Shown piece after piece: positions 1-64,000 of a DNA stretch of 64,000 nucleotides. The position numbers were made by a program, and so were the translations under genes. The notes beneath the pieces are model-generated. The model ran no database searches, had not been told where the DNA came from, and saw only the letters and a list, made by a program, of their open reading frames with translations. The stretch is from Sphaerodactylus townsendi (Eukaryota). Position 1 is the stretch's first letter; every line of letters begins with the position of its first letter. The stretch covers positions 125,922,001 to 125,986,000 of the forward strand of contig NC_059427.1 in NCBI RefSeq assembly GCF_021028975.2, given 5' to 3'.

Positions 1-552
1 GTAATGCGGCCCTGGGTTTGTATTCAATGCAAGCCTTGAAATTCTCACACAGAATCTGAAGAAGAAATGGTTTGTTCCCACAGTAACTAAACACACTTTT
101 AATCCAGAGATTTAATCCAGAGATCCACTGCACTTTTAATCCAGAGATTTGTGTGGATACATGAGAACAGACTATCCCAGCTTCCCATCCCAAATCACCA
201 ATGCCCCTTCTGAGTTTACAAACTCTCCGACAAAACACCATCTTGGCTAAATCATCCGGCACTGAGCCTCAGGAAGATGCAGTGGGAAGCTACATGCAGC
301 CAACAGCACCAAATCCATGGTCCAGACCCCTGCCCACCAGCAGCCATGACTCAGGAGACACCAGTAAACTATTCCTGCTATGACTCACTCTGCAAAAGAA
401 CTTGGCATCAGAGAAGGAAAAAAGGAGAAAGAAAGAAAGGTCATCGCAAACGACAACCCTCCCCCATACATTCACTCTCCCCCCCTGCCTGTAACTCAAA
501 ACATTATTGTCATCAGCAAGTGTCACCTGAACAGGATACATAAAGTACTTAC

Positions 553-631
553 CTGACTTACTGGCTAAGGCAGAGGGATAGAGAAGGAAGGCTTGGAAAC
601 TGGAAGCACAAAGCTCACTGACTGTGCCCAT
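553..631 (-). CDS. CYTH1: Candidate alternative first coding exon of cytohesin-1 (MGTVSELCASSFQAFLLYPSALASKS+G)
   Basis: ATG at 631 opens a 79-nt frame (phase 1, same as the canonical exon 1) ending at a perfect CAG|GTAAGT donor. The N-terminus resembles recalled vertebrate cytohesin-1 isoform starts. Confidence 0.75.
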
Positions 632-3600
632 ATCGACGACTTGTTACAATGCCCTCTCAGAGGTGGGCAGGTGATGAAGCCTTAAGGTAAAAAGAATGGG
701 CCTAGAACACAGCCAGGAGGCTGGAGCCTCTGGAGGGCCAGATCTGCAGCACCAAGCTACTCTGCGAGAAGAAGCAGCTGCCACTTCCTCTTCCTAGCAG
801 GAGTCAGGGGAGAGACACCAATCGAGGGATCCCCCAGTCCGGCTGGAGCAGAAGGAGAAGTAGAGGCTCCCACGCACTGAGGCTGGCCAATCCTAGCTCC
901 CTGCCAGAAAATTATTACTAGTACTGTGCATCTGATGAGGCGCACAGAGCCACTTACAGGGCAATTCAGTTTGGGAACTTTTTCCTAGGTGCTTCCGAGG
1001 CTCCACCCCAGCCACTCCTCCCAGCTGCCCAGGGGAGATTTGGACAAGGGGTATTTTTAGGTTGGTTTTATCTGGCTGCATCATTAGAGCTTTAAGCATC
1101 TAGCAAGCTGGGCTGTTGCATAGCAACAGTCACTGCATAAAGGGAAGGTGTATGCCACTATAGCGTATACAGACGCCAAAGACTGTTGTGGATGTGTACG
1201 GAAAGTGCAAAAAAGCAGCATGGCTGGAGCTGTAGAATGAGGAAGCCAGCAGGACTCTCGCTTCCTCCTGTCCAGCTCTATAAACTGAAATAAGAATCAG
1301 GACCATGTGGATCTTTCTGGTGGACCTGGTCCAAGACCACTTTTTCAAGCAGTGGGAGATAAGACCCTTTCTCCAGGAAGGCAAGATTGGTCAGCTGAAT
1401 CTGGCCTCCTTCTATTCAAAATTCAAATGGCAGCATGAACTTGTGTTCTGCAAAGGCAAACTTGGCATTTTACCGGTGCAGGATTAGGTAGTCTCTTTTA
1501 AAGTTTCTAGTCCTCATGGTAACAGAAACATTAGCTGAGAGCTTGGATGGAAAAAAAGAGGGGTCTAGCTAGCAGCTCCCGTTGTCACAGTTGCTGGCTT
1601 CCTTGTAACTTGATGTGAATTGTACAAGAGGTATTCTCTGCACACCTCCACAAACAGGACTTTCTACTACCTTTCATTATTTAGAAAATGTATATGTCAA
1701 CTCTCAAAAGTCCTGTTTGAGGCAGTTTTCAACCAATACAACACAATAAATCAATTCAAGAGAAAGCCACTAGAACAATCCACTCACACACACATGGCAA
1801 TGCCATTTAGACAAGACAGGGCATAACACTACCACAATACCCATCAAGCAGCTTAAATTAAGATTAAAATTTAAGTTCTTATCAGCCCCAGAAGATGAAG
1901 TCTAGCCAGCAAAGTTGAGACTAATACTCCAAAGTTGAAACTAATGCTCCATTTCAAAGGCTGCAAAATCTTAGACCTTGACAAGATTGTGGCAGCAGTT
2001 GTTTCTTCTGAAACACACAATTCAGGCAGGAAACACAACCCCTATTACTGTACAGTTACACGGGACAAACCAAACCAAAGGGTTTAGGGAAAGCGAAGAA
2101 ACCAGAATCAGGACTACAGAGAAGCCACGTATGGGACCTGTGTGCTGGATACTGCAAAAAAATCACATTATTTGATGATGCTTGGGGGCTGATTCTTGCA
2201 CAATCTGGAGAATTTGTGGACAGCATCTTGACTCCAGATCAGGCTGTACAGGAGCACATCTGCTTGCTGTGCCACCCACTCCCACACCTCGCTTCTCTTT
2301 CCCCAGAGACTGCAAGAAGCTATTGCCTTCAGAAACATCAGCAGCTCAGTGGTACCACATTGACTAGAAAATGAAAAAAGCAGGTGCAGAGGGAAATAAA
2401 TTCATCACAAATCCAACACCTGCACACAATGACTCTCAAACAATTTCTGCTCTTCCAAAAAACAGACTTGAGTCTCACCGGATAAGGGATGTGTGCGTGT
2501 TAGAGACTTGTGGGGGAGGTATTGTCGCTGTGGACTTTTTTATTATTATTACCTTTTGTTTTTATGGCCCTGCTCTGCAGCAACCTGAACTTGATTCTTC
2601 ACCTGCCAGCCAATCCACCACACACTGGCAAGAGAAAGTCTTCTGAACACTAGGACCTGAACAATCTGCTTAAAATCTGCTATTTTTCTTTAGTAACTTC
2701 TGAGCCAATGATGAGTTCTGCAGATCTTGAAAACGTGCATGCTTATGTGACTTTGGGGTTGTCCTTATAAAGGTATGACATGGATTTGTCCTCATAAAGG
2801 TATTAGAAAGGTATTATATGTCTACAGGGAGAAGTGGCAAGCTTAGCTGTACAAATGTAAGCGTATATCCTCGTAGAGAGGTATTCCTCCGCATATCCCA
2901 GGATGGCTACTAAACATTGGAACAAGACTGCATTAGGTAGGCAGCAACATCGGTCTCTTCCTGTCTTAAAGATAGTGCACACAATGGCTTTCTCAACCAT
3001 GGGATTTGTTCCTATCAGTCAACAGATGCCAGAACAGAATGCAGTGAGGATGAAGGTAACATACAGCCTTTACAACTTTATGAACAGTGGCCCTCACTCT
3101 TCTACGTGATCACTGCTGTCCATGACCAGCTCCTGCAGAATCCTTGAGCTGGTATTGACAACACTATAGAGCATTCATTCTAAAACTTACAGACCAAGCA
3201 CTCTCAATCTGAAAAAATCCAAAAAATAGAAGACGTGGCCTCTAGATTCCTCATCTATAGGGGAATTCCTGCAAGGATAGCTAAAATTCAAACTGTTTAA
3301 AAGAGGAAGTCTAAAGATATCACACTTTTGTACCACTTTATTAAACTTTGGGTCTGTTGAGCTTGTAATGAAAGATTAGCACAAAACACAAAACTAATCA
3401 AATAATTTCCTTCACATACAATTCCAATCTGATGCTCAACCAACTAGGAAAGTATTAAACAATTGTTCACAAATTAACTAACTCAAGACTTTGACAATTA
3501 ATACCTTTAACACAAGGACTTAACCCCCCCCCCCCACCAGTTTATGCATTATCATGTTGGTTGGTAGCTGAGAATTAGGTAATTTTGCACTTCCCTTTTA

Positions 3601-4705
3601 TGGTGCTAGCTACACGCTATTGGACATAAATAATAGTGAGAAGACAGTAGTGGTGCACAATTTTACTTTTTTTTAAAAAAGAAAAGAAAATGCCTCTTTG
3701 CAAGATGGAGAAAGGGAGGGAGTAGCATAGCGAAGCAAGAAAGGGAAGTGACATCCAGTTTAAAAAAAAATCTAGCATTTCCCTTGAAATCAGCCTCATG
3801 CACTTCAGAAAGGCCCACAGCTCAGCTGGAAAACCCCTCATGGATTATCATTTAAGTTTTGGAACACTACGTCTTCATCTCTTTTAAAGCATGCAATACA
3901 AGTGTCAAAAGGAGTTTCTTCCAAGAAATACACACCTTTTCCTGCCAGTTACTCAACCAGGAATTTGAAGCCCCCACCAAGCTCATCTGTCGAACTGCAC
4001 AAACAAAACCACTGCAAATAGGGAGAGAATGGAGTTGCAGCACGCATTTCAGCACCCATGGCATTCTTCCCCCTTCTTGTCTGATGAGCCCTCACTCAGC
4101 TGGCATCACTGCTGGTGATAGTCACCCTAATAAGTCACAGTCTCCCTGACAGAAGCAGCTCAGCACCGCAGGATAGCAATTCCCCTCCTTTGGAACAAGT
4201 TTTAAACGTCTAGCAGATGCTACTTGAAATAAGGGCAGCAGATATTTGGATTATCCTCTTTACCCGACCTACACACATGCTTTAGAGAGGGCACAACTAG
4301 AAAAAAGGCTTTTTAAAGAGGGCTAGACCTGCCTGTCTTGACAATTTTGCCCGGGCTGCTGGAGCAGATGCTCCCCAACAGACCACAGGTAACAAGGGCT
4401 CCCATTCTGCGGATTAGCCTCAGAAGCAGAGCTCAGGGAGTCTATAATGACTTCAGCCACCAAGAAACCGGGGGGAGGGAGAGAAAGAAGAGATCGCTCC
4501 AAGGAGTGGCAGGACGGCCCTAACGAGCAGCCAGAACTTAATGAGCAGCTGGCTTGGGCTTTAAACTGCACATTCAGTAGCCCAACATGAAGACCTGGGA
4601 CAAGCACTGTTGGCCCAGAACTGGGAACCAAGACTGTGTAAACATAATGAGAACTGAAGTTTGCCCTTCAGGTGCCACAGCACAGACCAAAATAAAAATC
4701 TAGAC

Positions 4706-5147
4706 CAGTGATGGTGAACCTCGGAGCCCTCTCTGTGGGCACGCACACACAGAGTTCGTCATGTGGGGGACGGAAAATCACACACACATACATCTATGCT
4801 GGCCTGGGCCACTGAGCACTACGTGTGTGCATCGCGGTGAGAAGGGAGGACTCGGCTGGCGGGCCTGGTGCCTGTGCTCCGGGTGGCTGCTGCCCGGGGG
4901 GGGGGGGGGGGCAAAGGAGGCAGAGATGCTAGAGAGGCACAGAGCGGTGCGCGCGGGACTTGCTGGAGGCTAGACCATGCTGGCCCCTACTCGAGTGGGT
5001 GGGGCAGAGGAAGAGGGAGCCAACCTGTTTTTTCTAAACTAAAACCTCAGCATTCAGGTTAAATTGCTGGGTTGGTACGTTACGATAAATAAGTGGGGTT
5101 TGGGTTGCAATTTGGGCACTTAATTTCAAAAAGGTTCGCCATCACTA
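4706..5147. mobile_element. Non-autonomous hAT transposon, hAT1-like
   Basis: TIRs CAGTGATGGTGAACC / GGTTCGCCATCACTA; perfect 8-bp TSD ATCTAGAC. Confidence 0.85.
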
Positions 5148-5974
5148 ATCTAGACCCATAAGAGCAATATGGGAAGGTCAGCAATTCCATTAGAGTGCCA
5201 CAGCAACGGGAGAAAGTCCATAGGCTGGACTCCACATGTCTTGTAGCACCTTAAAGACTAATAATATTTTATTTGAAATAGAACCGGCTTTCACAGATAT
5301 TGTGTAGATTCTTATAAAGCAAACACTTTAAGAAAGAACAGGGAGCAAAAACACACAGGAGGGTTAAGTGGCCCATGAAATGCAGAAATGTGAATATATA
5401 AAATCCAAATCTAATCAATATAAATGCAGATGCCATTTGCTAGGTATGCTAAACTAGTTTTCATTTGTAATGGGTGTGGTTTTCTAAGACAACCTTTATT
5501 TTTATTTTATTTTTGTTGCAATAATAGACTAACGTGACAGCTCCTTCAAAATTATTCACCTTGACATACAACTTTCAAAGCATTACTTGGATCTGAACTG
5601 ACAGCACCTTGTATCACACATAAACTAGATGAGAAAACCAAAGAACATGTTACATAAGCATAGTGAAAGAGATTGCCCTCAGTGAACTATTATTTGATAG
5701 GATACTCCTACTCCCAGATGTTTAAAAGTATCCTCACAACCTGTAAAACACTGTAGATAGATACCATTCTGGAGCACTACTTCTAAGATGACATTGGTTA
5801 CCTGGAGAAACATTGATCAAGACTTCAAGTCCTACAATTTGACAGTAATTTTTAAGTACTTTACGACTGGGAGCACGTACTCTTACAAAGGTGTGTGGCT
5901 GTCCCTGCCGTTTAAAGAGTGACACATGGCTATTTACCCAAAAAGCTACACAACAAGAAAACAGGTAGAAAAAG

Positions 5975-6228
5975 AGTTGGTATTTATACTCCACTTTCCC
6001 CTACTGTAAAGAGTCTCAAAGTGGCTTACAAACTCCTTCCCTTCCTATGCCCAACAACAAATATCTTGTGAGGTAGATGGGGATAAGAAAGTTCTGCAAG
6101 AACTGTGACAAGCCCAAGGCCACTCAACAAGCCCAAGGCCACTCAACAGGCTTCATGCAGAGAAATGGGGAAACAACCCTCATTCTCCAGATTAAGAGTC
6201 TGCTTCTTTTAACTACTACACCATGCTG
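5975..6228 (-). mobile_element. tRNA-derived SINE (Squam3-like)
   Basis: Reverse complement of the family consensus seen at 9658 and 16343. Confidence 0.85.
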
Positions 6229-6569
6229 CCACAGATGAAACAGTCAATGAACAATCAAGCCCTGGAAATAAAATTCCAAAACTTTACCTTTGCAGTGCGT
6301 CTTTATTACATAGGCAAACGGATTTGAAACCTAACTAAAAGGTATATCTACCTGTCCAAAGAACCTGGGAAGTGAGAGTTTTAATACCATACTGAGATAC
6401 AATTCCCAGGAAAGCCGGAGTGGGCATGGTGTCATTCAGGATGGTTAAACAATAGAATTACACATTGTTTTGTCAAACACACATTACTATGCTCTTATTG
6501 CCAACACAGAATGAAATGGGAAAGGGTAGGATCATTATTTGTCCAATGCCTGCTGATATTTCATTACAA

Positions 6570-7170
6570 ATCCCTGCTGGATTAGATCAGTAGCCTGTTT
6601 AGTCCAGCATCCTACAGTCAACAAGTTGCTTTGAAGGGCCAACAACACGGCATAGAGGCTGAGGCTTTCCCCGAAGCGTCCTCCTGCTACTGGTATTCAG
6701 ACATTTAGAAGAGAAATTTCAATTTACACCCCACCTTTCTCTCCTGCTTACAGTTCTGACAAGGTCACCCAGCAGACTTCATGTGTAGGAGCAGAGAAAC
6801 AAATCCAGTTCACCAGATTAGAGTTCATCTGCTCTTAGCCACTACACGACACTGCCTCTGAACATGGAGGTTCCCTTCAGTCACCATGGTAGTAGTCACT
6901 GACAGGCCTATCCTCCATAATGCGGTCAAGGTTTTTCTTTAAAGCTGTCTATCCCGGTCGCCATCACTACATCCACTGGCAGTGAATTCCACATTTTAAT
7001 AACTCATTTAGTGTAAAGTAGCATTTGCTTTTTGTCTACCCTGAATCTACTTCCCATCAACGTCATTGGATGCTCCTGAGTTCCAATATTTTGGGTGACA
7101 GTGAGCAGCTCTCTCTGTCCACTCTCTCCATCCCATGCATGATTTTATAAACCTCTACCATGCCCCCCAC
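6570..7170 (-). mobile_element. Old CR1 3' fragment interrupted by a SINE piece (about 6710-6852)
   Basis: MVEVYKIMHGMERVDRE matches the ORF2 C-terminus of the CR1 copy at 55.5 kb. Confidence 0.8.
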
Positions 7171-9657
7171 CCTCACCCCACAATTTACTTCATTTTGGAA
7201 CCCAACCAGGAGAAAATCATTTAAGAATCCTCTGGGTGGCACATCTGCAGAACACAATATATGCATGGAGAAAAAGGTTAATTACAAACGATAGACAGCG
7301 GTTACACATGTGGTAGAACGCAAATGCTACAAAGCATGACTGCATAAACGTAGTATATAATCCCCTTTTCATATAACCTTTAAAAAGATTACAGAATTAT
7401 AAAACTGTACGCAAATGTCCAAATACAAAGGAGTCTGGTAGTTCTCCTGTTCCTTTATCATTTCAGTGGCTTCCCGAGTACATATCCTCCGGAGTCCTCT
7501 TTAAGCGACTGATTATAGAAGTCCAAAGCATGCACTCTTTGCTCGGCAGCTCTCATTATTCAGCTTGCGAGAGCTGATGCAGGATATTTAGACAATGATT
7601 TTAGAGCTGCAATACTAACCGAAGCAATCCTGGCCGAATGCTCTGGTTGTGTTTGATTGGTTGGAAGCCGTTAAAGAAACTCACCACTGTTATCTAATGA
7701 AAAATGTTTGCAGAGGAGACTCGCATCAAAACAGAAACATTACCGGACTCCTGGGAAAGAGGATTATATGCTACAGGGGATGGGGACGGAGGGGGGGGGG
7801 GGGAACTGAGACAGGGACAGAAGGTTAAGCATTCCCTCACAAACATTCTAGTCTCTTCTCTATATATTCTCCCACCAGATTAGCATCCATGAGCAAAACA
7901 TGTGGCTGGGGAGACCTCAGATGCATTGCTCCACAAGGTTTAGCTCCATCTCCAGTTAGTGGTGTAAGAGCTTCCCTTGAGGCTGGCTTGGTTGCCCTCC
8001 CACCTCTGGAGAGAGGCAATGCATTCTCCTTCGCCAGTAAGAACATGTGCAGCATTAGAGCCTTTCTGCTTCTACCAGTCAGTCACTCACCCCTTCCCAG
8101 TTCTCACGCAGACCCCAACCTCCTGTCCCTCCCCAGTTCTTTGTACAGAAATCCTTTAATCCTGGGGACTGGTAATCCTCCACAGGGCAGGATTAATGCC
8201 ACGACCAATCTGCTTCAGGCCGAGACCAGGAAACACCCACCTCCCTGGATGGGGGGGGAGGGGAGAGACTAGTATTTGGGGAGCCAGAGAAATAGAAAGG
8301 TAAAATCCCCAGCAAAGTAGGAAGCAACTAACTCTTCATACAATTTCCCACTCCTCCGTCATGCAAGTTGAAGGCCTTCACAAAATTGCCTCCTCCCACC
8401 TTGATCAGCACCGATGTTCAGTGCTCAGAGTGGGGAAGAAAAGGAGGCACCATAAATTCAGCACAGGGGAGACTTCTGTGATGTGCAGAAAACACGCTTA
8501 ACTTCCAGTCTGTCGCAGGGAATGCTGGATGGCTGTAAGAAGAAACAAAAGGAATCTTGCAAAGATTAACAAAGATAAACGAATGTTTATTCTGGCCTCA
8601 ATGACTCTGGATTACAGCCCCCTAGGTCTGATATCATGCATCTAATCAAGTGGGCTACCATGGCCAAAGTCATGGGGAAAAAATGCAGTGGAGGTGTTGG
8701 TGTGCCAGCAAATAATATTTTTGGGGGGGGAGGGGGCAAGTGTTGTACTTAGACACATAGTCAGACCCAGTCAAGCCTCAGCAGAACTGTCCACAAGTTA
8801 GCAATCTGCCTTGGACTCAACTGGTGGCTTGTGCAGGTCTGGGAGGAGCATAAGTCCCGCTTGCTGCTTTTTCCAGCACCACTGCCTCCAGCAGTGCTGC
8901 CAGTACCAGCGCTGTGAGAGCCGAGCAGTGGACTCTAATGAGCTGGGTTCGATTTCTCATTCCTCCACATGAAGCCTGCTGAGTGATCTGCCTGTTGTGG
9001 GGGTGGGAGGGAAGGTGATTGTAAGCCACTCCGACACACCTTAAGGTAGAGAAAAGCAGAGCTTAGAAATCAGCTCTTATTTGGACGCCTGAACAGTGAT
9101 CTTGCCAAGGGTGCCAAACAAAATGGTCTGGTGTGCTGTTGGCACATGTGCCTGAAGCTCTGACCCCTGCTCTCATCCACAAAAGAGTATGCTCCACTAA
9201 AGAGAAAAAAACTCAACAGAGGGGATGGCTCAAAAGCATGCAACAAAGGCATAACAGACTCTGTGCCAAGTGAATAACTATGGGGATAGATTCCCACTAT
9301 CAAGGTGCCACTGTAGAGGAGGCTCTGTCTGAAGTGACCTCCCACCCTGTTTCAGAAGACATAGGCACAGAGAGCAGGGCATCCACAATCGCTCTGAATG
9401 AAACAGCAGTCCTTTAAGAACACCTATTGCTGGCTCTCTAGGGCTTCCAATAGGGCTAGCCAGCCCAAATGTAGTCATTTTAATACAAGCCTACCCTGTA
9501 GCTTCTATCTGATTTGTTAGGACAATATATTTCACAGAGGGGTGAATTACCTTTACTCATGTTTTTTTCCATTTGTGTCATTTGCAGAATCTGAATTCTT
9601 CAGAGCAACGTGCTACTGGTAGACTGGTGGAGTATAGTTAATTGTGTAAGGCTCACC

Positions 9658-9946
9658 CCCGCGGTGTAGTGGTTAAGAGCAGGTGCACCCTCATCTGAAG
9701 TTTGAGTCCCCGCTCTGCCACTTGAGCCGTGGAGGCTTATCTGGTGAACTAGATTAGCTTGTGCAGTCCAACACATGCCAGCTGGGTGACCTTGGGCTAG
9801 TCACAGTTCTTTGGAGGTCTCTCAGCCCCACCCACCTCACTGGGTGTTTGTTGTTGTGTGGGGCGGGAGGGATAGGAGATTGTAAGCCCCTTTGAGTCTC
9901 CTTACAGGAGAGAAAGGGAGGATATAAATGCAAACTCTTCTTCTTT
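9658..9946 (+). mobile_element. tRNA-derived SINE (Squam3-like), full length
   Basis: A-box GGTGTAGTGG, GGGTGACCTTGGGCTAGTCAC core, (CTT)n tail. Confidence 0.9.
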
Positions 9947-11103
9947 TCTGTGCCCCAGACCAGAGAAAAAGGGAAATGCAACACTGGAAATGCCTTACTC
10001 TCCAAGTACAATCCTCCTTTCAACTCACCATGATCCTAGGCACTACTATGATTTAGCCACGGCAAGTGTCAATATTTTTTCTTCTACCACCATGGGTGTG
10101 AGAAGATTGCTTTTTAGTAAAAAAAAAAAAAAAAGAATGGGAGAAGTAAAGACATTCAAACTTTTGCTAACAGCAAAACTGAGTTTTAGTAAAAATTCAG
10201 GACACCAATTACCTCAAAGAGACTTCCTAAGACTTATCTACATGCACATACATTTTCCAAGACTTCAGCCATTTGCTTAGATTTAGTACGAAGAACTGCA
10301 ACTTCCCCTGAAGTGAAGAATACCCAAATTTAGCAATATTGTACTGGAAGATGGTGCAATATCAGATGTGAGAGGAAATGGAAGGCTCCTCAAGTATTGT
10401 TCAGTGAAGGGTACAGGCAATCAACTGAGGCCTCAAAGGAAAGAAAAATGGTATGCAAAACTCATGTTCACCACATCCCTCGATGATCAAGAAACAGCTT
10501 GTTACATGCACAGTGCTACACCAATTCAGCTCCCTGTGATCAAAATCAAAAGACAGAAGTTGCATCCTCAGCAACATTCCATCAGCACAACTAACCACCC
10601 CCCCCCCCCCCCGAGCATGCCATATGCACATCTGTTTGTTTTTCTGAGCAAGTTCCGTTGTGAATCTGCTGACCCAGGCAAGTAGATCTTGTTCCGAAGT
10701 GACTTGTACCCACAAAACTGCCAATTCACTGTGAGTAACCAGCTCCCACGGGACAGCGTATTTACAATGTTGCTCCACAGAGAGGAAAGGCTGCGCACAT
10801 CAGTCTGGCTTTTAGGAATCTCACACCAACGCTTAAACATCACAATTATTTTAATGTTTTTAAATCCCATCTTTTACAGTTACCTATAAATGTTTGCAAA
10901 CATGATGATCTCACCCATAGGTCAAACCCAGAGTTCTTCAAGGTACTTTCTAACCATACAAGAATAAAGTATCTGTACCTCACAATACCCTATAACCATT
11001 GGTCCCCCATAAATTACCTCTGCTGTCTGACCTGGATAGTCAAAAAAATTTAAATTTTGCATCTCCCCTGAAAAACAAAAACTATAAAGAGATGGTCAAA
11101 CTC

Positions 11104-11656
11104 AGCTTGGTATAGTGGTTAAGAGCCATGGACTCTCATCTGGAGAACCGGGTTTGATTCCCCACTCCTCCACAGGACCAGCAGACTCTTCTCTAGTGAA
11201 CTGAATTTGTTTCTCTACTCCCGCACATGAAGCCTGCTGGGTGACCTTGGGCTAGTCAGAGTTCTTTGGAACTCTCTCAGCCCCACCTATTTATTTATTA
11301 CTTAGATTCATACCCCGCCCTACCCCCGAAGGGCTCAGGGCAGCAGCAACAATGGAAACTATTACAATAAAACAGAGACAATGTTAATAAATAATTTAAA
11401 ACAGTATAAATAATTTAAAACAGTATTAAAGCTCAAAAAGAGATGGCGACTTTCACTTACTTTATCCCCCCTCCCCCCCCAAAGCCAAAACAGATGATAA
11501 GCGAATGAGGTACCTGATGTGGGGAGAGGAAGAAAAAGGATTATGTAAGCCCCCATAAGTCTCCTTGGAGGACAGGAAGGGGCGTATAAATCCAAACTCT
11601 TCTTCTCTCCTAATAGGACAGAAAGGCAGAGTATAAATTCAAACTCTTCTTCTTCT
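11104..11656 (+). mobile_element. SINE (Squam3-like) split by an insertion, with duplicated tail pieces
   Basis: Head at 11104-11289; tails TATAAAT(C/T)CAAACTCTTCTTCT at about 11585 and 11632. Confidence 0.75.
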
Positions 11657-12116
11657 GTAATTTGCAGGACAGCACTTCTGTTCTGCACTCAAGTCACCAA
11701 GTGACAAACCACCAGTGTCACTAAGTAAAGTCTTCATTCTGGTCATGTAAAATCCAAGAATCCCTTTCTGCATCACTACAACAGTCTCCGCAGATCCCAT
11801 GACTCTCAGGGATGGTCATTTCACCTTCCTTAGGCAGATGGAACTGTCAAACAGTTTGGGTCAACAGAACCAAAGTATGGCCCTTGGACGGCCTCAGAAT
11901 AATTGCAAAGGACAGCAAGAGAAGAATACCCCTCTACTGGTCTGGAAACACGCAGGACAACTGGAAATTGACCATTGAATCTCACTTCAATTCAGACACT
12001 AATGTCCTGCTAGAAATAGGACTTAAAGGAAAGAGCGCCACCTGCTGGTTCCACAGCATCATTCAGCGCTTCCTGTCATTAACCTGAGAGAACTCTTTCA
12101 AAGACAACTACTAGAC

Positions 12117-12235
12117 CAGGGGTCTGCAACCTCCGGCTCTCCAGATGTTTATGGACTACAATTGGCCATGCTGGCAGGGGATGATGGGATTTGTAGTCCA
12201 TGAACATCTGGAGAGCCGCAGGTTGCAGACCCCTG
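12117..12235. mobile_element. Palindromic hAT MITE
   Basis: TIR CAGGGGTCTGCAACCT; TSD TACTAGAC/TGCTAGAC. Confidence 0.88.
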
Positions 12236-13461
12236 TGCTAGACCAACTCCACGAAGTGAAAATGTGCAACAATATTCCCTTGTTAGCAGTAACAACATGC
12301 CTATGGCAACATGGCCAGAAGCATCAACAACAGCCTGTTTTCCCATGAGGCTCTGAGAAAAATTGAAATAGTTACTGACAGCGTTTAGAGCCATTTGAGA
12401 AGTTTGTCTGCCTCACCCCATTGCTGCCCAGTAGCACTACTTTGCCACTTCTGCATTTAACAGCCAATCCGTGGCACCATCACTGAACTTACATACATCA
12501 CAGGCAACTTCTGTGTGTAGCTATAGCATGTCGATGATACACAAGCCTAGCTTTGGCCTTGTTGGCATCACAGACTTAAAAATTTCAGTATCAGACCAGC
12601 ATAGGAGGATATGCCAGTTAGAAGCAAACCCCTCAAAACAGAGTGAAGCTTTGTGAAATATACCCCCACAAGCCTAGGTGGAGAGAGACGGTGTTGCCAG
12701 TGCAAAGCAGCAGAGTCCAGAAAATTGTGTGTCTAAAAACAAAGCTAAGTTTAAGAGGGCACATGTACTATGCACATCTTTTTTAAAAAAGAAAAGAAAC
12801 AGCATGGTCCTAGCTCTCTCCAATTTTATGGATAGAGAACACAGTATGAACAATGCAGGAAGGGGGTTAGTCCAGATAAAACTGGCGGAAGGAAGTGAAG
12901 TCAAACATAGAGAGGTGAGCTGAGAACACATGACCCTCAAGAAGAGGAACTGAGATGTGTGGCAACAGCCTAGTTATGAGGAAAGACGTACTACAGAGGA
13001 TGTGGCATTCAAAACATGAGTGCATGCACAGCAGTCTTTCTCTCTCTCTGTTCTCAGATGTCACACCGGATAGGGCAGAAGAGCCAATTTGCTAACAGTT
13101 TCTGAGCTTGCTTTCTGAATAGGGTTCAAAGTGGCAGAAATTTTCTCAGCAGTTTCATGTGCCCAAATCGCAGCACAACTGAACTATTTCCACTCACTGT
13201 TCCTAAATGATTGCTGGATACAATTGATAGAAACAGAGATTCCAGAGATACCCTTCAAAGGCTTTCTTGGACAGATTCTTTCTATCATAGGAAAATTACA
13301 TCCATTGACAAGAAAGCCCTTTGCTTCCTTTCTATCTGGAACAACCTGACAACTCCCATGCAAATCTGGATAAATTTAGCTGCCCTGTAAACAAATAGGC
13401 CAGCATAGCAGAGACAGCCCCTTGCTCCCACAAGGTTACAGTACTCAGTGTTGTCCTAAAA

Positions 13462-13859
13462 CACGGGTAGGGAACCTTTAACACTCAAAGAGCCATTTGG
13501 ACCCGTTTTCCACGGGAAAAGAAAACACTTGGAGCCGCAAATAATTTTTGACATTTAAAATAAAGATAACACTATATATATAGGGGGGGGTTACCTTTTA
13601 CTCCGCTCATTCTGAGAAGCGCATGGATGTGCCCGCCCTGCTGCCTGCAGGGTGGGCAAGGATGAAGCCAGCGGCTCAGCCTCGCCAGCTGCCAGGAAAG
13701 CGCCCGCCCCACTCCAACGGGGCAGATGAGAGGGGAAGCCTGCGGCGCGGCCCAGCCGACTGTGGGCAGTTGGTGCGCCTGCCCTACTGCCTCATGGAGC
13801 CACAGTGCAAGGGCAGTAGAGCCGCATGCGGCTCTCGAGCCGCAGGTTCCCTACCCCTG
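13462..13859. mobile_element. Non-autonomous hAT (Charlie-like) element
   Basis: TIRs CACGGGTAGGGAACCT / AGGTTCCCTACCCCTG; perfect TSD TCCTAAAA. Confidence 0.88.
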
Positions 13860-16342
13860 TCCTAAAAGGACAGAGTTGGGAGATTACATTTGTGATCTGT
13901 AACAGACAAATTTTGGAAACTATGTGGTAAATTTAAAAGTGAGAAATACGGGAAAGGAAAAAAAAGGGCACACACTCAAGTATTTCCTGTTCAATATAGG
14001 TCTAGCTCAGAACTCCAAAGGCTTGAATTTTCTTCCATCTTTCCCAGTTTTTTTATGGATAACCAAGGCAGTTTGAGAATTAAAAGAAAAACAAAACAGG
14101 TGTCTGAGAATTTCATTTATTTGCCTTGGGCCAGAAATATACAAGCAGAATCCAAAATACAGTACAGACAACTGCAGACAAAGACAAAAACTAATTTCTC
14201 CAAATTTGCTGGTATTTTCAAGACTGCTAATTAAAATACTAGCTATGCTATTTGAGTTTATGAAATCAATCAACGAACAAGTTGTACTAAACTCCATAAC
14301 AGTAAAACTGAGCTTTACCCTCCCATCTTCCTTTAAGATATCTCTTTATTTCCTGGATGGTAGTAAAGAATCTTAATTTTTAAATTATGTACTTAAAATT
14401 AAAGTGCAAACCAAATATAAGAATTTTAAATATAACGCACTAAAATATAAAATACAGATATCAACATCAAATTATACAAGCTTGAACTTAACCACCCATT
14501 CTACACAGAGTTTTTTTTTAAACTCTGAACTAAAAGTTCTGAGCTGTACTATGCTAAAGGCACAGACAAATCTTGCGGTTATTGAAATAGAAATGTGATG
14601 TCTAAGATGAAAACTGTTAAAATCCCAACCACCTGATAGCTCAGGCAACTAAAAAACTATTTTCCAACTTTCTGCTCCTGTGCCACCACCGACGCAGCAT
14701 AATACAAATTGTTTTATAGAAGACATGAATCCAAACACATTAACCAGCATAAACGCAGCCAACCCTTAGTGAAAACCACAAGACAGCTGTGCTTCAGAAA
14801 GTCTTAATCCTCCAGCCCATCCTGGGAGCTTCTGACTAAAATTGGGGAAGAGGGTGGTGGTGGTGGGGCACATCTGTCCCTGGAGCCACTGCTGTCCCTG
14901 TCACTTCAGCTGGTGGAAATGTAGGACTCCTTCATGTGACCGGGCTGCATTCTCTCAGTGCAGAGGGCAGACCACACAGGCCCACACAATACGATGAGTC
15001 GAGCAGGGCAGCCTGCCACTTGCCTGAAAGGGAGATTATTGCTGTATGTTTAATCCAGTACTCATCGATGAGAAAGCAGCTGCATTCATCGTAGCTTAGT
15101 ATCATCCCACGTACACCAGACTTTTGGGGAATCACAGTAAGAAGCAACCAACAGAGCTAGAATATTCACCCAGCCATACCAGCAGTAAGAACGTTGATGG
15201 CAGGGATGTACACACAGGCCACTGGAAAGCGCTTCTTGCTTCTCAAGCATAACTTACAGCTATGGTTTTCATCATCGGCATGGGGTCTCTGTGATTAAAC
15301 ATTGTTGCGTTCAAACCAACCAAGGTTCAAAGGTAACATGCGCCAAATCCATGCACCGTTGCAGCACAGAAACATCAAAGGGCATCTGGTCCCAGAGGTC
15401 TTATTGAGCAAAGAAAGCCCAGAGTGTCATTTTCACAACAGGATATGCAAGAGAAGGAATAAATTGAGCAAGTCTACCACCCCAAGCATGCGTCACAGCT
15501 GCTAAACCGAGGCTGAGTTCCCAGTTCCATCGGGGGAAGCCTCTCTAACTCCATAACTGGGTCATACATATTAATGCATCTTCTTGGTGCAACAGCACTG
15601 CAGAGAGGCTCCCAAAATTGGAGAATTTACCCAGATTGGGGAGCAGCACAAAAGAGAAATGTTTTGAGCAGGAGGGGGATTTCCTCAGTTGAAATCTCCT
15701 AAGATGTAAGCTGAGTAAACAAATGACAACTGACTGTTTGATGGGGGGGGGGGGGGGTTACAGTCAGCTTCTTCACTTATGACTTATTCAGTCAGCTTCT
15801 TCACTTATAACAAGAAAACTGCTTTCAGCCCATATTGTGGCAGCCACTGAGCAAGAGAGCCAAATGAAACGTTTACATGCCTTTGGAACTATTCTGACAA
15901 ACACATATCTTGAATCAATATAGAGATTTATACCCTTTCTCCTCCTCCTCAAGATGAAGCAGAGCTCTTTGATTCTGAACAAAACATGCTGTAGTAACCT
16001 GCCTAACATGCCCAGACTATGTAGCAATGGAAAGCAACAGAGAATTTGGTCATAAATACAGCAGTATCTTACTCATTCCTTCAGGGCCAACTTCTCAGAG
16101 AAAAGAAGAACTCTTTCGGATGAGTGAAATTATTATGGCACAAGCTTTCACAAGCCAGAGTTTGCTTTGTCAGATGTAGTCCAATGCTTAGAAACTGAGT
16201 CTTTCTTGTATTTGTTTGTTGTGTCAATAACAGTATTTCTGAATTTTTTTCCAACCCCTTGTATGTGAAGGATTCAAGAAATCTGCCTGCATAAGAACTT
16301 TAATCTTCCATGTTTGGGTCTACTGATTCCATTCTCTTCCCT

Positions 16343-16637
16343 GAGTCAACGTGGTGTAGCGGTTAAGAGCAGGTGCACTCTAATATGGAGAACTGGGTTT
16401 GATTCCCTGTTCTGCCACTTGAGCTGTGGAGGCTTATATGGATAACTAGATTAGCTTGTGCACTCCAACACATGCCAGTTGGGTGACCTTGGGCTAATCA
16501 CAGTTCTTCGGAGCTCTCTCAGCCCCACCTACCTCACAGGGTGTTTGTTGTGAGGGGGGAAGGGAAAGGAGTCTGCAAGCCCCATTAAGTCTCCTCGCAG
16601 GAGAGAAAGGGGGGATATAAATCCAACTCTTCTTCTT
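16343..16637 (+). mobile_element. tRNA-derived SINE (Squam3-like), full length
   Basis: A/B-box head, conserved core, (CTT)n tail. Confidence 0.9.
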
Positions 16638-17779
16638 CCCTCTGAACATTGCCATTTTGTGGGCATTGCAGGGGCGCCCATTGGTGCTTCAGAATACAGA
16701 TACCTGGAGCTAAAGGGTTTTTTCACAGGTTACAGAAGGTGTGGACGGGCCACTCCACCAGAACTCACCCACCAGACCACCCTGTGCACCCACTGCCAGC
16801 AAAAAGTGATATGCTGGGCAATGAGCCGCAGATTGTTGGTTGCCCCGTCAAACACAGCAATAGGCCTATTCTAGCCCCAAGGAGAAGCCTCCAGCCCCAA
16901 AGACAGGCAGCAATCTGACACTTGAGCGAGAGCTCAGCCCTAGAAGGAACCCTGGTCACTCTCATCTACACAAGCAGCTCCTGGGCAGCCTGGGGAAGGG
17001 AGGAGGAGGAGGAGGGCATCAACGACCCACGCAGCTGTTGCTGCCCTTCAGGCATCCCCCGTTGCTCCCTCCTCCGCAGGAAGAGTTTTACGCTTCTCTA
17101 CGCAGCTTGCATCCCTGCACAGTCCAGTGGATAAGCGCCTGCAGAAAGTCCCCAGTCCAGGCACACAGCCCAGCTGCCTCTCATTAACCCTCTCCTCAGT
17201 GCCCAGCCCGCTCACGCACCACCCACCCCCGCCTACCACGTAGCCCCTTTCCCCCCTACCCACAAAACGCTGCAATTCCCTGAACTGATTCTGCCAAAAG
17301 GCGCTCTAATCAACTCCACCCGTGACTCCCCCTTCCCCCAGAAATGGAACAGCTGTCCTTGCCCTGTGACCACCCAGAACAACAGCTGTCCAGAAAGCTC
17401 CCTTCTGGCAATGGGGCAACTGCTCCCAGCAGCATGGCTGAACAGGGTCGCCTCGCAGCAGCTGCAGCCGACACCCTCCACGACCCCCAACCCAACCTTC
17501 GCCCCACCCCAGCGCCGTACTTCCTACATGCCAGCAGGGCCCAGCACCCACGACCCTGCAGAAGAGCCGACTGAAGCCAAACCCCGTCTTCCTTAGGGGC
17601 AAACAGCTGTCTATCTCTAAGTATGGACACACCATTCAGCACTTTCCCTTCTTCTTTGAAACCCAGGATGCAACCACCCCCACCGAAAAAAACCCCATAT
17701 TTTTTTCCCCAATTCTTTTTGTGGGGATGTATAGGGCAGTTTGATCCCTACTGCAATACAGCCGAAGGACAGCTAGCTG

Positions 17780-18300
17780 GGTGCACCCGAGGGGCCACTC
17801 CCACTTCCCGGCCACCGGCCCCGGATCCCACCCCCGCGCACGCATTTTAATTCATTCGCCCGCTCACCGTAGCCGCTCTCGTCCTCTTCCTCCATGTTCC
17901 CAACCGGAGCCCGGCGCGGCAGCCGCTGCAAGACCCGCGAGGCTCCTGCCGCTACTCAGCAAGTTCCTTCCCACCCCTCGAGCACACGTGACGGAGACTG
18001 GCCTCCCCGGCAGGGCGGGAGGGGCGGGACCTCTGCCACCCGGGGCTGGAAAGGGGGCGTGGCTGCGGCGCCACGTGACGGTGCGGCTTCAGGGGTCGCC
18101 GCACCCGGTGCGGGTGCTGTTCTCCGTCGTGCTGCGCTTAATCCGAAGTAACGCTGGCTTTTGACTCACACAGCCCGTGTCAATCGTTACTAGTGCAACC
18201 GCCCCAGAGGCTGGAGGGGAGAAAGCGTCGCCCACTTTGGCGTGCCTTGACTACCCTAATTGCATGGCGACAGGCAGTTTAAAAGGCGTGAAGCCGAATC
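17780..18300 (-). promoter_or_regulatory. CYTH1: CpG-island promoter of CYTH1
   Basis: GC/CpG-rich block around exon 1; GGGCGG boxes at about 18013-18028; CACGTG E-boxes at 17985 and 18072. Confidence 0.8.
17868..17895 (-). CDS. CYTH1: Cytohesin-1 first coding exon (MEEEDESGY+G); downstream exons lie left of the window
   Basis: ATG GAG GAA GAG GAC GAG AGC GGC TAC G|GTGAGC inside a CpG island. Resembles the human CYTH1 start MEEDDSYV, and the position next to USP36 is syntenic. Confidence 0.88.
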
Positions 18301-18750
18301 TGTGCCACCCTAAACAGGTACACCTGCAGGCTCATTGATTTCACATTTTCAGTGGATTTAGATGGGTATGAATCTGTATGTGAATGCGAATCCTGCACGA
18401 AGGGGAGACGGATTGCCTGCTTGTGGACGGAAGAGAAGTGGAAGGAAGCGGACTAGGAGGACGCAACTGATGGGAGATGTTAGGCGGCTTGTGTTCAGTG
18501 CAAAGGAGGGGCAAACAAGGGCCCGTTTTCTTTTGCCCAGATGCAAACCTCACCCAAACACCCCCTCAGTATCTTACAACGGGGAGGGCAAGCACGTATT
18601 CCCCAATACGAGTTCACAGTCTAAAGCAGTCGTTTATGGAGCGAGAGAGCGAGCGCAGCTTTTGTATTGTTTAATGCGGGAATCACTTTTTCTGTGGTTT
18701 ATGTGTAAAGTTACCCGATTTACAGCAACCTTTCCTGGGGTTTTCAAGGG

Positions 18751-19038
18751 AAGAAGAATTTAGATTTAAATCCCTCCCTTCTCTCCTGTAAGGAGACTCA
18801 AAGGGACTTACAAGTCCTTTCCCTCCCCGCCCAACAACAAACACCCTGTGAGGTGGGTGGGGCTGAGAGAGCTCTGAAGAACTGTGACTCGCCCAAGGTC
18901 ACCCAGCTGGCATGAGTTGGAGTCCACAAGCTAATCTGGTTCACCAGATAAGCCACCAAAGCTCAAGTGGCAAAACGGGGAATCAAATGCAGTTCTCCAT
19001 ATTAGAGTGCACCTGCTCTTAACCACTACACCATGCCG
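18751..19038 (-). mobile_element. tRNA-derived SINE (Squam3-like), full length
   Basis: Reverse complement of the 16343 copy. Confidence 0.9.
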
Positions 19039-20382
19039 GTGGTTTGCCATTGCCTTCCGTTGTATAGCAACCCTGCTGTTCCTTGGTGGTCTCCCAACTA
19101 AGTACTAATTAGTTTATGAGATCTAACCAGATCAGACTAGCCTGGGTAATGTAGATCTGTGGTTTATCAGCGCTGGAACTCGCATGATATCCAGCAGGGA
19201 GAAAAACACCCTCCCAAAACAACATTGCACCTGCAATACAAAAAGTGTGCACAGCTACCCAACCTGATCTGTTGGACAGTGAGAGTGAGAACAGGGTAAA
19301 CAACAAAATGCAATTTTGGGAACTCCCCTTGGCCCCTAAACGTTATACTCTAACCAAATTGGCTACAACCAAGGCGAGTGTAATGCACAAAAATCCCAAA
19401 ATATTTGGAAAAGCAAAGTGTTGTTCAGCAACAGCCTAAGACCAGACAGCTATAAGGAACTCAATCTATTCCCTTGGTAGGATCATGATACTTCTGACAT
19501 GACAAAAAGAAATATGGTTCACAGGATAACTAGCTTAAGGAGTAGGGATGCAAGGTAAGCAAAACAAGGTAAAGCAGGAATTTTGAAAATGTTTGTGTTA
19601 AATAACCCAGAGATTTATTTTCATTCATCCTGGCTCCCTAGTGTTTATCACAGGAATTGTTAGAACTGAATGGGAGGAAATCTATGCACAACTTTCTACA
19701 TTGGGTAGTATCTGCCATTAGCCACTATAACAGGCAAGATAAATCACTGCTATAACAGTCTTAATTTCCTAATGGCTCTCTTGCAACTGCTTGTCAAAGT
19801 GTGAAGAGGCTTTTTAAAAATCACGTAAAAGGAATATCAGAATGGTCTAAAGTTCTCTCCATCACTTAAATAAATCAGCAGGCAGAACGTTTCTGCGTGT
19901 TCAACAAGTTGCATGTAGTTCTGGTTAATGTGACATTGTTCAAGGCAGTCCTGTCCTTTTAATCCTAATGGTGCTCCTAAAGATAATATTCTTTTGGAGA
20001 GCCTGTGTCTCACCTCAGACATACAGAATTGTTTCTGGCACAGCCAATCCTTATAGACCAGAATTATGACTGAAACTGCAAGAAAAATGCCAGTGCTGAA
20101 GGGCTATCCCATTAGCTCTAACTCAACAGTAAATTCAGTGGAGACGGTCTTAACAGGCTCCGTACTGGAGCTAAAGCACACCAAGGGGAACAAGAGATGT
20201 GAGAATCCAAGTAAATTATTTTGCTCCCCTATAGGCCATTACAATAACGCAATGGCATTCACGCTGTAGCTCTTCCATATCACCTCTAGCTCTTCTGCAT
20301 TTTCTCTGCACTTCTGACTGCATGCCCCAAAGTAAATGCATGCAATAAACAAGCGCTCAACATGGTTGTATTAATAGTTATA

Positions 20383-20768
20383 CAGGGGCATAGTTATACA
20401 ATGGTATTTGGGGGGCTCTGCAGTTATCCCTCCCCCCCACAGCCAGGGCTAGTGAAGCCCAGCTGCTGCCGTGTCCTCACCTGTCTGCTAGCTACTCTCG
20501 CCCACTCGCCACTTCTACTGTCTGCTGTTTGCCACTTCTTCTGCCAGCTCACCTGCCCCACAATCTGCCCTGTCAGTGAGTGAATGGGCAGGAAGAAGCA
20601 GCTGCAAACAGCAGGCAGAACGTGAACAGGTGGGAGTGAGCTAATGACAGGCAAGAAAGCAAGCAAGCTGGGGGAGGGAAGAAGGGGTGGCCAAATGTGC
20701 CCCCCATGTAATGCCTGCAAGTGGCAGCTGGAGCATCAGCCCCGTTCCCCCTGCATGGTACACCACTA
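20383..20768. mobile_element. Degenerate hAT-type element
   Basis: 8-bp TSD TAGTTATA; decayed ends CAGGGGCATA / TACACCACTA. Confidence 0.6.
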
Positions 20769-22174
20769 TAGTTATATATTTATTATTTTGTAGGTGTGGC
20801 AGGTCATGCTGCAGTCATGTGTCTCTTTTGGTTGATGGGGAATATAGATATCTGTCAAGACCCCATTTCCTTTGGTCTTGCCATGGACACCCAGGGGAGT
20901 CTGGGAGATTGTGGCACCAATCAATTCTTGCTTTTGCTTGCTTTGTTTAGAGATTAGCAGTAACTGTTCTTTTCCCTAGCCAGACAGCACATAGTCTTTA
21001 CTGAGGTTCTTACCTTTGAAAGCTGAACACCCTGAGGATGCTTTCACTTTGGGGGAAAAAACATTGGAGGGAGGGGGTGTACAGTGTGGGATATAGGCTG
21101 CTCCTTGGCGTGAGAATGTTAGATCCAGCAAAGAAACTCTGGAGTGTAACTTTTTGTTTACTCTGATGAAATAAATGGATTTCAGTCTGAGTTGATTATT
21201 GGGAGGAGGTCGATGGGCATGACAATATGGCAAGCCATGCAGTAAGAACCACCACTGCAAATGCAATACCCATAATGCATCAAGTAACAGGGCTCCTCAA
21301 TTCCCTCATACAAATTGTTCCCGCTCACTACCCTAGTTTAAAATCAAAGTGGTGTCATTGGGAAAAAAAACCCTCTTCAGTAGGACCAGGGAAAGTGATC
21401 CTCACTAGTAGAGCTTTCCAAATGCACATTAAATAAATGTGTAAAGTACCATGAGAATTACTAATTAACGATACCCTGAACGACTCTTCCATACCAGCAT
21501 GTTTTGTTCTGTCCCACAAACATAACATGGACTACAAAGAGTACCAAGAATGAAGCTATCAGCTAAACAGCAGAGAAAAATCCTATAAGTGAAAAGGTAA
21601 AGATATTTTCATAGTCTTTTCCTGGATCTTCCAGATACACAAGTTACTCCACAAAGGCCAGTAAGTTCATGAGCAACCTGTTGGGACACCCCTGCTGTAA
21701 AGACAAACTAGAAGGGAAAACATTTGCCGCTTGTGCGGAACACTGTGACTAGACTCCTGTGATCATGATATTATAGCAATTACACTGGCTACTGATCTAC
21801 TCTAAAACCCCATTCATGGTGTTGCTTTTGATCTTTAAAGCCTGCCACGGGTTCGGACTGGGGTATCTGAATTGTCTTTTCTCACATGTTCCTGCCCAGG
21901 AATTAAGATCAGAGGAAGAGGACCTCCTGATTCACATCAATCGAATAAAGCTTGTTTACTTGAGGGCTTTTCAGTGGCAGCCCCACAATTATGAAACCAT
22001 CTCCCCAGGGAGGGGCTCCTGGACCCCTCACTTTTGATCTTTAGGAGACAACTGAAGGCAGTTTTATATAGGACTGAATTTGGTTAAGTATATTAGCCGT
22101 TCTGGGTTGTGATGTTAAATTTTGCTTTTTAGGTTTTAATATATTTTATTTTATGTAATATCTATGCTGTAAGC

Positions 22175-23132
22175 CAGGGGTCCCCAAACTACGGCCTGGG
22201 GGCCAAATGTGGCCCCCTGAAGGCATTTATCCGGCCCGCCAGGCATGGCAGCGATGGCTCCATTCATGTGCAGTGGTGGCGAACGGGTCTCCATGGCTTT
22301 GACTGTTGGGTCTGCTGGACGGAAAACAGAGCTCTGGATATATCCGCGGCCTTCGGGGTCTGCCAGATTGGCTCCCTTGGGCTCCTTTCTCCCCAACCAG
22401 CCTATGCAACAAGGCAATGCCCACAGGTCTGCTCTTTTTCTGTGACTGGAGTTGCTGCTTTCTAAACATTGCTGATCACAGGCAGGAGACATATTTGTGG
22501 ATATTACCTCTATGTAAGAGTAGCCAACCTCTAGGGGAGGCCTGGAGATGTCCCAGAATTACAGCTGCCTCCAGGTGACAGAGATCAATTCCTAGAGAAA
22601 ATGACTACTTTGGACGGTGGGCTCCCCACCCCAAACCCTGCCTTTCTCAGATTACACCCCCAAATCTCCATGAATTTTCTGACCCAGAGTTGGAAACCTT
22701 ACATGTGGCAACACCTGCTCCGCCCTTCCCTCTTGGCTACTCCATGTGTTGCTCTCAGGCTTTCTATTCCGCCTCACTCCCATTGGCATCAGCCAGGCTG
22801 ACGAATCGCTCGCTGGCTGCTAGGGAGGAAAGAACCGAGTAAGATACCTAATCCTGGGTTAGATGGAATGCTTAATTGGGAAAGTTCTGGGTTTTTTACA
22901 GGGGAAGGTATTCCACAGCCTCCCCAACAATATTTGGAGCCCACCCTGTACTTGACATACTTTGGTCACTGTTCTAAAAATAGACCATGACAGAAAGGCT
23001 GAAAGGTGAAATCAAACATTTTACAATCATTTGTGCATAGGAATTTGTTCATAGTTTTTTTTTTAGTCCGGCCCTCCAACAGTCTGAGGGACAGTGAACT
23101 GGCCCCCTGTTTAAAAAGTTTGGGGACCCCTG
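22175..23132 (+). mobile_element. Non-autonomous hAT element, OposCharlie1 (OC1)-like, copy A
   Basis: TIR CAGGGGTCCCCAAACT at both ends; TSD CTGTAAGC/CTGTAAGT. Confidence 0.88.
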
Positions 23133-23719
23133 CTGTAAGTCATCTTGAGCTCTGAAAGGAAGAAATGTGACTGATACAGGTTTTAAATAAATAAATAAGA
23201 CTTTAAGGATCCATGCCGTGCTGAACGTTAGATCTCAGGCCCCAATTCCTTGTGGCAACTTAGAGGGTGGAAGGTACAATCCGGTTACTCTCCCAAAGTG
23301 GTAGAATCGAATCCTTCACTGCTTGATCCTGTCAACTGAAGTGGCCTGTGGTTTTAGAGGTTGGCCTCTCAGCATTCCATCTTTTTCTAGCCCAGGAGCT
23401 TTCAAGGCAACATCCACAATTGCCTTCCTCATCCCCTACTTCCTTCCCTGCTGCCTGACTTCTGCTTTACCATAGTCCAAGTTACCTTCTTCTTTGTTCT
23501 CCTCCTCCTCCCTATTCCTTCTGCTGTTCCCTTCATTTTCTGCAAGCATACATTTTTCTCTTCTGTCTTTCATCAGACCAGGGGGGTGGGGAGAGAGACA
23601 ATAAAGGCAATACTGCACCCTGGGTGGTTACCACCATTCAACCGAACCACAGTTCTCAACTGCATAAATGTGTTGGTAGTCAATCATTAGAGGCTGAGTG
23701 TCAGACTAAACAAAAAGGA

Positions 23720-25542
23720 GACATACACAAAACATTCCTTTTATTGCACCATGGACCTTTGCTACAACCAGGGTTATTGCAATAAATCCTAGCACAAGGT
23801 GCAAAATATACCCTTCATCAAGGGTATCTACATAGATATTTTTAAACTTGTTTGGCAGGAGATTGTAAAAGGGCACTGTCACAGGGTGAGCAGGGGAGAC
23901 TTGGGTCCCCCCCTCCACTGAGAAAGTGAAGTGTGTCAAAGCCCCCCTCCCCACCAGGAAAAAAAAACCCTGCTAACTCAAAATAAATTCAAGGGTCAAA
24001 TCTGTTTTGATAACTGTTTCAATGTTTACATGCTGGAGCGAATTAGGCTAATTTTCAACTCTTGCACCCACCAGGCAAAGAAGAGGAGATGGGTGCGAGA
24101 CTTGAATGGGCAATATGGACAACGCAAGGGTGTGCGGATTAATGGGATGGATGCACATGGACCTGCTCCTGGAACTGATCGTGCATCTATGGAAAGCTGC
24201 AGGTCACGGATGCTCATTTAGGAGAGCCACTGAGGTTAAGCAACAGTAGCCCAACACGAGGAACAAAAGAGAAGCCAAGTCCACAGTACTGTGAAAGCAC
24301 AACCCCTTTTAACTTGGCATGAGAGCCACCACAGTGGGAAAGCTCAGCACAGGCCTAGCTGGGTCGCTTGCAGCAGAAGAATGGCTAATCTGCCAAAGCA
24401 GCCATCTTTCTGACAACCTCTTCAATACAAATTGAGGTGAAAATCTGCTGCTGTCGAGAGATTTGGGTCCTCTTGAGTCCACAAACTTTGCAACAACAGC
24501 TGTCAGAAATAAATTAGCAGAAGAGGAGAAGTAGTGTGCTGGGAGACCCAAGACAGCTTTCCCTGATTCCTACCCCCCCTGATCTGAGGTGACAAACATG
24601 CTCAATCAGCAATTCTCCAGTTCCGTTTCAATCACTGGACTCTACCCAGCTCAGACTGCAGGTGAGGGATAGAATGTAAATTACTCCCATGTGTAAACAA
24701 AATAAAATGAACCCTCCGAACCCTGTAGTTTAGTATGTGCAGAGATTTAATTTGTGGGAGAATTCAATCATTTAACTCCCCACCTTCAGACAGAAGTGGA
24801 ACAGCCCAGCAACTGACACAAGACATCACAGATCTGCATCTCATGAATAAGGTACCACTTAGAAGCTGTCATGGGTTAATCAGCCATTTGAAGGCCCCCA
24901 ACAGTGATCTCTGAAAAATTATCCAGGGCATCCAAAACCTGACCAGCAGCTTTCCTTGTCATGCAGAACTCTGCTCCAAAATGTTCCAGGTAGCAGGAAT
25001 GGGATCTGGAGGAGTTCTGGGGAAAATGTTTCTGAAAGGTAGAAACCAGAGGCAGGGCTCATGAGGAATGGAGAACAGCCACGTCAGTAACCTTGTCTTA
25101 ATGACAACATAGCCAGAAATGAGGAAAAGGGGCAACTGCCAGATCAGGCAAGGTAATCGTGACCTCTCTGGAGCTGGAAGTAGCACTCTTCGTTTTTTCC
25201 TGGCAGGAAAGGCAGAGGAGGGCTATAGCTCACCAAAGCTAGGCTTGTGAGGGTGGAAGCAACAGTCGGCTTTTACTTTAGGGGGTTGATCACCCCAGAC
25301 TAGAAAGAACAGCTCCGCTGGGGCCACCTTCAGGAGACAGAACGCTCTTCAAAGCCCGGTGCCTGCTTCCCCAGACCTTGCATAAAAGAACCAGAGTCCT
25401 CAGAGATGGAAGCATCCTGCTCAGGACCAGAAGAGGACCTTTCCTGAAAACTCTGTAGAGATGGCAGCTTTCAACCGTGTTAATGACATTACACCCCAAC
25501 GTACAGGAATCCATCACAGCGTGGCTGGAGCTAAGAACTCAT
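23720..25542 (-). other. USP36: USP36 non-coding terminal exon (3'UTR)
   Basis: Donor CCG|GTGAGG 4 nt after the stop (25967); acceptor TTCTTTCTTAACCCCACAG at 25543; ends near an AATAAA with a GU/U-rich downstream element. Confidence 0.7.
23740..23745 (-). terminator. USP36: USP36 polyadenylation signal
   Basis: AATAAA followed by TGTTTTGTGTATGTCTCCTTTTTGTTT on the minus strand. Confidence 0.7.
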
Positions 25543-25971
25543 CTGTGGGGTTAAGAAAGAACAGATCAGTGCTACCAAAAAAACCTTTTTTCTGATTATA
25601 CCACCCAAATTTGTATGTTTAATTGTTTGTACACTGCAGAATTTCTACAAAGATCCCACTCAAACTCCCAAAACACTTAATTTCATTATGTTCCCATAAT
25701 GAGGATTTGTCCAGTCCGACTCTACATTATTCTAGTTACGAAAACTGAATTATGACAGGATAGCCAAAGTCAATAAAGGACACTGGGTTTTGGCCAGTTT
25801 TGTTACACGCTACACAGAACTTTTGACATCAGAATTAATAGTATCTTTTGATATCTTATTCATAGCCTCTTTGCTCTCCCGTACCCAGTTTTCTAGCAGC
25901 CCATGTGAGAAAACCTCACCCTTGCAAGTTAGTAACCCCTCCCGTACATTTCTCTCAAGCTCCTCACCGGT

Positions 25972-26103
25972 TTAGAGCCGATAGCTCAGACTAGCCACCT
26001 TAGCTGGGTGTGTTATAGCCCAGAAATTACGACGATTTTGCAGTTTCTGGAAGGCATTGAAGTTTCTCCTCCGCTCACGTTTGATTTTCTTGCTTTTCTT
26101 CAC
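25972..26103 (-). CDS. USP36: USP36 coding exon 18 (132 nt including TAA)
   Basis: TCACAG|GTG; [28 protein letters not shown]...LSYRL*. Confidence 0.96.
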   Translation of the reverse strand: MKKSKKIKRERRRNFNAFQKLQNRRNFWAITHPAKVASLSYRL

Positions 26104-29100
26104 CTGTGAATAAGATAAGAAGAGCTCATGGATACCTCTAACATTTAAGCAGCCAACCTCTCCAAGAACAGGGTACAATGGGATGCCTTAAAGCAAGTAG
26201 CCAAGTAACCGGCAGGGTGGATTGAGGGAGGAGGGACTTAAAAATTATGTACAATTTAAAAGACAATATTTTAAAAATAAAATTCAGCTACAGAATTTCT
26301 ATGACCATCTAGTGAACAGACTGAATTAAAATATGCCTTTTTGCATAAAAATTAAATGGGAAAACACTTGACGTCTGAGATTGTGTTTCATGAAGAACAA
26401 TATTGGATTTACTTTTAGAGGGCAGGCGTGTTGATCTGCAGCAGAACAGTTAAATTAGGGTCTAGTAACACCTTAGAACAGGGGTAGGGAACCTGCGGCT
26501 CTCCAGATGTTCAGGAACTACCATTCCCATCAGCCCCTACCAGCATGGCCAATTGGCCATGCTGACAGAGGCTGATGGGAATGGTAGTTCCTGAACATCT
26601 GGAGAGCCGCAGGTTCCCTACCCCTGCCTTAGAACAACAGGATTTTTGGAGTATAAGCTTTCAAGAATCAAAGCTCCCTTGATTATGAAAGGAACTTTGA
26701 CTCTCAAAAGCTCATATCCCCAAAATATTGTTGCTCTCCAAGTTGGTACTGAGTCCAAATCTAGCTGTATTTATTTTTGTCTTCCTACCAGGCCTTAGGA
26801 AGCAGGATTTCCTAATTACCACGACAATCCATAAAGGCTCTAGTGATGATCCTAAATTCCTAGTTCATGCTTTTTGCATAGCTGAACATACCTGTTCTAT
26901 TCTCAAGTAAAGAGTATTTAGGATATTACTCACAACATGAACATCTACTCCCGTGGTGGCGAACCTTCGTCACTCCAGATGTTATGGACTACAATTCCCA
27001 TCAGCCCCTACCAGCATGGTCAACTGGCCATTCTGGCAGGTGCTGATGGGATTTGTAGTCCATGAACATCTGGAGTGCCAAAGGTTCGCCACCACTGATC
27101 TACTCCATTCCATGGAAAAATGGTATATAAATAATCACCCCTGATTGTATAAAATCCTTGCAGCCAAATCCTGCATATGCACATTTGGAAGCAAACATAT
27201 AGTTGTGCTGAAGATTGTGGCTCTCTGGCTGCCTGTAAAAGCCCAAGTGTGAATGCACACAGGTAAACTAGAGCTGTGTGGGTAGAGTAATGGGGATTTA
27301 ACTATTTAATCTTCAGTCAGTTTCGCAAATTGAAACCAACCTTTCATTATCAGCATTTAACATTTACAAAATGGGTTTTAAAGGACATACTCCCCCGCAC
27401 TCCTTTAAAACAAAAGTACAGGTTAGTTAAAACAGCCAGTGACTGAAAAGCTAAGATTCCTTTCCTCTTCCCTGATCCAAACCAGGATTGTGTATATACC
27501 CATACACAATTCACTTTTTACAGGTAGCTGAAAATCCATGATCCTCATTGTGACTGTTTGTACCCTACATCCCATCTTGCTCAATCGGACTTTCTTCCAA
27601 ATATGTGTTCACAGAATAGCAGCCCTAACTTTATGGTAAACAGCTGTTGCTCACTACCCTTGCACGCATGCAGAGGCAAACAAAAACTTCTCTTGTTCCA
27701 TGACCAGCCTTAATTTTCTTTTCTCTAACCAAAGGTGGACATGTGATGTGAACAAAGATTTTGGATTATTCTCCCAGGTAAAATAAAAGCTCTATTTAAA
27801 GGGAAATCAATATGTTTACATTGCTATAGCAATTTATAGCCAAAAAATGTATGTTTGCTCATTCTGAAATGGAGATTTTCAGTCTATGTTGGGTAGCTCA
27901 TAGATACTCACCTTCCCACTGTCAAACTCTTCATCCCAGTCATCAAGGACTGTCTGGCTGTGGAGCCACATAGCATCATGCACGGCATCCTGGCTGACAG
28001 CAGACACCTCACCATCCCATGTCAGTACTGTGGAACAAATCAGAAGAGCTCAGAAACTGTGGAAACTCTGTGTCTTAAGGACTTTGCTTTCTTACCCAGG
28101 AATCTAGCAAGGACAATCATCCAGAACAAGTCAACAGGAACATCTTATATTCCAGTGGTGGCGAACCTATGGCACGGGTGCCAGAGGTGGCACTCAGAGC
28201 CCTCTCTGTGGGCACGCATAGAGTGCCCCCCTCACATCTAGGCTGGCCTGAGCAGCTGGGCTTGATTATTAGCATTAAACCTAAGACCTAGTTTTGGGGA
28301 AGAAGTGTAGGTAACCCTGTTAAGCGCTGTTAAACCCCACTGATTTTCATGCAAAGAGCTAAAGTGTGATCCTTTACCTGGGAGTAAGCTTGATTGCTGG
28401 CAATGGGGCTTGCTTCTGAGTAAACCCTCCTAGGGTCATGATTCAAAAAGCAAAGAAAATCTGCCTGAAGCTTCATGTCCATGTATCTGCTACATTCTCC
28501 TCTCCAGACACATATCGCTTGTTCTCATTTCCATAATATCTACTATAACAAAACTTTACTGGCCCAGGGCATGAAGCAGAAATCAAGTACATGTAAACAA
28601 AGCAGATTTAAAGATTTAACCCAACCATCTAGCCTACCATTTCTTGGTTGCAGGTCACAACAGTACACACACAACTGTAAACTGCAGGTAAATCAAGCAG
28701 CTTTTAAACCAACTTCACACCGTTCTCATAGCACAGGAAGACTTAATCTGCTTATAGATGGCCCTAAAAAGGTTGCATTCATTACCTTCTTTTCCATAAG
28801 CTTTATCCAAAGAATCCTTCAGCAGCTCCTGGACCACATCAGACTGCGCTCGTTTGCACTGAGTCACTTCCTTCTTCGGACTCAGCACATTTGAGGAGTA
28901 CTTGTCCCAGTGTTTATGCTGGCTGCCCCAGGTCAGTGCTGCTGTGTAAAGGAAAAATGGGGGGAAAGTGGCAGGAGACAGAGAAACATTTGAGGACACA
29001 AGTTAGAAATGCAAGTGCAGCGCTTGGCTTTTTGCTGTGAAACTGTGCAGACAACCCTACTGCGGGGGTGTTCAGAAAAAAAGAACAGCATTCACTGCAC

Positions 29101-32100
29101 ATCAGTAACAAGTAAATTTCTCAAGTGCCATCAAGGTTAAAAAGATCATCTACAAAAAACATATCTGGGGGAAAACCATCATCATAAAAATAAGCATTTC
29201 TACATATAATTGCCAACTTAGAGTCTTTCACACCATATCAAACGGCCCACAAAGCAATGATACTACGTAATGCATTCTGGACTAGTCATAAAGTTCTGTT
29301 CAGTTTGACCCCTACCACAAACTTCAAGTCCCTATGCAAGCAACTGTAGTGGGTATAGATTTGCCCGCTTGTGGGAAATGAACCCTGAACCACTTTTTGA
29401 AGCGCCTGTACTCTCAGGAAGAGATGCCGAATTCCATCCAAACCCCCAGAGAGGAAATGGTATTGAACCTGAAGATAGACTGCAAGGTCTTGGGACAGGG
29501 TGGAATATTGGCCATATATTACATGTAGGTCAGCATGTAGTTAATTCTTCTTGTTTGAGGGTATGTTAGTCTTTCAGGTTCTTTGAATATGGGTTAGAGA
29601 TGTTCAATAATGAAAGTAAACAGTTGGGAATGCTGAAAAACTGTGGGTATGAGGCAGCAATGTTTCTCCTCAGCAAAATAAAGGCAGGTTGACAAAGCAG
29701 CATAACGGTAACAGCAACAGCTTGGTTCTGGGAAGCAGTGTGGTTGGCCTGGCTTAGTCTACCAGAGCAGAATGAACCATCACTCCACAGATTCCAAGCT
29801 CTTTCTTCACACATCTACCCAAGCCACTCTTGATGCAGACAGGTCTGCCATACCTGGAGAATCAACTCTGGCTGTGCAAAGGCCATTCTCACTTAGCTCT
29901 TCAGGGGGGCTGATGACCTCAGAGGCGGAACCACCCAGTTTCTCCCTCCTCTTGTGCTTGCGGTGCTCACTCTCTGCAGCAGTGCTGCCTTTGTCTAAAC
30001 CTGGCAAAGAGAGCTGCTTTTTCTTCTTTTTCTTCTTCAGGAAGCAGGACTCTTCCGTAGACACACGTTCCAAGCAAACCTCTTCCTCATATTGTGGAAA
30101 ACAGCTGAAAAATATTTTTTAAATGTAAGTTACATTACTTTAAACTGGACTGTGTAAAAAGAAGGTTAACAATGTTGACTAAGGCCTAAGAACAATCTGA
30201 TTTAGCAAGATCACTGAATGTAATATAAAATATGTTAAAGTTTATACTGAGCCACTTAAAAGTGAATCCATGACACAGGCTCACAGAATGCTATGTAAAG
30301 AAATGAACCAGGAAGAAAATATGCAACATCAGGCAAATATCTTAAATACAGTACAATTTATTGATTTTATTACTGTGCAAATTCCAAATGCTTAGGTCAG
30401 GGGTCCCCAAACTTTTTAAACAGGGGGCCAGTTCACTGTCCCTCAGACTGTTGGAGGGCTGGACTAAAAAAAACTATGAACAAATTCCTATGCACAAATG
30501 ATTGTAAAATGTTTGATTTCACCTTTCAGCCTTTCTGTCATGGTCTATTTTTAGAACAGTAACCAAAGTATGTCAAGTACAGGGTGGGCTCCAAATATTG
30601 TTGGGGAGGCTGTGGAATACCTTCCCCTGTAAAAAAAATAGCAGAACTTTCCCAATGAAGCATTCCATCTAACCCAGGATCAGGTATCTTCCTCCCTAGC
30701 AGTGAGCGATTCACCAGCCTGGCTGATGCCAATGGGAGTGAGGCGGAACAGAAAGCCTGAGAGCAACACATGGAGTAGCCGAGAGAGAAGGGCGGAACAG
30801 GCGTTGCCACATGCAAGGTTTCCAACTCTGGGTCAGAAAATTCATGGAGATTTGGGGGTGCCATCATGTAATTGCAATCAACAGCCGTTGGGGCCGGTTC
30901 CTCCTCTCCCTCGAGCCCCCACTGCACATGAATGGAGCCATCGCCGCCATGCCTGGCGGGCCGGATAAATGCCTTCAGGGGGCAACATTTGGCCCCCGGG
31001 CCGTAGTTTGGGGACCCCTGGCTTAGGTGGTGAAAAAAGGAACATGTACCAGAGAAATACTGTCTTATCTGGAAAAACTAGACAATGACTTGGATCCTGT
31101 CTACACTATCTGCAAATGCAGTAAAAACGGTGTTCCTAAAACACAGAAGGAGTTTGGAGGAGGGGGGAATGAACAGCTCCCCCCTCACCCATGGAAATTC
31201 TAGGCAGAACCCAAGCATACATTTCAAGAAAGTTCTTGGCATTTCCTCCTAATAAACTGTCTTACTTAGGAATCATGTGCTTAGCTATCATGTAGAACAA
31301 ACATATTCTAAATCTTGCTTCTGTGAGCAATTCTAAATTACAGCGTGCAAAATTCCACCATTTATACACAATGAGAGTTTTTATATTATGCCCCTGCTCA
31401 GTATTTAATTGGGAAAAGATTTTTAAAAAACTGTTATATCTCCAGCATTAATATAAATGCTTATTTAGGATATACAGGAGATGCAAATGTGATTTAAAAA
31501 ATCTGATCTGACTGCAGACGTATCCTACGAAGTATGTGCTAGGAGGGCACTAGGAAGCAACAGTTCAAAGGCACTGACTGTGGTTGGCAGTCATGGGATT
31601 CAAAGACCTATTACATGGAAGGAGGGGACTAAAAGGCCATTGCTGACCTAACCCACTGCTACTAAGGAGACCACTTCCTGGGAATGCAGGCCACTGCAAA
31701 GGAATGCCGAGGGTTATGTTACGGCCTGAAGAAAAGGCCCTGGATTCCAAGAACATTTGTGGTGCTGCTTAGCTATACAAACACCATCCACACCCCATGC
31801 TGCAGTCATTCAATCCCTATCCCAAGTATAGAAGCAGCAAACTCTTACTTGTTCACAGGGGACAGCAAAGATTTGTAGTCTTCCTCCATCTGCCGCAGCC
31901 TCTTTTTTCTCTTTTTTTTCCGGATGGAACTGGTTAGATTTGAACCAGGTACTGTCTGATCCTCAGCCATTCCCTCCTCTTTTCTTTTTCTGGCTGCCAC
32001 CTTCACCTGTACAGAAGAGGCCATGATGCTGCCATTCTCCTTCAGTTGCCTCTTCTTCCTGGGAGGACTGGAAAGCCAGGTCCTGACCACATTGTCTTCT

Positions 32101-32446
32101 ATCATGCTTGGGCTGCAATGGGTACCTTGTGCCTCTCCTGAAGGGCTATGCTTCCTTTTTCTTTTTTTGGAGCTGGCAAAGGAAGGGCCCTTAGCTTTGT
32201 CTGAGTCAAAGTGTCTCCATGCCCCTTTGGGCACAACAGGTGGTGACAGAGGGGCAGAAGAGAGGCAGCATGATTTGAAGCTGGATGAGGGTGTAAAGTT
32301 GGCAAAGGTGGCGTTGGCTGAGTGTGGAGGTGCCGAAGATTTGGAAGCAGATGAGAGCACCCTGAAGGAAGAAGCACACACAAAGCTCACAAACCTACAC
32401 ATCCTGCCATGATTGACATCCTTGCAGAAAACCACTATAGTTCCTA

Positions 32447-32481
<35 letters not shown>

Positions 32482-35400
32482 GAAGAAGAAGAAGAAGAAG
32501 AAGAAGAAGAAGAAGAAGAATTGGATTTATATCCCCGCTTTCTCTCCTGAAAGGAGACTCAAAGGGGCTTACAAACTCCTTCCCCCCTCACAACAAACAC
32601 CCTGTGAGGTAGGTAGGGCTAAGAGAGCTCCGAAGAACTGTGATTAGCCCAAGGTCACCCAGCTGGTGAGTGTTGGGAGTGTACAGGCTAATCTGAATTC
32701 CCCAGATAAACCTCCACAGCTCAGGCAGCAGAGAAGGGAATCAAATCCGGTTCTCCAGATTAGAGTACACCTGCTCTTAACCACTACACTACAGCTGCTC
32801 CTATTCAAACACAGCTATCACTATTACCGCCAAACATTTAATTTAATTTCATTTATTACATTTGTAGGACGCCCTTCCCCTTATGAGCTTAGGGCGGCTT
32901 TCAACAATACAAAATAAACAGTACAGTGCAGAAATATAATAAAACAAGAATTAAATTCCAAATTATCCTTGATGGTGACTAACACTCAACACTATACATT
33001 CCTATTCTTGAAGGTTGCAAATAGGAATGGAAAGGGGTGGGGAAGAAGGAGAGGTTTGTCTATCCACACATTTCTATAATGCAGGCATGCAACTTTGGTG
33101 CATGCACACATGCAGAATTGCAATCTGAAATGGGGAATTTGTAAAGGCTGGGACTCAGTAGGTAAGAAAATGATTTCCTTGCAGAAGATCCCTTTCGAAA
33201 ACAAAATCTGTCCAGCAAGAAGTCAATCCTATATTCAACCTCAGCACTCTCCGGTTCAAGCTCCCTGGTTCACAGATGTTAGAAAAAGATTTTTCACTGC
33301 CTGAGACACTCATGAGCCACTGCTAGTCAGAGCTGCCAGTACTAATAGATCAGTGATCTGATTCCATGTAAGGCAGCTTCATACATTTTGATACTGCATC
33401 CAGAACTGTTAAATCTTACTAACCTAAGGGAGACTTTTGGAATACTGGCTTTTATCCTGGGCTGTCTGTCTTTAGGGAAATTCTTCAGGTCATTTGGGAG
33501 GTAAATAATCCAAACATCTTACTGCTTGCTTTTTTAAAGAAGACATTCTTCTCATTCATTGCAAACATACACTCAAAGACCATTTCAGGCAGCATTAGCA
33601 AACGTTTCAGCATTTTAGAGATTGGGGGGAGGCGGGGGACTTTCTGTGCCCTGTGCTATTTCCAGTTTCTCCCTTATATGACTGGCTATATTTTCTCAGT
33701 CTCTGTTACCCATTAGCGCTCATCTTGCTGGCATACTTGTTTTAAAAAGTTACCAAGCCCTGCTCAAAAGCAAATAAAGCATGAAAATTCAACTAGTTTA
33801 CACTAAATGAACAAGTCAAACAGCGCAGAATTGATACTTTTGCTGCAAAGCATGAGGAGAACCAAACACAGTATGAAAAACAATTGCTACTGAGCAATGT
33901 TGCTGCATGCCTTTGGAGAGGCAAAACTATGCGGTAGTCCCAAGCAAAGAGGTGCCACATATCTCCAGGGAACCTAGATAAATCAAGCTGAGATTATCAG
34001 CTCTGAAGGAAGGGAGCAACCAGCCACAGAATAGCAAACGCAGGAAAGAGCAGACCCTAACTGATGTGAGGTTATGCAGCTAGACTTTGTTTTCAAGGAT
34101 TGTAACAGCCTGTGCAAAGATTCTCAGTCCTAAGGAGCAAGGCTTTCTATTCCAGAACAAACAACAGAAGTACACCAAAAGCATCTGAAGAGCAAAGCAT
34201 CAGTCAGTAGCTTGTGAATGCCAACAGAGAACCAAACTCACTAGGGATCCAAGAACTAAAAGCAACACCCTCCACCCACTAAGGGCTTTGAGCTCTTAAT
34301 GCCTTTCGCAAGTGCTCTGAATTATTACTACAGCAATTGAAAAAGCCACATAGCAAGGAAAACGTCTAGAGTGTGCCTAGCCCTCGCGTATTTACCCAGA
34401 AGGGCATCTGGGGACAGCTTACCTGCGATAGCCAAGTGCAGCGGCGCAGACGGGGTGGGTGGTGTTTGTGGCGGCTGGTGGGGAGTGGGGTGGTGCCTGA
34501 TGCTCACTGCCGCTCACTTTCTGCAGTGTGTTGTTGCCCTGTAGTTATTGACATAAATAAAAACTTGGTGGTCTAAAAAAGAGGTTTCCATGACCCAAGG
34601 GAGGAGGGGGTGGAGTAAGAAGAGAGGGAGGGGACAAAAACAAAAAGGGGCGGGGGCGGGGGCAGGGAGGGGAAGAAGAATCAGAAAAGTGTTTGTTGTT
34701 AGAAACAAAGGAAGAGGAAGGACATGTAAGAAGACAGAACAGTGTTAGCAAAAAATAACAGGCAAACTGGCATCTTCTCTTCCCTCTCAGCTGCTTGCCA
34801 GGGCCCACGTCAGGAGTGCCAGCCTGGGCTTCTGAGTTTTGCACATGAAGCCAGACCACACCCTTCTCTCGACATGCCCTGACCATGCAAAAGAGCTGAT
34901 GGGAGTGAGAGGACATCAGGTCTACACAAGCCTAATAACCCTTCTTCTAAGACAAGGGCCCCCTTCAGACCATGAAAAAGCAGTTCCCACGGTAACAATC
35001 GAGAACTTGAGGCAAGCAGTTTCCCTTCAAAACTGTTCTCTGAGTATACAAAGTGGAGACTTGGACAATCTGCTAATGCCTGGCCTTCTAAGATAATAAG
35101 GTGAGCCAGGTTAGAATTTTACTTAGTCTTTCATCAGCAAAACACCAATGGGTTAGAGTGGCAATTCCAAACACCCCCCCTTCCCTTCACCTCCCCTCAC
35201 CATTTTCTCCTCAACCTGGAGAGCCCTCCCACCCCACCCAAACGCACCTTCCTGGCAGACAGGGCCAGTTTCTTTGCAGGTGGGGGGGACATGGTGCTTC
35301 CCAGCTCCAGATTGGTCATAGTAGCAAGCAATGGCGATTTTAACTTGGCAAACTTGGAGTCCTCAGAAACAGATTTCCCAGAGCCACAGTCTGTTTCCTG

Positions 35401-38400
35401 AGAGGAGCAATAGCCATTGATGCCCATTGTGGCTTGCGGGAGCCCCTTGTTCGAGTGATGTGCTGGACTGGATGAAGAGGAGCTGCTCGAAGATGTGGAA
35501 GAGGTTGTTAAAGATGAGGAGTCCTTGCTTTGCAGATCGGCACCTTCGTCACGAGCTTCATCCGTAGGACTCTCTAGCAGCTGTGAAGAGGGAGTCAAGC
35601 CCTTGTCTTCCCAGGAATTCAGCTTGCACATCTCCACCCTGGCAGCACTAGTCTCACTGTAGTCCTGAGATGTCTTGAGGAAAGACTGCTTCTTGGATCT
35701 CTTGCTTAAGTCATCCAGGAAAGTTGGCTTGTTGAGGAGTTTCGGCGACAAGAAGCCAGTATTAGAGAAGAGCTTGGGAGGAGGACCAGTCCCATTCTGA
35801 GGTTTGGAGTTGGAAGGAAAGGAGCTGCGGGGTACAGGGACACCAGATTCCTCAGGCTCCAAGATCTTCTTGGCCTGAGACACATCTGACCTCTGCAGAG
35901 AAGAAAGGCACAGAGATTGGAAAGAGATCCACACAGCCAACGTTTGTGTTTTACAGGAGGATAGCACTCGCACAATAAAGCCAGCTTCAGGCTCTGAACT
36001 AGCTACCACATATACCCTTAAACCTTCCGCCCTCTCCTCCCACGTGGAAGGCATTAAAATAATTAGTTAGTTATAAAATAATATTATCCTACACCAACTG
36101 AAATTTTCCCAAACAATGTATTTATCCATGCCTTAATAGCACAAGTCCTGAGCCACGTTCTCCAAAACTGCAGATGAAGTGATAAACCTGTGCCAACTGA
36201 GATTACAGACAAATGTGTATTGACCTCCTTCCTCCCTCTTACTCAAATTAAAAGATTCATGAATAATTCTCCCTATCTAGATTCCTGCATGCAGATAACA
36301 TTTTGTATGAAGGAATACTCAGTTTTGGGATATCCCTCCATCTACATTCTGAAGTGGTACAGCCCAAGTGGAAACTTACCACCTAAGTGAAGAAGAAGAA
36401 GAGTTTTGATTTATATCCCCCCTTTCTCTCCTGTAGGAGACTCAAAGGGGCTTACAATCCCCTTGCCCTTCCCCCCTCACAACAAACACCCTGTGAGGTG
36501 GGTGGGGCTGAGAGAGCTCCGAAAAGCTGTGACTAGCCCAAGGTCACCCAGCTGGCGTGTATGGGAGTGCACAGGCTAATCTGAATTCCCCAGATAAGCC
36601 TCCACAGCTCCAGCGGCAGAGCAGGGAATCAAACCCGGTTTCTCAATACACAATGCCCCTAAATGAGAGTTAGTCCCCAATACAGGCCCCTATTCTAATC
36701 TAATTAAAGTTAACTTCTAATTTGCTAACATGCTTGTCCACAAACATGTTGCCAGATTTTGCAATAGATGTTTCTCCATACCCCATCTCCACCTAGCTAA
36801 CTGGTTGAGAGCAACTTCACTTCTACCTGCAATTATCTTAACCAGTTAGGGAGCTACTTTCTCCACTGTGGAGTCGGGTGTAGCTTCCTGAGAACCTGCA
36901 GGAAAGGGCAACAGGTATTTTGTAAAAGGATTCAGTTTCCTGTATTTTTTTTAACCAAGTTTCCAGTCACTATAGCTGTGAAGACACAGCACTGGGTACA
37001 ATCTGCTGAAATCTCAAAAGTCAGAAAGGTTACTGAATAAGATTTTCAGTAGTTAGAGCAGCGGTTCTCAACATGTGGGTCGCGATCCCTTTGGGGGTCG
37101 GACGACCCTTTCACAGGGGTCACCTAAGACCATTGGAAAATTACAGTTATGAAGTAGCAACGAAAATAATTTAATGGTTGGGGGTTACCACAACATGAAG
37201 AACTGTATTAAAGGGTTGCAGCATTAGGAAGGTTGAGAACCACTGAGTTAGTGGAGGCTGGCCTTCAGTGGCCTTGCCTCTCTCAGGACTAGCAAAACCA
37301 CAATTATGCAACATCATCGTGCAATTTTGCAGTACTGGAACAATTTACACAAGGCCTAAAATTTAAACTGACAGTTGCAACATTTTAATTAATCTATTCA
37401 TTTTAGCCTGGGAATACACAGTTCTTGAATAGTAGCTGATTCTGGACATCAGGTGGGCTAGATGGATAAGCAGAAACTCACTTTGCTGATCAGTGGTGAC
37501 GCGAGGGCACCATTAGTCGTGCTTCTCTTCATGTGGTCAGAGACAATGCTTGCTCGGTTGGACACAGGGTAGCTCTTGGAGAGTGACCCTTCAGAACTCT
37601 TCCTGGGACTTGGGATCCTTGGAAGGAAAGAAAGAAACACATAAAATGATATCCTGCCACAGCCTTGCTCCAAAGAATGTGCACAAAACAAAGGGTAGGA
37701 TCCAAACCAAATTTTTCACTAATGGAAGGGGTGAGGTAGTTTCCACAATTCTCTCTTCCTTCTGCAGAAGCCCAAATCACTCCTCATGCTGATCCTCAGG
37801 GGTCCCTGTCCCCCAAGGAAGATCAGTGGGTTGCTGGGAGTGAAGGAACATTCTATTCCACTGAAGGGTTTTGCAGGAACAGTATAGATGCAACCCACAA
37901 TCTAGGACTGACATCCAGTATGACTGATTGAGCTACCTCGGATAAGAGAATTCCTTAAGGTCATCAGAGAACAATAACAGGCAAGAGCTACAAGCGAGTC
38001 TGCCAGCCACTCCCTTCCTTCAAATGAATACAAGGTTGCACTAACAGCAGCTTTATCGTCATTCCCGTGTGTTAAGCCAAGTCCAATTTTAAGTTGACCC
38101 CTTACTCCTCTTCCACTCCATCTAGCAAGAAGACTGGGCATGCATGAGCAACAAGATATCCTTGAGAAGCAGGAAAAATGGCTAGGAAGAGTTCCACTGG
38201 TGCCACAGACACCCCACTTACCTAAGATAAAACAGCACGTAGGCCTGCTGATTGAGAACAACTTTGATGTTGCTCGAATGTACCAAAGAATCATTCATCT
38301 GGTACCACTGACCATTGCTGGCCTGAAAATGGGAGAAAGAAAGGAGAATTTGTAAGTGGCTCCCCAAACAGGCAGCCAGGGAAAAGCTACTAGCACTTCA

Positions 38401-41400
38401 AAATCTGGCATCCTAGACAATGCAATGACAGGTCTCTCATATGCCATCAGCCACGGCAGTGAGAAAAGTAATATCAACTGACAGCAATACCCAGGCAAAC
38501 AGATGCTGGAGATGAACCCAGAAGAGGGACAATGTCAGTCCCAGCTGACCCCATCAGGATTCCCTATCTGGCCTGCAATGGATTATTGCTGTTATACTGA
38601 ACAAAATTAGGACCCTGGTTGTTCACAGGCCTTCAGATGCTGCCAAAAATTTGTATTCTGAGCATAGGTAACATAAACTTCAGCAGCTTGCAAAGCTCAC
38701 CTATGATACAGAAGTAAATATGACATCTTCACATTTTTCTGTGACTCGGATTATGTATCTGAGCCAGAAAAAAACTCTCCTTCCTGCCCACTGCGCTTGT
38801 GGTGATGGTATGGTGGCAGCATGGTGTGTGCAGGCTGGAAAAATGGGTGCCAATCTCAGGTGTGGCCTGGCAATCTCCTGGAATGACAGTTCATCTCCAG
38901 ACTACAGAGACCAGTTCCCTTAGAGAAAATGGCTGTTTTGGAAGATGGACTCTATGGCGCTACACCCTGCTGAGGTCTCTGCCCTCTCCAAACTTCTCCC
39001 TCCGCAGGCTCTACTCCTTGATCTTCAAGAACTTCCCAATCCAGATTCGGCAACGTTACTGGCAAAACAGCCGGACATTTCTCTCCCTTTCCCTTTCCCA
39101 TCCCCATGCTCTCTCTCTTTCCTTGCCTTGGACGTTGTTTCAGCACTGTCTTGTTTCAGCACTGTCTAAGGCATGCCCAGAACATGCCTGGAAACGCAGT
39201 ACTCAGTGCCTGATGTTCAACCATCTCAGACTACATTTCCCAAGATCCTCTGGGCACACACTGAATGCTGCCAAAATTGACTTTAAAGGCATTGGGGAAG
39301 GGAGGGGAATTTCTTTTTGATCTCCTGTCAGCAGCCTATTCCTCCAGCCATTACCAGCTCTACAAAGTCAGCAGAGGAAGAATGGAGGAAAGAACTGAGT
39401 CAATCATTTTGTGCTTGGAATTGGTGCTGAAAAGGCTGAGCTATTTGCTAGTTCTGTTCTCTGAGCCCTTCTCTAATGCTTAACTTACAAGAAAAAATAG
39501 CTTATTTATCTACTCTCTGCCTGCTGCTACTTCTAGTCAACCCTTAGAAGTCTTAGAAATTGTATATTCTGTAACAGCCATTTGCTTTTGCCGTTAAACC
39601 CCTGAACATCAGCAAGGAACATAAGAGAGATACCTAACCACATTCAAGAGCAGCTGGATGTTCCAGGTGCATTCACACAATCTAGCATATCATAAATATC
39701 CTTGCAAAAGCTGCAAGTTATCCCCTTACAGCCTAAAGTGCAAATTACCCCTTCCCATACAGCCCATGGCCACTGTAACTCCTTGCTCAGTGCAAACAGG
39801 TAAAAGACTCACCTTGACATAACAGTAGTAATGCCCTGCATGGCAGCTGTATCCTGAATGCACAAGCACAGCATAGAGCCCATACATGACAGGGTCACCA
39901 CTGCTCTGTGACATATAAGGACGGATGTTCAGGAACTCAGGATAGCCCACATCCTGAAAGAAACATAATTTGGCCTTCATGAGCAACTCTCTCAATCAAT
40001 TTGAAATCCCTCTTCGAGTATACAGGTCTACAACTGGGAAGCACAAGGGCCAAGAGAGTGACACTGCATGTAAGTAGTCCAGGTAAGTCAACCAGGATTT
40101 CTCCTAGCTTCAACAAGACCATGCTGGGTCTTGGCATCTACTTCAACAGGAGTCAGTACCATGATATCCCTTTCAGAAAGACAGTGGCTTGGTTTACAAC
40201 CAAAACAATCTTGGAAGAAGTTGTAAGGCACTGTTTATGCCACAGACCATACATACAATTTGCAGCAAACGGCACCTTGCTGTTGCAATCCTTTTTTGGG
40301 GGAAGGAGTAGGGAGGTTGGATATAACAACGGCATATTTCCATTTTGAAATGGGGATTTGTAAGGGCAAGCATAAGGGTTGGACCCAGCCATTGCCACTG
40401 TTTCAAGGTTTCTTAAGAGGGGACTCTTTCAGGCAAACTTCCTGCTTTCAGATGTCCATACCTTGGTGATTTTGCCTCCACTAAAATTGGCAAAGCGCTT
40501 GAGGGAGATTGTGAGTACATTCGAAGCCCGATGGATGGTGAAGCGCTTGGTGGCTGGCACCTTCTTTTTGCATCTACATAGAAAAGAGGAAAGACAACTA
40601 TGTCATCATTCAAAACATTGCATCCTTGCTGTAGCAAGTAAGCAGAAGATACCGCAAATGCCCATTGATTGCTGTTTGGCTATGCAACTGTCCCTTGCAC
40701 ATATAAATATGTTCAGAATTCTGAGGAGGGTACTTTCCTATACTCCAGTCCAGCCCCATGTGTGCTATACAAAATATCTAAGCATTCAGCGAAAACAATC
40801 TGATATCAAAGAGAAAATAAACGTATCCAACATAATATACACATTTGCTCCTCTGCTGTTTTTCTAACGGCTAGGTGAACTTCCACTCCTTTTCCCTCCT
40901 TTTGCTTCTACACACCTCATTTTTAATAAATAACTAGCCACTTCAGAAACTGCAAGCAGAACACATTGGCTTGATTGTTTTGGAGCAAGGTTCTGGTGCT
41001 AGAGATATGTTTCTATTTTAAATTACTGGGGGTCAGAGAAGAGAGAATGGTGAACACAACAGGTGGAGCATAAGCCTAAAACACAACTTACTTGGCACAC
41101 ATGTAAGCATTCTCCCCACTCAGCACATCTGCCTTTACAAACAATTCCAGTGCACGCACAATGTTGGCAGCCTGCTGTAATAAAAAGACCAGAGAAGAGC
41201 TATTCAGTGGAATCTCCTACCTAACCCTATGACCAGCCAAAGAACCAAAGCCGCTACTCAGCTGATCACTACTCCCTACCCTTTGGGACATAAGCCTTGG
41301 GAAAGTGTTTGGCCCTCTTCCCAGCTTGGTCAGGCCTGGTTCTTTGGAAGGGACATGATTCATATGCTCCAGACCTTCTAGCAACTAGGTATTCAGCTTA

Positions 41401-44400
41401 TAAACAACGGCCTTCCCCCCTCTTATACTCATAGCATTCCTCCTTCTACATGGAGTCACAAACCTGCTTACTCTAGGAAATGATTAATCCCAAATGTAAA
41501 CAAAGCCCTTGAGATAATCTCTTTAAGATCCATGAAATGCATTCAGATATCCAGAAGCGTATTGAGGGGAAATGGCACCCAGGGGCAACACCTCCTCCGG
41601 GTGCCCCCCCCCGGCTCAGGGGTGGGGGACAGAGCTCTGACTGAGCCCCCCCCCCCCCTCCGCCTCTCTGCAGGCCAGCTCCTGCCATCCCCAGGGCCTG
41701 GGGAGGGCAAAAGCCGGCCTGCACAGAGGCCAAGGCAGGCGGCCTAGGCAGCTGCCGCATCCGGCCGCAGCCAAGCCCCCCCCTACAGGGCTCAGTGGTG
41801 TGTGGCTGGGGCACATGGCATTTTGTCATGTGGGGGGGCACCCGGCACCCTCCCACGTGATTGAAAGGCGTGCACCTGGGGACATGGGTGACCCCAAGTC
41901 CCTTAGGCCGTATGCTCTGCAGATATCCACTGTTTCTGTAACTTTAATATATACTACTACCAAATGGTTAAGTTTCCCTTGACAAACTCCAAAAGCAAAA
42001 CAAATTAAAATACTGCATGCAATACCTAAATTACACTAATTAGTAACTCCTAGTTCGATTACAGATTTTTCCTCAGCTTGGATTATGCACCTAGAATTTT
42101 ACTGCTCCAAGATTTACTGCAACAATGGCACTATGGAAGAAGTGAGGTCCAACTCCATGGATATTCATATTGAAACAAATGATGGAATTCTTTAAGATGC
42201 CACTAGACTTTTGTTTCTTCTGCCAGTGCTTCAGTGCTGAGACCTTTAAAGTTGACTGTGGGTTTTTTCTACCAATGATCCTAAGAGTAACTTCATCACA
42301 CTAAGCACCCCCTTGAGGGCCATTTCCCCAGGAACTTTCTCCATTGCCGCTTTGCCATCTTCATTTTCTACAAGGGACCAAATTCTTACCTGCCATGCCA
42401 TCTGCTTATTATATTCCGCTATATATTAAATATCTTCCTGTCTCTACTGATACTACAGAAGTCAGGATTCCAAAGCTACTATGGGTCCATTCATTTTCAC
42501 AAATTCTCTACTGCTGCCACTTTTAAAAAAGCGGATGGAATAACTCTGCCATACCCTGATCTCCAAAGCCACATCCAGGAAGGGGTCATAAGTGTCAGAA
42601 ACACTCTTGCAAACAGAGCACTTCACTGCAAAGAAAGAAAAAAAAACAGTCGTTATCACTGGACTCAATGCTGCAGGCACAAAAGTGTTGAAAGTTATGG
42701 GACGGTAAGGGGATCTCCCAGCACCAAGATTCAAAATAAACTGGTCCCAGTATGCATAGCACCCTCAAAGATGCTTACTAAGCTAGTACTCCTCACCTCG
42801 TGATCGGAGGTAGCCGCCAAAGATCTGATGCACCAACGTAGTAGCCTGAGTCTGACGATCCAGCCTGGAGACATAAGTGCCAGAGAATTAAAATATGCTT
42901 CAGCAAATTTCCTAAATTATAATGTACTGCAAGACAAGTTCAGTATGACAGCCAGGGCACAGGGGCAGTCTAAAACAAAGGCTTTCCTCATTTGCCCAAA
43001 AATAAGCCCTATCATGATTTTTCAGGATTTTTTGGAGGATGCTTAAAATATAAGCCCTCCTCCCAAAATAAGCCCTACCGGTAGTTACAGATCACAATCG
43101 CGGACAATGCCCTGTGCTCCCTGCCAATGAAAATGCAGCTTGTGTCACACATGATGGGGGAAGCAACCAGTTGCCGAGAGCTCGTCCTTAATGAATTGTG
43201 AAGGTACCATATTTCCCCGAATATAATCCCTACCCCGAAAATAAGCCCTAATGCATCTTTTGGTGCAAAAATTAATATAATACCCTATCTTATTTTCGGG
43301 GAAACATGGTAGTACTGCTAGCTCACCTTCCTCTTTGGAGAAGGAAAGTGACCCAATCACTGAATAGTGATTTACTAAGTATAACACCATATCCCCTATC
43401 CATACCCAAACCAGTAATATATCAGGATCTAATCTTCCACTAAACATCCTGCAAGGTGGGGAGAATATTAAAAATTCCAGCTATTCAACCCGCCCAACTC
43501 CATGAGAACTCCAGCCAGACACACTGAGCTGTCCTTACTTGGTGTAACCATTGAGACAGGCCTTCTGCATGGCGTCAATGGTGTAGCGCAAGAACTCATG
43601 TGCATCCTCCTGACTGCCAAAACGGAAGTGCCGAGCAATCTCTGTTAGGGTGAAGAAGAAAGAGACGGATCTTTCCTCCTGTGCCTCTTAACACAGGTTC
43701 CACAGTGCCAGGATTATACCACTTACACTGGAATGAAGGAGGATCAGAAATTGTTTCATGGAAGCAGACCGCCATCCCACCCAAATCCAGATCCCACTGC
43801 AAATTCCAATTCTAATGCAACTAAGTAAAATTATGACTAGTACAACAGACAAATAATGTATGGGTACTAGCTACGATTTAGCTAGCTGAACAAATGAGAG
43901 GACCCAAATATCACTAATTCACAACTCTCTTGCTTATTTCTGTCATGCTTCAAGCTTCCTTCTGACTAGAAACTTGCTCAAGCCAATCATCTCAGCATTC
44001 CCTATCACAGTGTGTGCTCAAAAAACCAAGACATCGCTAGGAGTTTAAATAATGGGATTTCTGATCACTTGCCCTTAATAGACTGGAAAGCATCAGCAGG
44101 ATCTACAAAAGCCTCCAGAGCCTCACCCGAATACTTACTTTTAAGGTCTCGGATGAAGGACACCGGCTTGATGGCATTGCCACTGTTAGCAAAAGCCTGA
44201 ATCATGTGATTCTGCATAACGCACATCATACAGAAGCCTCCCTGGTGGCCTGGAAGGGAGGAAACCAAAAATAGTCTCACACATTTCAGAAGAATGCGCC
44301 TCTTTTAAGGACTGCAGCAAGCAATGATATGGTGGAGGGAACCCACAAACACATTAAAAGGTCTTGAAGGCACTTCAACAGCCCTCAGATGTAAAATTTC

Positions 44401-47400
44401 CAGAAACATTGAAGCCACAGGAAGGGGGGAAATCTTCATTTTTACAGATTTTTAGGGGCGGGGGCAGGGATAGAATTGAAATATACGTAATGTTTTGCAA
44501 TCAAATCTAAGAATCTTTTACTGGTAGAACAATATAAAATGCATAAAATATAACTTAGCATATAAAATATAACTTAGCATACAGTTTGGCGTATTCATGA
44601 AATTTAAAAGAACCAATGGCTTAATGATTTGTAAGAAAAAGTTCATGTACTACTCAAGAGTTACAAACTGCTGCACCCTATATCACCCCAGACATGTATT
44701 TTTATCAGCTGGATCAGTAGGAAAAAGTAGAAGTGAACGTGAAAATAAATTTTGTAGTATTTGAATAGAGTCTAAAGTCACAGTAGGTAGGACCAGCCAG
44801 CATGCTTAGATATTAAACGACAGGTTGTAAAACACAGAAATACCAAACTTTAAAATAATGTATCACCATTAAACATAGTACTGCTTATTAATTGTTCCCA
44901 ACATTTACACTGAAACAAACAAAAATTCTTGAAAATGTTGTGCAAGTCTACACTAAAAGACTATTTTTCCAATTCTCCCTAAAATTTCCCTACCTTTTTT
45001 GCTGACATAAATTCACACTGGTAAATGTGGGTGTTCGCAGGCTGAAAGGGATCAGGGAACAGACTAATGCTAGCTCTGCCCCCAGGAGCACCCTCTTTGG
45101 TGATGGCGGGCTTGCTGCTGCCATGGCTGCAATGGCACCATACATGGTACTGCTGCACCGCTTCCCAGTGACAGTGTAAGTGTCCCAGTGCCAGCGTAAA
45201 TGCCCATTATGCCAAACAAATGACATACACAAGCGCTGGGGTCATACCACCTCCTGAGTGGTTTCAGCCCCTCTCCTCTGGATCGCACTGTTAAGAGTAT
45301 GAAAAACCTTGATTTAAGAAGCATTTTATTCATGCTATAGGAGTTCCTTTTCAGTGACTCTCCCAAACGAAAAATCGGAAAAAGTCCTCAAGAAAAACTA
45401 ACCTCCCCCCCACATTTTTCTGAGGTCTTTGCATCTATGTAACAACTCTACAGCGGGGGGGGGGGGGGATGACAGGTGACCAGCTAATACTACATCATTT
45501 GTTTTGCCTATTGTTACAGAAGAAAGCAGAAAAAGAAAATGCACGTTTTAATGCAAGTGCTATACTTGCTTCAGGCATCTTCAACAAGAGCTGTACACTA
45601 TAGATGTGAAGTCTGGGAGAGGAGCTTTTTCTAATTTGTCCAAATAAAAACACTGGAAATTGGAGGGATTTTTTTAAAAAAAGCATTTGTGCTTTTAAAA
45701 TATCATGAACATGCCAAAGAGTCATCCTAACCAATAAAAGGCTAAGGTTGTGATGACAAACCCTCCCTCAATGAGTGAAATTCCATCCCTTCCCCTGCTC
45801 ACCTTCCCCCAATCCAGGAGAAATCCCCAGCACCCCAGCCTGCCTGCAGAGCAGTGGTGGCCTGGGGCCTGATGCTTCACAGGTCCACAGAAGCCCTCCA
45901 GCCTCCCTCCTACCCCAACCAGTGCCCCTGTGTCAGAGAGCAGCACCACCTTGGCAACCCCCAGCTCCCCTGGCCTGAAGAAGCCCTCTGCCTCCCCACC
46001 CACCTTCAAGAGGCCATCCTGGCTGGTGGAGAAGTGGATCGTGAGCGCATGCTGCTCTGCTGGCCCGCAAAGCCCTCCAGTCTCCCCACTACACCCCCAA
46101 CAGGCCCGCCCGATCCACAGAGCAGCTGTGCCTGACTGTACACTTCTCTACCAGCCTGCAAACCCCTCCAGCCTTCCCCATCCCACCCTCAACAGACCAC
46201 CCCTGCTGGCAGAGCAGCTGTACCTGGTTGCACACTGCTCTGCTGGCCCACAAAGCCCTCCCGCCTCCACACCCATCTCCAAAAGACCGGTCCCACTGGC
46301 AGAGCAGTGGCACCTGGCCACACGCTGCTCTGCCGATCCCGCAAAGCCCTCCCGCCTCCCCCGCAACATGAGGTGGAGGAAGCATTTTCTGAAAAGGTCT
46401 GCACCAATTGCTAGAACAAACAGGTCAGCAGGTAGCTTCTGGAAAGGATTAGAAATGTTCGTAACAAGCATCAAGTCACCTCATCACCTGTTCTCCCCCT
46501 TCCAATATAGCCACTAACAAAAAACACCACTCCTCCAACATGTTTCTTTGCTTTCTAAAAGGAAAACTGCGACTCCTTCAGTAATTATAATTTTTGCAAA
46601 GTGCTTCAACAGCTGATGCCTCTTTCTTTCTTTTTAGCATTTGACACTCTTACAAGTTTGAATTGTAAACCACTTTGGGAACCAATCTGGTCAAGAAACA
46701 GGCCATAAATATCAGTCAAATACAATCTGTTCTGCTGAGAAGCTCAAGAGACCAAAAAGGAAGAAGTGGTTTTTTATACCCCACTTTTCTCGACCAAAAG
46801 GAGTCTCAAAGTGGTATACAATCACCTTCTATTCCTCCCACCCCCATTCAACAGACACCTTATAAGGTAGGTAGAGAGTTCAGAGAGAACTGTGACTGGC
46901 CCAAGGTCACCCAGCAGGCTGCACGTGTGGGAGTGGGGAATCCAATCTGGTTCTTCAAATAAGATCTCGCCACTCATGTGAAAGAGTGGAGAAGCAAGCC
47001 CAGTCTTCCAGATTAGAGTCCACTGCTCTTAATACTACACCACGGTGACTGTAGGCAGTGGTTGAAGTTTTTGGAGCCTGCACATTAAACAGACAAGCAA
47101 TTTCAAAAGGCATAAAACCAGAGGTGGGATCCAACCAGTTCTCACCACTTCTCTAGAAGTGGTTACTAATTTTTTCTGAGGGCCGAGAAGGGGTTACTAA
47201 AGCAACCTCCCTGCCCAATAGGGACTGGAGGTGCGTGTGTGCGATTGGTGCCACTGTTTGAATCCCACCACCATCTGAACCTGTTATTAAAATGTTTGGA
47301 TCCCACCACTGCATAAAACCTACCTGTCTATCCAAATAGCTCCCTCAACAGTAGCTTTTGTCTATGTATACCTCACCCCAGCCATGCATATTCACCCTCC

Positions 47401-50400
47401 CAAGTAGAAGTCAACACTACTAGCTGGGATAGCATGGGTGCTGAGAGCAGAAACTCTCAACAAAGTGCTGGCTCTGCTCCTTTGCAGCTGTTTGCACAGG
47501 CTGCCAGACCCTCCCTGGAAGGATGAATGCACTGGCCTGTAAAGCAGCCACTTGGTGGAAAACATTATTCATAAAGACACAAGATGTATGGCCTCAACCT
47601 GCAAGCTGTCCTTGGAGCCAAGTATCCTGACCCCTTTTTATTCACTCACCCACCCAATTATCAAACAAGTAGAGGCCTTCTTTCCCTCAGTCTTGTAAAG
47701 CATCGCAACTCCATTACTACCACTGCAGAATAAAGCATTGAAGGAATTTAATAATATGAAACTAAGGGCCAAATGATCCTGAATGGTTTCAATTCCACAG
47801 AGGATCCAACTAAGTATGGCGTCATTCTTTATTACTAGCCTTCAAAGTCACTTTTAAGTGGATTTTTCTCATGCATATTTTAAAAAAAATCTCAAATACT
47901 CATGTTCTGGACCATTTGTAAGAAGAATTAAGTACCTAAAAGGTCAAAAAATTGCTTAAGGAGCCACTAAATATAAAACTACTAAATATAAAAAACACAT
48001 ATGTATTTGTTACAAATTAAAATCATCTACACTTGTGAAAGGCCCATAAGAGCCTAACTTATGCACACAATATCACAACGACAATACACAGAAGGGTCCA
48101 ATGGGACACTTTTTTGCCCCTTAAAAACAGACATATTTTGGCCAGTAGGCCTTCCCAGTGGTGATCTATTTGTTCTCGACTACAAGAATTTTCTATGACT
48201 GAGGCATTATAAGATTTTGCGCTAGCAGAATTGGACATGATTGGCACATTGTATTATACTCTTTAAGTGGACATGAGTTTATGTGGAAGACCTGGGTGCC
48301 AATTTAAACAACTCTTCAACAATTGGTCTCAGCTATTTTTTAAAAAAACAAACACTTTACAATTGCAATTTGTAGTCAGGAAGCTAAACACTGCATTACT
48401 TTTAACCACTGAGGAAGGCCAGTTGGCCAAAATGTGTCTGTTTTTAGGGTCAAAAAATGTCTCATTGGACCCTTTTGTGTATTGTAATTGTGATATTGTA
48501 AGTATAAGGAAGGCTATTATGGGTCTTTTGCAAGTGCACATGATTTTAATTTGAAATAAATAAGTGTATTTTTGATATTTAGCAGTTTTATATTTAGTTG
48601 CCCTTTAAAAAATTTCTTGATCTTCTCGGTGCTTAATTCTAGTTTTCTAGGGTTAAGTTTGTTCCATCCTCTTTTGTTTGTGCATCATTTGTAAGACAAT
48701 CCTAACAGTGGCATCTACAATTATTAAAATGGAGGAGAATTCTGTTTAATGGGAGAGTTTAAATAGCTCATTAAAAAGCCAAAACTAGTTACCCAGGGCA
48801 GAAATTTTCTGTAATGAAAAAAATTAGAACTGATATGGACTGGATCTGCGAACAACAATACTCATGCAAAGAGAGAAGGCAGGCCAGTAAGTTCCCTTTC
48901 CTCCTTAAGCCCCACCTTGCCACATGAGTTCTAGAGAGTGCCCATTCCAGCAGCAACTTTGGAGGAAAGTCATACGGAGTTGTTGGTAAAGCCACACTAA
49001 AATGCCTTTGCTTCTACAAATTCACTTCATTTGCTATTTATTTTTCTCTGAAAGCGTTCCTATTTCTAAAAACATATTTTTCATAATACTAGTTAGTAAT
49101 AAAATGTATTAATGTGAAACAAGTCAAAAAGGGCAGATCCAAAAACTGCAACTAACATTTTCCAGATAACTATCCCTAGGAAATAAATGAATGTGCAAGT
49201 GCATCTAGCAAACATCATATTTATACCACACATGTTTTATTGTTTTTTTCCCCAAATCAAATATTTTAGAGCTCCACTCATTTTGCTTATCAGGAAGTTC
49301 TTTTGAGGTACTTGTATAAAAACTATATTAGTAAGGCATGCTTTTGTTTCATTACCTAAATATTTTTGTGGGCTTTCCGGGCTGTGTAGATCTACCTGTG
49401 TGGCCAGACAGCCCAGAAAACCAGTTGAATCTGGCCATGAAAGCCTTCAACAATACACTAAATATTTTTATTTCATTACCTAAATATAAATCAAACACAC
49501 ATGTCAAATCTGATTCCAACCAGTTCAGGGCATAGACCACATTTCCTAATTCAAAGTTTTCTGGAAATCTCACATTTACTGTTCAAAAGACAGTAAGTTA
49601 TAGTCAGTAGGACAGTTTTATAGTTGAGATATTAGGTGACACTTGATTTTTTTGTGCAAGAAGAATGCTTCACCAAAGAGTTATACTACTAAATATCATT
49701 GGTTACGTTTAGTTGCTCCAGGATCGCCAACTGACAGGTACAATGGCCCTGGATGTAGATAACAGAATTATAGCAGCTTTTGCCTGATACAACTTCAAGG
49801 GTCAAATCACATCTACGCTTTGTGTCAAGGCACCAAGCAGCGCCTCACCCCTGCACAGAACACAACATTCCAAAGCCCCATCCCTGTACTCACAACTGCG
49901 ACTATGCTCCTTGGAAAGCAGGTAACTGGCGAGAGGTGGGGTATATGTCAGACACTGCAAGGTGGAGTTGAGGAAGCAGGTGTTGCCAAGGTTGTGGAGA
50001 CCAGCTCCAACACGGTACACCCGCTCCCATTTCAAGGACAGACGATCTACAGGAAAGAGAACCTTCTGTGGGGCTGGTACTCCATCACCTCCCAGCACAT
50101 GCTCAATGCCTGCCAGAAAGAGAACAGACCGGAATCAGCAAAATTAGCCACAACAGGAACAGAGCCAGATTCTTCAAATACAGGTACAGACAGGAGGTAC
50201 CTTGTTTCCGTCCAGATCCTTCCTCACAGCCTTTATGCCGACTAGAGTTTTCTGTCTTCGGGTTCAGCAGAACATATTTGCTTTTGAGGCTGTCCAACTG
50301 GTATGAAAAGCTTTTGGAGGCTGGTTCAAACTCAATCTTTTGCAGCAAGACCTTCTTGGCAGAAGCAGCCAACAGCTTGCCCAGCTCACCATCATCAGCA

Positions 50401-50453
50401 GAGTCTTTCCGCCCTGGCTTTAGGGCTTCTTTCAGCTTGTCCACTATGGGCAT
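25972..50453 (-). CDS. USP36: Ubiquitin carboxyl-terminal hydrolase 36 (nucleolar deubiquitinase); 18 coding exons, 3324 nt, 1107 aa
   Basis: N-terminus [17 protein letters not shown], Cys box [20 protein letters not shown] motif, His box HAGHYY...NDS, C-terminus [20 protein letters not shown]. All introns are GT-AG and exon phases join into one open frame. Confidence 0.98.
26479..26626. mobile_element. Near-perfect palindromic hAT MITE (148 bp)
   Basis: TIR CAGGGGTAGGGAACCT; perfect TSD CCTTAGAA; centre CATGGCCAATTGGCCATG. Confidence 0.92.
26951..27097. mobile_element. Palindromic hAT MITE with hAT1-like ends
   Basis: Ends CCGTGGTGGCGAACCT / AGGTTCGCCACCACTG; perfect TSD ATCTACTC. Confidence 0.9.
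27912..28027 (-). CDS. USP36: USP36 coding exon 17 (116 nt)
   Basis: CCACAG|TA...AAG|GTGAGT; [15 protein letters not shown]...[11 protein letters not shown]. Confidence 0.95.
28153..28445 (+). mobile_element. Truncated hAT1-like element (left end only)
   Basis: Starts CAGTGGTGGCGAACCTATGGCACG; shares GAGCCCTCTCTGTGGGCACGCA with the 4706 element; no right TIR seen. Confidence 0.7.
28786..28941 (-). CDS. USP36: USP36 coding exon 16 (156 nt)
   Basis: ACACAG|CA...G|GTAATG; [19 protein letters not shown]. Confidence 0.92.
29854..30104 (-). CDS. USP36: USP36 coding exon 15 (251 nt)
   Basis: TTTCAG|C...CCAG|GTATGG; KKKKKKKQ run; phases fit both neighbours. Confidence 0.88.
30398..31020 (-). mobile_element. 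Non-autonomous hAT element, OC1-like, copy B (inverted relative to A)
   Basis: Same TIR; perfect TSD GCTTAGGT; arms are reverse complements of copy A. Confidence 0.9.
31849..32361 (-). CDS. USP36: USP36 coding exon 14 (513 nt, basic clusters)
   Basis: CTTCAG|G...AA|GTAAGA; KKRKRKH, RKKRQ and RKKKRKKR clusters. Confidence 0.9.
32447..32520. repeat. Compound microsatellite (CAT)11(AGA)13
   Basis: Read directly; contiguous with the SINE tail. Confidence 0.95.
32481..32800 (-). mobile_element. tRNA-derived SINE (Squam3-like) with expanded tail
   Basis: Family consensus; (AGA)13 tail as read on the plus strand. Confidence 0.9.
34423..34538 (-). CDS. USP36: USP36 coding exon 13 (116 nt)
   Basis: CTACAG|GGC...AG|GTAAGC; [21 protein letters not shown]...; bridges phase 0 to phase 2. 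Confidence 0.85.
35248..35892 (-). CDS. USP36: USP36 coding exon 12 (645 nt, Ser-rich low-complexity region)
   Basis: CTGCAG|AGG...AAG|GTGCGT; ends KLKSP...[17 protein letters not shown] as recalled for orthologues. Confidence 0.93.
36389..36644 (-). mobile_element. SINE (Squam3-like), 5'-truncated
   Basis: Family consensus and tail; head missing. Confidence 0.88.
37059..37245 (+). mobile_element. SPIN-like (Space Invader) non-autonomous hAT MITE
   Basis: CAGCGGTTCTCAACATGTGGGTCGCGA...GGAAGGTTGAGAACCACTG; TSD AGTTAGAG/AGTTAGTG. Confidence 0.88.
37482..37617 (-). CDS. USP36: USP36 coding exon 11 (136 nt)
   Basis: TCCAAG|G...AAA|GTGAGT; [10 protein letters not shown]...ASPLISK. Confidence 0.92.
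38222..38322 (-). CDS. USP36: USP36 coding exon 10 (101 nt)
   Basis: TTTCAG|...AG|GTAAGT; [33 protein letters not shown]. Confidence 0.96.
38857..39060 (+). repeat. Short interspersed repeat, same family as the cargo at about 22520-22700
   Basis: Shared GGCCTGG...ATCTCC...CTCCAG...ACAGAGA...TTCC...GAGAAAATG core. Confidence 0.65.
39813..39953 (-). CDS. USP36: USP36 coding exon 9 (141 nt, catalytic His box)
   Basis: TTTCAG|...AAG|GTGAGT; [14 protein letters not shown]...[17 protein letters not shown]. Confidence 0.96.
40462..40573 (-). CDS. USP36: USP36 coding exon 8 (112 nt)
   Basis: ATGTAG|...AAG|GTATGG; [37 protein letters not shown]. Confidence 0.96.
41092..41174 (-). CDS. USP36: USP36 coding exon 7 (83 nt)
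   Basis: TTACAG|CAG...AA|GTAAGT; [27 protein letters not shown]. Confidence 0.95.
41552..41919. mobile_element. GC-rich non-autonomous hAT-type element
   Basis: Perfect 8-bp TSD CAGATATC; ends CAGAAGCGTA / TATGCTCTG. Confidence 0.75.
42555..42625 (-). CDS. USP36: USP36 coding exon 6 (71 nt)
   Basis: TTGCAG|...AGG|GTATGG; [24 protein letters not shown]. Confidence 0.96.
42797..42864 (-). CDS. USP36: USP36 coding exon 5 (68 nt)
   Basis: CTCCAG|...G|GTGAGG; [22 protein letters not shown]. Confidence 0.96.
43207..43309. mobile_element. Tc1/mariner-superfamily MITE; related AAAATAAGCCCT repeats extend left to about 42995
   Basis: TA-flanked TIRs CCATATTTCCCCGAA / TTCGGGGAAACATGG. Confidence 0.75.
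43539..43641 (-). CDS. USP36: USP36 coding exon 4 (103 nt)
   Basis: TAACAG|...AA|GTAAGG; [33 protein letters not shown]. Confidence 0.96.
44139..44249 (-). CDS. USP36: USP36 coding exon 3 (111 nt)
   Basis: TTCCAG|...A|GTAAGT; [15 protein letters not shown]...FIRDLK. Confidence 0.96.
45800..46370. repeat. Degenerate GC-rich tandem repeat, period about 90 bp
   Basis: CTGCTCTGCTGGCCC(G/A)CAAAGCCCTCC recurs at about 46052, 46235 and 46325, with weaker copies at about 45886 and 46151. Confidence 0.7.
46761..47045 (-). mobile_element. SINE (Squam3-like), more diverged
   Basis: CCCAAGGTCACCCAGC core and head motif. Confidence 0.8.
47119..47311. mobile_element. hAT MITE
   Basis: TIRs CAGAGGTGGGATCCAA / TTGGATCCCACCACTG; perfect TSD CATAAAAC. 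Confidence 0.9.
47924..48640. repeat. Long imperfect inverted repeat (arms about 47924-48162 and 48405-48640), probably Penelope-like terminal repeats
   Basis: Arms align as reverse complements over about 240 bp by eye. The family assignment is inference. Confidence 0.75.
49364..49457 (-). mobile_element. Penelope-like terminal remnant
   Basis: GGCCATGAAAGCCTTCAACAATAC resembles recalled lizard Penelope ends; flanked by CTAAATATTTTT direct repeats. Confidence 0.5.
49894..50109 (-). CDS. USP36: USP36 coding exon 2 (216 nt, catalytic Cys box)
   Basis: TGGCAG|GC...T|GTGAGT; [13 protein letters not shown]...[18 protein letters not shown]. Confidence 0.96.
50201..50453 (-). CDS. USP36: USP36 coding exon 1 (253 nt; exon probably begins at 50505 with 5'UTR)
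   Basis: [14 protein letters not shown]...GSGRKQ; donor G|GTACCT; in-frame TGA 6 nt upstream of the ATG. Confidence 0.96.
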
Positions 50454-52659
50454 GGTGCGTCACCATGTGGTGGCAATAGCTGCCCTGCTAAGCAAGGGAA
50501 CTTTACTGTACAGGACAAAGCAACAAGAGAAGGTCAGCCAACAGTGGGTCTGTTAAGAGGAAATTCAAGACCATTACTATGATTTTTTTCAACAAACCCT
50601 TCTAAAGAATACACATTTAATCCAACACTGCATGGCTTCATTCCTTTCCTTTTCTGGGAGCAGAATCAGATCAGTTTTTCTGTTGCAAATTGTGAAAATT
50701 TTAGCAGGAATTTGTGGAAGCACCATGCACTAGAATTCATGGGAGTACCTATTAGCTAAAAAACTTGCAACTCTATTGGTTTTGAAGCAACAGACACTGC
50801 TCCAGTACTTCCAACCTTTCCTCATCATGAAGGTTAGAAACTTACTTCTCTGAAAGCCAAGATACAATAGCTTAGTAGATGGCATAGAAATTACAAAAGG
50901 AATGAATTCCAATATTCCAACCTAGGCTGCCTGATCTGTATGACACAAGCATAGGTTCCTAAGCAACCCAATACACTCCTTGGAATCCACGCACTGCAGG
51001 TCTGACATCTTTTAGTCCCAACAAAGAGAAAGGCTCTGAGATGAGAGGCCAAGGACTTCTCTATATGTTCTGCCATGTAAACCTCTCTAACAAACAAGAT
51101 CTTCCTAAGTTAGCTATCATGGCGTTCTGTACCTTGTTCAAAAACATCTTACAAAAGAGGAACTATGCATTTTGAATTTATTCTGGAAGATGACGATATA
51201 TTGATTTTGTTCTGAGGCAACCTCAGTCCCAAGACAGTTTCGCTTTGAAGCAAACAATTCACATCAAGGGCTTTCATTTTCAGGATTGAGATTGGCCACA
51301 TCCTCAGGTAGGCAGGTTAACAGCAGAGTGTAAACAAAGTGCCTACTACATCACTTGGGACTGCTTGGACTGCCCCAAGGTTGGCGTAGCAATGGGAGAA
51401 AAACAACACACTATCTAGAAACTCCAGGTTCTCTATTGGTGGAGAATTTTTTCCCTTTTAAATTGCCGTGCTGAATACAAGTGCTCACTTTGCAAATACA
51501 ATAGACCTTCCTGGCAAACAAGGCCATACTTGATTCTTGGAAAATAGAGATGTTTACAGCATCATAAATCCTGTTACAAATTTTTTCCCTACCAGTACCA
51601 CAAAACCAAAAGAAACAGTTGCAACTGCTCTTGAAAAGTTTTGGGCTGCTTAATGCTAGTGGTACAGTTGCTTCTCAAAAAATATTTGTACTATCATCTG
51701 GAGAAGATGGGAGGCTGTAAATACAAATAAGCAGGTCGCTGTGTGAATACTGCACCTGCTTGGGAATCACTGGCACATGGTCTTTATATGTAATTAGAGA
51801 CTGTGCCTGGAATGCATTTCCATATGTCATGACTGCTGCCTAGAATCCAAAGCTCACATAATCAGTTTTCATTACATCGCCTTACATACAAATCTGACAC
51901 CAGAAACACCATTAAGCACCACATTCCACCAGAGTAACACAACAGTGTTGTGAAAGCTTCCAAGAGAAAAATGGGCCCTTCATTACTGGCATCATCCTAT
52001 GAATGGTAGCATGGAAGGACACTGTGGCCAGCTATTCTTTTTTTAAAAATCCAAAGAATTTGGAACCAAGAAGCTGCTTCCTTGGTCTAACGTCCTACAC
52101 TGAGCCAGCACGTTCTCATTTGGAAAGCAAAAGATATGTTTCAGGGATAGGCTGTTTATCCAGGTGGCCAGCTGCTCAGCACTGTGACGCCCTTGTGCAT
52201 CAGGACAGCTGCGTCTTGCCACAGGAGCAGCATCCAACCCAACAGCCAAGATTACTGGACTCAAACAGAAAGGCGAGAAAGGGGGGGGGGGAGCAGGGAG
52301 AGAATGCTGCTCTGTGCACCTTTGGACCTGAAAAGCAATTCAGCAAAACTGAACCATCAAGGCAAAGAGATGGACACAGATTTAAACTTGGAGTCGAGAT
52401 GCTCCCGAGAAACGTTTTGCCACATTCAGCAAACACATCCTCAACAGTCAGATGGGGATAACAAATATAACGGAGGTTCCTTTGCGTACAAATATGCAAA
52501 GAGGTTCAAGCCTGGTTTGTGCATGACTGAAGACAGCAGCAGAACTGATGCGATAGTCTGGAATACCTCCGATGGCAGTGGAGGGATTACACTGTTCACA
52601 TTTTTCCTATTTTAATAACCCCCTAGAAACAGAAAACTAGCACAGCACACAAAGGTGCA

Positions 52660-54180
52660 GGACAGCACCCATCACTTTGGGGGGGACGGGGGACGACTGC
52701 ATGTCAAAATCAGGCCTACAACGCAGTAGAAGCAAGAAGGGAAATGCAACTGTATGCAGCCCGGCCTAGCTCTAAAGAGAGCGATTCCGCCCCTTCCGTT
52801 CAGTCTACCCGAGGGGAGCTGCCCCCGCTTTTCCTCCTCCTCCTCCAAAGCTGGAACACGCATTCGACCAACCACCTTCGCACGACCCACCGTCGCCCCT
52901 GAACACAGAGCCACCGCTGTCACCCCAGGCCAGACCCCCGGATGCCCCAGGCGATCCTGCCAATACCAGCAAGCTTCCTAAGGAGCGGCTCTGCATTGGT
53001 GCAAAGGGGCCCCTTGCCACCCTCACGCATGTCGCCGCCTCGCAAACGCTGCCCATCGCCTGCTCCCGGGCCTCTCGCAACACCGTCGGAACAAGCCTCT
53101 GACCCAGGGGCAGTGGTGGGATTCCAATAATTTAACAACCGGTTGTGTCCCCAGACCTCTTTTGCTTTCTGCCGGGGATCGGGGCAATCTGTTCGGGGAG
53201 GCCGGGGGCGGGGGGGCAAGAGCTGGCTGGGGGCTGGAGCACAACACGAGACTGGAGTCACTGGCGTGGAGACAGCAAAACCGGCCGAGCGTTAGACCCC
53301 CTCCAGCCTCTGATCCACCCCACCCGTCGAGCTGCACCCACCTACCTCGGGCCTCTCCCCAACACCGGCTGGGCTGGACGGCAACCTTGCCCGGCGCCCT
53401 TCCCCGGCCCGCACTCACCCGACGGGGACGCTGCGTCCGCCCCGCGCGCGCGCGCTCATCCACACACGTGTCCCCGCGCGGCGTTCGGAGAAAGGAGCTG
53501 CTAGGCCGCCGCGCAGGGCCCGATCCTCACCCGAAAGGGGCGGGGGAAGCCAGGCGCTCCGCCCGTCTCCTGTGACGCCGCCCAGCTCGGCCTGCCTGCG
53601 CCTTCGGGGGAGGCAGCGCCGCCTGGTGCAGCAGAGGCCTCGCCCGAACGTCACCCCCGTCTCAGCGCCCGCCCGCCCGCCAGGCTGCACTGTTGTTGTC
53701 GCCTTGGCCGTCTCGGTGGCACTGGCTAGATGCAGATGTGGCGGGGGTGCCACGGCGCGTGACGGAGGAAGACGCGTGTCAGGAATCCCAAAAAGCGCAG
53801 TGTCCCGCAGCGACTGGATAACATTTCCTGCCACGTGCTTTTCTCCTAGGGGAGGGGGGGAAAATGAAGAGAGGATCCTGTAATATAGGACGCGCTGGGA
53901 AAGAGCTACAGGAGGACGTCAGGATTGTGCAAGAACGTTTAACAAGCTTTGTTGCTCAGTTAGGGTTTCCCAGCCAGTTTTCAGATGAAATATATGGCTG
54001 ACAACAACTATTTTACAAAGGTCCTCTTGTGGACTGCCCTTAGTCGTCCTCCGCTCGCGATCCCCTCCGTTCGTTCAGTCAACGTGGGTAGCTGAACAGG
54101 GAGCTGCTCCCGCGCCCTACAGCTGACCCAGAGGGTGGGTTGATGACAGCTGCCTTATCCCAGCGTCGAGTGACAAGTCC
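52660..54180 (-). promoter_or_regulatory. USP36: CpG-island promoter and non-coding first exon(s) of USP36
   Basis: Dense CpG. Candidate donors GG|GTGAGT (exon end 53419) and GG|GTGAGG (exon end 53531); CACGTG at 53465 and 53832; GC boxes. Confidence 0.8.
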
Positions 54181-54204
54181 TGTGCTCAGAGCTACTGAGT
54201 CAAA

Positions 54205-54332
54205 CCATTGGCAGTGTTGCCTACTCTGACTGGCATCCGCTCTCTGGGATGAAGGCCTTCCAACTGGAATTGCCTTGAATCACAAGACCTTCTACATGCA
54301 AAGTAGATGCTCCAAAACTGAGCCCCTGCCCA
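54205..54332 (-). mobile_element. Diverged tRNA-headed SINE of a second family
   Basis: Minus strand GGGCTCAGTTTTGGAGCATCTACTTTGCATGTAGAAGGTC is a decayed tRNA-like head. Confidence 0.55.
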
Positions 54333-54497
54333 TGGCAATGGCCCCTATATTTGGCAGTGACGGAGTGGATCAGCTTTGAAAACAAACAAATGTGCATGTT
54401 GGGAATCAGGGAAGGAGTGCACTGGAAAGAAAGGCAGGTATTGCTGCCATAGATATCAAGAAGATCCCCCTGTTAGAAGAGCAAAACAAATCCTATA

Positions 54498-54700
54498 CAG
54501 TGGTGTAGTGGTTTGTGTCAGACTTTGATATGAGAGATTCGGATCCAAATCTCTGTCACGGAAGTTTCCTGAGTGACTGGATTAGTCAATCCTCCTTGAC
54601 CTATACTACCTCACAGGGTGATCGTTGTGAGGAGAAAATGAAAAAGGGGAGAATGTTGGGCCCCCATTGGGGACAAAAGTTTGGTATAAAATACCTAAAT
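54498..54700 (+). mobile_element. Old SINE copy
   Basis: TGGTGTAGTGGTT head; CTACCTCACAGGGTG...GTTGTGAGG core. Confidence 0.65.
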
Positions 54701-55022
54701 AATTTTTTAAAATCCCTACTATTTTTGCCATGCCCTATGATCATCAACAGGAAGCAAGAAGGATGAACCTAGGGATAAAATAGTGCTACAATATAGTCAA
54801 AAGGAGTTCAATGTTACCAAAGTTGATGAGTCTAGTTGAAATGGTTTTATATTACACTGTTTGAACAGCAAACACAAAGGATATTCTTTTTTAAAGCTTA
54901 TAAATTGGATTTCTGCAAATCGATTTATAGGGAAAAAACCAAATGATCTAAATAACAAATTAGTTGCTCTGTGCATTTTGCACTGGGTGCTTTTCATCGG
55001 GAATGAATCATGTCCAGAAAAG

Positions 55023-58000
55023 GAACATAAGAACAAGTCAGCTAGATCAGACCAGAGTCCATCTAGTCCAGCTCTCTGCTACTCGCAGTGGCCCACCAGG
55101 TGCCTTTGGGAGCTCACATGCAGGATGTGAAAGCAATGGCCTTCTGCGGCTGTTGCTCCCAATCACCTTCTACATGCAAAGATGAAAATGAAAACCACTC
55201 GGTCACTGCAGGGGCTCAGTTTTGGAGCATCTACTTTGCATGTAGAAGGTGTTAAGGCATTTGTAATCTCAGATCAAGGAGGATCAAGATTGGTAGCCAT
55301 AAATCGACTTCTCCTCCAAAATCTGTCCAAGCCCCTTTTAAAGCTATCCAAGTTAGTGGCATCACCACCTCCTGTGGCAGCATATTCCAAACACCAATCA
55401 CACGTTGCGTGAAGAAGTGTTTCCTTTTATTAGTTCTAATTCTTCCCCCCAGCATTTTCAATGTATGCCCCCGGTTCTAGTATTGTGAGAAAGAGAGAAA
55501 AATTTCTCTCTGTCAACATTTTCTACCCCATGCATAATTTTGTAGACTTTAATCATATCCCCCCTCAGCCGCCTCCTCTCCAAACTAAAGAGTCCCAAAC
55601 GCTGCAGCCTCTCCTCATAGGGAAGGTGCTCCAGTCCCTCAATCATCCTTGTTGCCCTTCTCTGCACTTTTTCTATTTCCTCGATATCCTTTTGAGAATC
55701 GCGGTGACCAAGAACTGGACACAGTACTCAGAATCTTGCTTGGTCGCACCACTGCTTTATATAAAGGGCATGACAATCTTGGTGCAGTTTTATTATCCAA
55801 TTCCTTTTCTAATGATCCTCATAGCATAGAGTTTGCCTTTTTTACAGCTGCCATGCATTGTGTTGACATTCCCATGGAACTATCAACTAAAGACGCCCTG
55901 AAATCCCTTTTCCTGGTCTTTTGTGACTGATAGCACTTTCGACCCTGTAGTGTGTATGTGAAGTTTGGATTTTTTGCCCCTATGTGTGAAAATCACTTTT
56001 GCATTTTGCTACATTGAACTGTGACATTTTGCCATTTCTGAGCCCACTCACCTGAATTTATCAAGGTCCGCTTGGAGCTCTTAGCATATCCTTTGTGGTT
56101 CTCCACCACCCTACATAATTTGGTATCATCTGCAAAACTTGGCCACCACGCTACCCACCCCTACTTCCAGGTCTCATTTTATGAATAGGTTAAAGAGCAC
56201 TGGTCCCAAAAGCGGATCCTTGGGGGACACCACTCCGACCCATCTCTCCATTGTGAGAGAACTTCCCGATTTACAACCCACTCTTTGTTTCCTGGGTTTC
56301 TCCAACCAAGTTTTTTAATCCATAGGAGGACTTCCCTCTTATTCGCTTTTCATTGCTTGAGTTTTCTCAACAGTCTCTGGTGAGGAACTTTGTCAAAAGC
56401 CTTTTGGAAATCCAAGTAGACAATGTCGCACCGGTTCACCCCTGTCCACATGCCTGTTTTTTTACACCCTCAAAAGAACTTCTAGTAGAGTTTGTAGAAG
56501 ACCCAGGATTTGCCTCTGCAAAAGCCATGCTGACTCTTTCTCAGCAGGTCTTGCTTTTCTACATAATTTTATCTTTAATGATAGATTCTACTAATTTACC
56601 AGGAACAGATATCAAACTGACTGGCCTGTAATTTCCCTGGTCCCCCCTAGATCCTTTCTTAAAGATTGGTGTGACATTGGCCATCTTCCAGTCTTCAGGG
56701 ATGGAGCCTGATTTCAGGGATAAGTTGCATATTAAAGTGAGAAGATCAGCAATTTCATTAGCTTGAGCCTCTTTTAAGAACTCTTGGGTGGAATACAATC
56801 TGGGGCCAGGGGATTTGGTAGCATTTAGTTTATCAATGGCTGCCAAGGAACTTCTTTCGCCTTTGTCTACGACCTATCTTAGCTAGTTCCCTCAGATTCG
56901 CCTCACTGAAGCTTGGTTCATGAGTGCAGGAATGTTCCTCACCTCCTCTTGGGTGAAGACAGATGGCCAAAAGGAATTCATTCAGCTTCTCTGCAATCTC
57001 CCTGCCATCTTTTTAGCACACCGCTTTTGTTCCTTTTGTCATCCTAACGGGCCTACCGCTTCCCTTGCTGGCTTCCTGGCTTTTGATGTTACTTGAAGAA
57101 CTGTTTGTTGCTGGTCTTGATGTTCGCAGCCATGCGTTCCATCATAACTCCTTTTTTGCGCTCCTTTTACAGCTAACTTGGCTTCTCTTTTTGCCACCAT
57201 TTGTGTTCCCTCTCATATTCTTCTCTCATCAGTCGAAACTGGACTTCCATTTTTTTCTAAAAGACGATTTTCTTTTTTTTCTGAGTAATTTCCTCAACCT
57301 CTCTTAGTTAGTTAACCATGGTGGCTTTCTTTTTGGACCGGGTATGCTGCCTTTTCTAACCTTGTGGGAACACATTCCAGCTGAGCTTTTATTACTGTGT
57401 TTTTAGAATAACCTCCAAGCATCCTGGACAGTTTTTGACTCTGCTTGATTTTTCCCTTTCAGCTTCCTGCGCACTATCCCCTCATCTTTGAGAAATTTCC
57501 CCTTTCTGAAGGGGCGAATGTAACTTAACATTAGTGAGTTGCCATTTTGTTCAGCATGCGCTGAGAACCACTGAATCTGACAGCATTGTGGTAAGCTGTT
57601 CCCTATTGAGCTCAACAACACTGACTTCTCCTCACCAGGTCCTGGGTGTCCCACATAGAATTAGATCTAGAGATCACCTCTCCCTGGTTGGTTCCACAAC
57701 CATCTGCTCCTAAGCCACAGTCATTTAGCCTATCCAGGATATGCTCTCTCCTTACTAAGTGACCTGAACATGCATTTTTTCCAGTTTTATATAGGGGATA
57801 GTTAAAAATCACCCATTACCACTACATTTTGTTGTTTTGTTTTGGTGACCTCTCTAATTTTTTCTTTTTTCCATCTCAGAATCCTCTTGTGCACTTTGGT
57901 CCAGGGGGGGGCCGATAATATATTCCTAATATTAAACTGTCCTTCACACCTGGTATTGATATCCGAACAGTGATTCTGTAAGAATCAGCTCCCCTTGCAT

Positions 58001-59497
58001 TGTCTTTTTTTGGCCATTTTATTTTGTGATACTATGCTCTCTTTGATGTAAAGGGCAACGCTCCACCCTGACAATCGCCCTGTCCGCACTTATCCTTCCT
58101 ATAGAGCCTGTAGCCTGGCAATTATAACAGCATCCCACTGGTTCTCCTTTCCTCATTCCACCATGTCTCTGTAATGCCCACTCATATCAGATTAAGTCCT
58201 CCTTCAAAACTCTGTACTCCAGCTCCCCATTTTTTGAGGTTTCGAGGAATTAGCTTCTACTATTAGGCATAGAGACACCTGTATACCTGTCTCTGTAATC
58301 CTTAACCTGGGATTTATGTGCTTTACCCTCAAGTCTTTTTGTAGACACTATCCCTTGTCACATGCACATACTTCTATGTTCCTCAAAGCTTTGGCCATGT
58401 GGGTTGATTTAGAAAAACCTCCCTCTCTGTCTGCATCCCTATATAGATACTGTATTCGGAACTCAAGTCCACCTCAGCTCCTGTCGGCTTTCCCCCAGGG
58501 CTCCAGTTTTAAAAGCTGTTCTGCCACCTTTTACTTAATGTTGGAGCACCAGCAGCCTGGATTTCCTCTTTGGATTAAGATGAAGCCCGGTCCCGTTTGT
58601 ACAGGGCCTGCCTTGTCCCAAAAAGGTTTCCCCAGTTCCTGACAAATCTGAAACCCTCTGCCTTACACCCACCTTCCTCATCCACGCGCCCCATTGGGAC
58701 CCTGTATCTCCGCTTGCCCTAAGCTTGCCCTGCGGTGCAGGGAGCGGGTAGCATTTCTGAGAATGCTCACCTTGGGGGGTCCTGGACTTCCAACCTGTTT
58801 CCTAGGCAGCCTAGAATTTAGCTTCCAGAACCTCCCGGCTACATTTCCCAATGTCAATTTGGTGCCAATGTGGGACCACAACTGTACTGACTCCACCCCA
58901 GCACTGTCTAAAAGCCGCTATCTAGACCGGAAAGCGTGACATCCGCAAGAACCTTCGCACCAGGAGCGGAGGCAAGTCACTATCACCGGTCATCAGCAGC
59001 CTCTCACAAACTCCAACTCTCTACATTTCCTAATGATCGAGATCACCCACTTCACTGAGGAGCACCCCACCTCCTCGAGGGGTATCCTCAAAGTCGCGAG
59101 AGGATAGCTGATCACCAGTTAAGGAAGGGATCCCATCTAAGGGAGCATCTTCCCCCACCTCAGACTGGCACCCTCCGTCCCCAAGACCTTCATTCTCCAT
59201 GACATCTGAAGAGATGTCACCTTGGGAGTGGGACCCGGTTGTTAGGTCCCTGAAAGCCTCGTCTGTCACCCTCTCTGCCTCTTTCAGCTTCTCCAAGTTC
59301 AAGCCACCTTATGCGGGCTTCAAGAGAATGCACACGTTCCTTGAGTGCCAGGAGCTCATTGCAGCGAGGGCACACCCACGACTTCTGTCCTAGTGGCAGA
59401 TAGTCATACATGTAACACTCAGTGCAAAACACTGGAAAGCCCCCATCCCCCTGCTGGCTTTCTGCCTTCATATCTGGCTTTCTGCCTTCATATCTGG
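55023..59497 (-). mobile_element. CR1 LINE, near full-length (ORF1 zinc-finger/esterase type; ORF2 endonuclease-reverse transcriptase), frameshifted as given
   Basis: ORF1 start MKAESQQGDGGFPVFCTEC...WVCPRC; RT segments IPEDWKMANVTPIFKKG...NYRPVSL, FADDT (about 56121-56136) and MQRRATRMIEGLEHLPYEERL; TTCTTATGTTC-type 3' tail. Confidence 0.95.
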
Positions 59498-60154
59498 ACT
59501 TTGTTCCTGTAGTCCTAAAATTGGCTAAAACAGTGCATTCTCGCTGGCCCTTTATCTGTGATTTCCTGGTGCTGCAGGGACAGCCCTTCTCTCTGCATAT
59601 GTGCATACAGGCATGGCGGGCCTTGCAAGGTGTTCCATTTCTCACCATATACTTGGTGGAAAGTGCCCTTAGTAGCAGCCCTGGATTTCCTTGATGGTCT
59701 GCCATCCTAGAAGTAACCAGTGCCAATGCTGCTGCTTAGCTTCTGCTGAGATCAGGCTAACCTGGATCATCTTCATACCCCCCGCTATTTTTATTGCCCA
59801 CTTTTGAAATGATTTGTTTTTCCTCCTCCCCCCCCCCCATAAATCAGGGGAGCAGCTCATAATTATTAAACTATCCTCTCCTCACCATCTAGCATTTTAG
59901 AGTGCACATTTCTGCAAAAATAGATTAATTAATTAGATAGGCTCTCCCTATACAGTAAGGATATCTTTCAGAAGCAAAACTGACCCCCTCTGATTCAATG
60001 TCTTCTTCTGAATAGGATCATGGGTCTCCTCAATCACTATAGACTCTGATAACTTAGATGGCTCACCCTTCTGCCAGTGTGAATTAGTTCAGCTATAGTT
60101 TTATAAACTGCCCTAACTGCATCTACTTATCTTGTAGTGCATAGCACTGTTGCA

Positions 60155-60459
60155 GCAGTGGCATAGTGGCTAAGAGCAGTGGCTAAGAGCAGGGGCATTC
60201 TGATCTGAAGGAACCGGATTTGATTCCCAGCTCTGCCACCTGAGCTGTGGAGGCTTATCTGGGGAATTCAGATTAGCCTGTACACTCCCACACACCAGCT
60301 GGGTGACCTTGGGCTAGTTACTTTTCGGAGCCCTCTCAGCCCCACCCACCTCACAGGGTGTTTGTTGTGAGTGGGGAAGGGCAAGGAGATTGTAAACCCA
60401 TTTGAGTCTCCTACAGGAGAGAAAGGGGGGATATAAATCCAAACTCTTCTCTTCTTCTT
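60155..60459 (+). mobile_element. tRNA-derived SINE (Squam3-like), full length
   Basis: Family consensus, duplicated AGTGGCTAAGAGC in the head, (CTT)n tail. Confidence 0.9.
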
Positions 60460-61129
60460 GTTTCACACTGCAGTTTCCTTGATTTGATCTGCCTATCAAT
60501 CAAGACTAAGGAGTGGTCTTCCCTGCTGAATAGATAACAATATTTACATAGTAGGGAAAATTGATGTTATCCTAACCCTTACAGTTATGGAAAGACCACA
60601 TTTAGACATTTCTTCTTGATTTCAGAAGGATTGATGCTATTAAACTTTGATCATATTAAACCCCTTTCAAAGCCAACTTATGTACACTCCGTCACTACAT
60701 GCTGACTCAATGAATTCCACGAGGTCACCAGCCTATGTCAGCTGGGAGGGAGGGAGGGAGGGAGGGAGGGGAGGTGGCTACCTCAACTATCAAGATTTGC
60801 CAGATAAGCACTGAGGGAAGGGAGTTGGCCCTGAGGGAATTTGCAGCAGCCCTGCCAGACTGCAGCAGCACTTGCAGGGGGGCGGGGATAGTATTTCTGG
60901 GCACCCTCCCAATTGATTTTGGGGTCTTGCAAATGGAGGTGGCTATGCAGAGCTTGGGAACCACAGCAAAGAAATAGAGCTGGCTCATGATCCACTTGCA
61001 TTTTTCCCAGGCGGGCCGTATGTTTGACACCCCTGGCCTAAGTGGCAACCCTCAGACTTTAGTGTGTTCATTTCCAATCACTGCCCTTCTGCAGAGTCAA
61101 GCTATTTTCCATACAAGGAGATACCGTTT

Positions 61130-63499
61130 CTGTTTTATTTGATAATACTGTTTATTGTCCGAAGACTCAAATGTCCACGTATGAATTATACAAAGCGTCT
61201 GAGACATGCACAGTCTGCTTGTCTATTCAACAACTTTCATGTGTTCCCAGCACAAGAAAATCTTAGCTTTCAGAATCCAACGGAAAAAAAAGGTCCACCC
61301 CTCCCCCCAATATTACTTCACCCACCAAACAACATCCCAGCTCCCCAATAAGCTTTAAATTATGGCTGCAAGTTAGATGCTTATTTTTCATACTTACTAA
61401 GCAAGATTTGAAAATAATGTAAACTTTCTTTTAAATATTTTGAGTTGCTGGCACGAGGAAGAAGGGGAGACTGTGTATAAGTGTGTCCTTGTGTGTTTCA
61501 GGGAAGGTTCAGTGTGGCACCAGAAGCCACAGAGATAAATTAAGCCAATTTGAAGAGCTTTTGATAACTGCTTTTTCCATAAATAGATTTTTCACAATGG
61601 CCGCTTTTCATACAGCTACCGGAATGGCACGCTGATCTTACTCCCTGGCAGGTTCTAGGACTGCAATTTGGCTAGCAAGAAGCAGTCGTACATCACAGCC
61701 AGCCTCCAACCTCTGGAAACAGTTGTAGGGGCAGGAGGAAGAAGACAGAAGGAGAAATATTATCGCCACTGGCATTATAAAAGAACCGGAGGTCTCTACC
61801 CTCCATACGTTTTGACATTCTTCCCACTGTATGTTGAAAGCTTCCAATGCAGAACCCCTTTAAAATAGTAAGTGCAAATCTAACAGCTAAACAAAGAAAT
61901 TTAAAATAATAATAATAATAATAATGGAGCACAGGAATGATACAACTGATTGCCAAAACAAATGGAAAACATTACAATCAAAAGAGTATCAGCAGAGAGA
62001 GGTAAATGTCACATATGATATAACCATACAGAAGGCAAAAACAGGAGTCTTATATTGGATTGAACAGATTTTTTTCCTTTTTTAAAATATCTTGAAAATC
62101 AAACAGACTGGTCCAGTATGACATCTTTTTAAAATGTTACCTTGATGAACAGCATGAAAAGGCCGGGGGGGGGGGGGGGGAAATAGTTCTGGTTAACAGT
62201 ACTTCTGGGCACCCTCCCAATTAATTTTGGGGTCTTGCAAATGGGGGTGGCTATGCAGAGCCTGGGAGCCCCAGCAAATAAACAGAGCTGATCCAGAAGG
62301 ATCAGCTGGAGGCAGCGCTGGATGATGTGATTATTTTGCAGGCAGCCAGTGTCCCTTTTGTGACTCCAAAGGAACATTTCTAATCACAGTTTAAATGGGT
62401 GTATGCCTCGACTTTCTGGCTCCTGTGATCACATTTTTGGGAGGAGGACATGCAAACTCTCACCTTCCGTGCAATTCTTTCCGACAAAGGTTCACTTCTA
62501 CACCAGGCAGATGATAGAGTTTGAAGCAACTTTGCTCAAGTAAAAACCATGAATGTATAGCATGACATTTCAGATGAGGGGAGAAGAAGGACCACTTTGG
62601 TCTACCAAATACATGAAGGGAATAGGAAATCTTTCCACTGGTTGGGAAGGGCTTTGGCACTAAAATTACATTTATGGCACAAGCATGCAGTAGAATGGTT
62701 GATTGGGAGACTTATTAGGTAACCCAGCTGTGAATTTTCTTTTATTAAAACTTTATACTTGAGAGTGCAGAATTAAAATCTGCACACAGCTATCCCATAC
62801 ACACAAAGGTTTAACATCCATTAACTAACTCTGTGAGCCAACAAGTCACAAAAACATTGTTCTTGAAAGCAGGGAGTACCCTCTTCTCTTTCAGCACTCA
62901 GGAGAAGGATGATTTGCAACAGAAAGGTGAATGAAGCGTTTACCAGTATTGTTGCAAATCAATCCTCTTGTTCTGAGGGCTAGGTTTGCTCTTAGTCCAC
63001 TAGCTGTGTGCATGTGCGGCAGAGAAGGGAAAGACTCCAAAGCACTGAGGGTGGAGTTCTATGTGTGCTGTGTGTCTATGTGCATGTATATAAAGGAGAA
63101 GATAGGCTTTTTACACAGGCAGAAGCCAATAGGGTTGGGATGGGAGCTGTCCCCACAGCGGTGGCTGCTCTCAAGACAATAAGAACCTGGTAGGCCTGCT
63201 ACACAGAATCAGTGGCAATACTTCTCAGCCATTCATACTGTCCATTCTAGGTCCCCCCCCTCCCCCATGCCTTGGCATGTTGATAACTGTGATCCCACTT
63301 GTAAGAAACCACTTGTCACAACACAGGAAGAAACCAATATACAAGTGGCTTAGACATCCTTCCCCTCTACCACCATTGTGCCTGCCCAGGAGACCTTATT
63401 TTTCATGCTGTTTCCAGGAAATGATGTCAGAGGTGGACCAGTCTAATTTCTTGCAGGCTTTGTTGCTATTGGTTATTGGACTGCCATGGCGCTGGGGAC
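61130..63499 (-). other. TIMP2: TIMP2 3'UTR
   Basis: Follows the stop codon. Its end (GACAAGCAGACTGTGCATGTCTC...GGACAATAAACAGTATTATCAAA) resembles the recalled human TIMP2 mRNA 3' end. Confidence 0.75.
61134..61156 (-). terminator. TIMP2: TIMP2 distal polyadenylation signals
   Basis: Two AATAAA hexamers, 61151-61156 and 61134-61139. Confidence 0.75.
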
Positions 63500-63697
63500 T
63501 CAAGGGTCCTCAATGTCAAGAAACTCTTGCTTCGGCGGGGCCACTCCACGGTACCATGCGCATGACCCATCACTCCGCTTGATGCAGGCATAGTGCTTTG
63601 CCTGCCGCCCATTGATGTTCTTCTCAGTCACCCAGTCAGTCCACAGACACTCATCCTGAGCAGAGACATAGCAAGGGATGGAGGGGCAGCGGGAGAT
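63500..63697 (-). CDS. TIMP2: Metalloproteinase inhibitor 2, last coding exon (198 nt); upstream exons lie right of the window
   Basis: CTGCAG|ATC; [65 protein letters not shown] is the TIMP2 C-terminus. Confidence 0.98.
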
Positions 63698-64000
63698 CTG
63701 CAGAGAGAAGAGACAACCATTTTGATTGCTAGTGGATATTTCTCCGCTTTGGGGGAGGCTGCTGTTTCTTGTACAAATGCATTTCTCCTGAAAACAAGGG
63801 AAGCTGTAACCCAGGCTATCAAACCAGGCAGGAGTTCTTGCTCTGAGCAACTAAGGGCCTCCACAGGCACATCTTTTCAGCTGCTCAGTAGCAAATATGC
63901 AAATAATCAAGCCGTTCTTTAGGTTCATTGCAGACGTAAATTTTCTTCAAAATGTGAAGCACACAATTAAAAGCAGACAAGGCATAGCCATTCCAGACAT

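Follow-up and report, generated by a model that had tools for sequence, protein, structure and literature searches.

In the gecko Sphaerodactylus townsendi, USP36 intron 12 appears to end in two acceptor units, and selection of one or the other likely determines the amount of USP36. The reading preferred here, to which a probability slightly above one half (about 0.55) is given, is that the choice of branch point routes the USP36 mRNA either to full-length protein or to nonsense-mediated decay (NMD). As a rule, splicing from a distant branch point proceeds to the first AG that follows it. Here, a distant branch point followed by a long pyrimidine tract would direct the spliceosome to an AG located 34 nt upstream of the in-frame acceptor (the -34 acceptor), and the use of this AG would shift the frame into a stop codon predicted to trigger NMD. 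A weak near branch point, located 3' of both upstream AGs, would lead to the in-frame AG and hence to the full-length protein. We infer that each branch point is paired with its own AG, that the -34 acceptor is used in gecko, that the resulting mRNA is decayed and that the choice is regulated. USP36, which acts in the nucleolus as a deubiquitinase and SUMO ligase, is required for rRNA processing (PMC10164564), and a splice switch shared by fish and human suggests an extra layer of its control.

Intron 12 and its acceptors

The window (the whole 64,000-nt stretch of gecko DNA that was analysed, contig NC_059427.1) contained S. townsendi USP36 on the minus strand, on which all USP36 features given below are located. 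Exon 12 matched this gene at 100%, and the joined translation of an 18-exon minus-strand model was exactly that of RefSeq proteins P0001 and P0043 (both isoforms). The exon at 34423-34538 (116 nt) was coding exon 13 of 18 in this model, preceded by coding exon 12 (35248-35892, 645 nt, ending in phase 0) and followed by coding exon 14 (31849-32361), which holds four of the five basic clusters of the protein (residues 784-873). The in-frame exon-13 acceptor was used in both gecko RefSeq isoforms, which counts against the switch. The difference of one Ala between isoforms X1 and X2 was accounted for by tandem acceptors of exon 16 at 28941 and 28938. Outside USP36, the window held what we take, from their translations, to be a TIMP2-like last coding exon (63503-63850) and CR1-like retroelement fragments (about 55600-59700).

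An AG-free zone, three AGs, their reading frames and a stop are present in the gecko sequence itself. No AG was found on the minus strand between 34766 and 34575, a zone of 192 nt with 80% pyrimidine; the preliminary description had put it at about 190 nt, and its other coordinates were likewise correct on this strand. This gap was the longest AG-free run on either strand of the window (the next on the minus strand, by ranking of the gaps between 4,708 AGs, was 105 nt and the plus-strand maximum was 157 nt), while the other 16 USP36 introns had runs of at most 92 nt within their final 300 nt. The -34 acceptor is preceded in this way by a large AG-exclusion zone (at least 150 nt AG-free before an acceptor). 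The number of such gaps expected by chance in the window was 0.002, and when intron 12 was shuffled, 192 nt without AG was reached 11 times in 20,000. When the zone's own bases were shuffled, 2,228 of 20,000 shuffles (11%) contained no AG, so that the gap is largely a consequence of the pyrimidine content, and the unusual feature is the long pyrimidine-rich stretch more than the absence of AG itself. The zone is rich in UC motifs, which are binding motifs of PTB-type proteins.

The first AG after the zone (34573-34574) gives an exon start at 34572, which extends the exon by 34 nt relative to the in-frame start at 34538, as had been described. A second upstream AG (34564-34565, exon start 34563; the -25 acceptor) had been overlooked; it opens the same frame as the -34 acceptor. 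The in-frame acceptor itself (34539-34540) had been said to have a poor tract, and its pyrimidine fraction at -14 to -3 (0.50) was in fact the lowest of the 17 USP36 coding-region acceptors; the exon-15 acceptor at 30104 was likewise low in pyrimidine (0.58). The 34-nt extension between the two exon starts (34539-34572) contains the -25 AG, the near branch-point candidates and the in-frame AG, and codes for residues 1-11 of the short-isoform tail, which are conserved. An AG-free path from a distant branch point exists for the -34 acceptor only, the path to the in-frame acceptor being interrupted by two AGs (at -27 and -36).

Several alternatives to this arrangement were rejected. No Rfam match was found in 34583-35900 at E<=1, and RNA fold z-scores ranged from -0.02 to +1.87 in all five windows examined, so no stable fold was indicated; neither an intron-hosted structured RNA (snoRNA etc.) nor a hairpin masking the first AG was supported. 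Since the in-frame AG lies far behind two AGs and no hairpin masks them, a separate near branch point within the extension most likely serves it. A U12-type intron was ruled out from the donor sequence, judged against the U12 consensus. A weak internal donor (34508-34507), combined with the -34 acceptor, would give a 65-nt in-frame exon; as a main story this was discarded, because the donor fits the U1 consensus at four of nine positions (eight of nine for the real donor) and the required GT is impossible in mammals or most teleosts. An in-frame AG was also noted 18 nt into exon 13 (34522-34521).

From both upstream AGs the reading frame runs into the TGA at 34506-34504, after 22 (-34) or 19 (-25) codons, and the first 11 codons of exon 13 are read in a second frame. 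The distance of this stop to the exon-13 donor, previously put at 81 nt, was confirmed; it is longer than the 50 nt of the NMD rule, and five junctions lie downstream if the transcript reaches exon 18. The stop position and these five junctions favour the NMD reading. The next stop in the shifted frame, at codon 102 in exon 14, would likewise trigger NMD, so that NMD alone needs no fixed early stop, which is a point against this reading. Retention of intron 12 leads to a stop after 16 codons, and skipping of the 116-nt exon shifts the frame, as had been claimed, with a stop after 51 codons. The loss of the C-terminal basic clusters from the short form also stood, all five being 3' of the alternative exon 12/13 junction. 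In intron 13, an AATAAA and an ATTAAA adjoin at 32857 and 32847 as a possible intronic poly(A) site, the use of which would make the short form immune to NMD.

The alternative tail and its stop

Species were compared at the protein level with 356 proteins, a set enriched by tail-directed searches, so that the following counts are not a frequency. The alternative tail was present in 17 of the 356 proteins, 14 of the -34 type and three of the -25 type. The -34 type comprised two human, one rat, four rodent-cluster Logan and seven teleost records, the last from six or more teleosts (Albula, Arapaima, stickleback, a Logan teleost-like protein and three of Nothobranchius). The -25 type comprised three frog records, among which the tail of isoform X2 of the tailed frog resembles the gecko -25 translation. 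The remaining exon-13 starts were main-frame (220), began with V (86), were of another kind (6) or had no anchor (27); the 86 V-starting records are either intron read-through or model artefacts. The alternative tail was not found in any reptile or bird protein retrieved.

The database short isoforms were human USP36 X11 (XP_047292432.1, UniProt A0A075B784, 716 aa; two records) and rat X2 (XP_063125312.1, 711 aa). RefSeq XP models are usually based on RNA-seq, whereas submitter models may not be. The gecko -34 translation was identical to the start of the human tail at 11 of 12 residues. The tail was the exact shifted-frame reading of its own main exon 13 in four of four species pairs (the Albula pair being of two species), while the match stopped after two residues in all 12 cross-species pairings of tail and exon 13; this own-exon test was passed by 0, 11, 0 and 48 of 20,000 shuffles for the four pairs, respectively. 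Whole short-form ORFs were found in Logan contigs (38 for P0265, seven for rat and four for human; one human full-length form had 25), and such multi-exon ORFs would require spliced RNA. The short form was assembled at full length in dozens of runs, which counts against the switch and suggests that it is not always rare. A profile search of 1.84 billion representatives gave 33 matches, of which P0115 alone matched the whole tail, and a search of the ESM Atlas with the human tail gave no usable match. The AlphaFold2 model of the Albula short form (39-row alignment) had a mean pLDDT of 39.6 and was unusable for docking of the tail.

In this protein-level comparison the unproductive event was found in mammals, frogs and teleosts. 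From fish to human, records exist of the spliced product of the out-of-frame upstream acceptor, which is itself conserved. Judged from the sequences compared, the alternative event is ancient, older than the preliminary description could show.

Residues 1-12 of the tail were identical in human, rodents and most teleosts, whereas main-frame exon 13 was widely diverged; beyond residue 12 the tail was variable, with a total length of 18-22 residues. The first three tail residues were gone from the frog records, with the frame and the stop kept, and residue 11 toggled between A and T at the -4 position of the acceptor, which the acceptor consensus leaves free. The frame and the RNA signal thus look conserved before the peptide, and a changed acceptor with an unchanged frame, together with the toggle at a free position, favours the NMD reading.

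The position of the shifted-frame stop is fixed in an otherwise poorly conserved exon. The residue pair [S/N/T/I][D/E] was present at positions 9-12 in 96 of 97 distinct main-frame exon-13 starts (127 of 128 with longer keys), compared with 220 of 1,664 four-position windows elsewhere in exon 13, counts to which no P value is attached, given the relatedness of the sequences and the use of anchoring to choose the column. The pair was seen in all 23 lineages picked, from bichir to human. Codons of the form A-N-T exist for S, N, T and I only, and the final T of such a codon, followed by GA, gives the shifted-frame TGA; every closed alternative tail terminates there. The gecko TGA (34504-34506) accordingly spans the main-frame Ser-Glu codons, at a position conserved across bony vertebrates.

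Some records depart from this pattern. In the percomorph fish P0133, P0139, P0152 and P0161, exon 13 begins at a downstream in-frame point (LSSD/LSRD), a further acceptor in exon 13 by which the conserved-stop stretch is bypassed. In Nothobranchius P0267, P0268 and P0269, the -34 tail is followed by five exon-13 codons and then by in-frame exon-14-like sequence, which could come from an internal donor and an internal acceptor restoring the frame or from one shared assembly artefact. On the other side of the alternative junction and directly abutting it, the final ~15 codons of exon 12 (SPPPAKK motif; 35248-35300) are near-invariant from fish to human in a divergent surrounding region.

Branch points in gecko and human

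Two consensus branch points had been named in the zone, and the CTAAC-type motifs were found at 34750-34744 (A 34745, -207 from the in-frame acceptor) and 34704-34698 (A 34699, -161), both as matches to the consensus. The second has the same heptamer as the distal human call at -195. A third candidate, absent from the preliminary description and again a consensus match, lies at 34686-34680 (A 34681, -143) and precedes the purest pyrimidine tract. The tracts downstream of these three YNYTRAY motifs were 75%, 60% and 95% pyrimidine, respectively. CTAAC occurred twice in the 192-nt zone, compared with 40 times in 64 kb. Weak near candidates, also new, were obtained by consensus search at 34558-34554 (A 34558, -20; A 34554, -16), within the 34-nt extension and 3' of both upstream AGs, and would serve the in-frame acceptor. 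A near branch point within the extension would explain why these 34 intronic bases are so constrained.

The human coordinate chr17:76802368 (minus strand) is taken to be the in-frame acceptor of human USP36 exon 13, so that the human exon starts in hg19 would be at about 76802402 (-34), 76802393 (-25) and 76802368 (in-frame). Together with the motif match and the 34-nt spacing, it makes orthology of the human and gecko acceptors very likely. The human lariat position falls within USP36 by the coordinates in supplement rows of PMC10123112 and PMC7347940. Among the rows listed in Table S1 of PMC5378181, two belong to this 3' splice site: a distal canonical call at -195 (one read) and a near call at about -20 to -25 (listed as -20; three reads from two sources), the sequence context of which agrees with the gecko 34-nt extension. 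Among those listed in File S2 of PMC5959240 are 76802565 (about -197) and 76802402 (-34), with a score of 2 each. The near call and the 76802402 row correspond to the first base after the -25 and the -34 AG, respectively, so that these calls may not be ordinary branch points.

For the distant branch point of the preliminary description, two lariat data sets thus have entries in what is very likely the human counterpart of the intron. The calls at the distant site are all human (one read and one score-2 row), and lariat support for the distal and near calls together is one to three reads among the rows listed. The same description had held that a branch point mapping within 40 nt of the in-frame acceptor would speak against its proposal, and the near human call goes part of the way towards this. 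Since the near call sits beside the distal one, the model was refined to two branch-point/acceptor units and not refuted. Its interpretation is partly supported by evidence from other species, namely the conserved out-of-frame acceptor, the spliced product and the distant human branch call, and the outcome would be either a dosage switch or a truncated enzyme.

Published data on paired branch points bear on the preferred reading from both sides. Use of the downstream AG is associated with branch points that are located past an upstream AG or too near to it (PMC5378181), and deletion of the distal branch point in the three minigenes reported there had modest effects only, which counts against the switch. 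USP36 intron 12 would offer a compact natural system for asking whether acceptors in different frames can be selected by branch-point choice alone.

Fate of the short form and relation to known systems

The selected product may alternatively be a stable short USP36 of ~700 residues, in which the catalytic domain and the SPPPAKK motif are kept, a conserved hydrophobic tail is added and the C-terminus that targets the nucleolus and binds EXOSC10 is lost; this we consider possible but doubtful. Acceptor choice would then shift USP36 between nucleolar and non-nucleolar work, consistent with the nucleolar signal and the EXOSC10 binding of human residues 801-1121 (PMC10164564). The near-invariance of tail residues 1-12 beside a diverged main-frame exon 13 argues for such a protein, but three splice signals are packed into 34 nt, and nucleotide constraint alone could fix the peptide; the frog records are three residues shorter, and the tail varies after residue 12 and in length. 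A stop fixed in 96 of 97 starts, when the codon-102 stop would also trigger NMD, points the same way, but the D/E column was chosen by anchoring among related sequences, the residue may have a role in the main-frame protein, and the stop satisfies the 50-nt NMD rule. The repeated assembly of the whole form is a further argument for a stable protein, against which the rodent contigs of 5.5-5.7 kb would fit a full mRNA with downstream junctions. The three Nothobranchius records hold the tail peptide within an open full-length protein. Absence of the event from two GENCODE-based NMD catalogues also fits a stable product, ambiguously, as inclusion in them is governed by annotation labels and thresholds. 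Only tentatively may it be supposed that bony vertebrates have retained since the fish/tetrapod split a branch-point switch making a second, catalytically intact, non-nucleolar USP36 with a hydrophobic tail. If so, branch-point choice would move an enzyme that regulates MYC and ribosomes between compartments, and studies of full-length USP36 alone overlook a conserved isoform.

It is improbable, to our judgement, that the -34 form is a by-product of a sequence conserved to recognise or delay a weak in-frame acceptor, with the upstream AGs catching leakage, whether the distant branch point acts as a holding state or retention or skipping is regulated. The in-frame acceptor is used in most records (220 main against 17 alternative), and intron retention and exon skipping too yield early stops (16 and 51 codons). 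Distal branch points are proposed mainly to slow splicing (PMC5378181), and far-distal ones are enriched in retained introns (PMC5959240). A harmful leak AG would be easily lost, yet the acceptor is on record in mammals and teleosts and present in gecko, and frogs use a neighbouring AG of the same frame, in which the stop is retained. That the zone is a chance pyrimidine-rich stretch of the gecko, with no role in splicing, is very unlikely and already largely refuted: 11% of shuffles of its own bases are AG-free and large zones can arise from simple repeats (PMC1431707), but the downstream acceptor and tail are conserved, the human distal call has the same heptamer at a similar distance (implying a long span to the first AG), and CTAAC is concentrated in the zone.

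If the preferred reading of a poison event holds, it would offer a ready antisense handle for adjusting USP36 in either direction, and variants in the intron, 30-200 nt before exon 13, could matter. Exons with large AG-exclusion zones and distant branch points, poison acceptors and branch-driven acceptor choice are already known kinds of event; new is the deeply conserved USP36 case, of which the human and rat isoforms are already in databases.

The first of these kinds was described by Gooding et al. 2006 (PMC1431707), e.g. PTBP1 exon 11 and GABBR1 exon 23, and USP36 was not found under four names, three of them aliases, in the two supplement files of that paper. The USP36 zone resembles theirs in exceeding 150 nt, in a branch consensus near its 5' end and in a long pyrimidine tract, and those exons are tied to alternative splicing and (PTBP1) to NMD, as is proposed for USP36. 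In those cases of exon skipping, however, the zone extends to the productive acceptor, whereas the first AG after the USP36 zone is out of frame and the productive one, preceded by two AGs, follows 34 nt later. As in the poison alternative 3' splice sites of Lim 2020 (PMC7347940) and Mironov 2023 (PMC10123112), an insertion leads to a premature stop before further junctions; unlike in those, the gene concerned encodes a deubiquitinase/SUMO ligase rather than a splicing factor, and NMD is predicted. The -34 event was absent from the USP36 rows of both GENCODE-based sources (five rows in PMC7347940 and two in PMC10123112), and USP36 was unmentioned in two supplement files of PMC8091538. As in Taggart 2017 (PMC5378181), a distal and a near branch point occur in one intron and the near one, past an upstream AG, goes with the downstream AG; theirs is a genome-wide trend, whereas in USP36 the choice would decide the frame at one locus from fish to human.

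The human X11 and rat X2 isoforms represent the same splice event and tail as annotation only, and no function, conservation or mechanism of this event was found in the literature searched, the coverage of which excludes most subscription journals. The conserved event is not described in the available text of the snoFlake preprint, PMC13387830, PMC8106077, PMC2780703 and PMC8354635. Other splicing events are on record for human USP36, namely a 3' poison exon, the inclusion of which accompanies lower expression (PMC10123112), and a separate SNORD22-dependent 72-nt cassette (snoFlake preprint), and the gene may carry several splicing controls.
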